Positions 1 through 5,268 of a stretch of DNA of 5,268 bases are shown in pieces. The stretch comes from a virus (Duplodnaviria > Heunggongvirae > Uroviricota > Caudoviricetes). A model generated the notes under the pieces. The model did no database searches, was not told where the DNA came from, and worked only from the letters and a program-made list of their open reading frames with translations. The first letter of the stretch is position 1. Each line of letters begins with the position of its first letter. Location of the stretch: the IMG/VR virus record IMGVR_UViG_2681813234_000003; one strand, 5' to 3'. The position numbers were made by a program, and so were the translations under genes.

Positions 1-1967
<1,967 letters not shown>

Positions 1968-1987
<20 letters not shown>

Positions 1988-3299
1988 TCTCCCGCATATT
2001 GCCAGCATGGCTTTTAATGAGCCGCTGATGCTTGAATCCGCCTATGCGCGGGTTTTCTTTTGTGCGCTTGCAGGCCAGCTTGGGATCAGCCGCCTGACGG
2101 ATGCAGTATCCGGCGACAGCCTGACTGCCGGAGAGGCACCCGCGGCGCTGGCGTTATCCGGTGATGATGACGGACCACGACAGGCCCGCAGTTATCAGGT
2201 CATGAACGGCATCGCCGTGCTGCCGGTTTCCGGCACGCTGGTCAGCCGGACACGGGCGCTGCAGCCGTATTCGGGGATGACCGGTTACAACGGCATTATC
2301 GCCCGTCTGCAACAGGCTGCCAGCGACCCGATGGTGGACGGCATTCTGCTCGATATGGACACACCGGGCGGGATGGTGGCGGGAGCATTTGACTGTGCTG
2401 ACATCATCGCCCGTGTGCGAGACATAAAACCGGTATGGGCGCTGGCAAATGACATGAACTGCAGTGCAGGTCAGCTGCTTGCCAGCGCCGCCTCCCGGCG
2501 TCTGGTCACGCAGACCGCCCGGACAGGCTCCATCGGCGTCATGATGGCTCACAGTAATTACGGTGCTGCCCTGGAGAAACAGGGCGTGGAAATCACGCTG
2601 ATTTACAGCGGCAGCCATAAGGTGGATGGCAATCCCTACAGCCATCTTCCGGATGACGTCCGGGAGACACTGCAGTCCCGGATGGACGCAACCCGCCAGA
2701 TGTTTGCGCAGAAGGTGTCGGCATATACCGGCCTGTCTGTGCAGGCTGTGCTGGATACCGAGGCTGCAGTGTACAGCGGTCAGGAGGCCATTGATGCCGG
2801 ACTGGCTGATGAACTTGTTAACAGCACCGATGCGATCACCGCCATGCGTGATGCACTGGATGCACGTAAATCCCGTCTCTCAGGAGGGCGAATGACCAAA
2901 GAGACTCAATCAACAACTGTTTCAGCCACTGCTTCGCAGGCTGACATCACCACCGTGGAGCCTGCGAAGGAGGGCGAAAACGCCAGCGCGGCGCAGCCGG
3001 ATGTGAACGCACAGATCACCGCAGCGGTTGCGGCAGAAAACAGCCGCATTATGGGGATCCTCAACTGTGAGGAGGCTCACGGACGCGAAGAACAGGCGCG
3101 CGTTCTGGCAGAAACCCCCGGAATGACCGTGGAAACGGCCCGCCGCATTCTGGCCGCAGCACCACAGAGTGCACAGGCGCGCAGTGACACTGCGCTGGAT
3201 CGTCTGATGCAGGGTGCACCGGCACCGCTGGCTGCAGGTAACCTGGCATCTGATACCAATAAAGAATTACTTAATACACCTGAAGCTTTACCGGTATAA
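1968..3299 (+). CDS. C: Head maturation protease gpC (443 aa; serine protease N-terminal domain fused to a scaffold-like C-terminal region)
   Basis: GTG at 1968-1970 is preceded by GAGGAGGAG at 1955-1963 and gives MTAELRNLPHIASMAFNEPLMLESAYARVFF..., matching the lambda gpC N-terminus as I recall it. The track ORF 1821..3299 is the same frame extended to an upstream GTG with no Shine-Dalgarno. The product is 4 codons longer than the 439 aa I recall for lambda. The putative catalytic serine sits in N-C-S-A-G at codon 166 (nt 2463-2465). Confidence 0.9.
2682..3299 (+). CDS. Nu3: Scaffolding protein gpNu3, nested in frame within C and sharing its C-terminus (205 aa if the start is 2682)
   Basis: The in-frame ATG at 2682-2684 (MDATRQMFAQKV...) is codon 239 of C, the same offset as the annotated lambda Nu3 start by my recollection of lambda coordinates. 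The start is uncertain: this ATG has no good Shine-Dalgarno, whereas a downstream in-frame ATG at 2892 has a strong one. Confidence 0.6.
   Translation: MDATRQMFAQKVSAYTGLSVQAVLDTEAAVYSGQEAIDAGLADELVNSTDAITAMRDALDARKSRLSGGRMTKETQSTTVSATASQADITTVEPAKEGENASAAQPDVNAQITAAVAAENSRIMGILNCEEAHGREEQARVLAETPGMTVETARRILAAAPQSAQARSDTALDRLMQGAPAPLAAGNLASDTNKELLNTPEALPV
2882..2894 (+). promoter_or_regulatory. Strong internal Shine-Dalgarno (AGGAGGG) plus in-frame ATG inside C/Nu3
   Basis: AGGAGGG at 2882-2888 is followed 3 nt later by ATG at 2892-2894, which is in the C/Nu3 reading frame (codon 309 of C). Initiation here would give a 135-aa C-terminal product. Confidence 0.35.
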
Positions 3300-3308
3300 G
3301 AGGCAGTT

Positions 3309-3641
3309 ATGGCGACAAAAGAAGAGTTTAACCATTACCAGCCGCTGGGTAACAGTGATCCGGCTCATACAGCAATTGCGCCTGGCGGATTGAGTGCGAA
3401 AACGCCTGCAATGACCCCACTGATGCTGGATGGCACTACCCGTAAGCTGGTTGTGTGGGATGGCACCACCGACGGTGCAGCCGTTGGCATTCTGGCGGTT
3501 GCTGCTGACCAGACCAGCACCACACTGACGTTCTACAAGTCCGGCTCGTTCCGTTATGAGGATGTGCTCTGGCCGGAGGCTGCCAGCGACGAGACGAAAA
3601 AACGGACCGCGTTTGCCGGAACGGCAATCAGCATCGTTTAA
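3309..3641 (+). CDS. D: Head decoration protein gpD (110 aa)
   Basis: Supplied ORF 3309..3641. The C-terminal part (...[59 protein letters not shown]) is essentially the lambda gpD sequence as I recall it, while the N-terminal third carries several substitutions. AAGAGG at 3298-3303 lies 5 nt upstream of the ATG. Confidence 0.95.
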
Positions 3642-3658
3642 TCTTCCCCTTCATCAAC

Positions 3659-3683
3659 AAAGGCCGCCTGTGCGGCTTTTTTT
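3659..3683 (+). terminator. D-E intergenic hairpin with U-tract (terminator-like; possibly an attenuator or RNA-stability element)
   Basis: AAA (3659-3661), stem GCCGC (3663-3667), loop CTGT, stem GCGGC (3672-3676), then TTTTTTT (3677-3683). This is the geometry of an intrinsic terminator, and the A-tract/T-tract flanks make it symmetric. Confidence 0.4.
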
Positions 3684-3696
3684 ATGGAAATAATTT

Positions 3697-4722
3697 ATGT
3701 CTGTATATACAACTGCAGAATTACTGGCATCGACCCAGCATCACTTTAAGTTCGATCCGCTGTTTCTGCGCCTGTTTTTCCGTGAAACCTATCCTTTCAC
3801 CACGGAAAAAGTCTATCTCTCACAAATTCCGGGACTGGTAAACATGGCGCTGTACGTTTCGCCGATTGTTTCCGGTGAGGTTATCCGCTCCCGTGGCGGC
3901 TCCACCTCTGAATTTACGCCGGGTTATGTCAAACCCAAGCATGAGGTGAATCCGCAGATGACCCTGCGTCGCCTGCCGGATGAAGATCCGCAGAACCTGG
4001 CTGACCCGGCTTACCGTCGTCGCCGTATTATTCGGCAGAATATGCTGGATGAAAATCTGGCGATTGCCCAGGTCGAAGAGATGCAGGCAGTTTCTGCCGT
4101 GCTTAAGGGCAAATATACCATGACCGGTGAAGCCTTCGATCCGGTTGAGGTGGATATGGGCCGCAGTGAGGCGAATAACATCACGCAGTCCGGCGGCACG
4201 GAGTGGAGCAAGCGTGACAAGTCCACGTATGACCCGACCGACGATATCGAAGCCTACGCGCTGAACGCCAGCGGTGTGGTGAATATCATCGTGTTTGATC
4301 CGAAAGGCTGGGCGCTGTTCCGTTCCTTCAAAGCCGTCAGGGAGAAGCTGGATACCCGTCGCGGCTCTCATTCCGAGCTGGAGACAGCGGTAAAAGACCT
4401 GGGCAAAGCGGTGTCCTATAAGGGAATGTATGGCGATGTGGCCATCGTCGTGTATTCCGGACAGTACGTGGAAAACGGCGTCAAAAAGAACTTCCTGCCG
4501 GACAACACGATGGTGCTGGGGAACACTCAGGCTCGCGGTCTGCGCACCTATGGCTGCATTCAGGATGCGGACGCACAGCGCGAAGGCATTAACGCCTCTG
4601 CCCGTTACCCGAAAAACTGGGTGACCACCGGCGATCCGGCGCGTGAGTTCACCATGATTCAGTCAGCACCGCTGATGCTGCTGGCTGACCCTGATGAGTT
4701 CGTTTCCGTACAACTGGCGTAA
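3697..4722 (+). CDS. E: Major capsid protein gpE (341 aa, HK97-fold)
   Basis: Supplied ORF 3697..4722, 341 aa. The sequence (MSVYTTAELLAS...FKFDPLFLRLFFRETYPFTTEKVYLSQIPGLVNMALYVSPIVSGEVIRSRGGSTSEF...PDEFVSVQLA) is nearly identical to lambda gpE as I recall it. Confidence 0.96.
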   Translation: MSVYTTAELLASTQHHFKFDPLFLRLFFRETYPFTTEKVYLSQIPGLVNMALYVSPIVSGEVIRSRGGSTSEFTPGYVKPKHEVNPQMTLRRLPDEDPQNLADPAYRRRRIIRQNMLDENLAIAQVEEMQAVSAVLKGKYTMTGEAFDPVEVDMGRSEANNITQSGGTEWSKRDKSTYDPTDDIEAYALNASGVVNIIVFDPKGWALFRSFKAVREKLDTRRGSHSELETAVKDLGKAVSYKGMYGDVAIVVYSGQYVENGVKKNFLPDNTMVLGNTQARGLRTYGCIQDADAQREGINASARYPKNWVTTGDPAREFTMIQSAPLMLLADPDEFVSVQLA

Positions 4723-4726
4723 TCGT

Positions 4727-4740
4727 GGCCCTTCGGGGCC
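4727..4740 (+). other. E-FI intergenic stem-loop with UUCG tetraloop
   Basis: GGCCC (4727-4731), TTCG (4732-4735), GGGCC (4736-4740), starting 5 nt after the E stop and followed by ATTTTCTCTC. The stem is a perfect 5-bp GC stem; the downstream U-tract is interrupted, so it is more likely an mRNA structural or stability element than an efficient terminator. Confidence 0.35.
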
Positions 4741-4763
4741 ATTTTCTCTCTGTGGAGGAGTTC

Positions 4764-5150
4764 ATGACGAAAGATGAACTGATTGCCCGTCTTCAGGAGC
4801 TGGGTGAGCAACTGAACCGCGATGTCAGTTTGACGGGAACGAAAGAAGAACTGGCGCTCCGTGTGGCAGAGCTGGAAGAGGAGCTTGATGACACTGCCGA
4901 TCAGGATACCCCTATCAGCCCGGAAAATGCGCTGACCGGACATGAAAATGAGGTTGTATCAGCGCAGCCGGATACCGTGACTGATACGGCTGCTCTGGTC
5001 ACGGTCGTGGCACTGGTGACGCTGCATACTGATGCACTTCACGCCACGCGGGATGAGGCTGTGGCATTTGTGCTGCCGGGAACGGCGTTCCGTGTCTCTG
5101 CCGGTGTGGCAGCCGAAATGACAGAGCGCGGCCTGGCCAGAATGCAATAA
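4764..5150 (+). CDS. FI: DNA-packaging accessory protein gpFI (128 aa)
   Basis: ATG at 4764 is preceded by GGAGGAG at 4754-4760 and gives MTKDELIARLQELGEQLNRDVSLTGTKEELALRVAELEEELDD...AEMTERGLARMQ, matching lambda gpFI as I recall it. The track ORF 4725..5150 starts at an upstream GTG and would run through the E-FI hairpin, so the shorter start is preferred. The product is about 4 codons shorter than the 132 aa I recall for lambda. Confidence 0.88.
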   Translation: MTKDELIARLQELGEQLNRDVSLTGTKEELALRVAELEEELDDTADQDTPISPENALTGHENEVVSAQPDTVTDTAALVTVVALVTLHTDALHATRDEAVAFVLPGTAFRVSAGVAAEMTERGLARMQ

Positions 5151-5161
5151 CGGGAGGCGCT

Positions 5162-5268
5162 GTGGCTGATTTCGATAACCTGTTCGATGCTGCCATTGCC
5201 CGCGCCGATGAAACGATACGCGGGTACATGGGAACGTCAGCCACCATGACATCCGGTGAGCAGTCAGG
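5162..5268 (+). CDS. FII: Head-tail connector protein gpFII, N-terminal fragment (3' end lies outside the window)
   Basis: GTG at 5162-5164 is preceded by GGGAGG at 5152-5157, and the frame stays open to the window end, giving (M)ADFDNLFDAAIARADETIRGYMGTSATMTSGEQS. This matches the lambda gpFII N-terminus as I recall it. It is absent from the ORF track because no stop falls inside the window. Confidence 0.8.
   Translation, partial: MADFDNLFDAAIARADETIRGYMGTSATMTSGEQS

Follow-up and report, generated by a model that had tools for sequence, protein, structure and literature searches.

A conserved, predicted intrinsic terminator between the head decoration gene D and the major capsid gene E of a lambda-like phage

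In textbooks, the late operon of a lambda-like phage is a single transcription unit, and Q keeps terminator hairpins from folding in the exit channel of RNA polymerase. According to a 2020 genome preprint, the terminator-shaped hairpins found in the late operons of these phages have no established purpose. One of them, situated between the head decoration gene D and the major capsid gene E, is already annotated in several phages. In HK629 (JQ182735 5911–5931) and 434 (OL657227 6100–6120) it is labelled 'rho-independent terminator', and in HK629 it is the sole terminator annotated among the structural genes. A variant with the same stem is annotated as a terminator in N15 (NC_001901 5980–6004, as 'putative'), mEp237 and HK225. 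The records of the lambda reference (J02459) and of Escherichia phage Perceval (OV696612) leave the D–E hairpin unannotated.

The DNA analysed in the present study, referred to in its full length of 5268 bp as the window, contains the head genes of a lambda-like phage in one block. It shares 99.7–100% identity with Perceval and, over the D–E region, approximately 90% with lambda. The hairpin and the run of seven Ts that follows it are identical in sequence to those annotated in HK629 and 434, while N15 and mEp237 have the same stem and a different loop. In all of these annotated lambdoid phages the element occupies the same position as in the window, between genes for an HDPD and a Phage_cap_E protein and at the same spacing from the ATG, and there is no structural difference between them. 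The window differs from the annotated relatives in its Shine–Dalgarno sequence, GGA rather than GGGA, and in the codon after the T-run, ATG rather than ACG; the 434 record annotates GGGA, the homologue of the GGA of the window, as the ribosome-binding site (RBS). The D–E hairpin is a real but ordinary feature, already known by annotation in close relatives.

The D–E spacer and its late-operon setting

Pfam searches confirmed the gene order on the plus strand of the window, which comprises the portal gene B (386–1987), the protease/scaffold gene C (1821–3299), D (3309–3641), E (3697–4722) and FI (4764–5150). The D ORF encodes 110 aa and matches HDPD (PF02924, 74.9 bits), and the 341 aa encoded by E match Phage_cap_E (PF03864, 235.5 bits). 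Q lies outside the window. In the complete Perceval genome it is located at 44108–44491 and is followed by S, endolysin and Rz; the head and tail genes are on the same (plus) strand as Q and the lysis genes, and are reached across the ends of the linear genome. This is the arrangement of a lambda-type late operon; an earlier note, made from the sequence of this DNA, had placed the D–E site inside an operon that must be read through to reach E, FI, FII and the tail genes. Perceval also carries cargo (22393–25842, 38663–38995 and 44680–45762), which includes a sitABCD iron/manganese transporter, an EmrE-like multidrug transporter and an NmpC-like porin.

The D–E spacer consists of the 55 nt at 3642–3696, between the D stop codon, which ends at 3641, and the E ATG at 3697. 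Its 5' part (3642–3658, plus strand) is a variable, pyrimidine-rich stretch that diverges among lambda, the window and the N15-type phages, including a 12-nt indel. The terminator hairpin, apparent in the sequence, in the predicted fold and in our own scan, begins 21 nt past the D stop codon in the window and is formed on the plus strand by GCCGC (3663–3667), the loop CTGT (3668–3671) and GCGGC (3672–3676). A U-tract of seven residues (T7, 3677–3683) lies directly 3' of the stem, and the A-tract with its G (AAAG, 3659–3662) pairs in the predicted fold with the first four Us of this tail. The folded stem is 9 bp long, because G3662 can form a wobble pair with the first U, and it comprises five G–C pairs, the G–U pair and three A–U pairs around the 4-nt loop. 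The 13 nt between the end of the T-run and the E ATG (3684–3696, ATGGAAATAATTT) form the E ribosome-binding region, in which GGA (3686–3688) is a weak Shine–Dalgarno sequence. The description of the element in the earlier note, with all the coordinates given there, proved exact to the base. The AAA that it places upstream of the hairpin is present (3659–3661), with the small correction that G3662 separates it from the stem.

A short motif is found just 5' of the hairpin, at 3650–3662 (TCATCAACAAAG in the window and TCATCCATAAA(A/G) in the N15-type spacers). It is better conserved than the remainder of the 5' spacer in both lambda-type and N15-type sequences (the window and loci L003, L005 and L028–L040), and may be part of the A-tract context of the terminator.

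The hairpin is also supported by RNA folding free energies, the plus strand being more stable than its shuffles. Folded as RNA, the 36-nt element has a free energy of −12.3 kcal/mol (z = −2.2) and the whole spacer one of −15.2 kcal/mol (z = −3.0); 1 of 200 shuffles of the latter folds equally well. For scanning, a strict site was defined by at least 5 consecutive G–C pairs, a loop of 3–8 nt and at least 6 Ts among the 7 bases that follow. By this definition the window has a single site, that between D and E, and only 1 of 1000 dinucleotide-preserving shuffles of the window contained any strict site. The D–E hairpin with its T-run did not arise by chance. The built-in terminator scanner reported the D–E site on the minus strand only, whereas our own scan recovers the plus-strand site. 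The scanner is likely to have missed it because a greedy extension of the stem through A–U and G–U pairs consumes the T-run; since the reading that it missed is the better one, absence of a site from its output is not to be trusted. The GC core itself comprises only 5 bp (−7.7 kcal/mol), and as the stem is so short the efficiency of termination may be only moderate.

Nothing in Rfam reaches its gathering score over the site in the window. The only hit there, to the Leu operon leader (RF00512; 3588–3683), scores 29.8 bits against a gathering score of 50, and its 5' part (3588–3641) lies within the D coding sequence; the match is a resemblance in terminator shape only. A promoter scan found no promoter for E on the plus strand of the D–E spacer. 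A preprint describing RIL-seq of lambda names in its main text LPR2 and 6S, close together near the operon start, as sRNAs of the late operon, and PreS in the early left operon; no sRNA at D–E is named in that main text.

Conservation of the element across D–E spacers

Comparison of the window with lambda, 434 and HK629 reveals an invariant hairpin and T7 within a flanking spacer that varies, as does the start of E. In N15, phi80 and mEp237 (approximately 71% identity) the sequence GCCGC-YTGC-GCGGC-T7 is retained across the 12-nt indel. A wider sample was assembled from loci encoding relatives of E in bacterial genomes and IMG/VR; it holds 67 distinct D–E spacers and reaches down to approximately 38–42% capsid identity. 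Conservation was tallied by structure-anchored tabulation, as MAFFT and RNAalifold misaligned these short, divergent hairpins and yielded a meaningless consensus.

The strict hairpin and T-run are present in 61 of the 67 distinct spacers, where they are built from 12 stems and 36 loops; the stems include GCCGC/GCGGC, GGCCAC/GTGGCC, GAGCC/GGCTC, CCGCGC/GCGCGG, GGCTGCC/GGCGGCC and CCCGC/GCGGG. Among the exceptions, L166 is without a hairpin, L165 has a hairpin without a T-run, the element of L172 is weak and those of L070 and L078 are imperfect. The gene upstream of the spacer encodes HDPD in all eight distant loci tested. When plus-strand terminator-like sites were mapped over 63 distinct loci (233 kb), they fell into two clusters only, one in the 50 nt preceding the E ATG (59 of 63 loci) and the other just past the E stop codon (31 of 63).

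The surroundings of the stem are also constrained in sequence and in distance. Immediately 5' of the GC stem, a purine (A or G) occupies position −1 in 57 of 60 cases and an A position −2 in 51 of 60. Of 58 distinct spacers, 55 have 20 nt or more between the D stop codon and the hairpin (modes 21 and 33 nt), and the T-run ends 12–20 nt before the E ATG in 58 of 61 (mode 13). Two relatives, L194 and L225, have the hairpin farther from the ATG, at 30 and 39 nt, and in both the T-run adjoins the hairpin and not the RBS. The D–E element is evidently kept by selection across the HDPD/Phage_cap_E head module, while the sequences of its stem and loop turn over.

Many of the hits in two groups of loci (L011–L026 and L043–L079) are lambda sequence, with approximately 96–99% capsid identity, on short or very low-coverage contigs. 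They sit in unrelated assemblies, for example of Neobacillus, Kitasatospora, Chromatium and Akkermansia, and one Shewanella contig with lambda sequence is 48,542 bp long at a coverage of 0.96. This looks like contamination with lambda DNA. One such spacer, that of L026 (a 1.5-kb contig at a coverage of approximately 1.6), reads GCCGC-CTGT-GCTGC, a single change that breaks the stem; a sequencing error is more likely here than a natural variant.

Possible roles in termination, translation of E and message stability

The D–E element combines a GC stem–loop, an adjoining U-tract, A-rich upstream bases, an untranslated location and conservation beyond chance, the features of an intrinsic terminator. 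Judged on these features it is a genuine signal of the intrinsic-terminator type, and thus of a known kind. In Perceval, Q precedes the site on the same strand and further essential late genes follow it. The explanation that we favour, with a probability of roughly 0.6, is a joint mechanism in which unmodified polymerase would stop at the element, Q-modified polymerase would read through it and the hairpin would persist in the late mRNA, where it could have further roles. Termination of polymerase unmodified by Q would leave E, FI and the tail genes silent outside the Q-dependent late programme. Q-modified polymerase would pass the D–E terminator, and the hairpin would refold behind it in the read-through late mRNA, probably blocking 3'-to-5' exonucleases and so shielding the upstream Nu3–D segment. 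The U-run would form part of an unstructured, A/U-rich leader, with the hairpin as its upstream edge, letting E initiate efficiently despite its weak Shine–Dalgarno sequence. Of the four roles put forward in the earlier note, that of a read-through terminator is the best supported, by the terminator features, the annotation in relatives, the conservation and the late-operon setting with Q in Perceval; the read-through itself is a step that we infer.

Several details bear on whether the element terminates transcription or is simply a hairpin. A terminator studied in Escherichia coli was almost fully repressed when placed a few base pairs past a stop codon and reached maximal efficiency beyond approximately 30 bp. 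At 21 nt from the D stop codon, the hairpin is far enough away to form without hindrance from the ribosome that terminates there. A 2026 preprint reports that read-through was lowered by an adenosine placed immediately 5' of the hairpin. The U-run, which always begins at the stem and in L194 and L225 stays with the distant hairpin, the bias towards purine and A at positions −1 and −2 and the distance from the stop codon point to termination over a mere hairpin. Against a terminator, some relatives dispense with the element (L166, L165 and L172), and the T-run could be kept for translation, its length tracking weaker Shine–Dalgarno sequences (Spearman 0.61, a correlation confounded by lineage and host GC content). 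In addition, with the lysis genes located upstream in the operon, it is hard to see what is gained by halting unmodified polymerase exactly before E. No 3'-end mapping or read-through measurement of the D–E site was found in the searchable literature, in which a Term-seq study of EHEC is confined to lysogenic conditions.

The weak Shine–Dalgarno sequence that the earlier note pointed out for E, the most abundant virion protein, implies a puzzle. The weakness is borne out, GGA being the only Shine–Dalgarno-like element and the duplex with the anti-Shine–Dalgarno sequence having a free energy of −3.3 kcal/mol for E, compared with −5.8 for D and −5.5 for B. The puzzle is softened, since A and U make up 83% of the initiation region of E and its computed opening energy is below those of the three other genes compared (E 5.9, B 7.4, D 10.3 and FI 13.2 kcal/mol); a weak Shine–Dalgarno sequence therefore does not imply weak translation. 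The further suggestion, that the hairpin modulates translation of E, failed in its testable versions. Sequestration of the Shine–Dalgarno sequence and translational coupling from D to E were rejected, as the upstream spacer pairs with the RBS no better than shuffles do (56 distinct spacers, mean z = +0.67, none below −1). In the minimum-energy fold a lower stem joins UUCAU (3650–3654) with AUGGA (3684–3688), but this pairing is not conserved. The hairpin was likewise rejected as an insulator that keeps the RBS open, because stem variants had no consistent effect on opening energy: five stem-disrupting variants and one compensatory variant gave 4.5–7.0 kcal/mol in silico, against 5.9 for the wild-type.

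Directly after the T-run, an ATG at 3684 opens a 21-codon ORF that runs to 3749, out of frame with E and overlapping its start. Lambda and most relatives have ACG at this position; the window shares its ATG with N15 and a small number of others. As a functional upstream ORF it was rejected for this lack of conservation; with so variable a codon the ORF is probably not functional.

A companion hairpin, found by the scan on the plus strand at 4725–4742 (GTGGCCC-TTCG-GGGCCAT, 7 bp), begins 2 nt past the E stop codon. It is followed by T-rich TTTCTCTCTG, the strong FI Shine–Dalgarno sequence GGAGGAG (4754–4760) and the FI ATG at 4764. With hairpins on both sides of E, the capsid gene is bracketed. 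Most of the 26 representative relatives that were folded have a GC hairpin past the capsid stop codon; its stem takes many forms and a T-run is often lacking, and the post-E hairpin qualifies as a strict terminator in 31 of 63 loci. Across the whole structural region of Perceval, a strong plus-strand hairpin with a T-tail is seen only downstream of the portal gene (within C), of D and of E, and flanking the lom moron on either side. The first of these has a counterpart in the window at 2034–2055, where a terminator-like hairpin (GAATCCGC-CTATGC-GCGGGTTT, then TCTTTT) is found inside the C ORF, 47 nt past the portal stop codon; it is present in Perceval at 4486–4501 and also in HK629 (4297–4312).

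The two conserved hairpins that bracket E come directly after the genes of the two most abundant shell proteins. The D–E hairpin could accordingly have been selected as a barrier to 3' exonucleases, such that the segment ending with D survives longer after endonucleolytic cleavage of the long late transcript and the terminator shape is incidental; if the post-E hairpin did likewise for the E segment, the two most abundant head proteins would be boosted. This would agree with the confinement of strong hairpins in the Perceval and HK629 structural regions to the positions after the portal gene, D and E and around the lom moron, and with the stem–loops marked after the capsid genes of HK97 and P22 and on both sides of the HK97 major tail gene. 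However, the U-tract and the A-tract, both conserved at D–E, would be superfluous in an exonuclease barrier; the post-E hairpin is often without a T-run in distant relatives, and the D–E core, with its five G–C pairs (−7.7 kcal/mol), is weaker than the post-E hairpin (−11.2 kcal/mol). The literature searched yielded no decay data for the D–E region. A role as a 3' stability element, as the earlier note suggested, is plausible; that message stability is the main function of the element we regard as unlikely. A role in translation initiation is harder still to accept, and we consider it distinctly doubtful. Here U7 and the A/U-rich leader would act as an S1-type enhancer offsetting the weak Shine–Dalgarno sequence, and the hairpin would set the upstream boundary of the leader. 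The placing of the T-run within a narrow distance of the ATG in most spacers, the easily opened, A/U-rich initiation region, the longer T-runs beside weaker Shine–Dalgarno sequences and the fact that real upstream spacers pair with the RBS slightly less than shuffled ones are all consistent with such an enhancer. The correlation with T-run length is nevertheless the confounded one given above, the hairpin is retained beside strong Shine–Dalgarno sequences (for example AGGAG in L073, L076 and L173), the T-run tracks the hairpin rather than the RBS in L194 and L225, and disruption of the stem in silico shifts RBS opening inconsistently. Moreover, the 12–20 nt gap between T-run and ATG may be a minimal packing distance, because the gaps between terminator and start codon at other late-operon terminators of HK97 are similar (approximately 5–13 nt). 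Dual use of the terminator could also be imagined as a 'capsid expression cassette', in which the U-tract would serve as an S1-type enhancer for very high translation of the Shine–Dalgarno-poor E and the element would, together with the post-E hairpin, delimit a nuclease-resistant E message. We give this combination little credence; if true, it would mean that late-operon terminators have been co-opted as post-transcriptional elements setting capsid protein stoichiometry.

The element could also act on the amount of transcript. As a partial attenuator effective even on Q-modified polymerase, it would stop a fixed fraction of transcripts after D and so tune the Nu3/D messages against those of E and the tail genes. 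Bacterial operons are known in which partial terminators located between genes fix the ratios of their expression. However, E, just downstream, is needed in the greatest amount, so that cutting its message seems counterproductive, and Q antitermination is processive over the whole late operon. The initiation region of D is more structured than that of E (10.3 versus 5.9 kcal/mol), and D might therefore need more message for an equal yield of protein; partial termination is also among the possibilities listed in the phage L paper. On balance, we judge attenuation very improbable. Lower still is our estimate for a bidirectional terminator, or a barrier to antisense transcription from within E, which we hold to be extremely improbable. 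The terminator scanner does list a minus-strand reading (3676–3663, with the tail CTTTGTTGAT), and there is a weak promoter-like site on the minus strand at 4055–4027. However, the window holds 2 promoter-like sites where 2.4 are expected from shuffles, the minus-strand fold is unexceptional (z = −0.88), and at D–E terminator-like sites are found on the minus strand in 12 of 63 distinct relatives compared with 59 of 63 on the plus strand. The claim of the earlier note that the hairpin is symmetric enough to act on either strand is weak in the light of these counts and of the minus-strand tail, CTTTGTTG. A predicted terminator that is read through by Q-modified polymerase is the reading that we prefer.

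Comparison with other phage terminators and 3' hairpins

Around the capsid gene, terminator-like signals concentrate at two places only, of which the D–E site is one. It persists down to approximately 38% protein identity while its stem sequence turns over, and so offers a well-defined and easily mutated test case for terminators located within operons.

Filamentous phages have a terminator after the major coat gene that stabilizes the 3' end of the mRNA, and in T7 RNase III processing leaves hairpins at mRNA 3' ends. By analogy, the D-ending segment could be longer-lived for having a stable stem–loop behind a cistron whose product is abundant. The RNA ends of the filamentous phage and T7 systems have been mapped, whereas the D–E element is known from its sequence and has a short stem.

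Closer in arrangement are the signals recorded in other late operons. The HK97 record places putative terminators behind the portal and capsid genes and on either side of the major tail gene. That directly after the portal gene may be compared with the hairpin at 2034–2055 of the window, and that before the major tail gene ends 13 nt before the ATG, as does the D–E site. In the P22 record a stem–loop after coat gene 5 is explicitly likened to those of HK97 and lambda, and in phage L a putative terminator/stem–loop is located at the end of the procapsid module. Like the D–E element, the HK97, P22 and phage L sites are GC hairpins with T-rich tails in a single antiterminated late operon, beside genes for abundant virion proteins. 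HK97 and P22 have a hairpin after the capsid gene and none directly upstream of it, whereas the lambda-type arrangement has an extra hairpin that splits D from E.

The canonical lambda terminators tR' (after the 6S RNA) and tR2, which Q or N antitermination overrides, share the hairpin and U-tract architecture of the D–E site, and by analogy the same behaviour would be expected of it, namely to stop unmodified polymerase and to let modified polymerase pass. The operon is switched by tR', which is directly proven by experiment, whereas the D–E site is a predicted terminator. Unlike tR', the D–E site is reached only after several kilobases of the late operon, beyond the genes for lysis and terminase.
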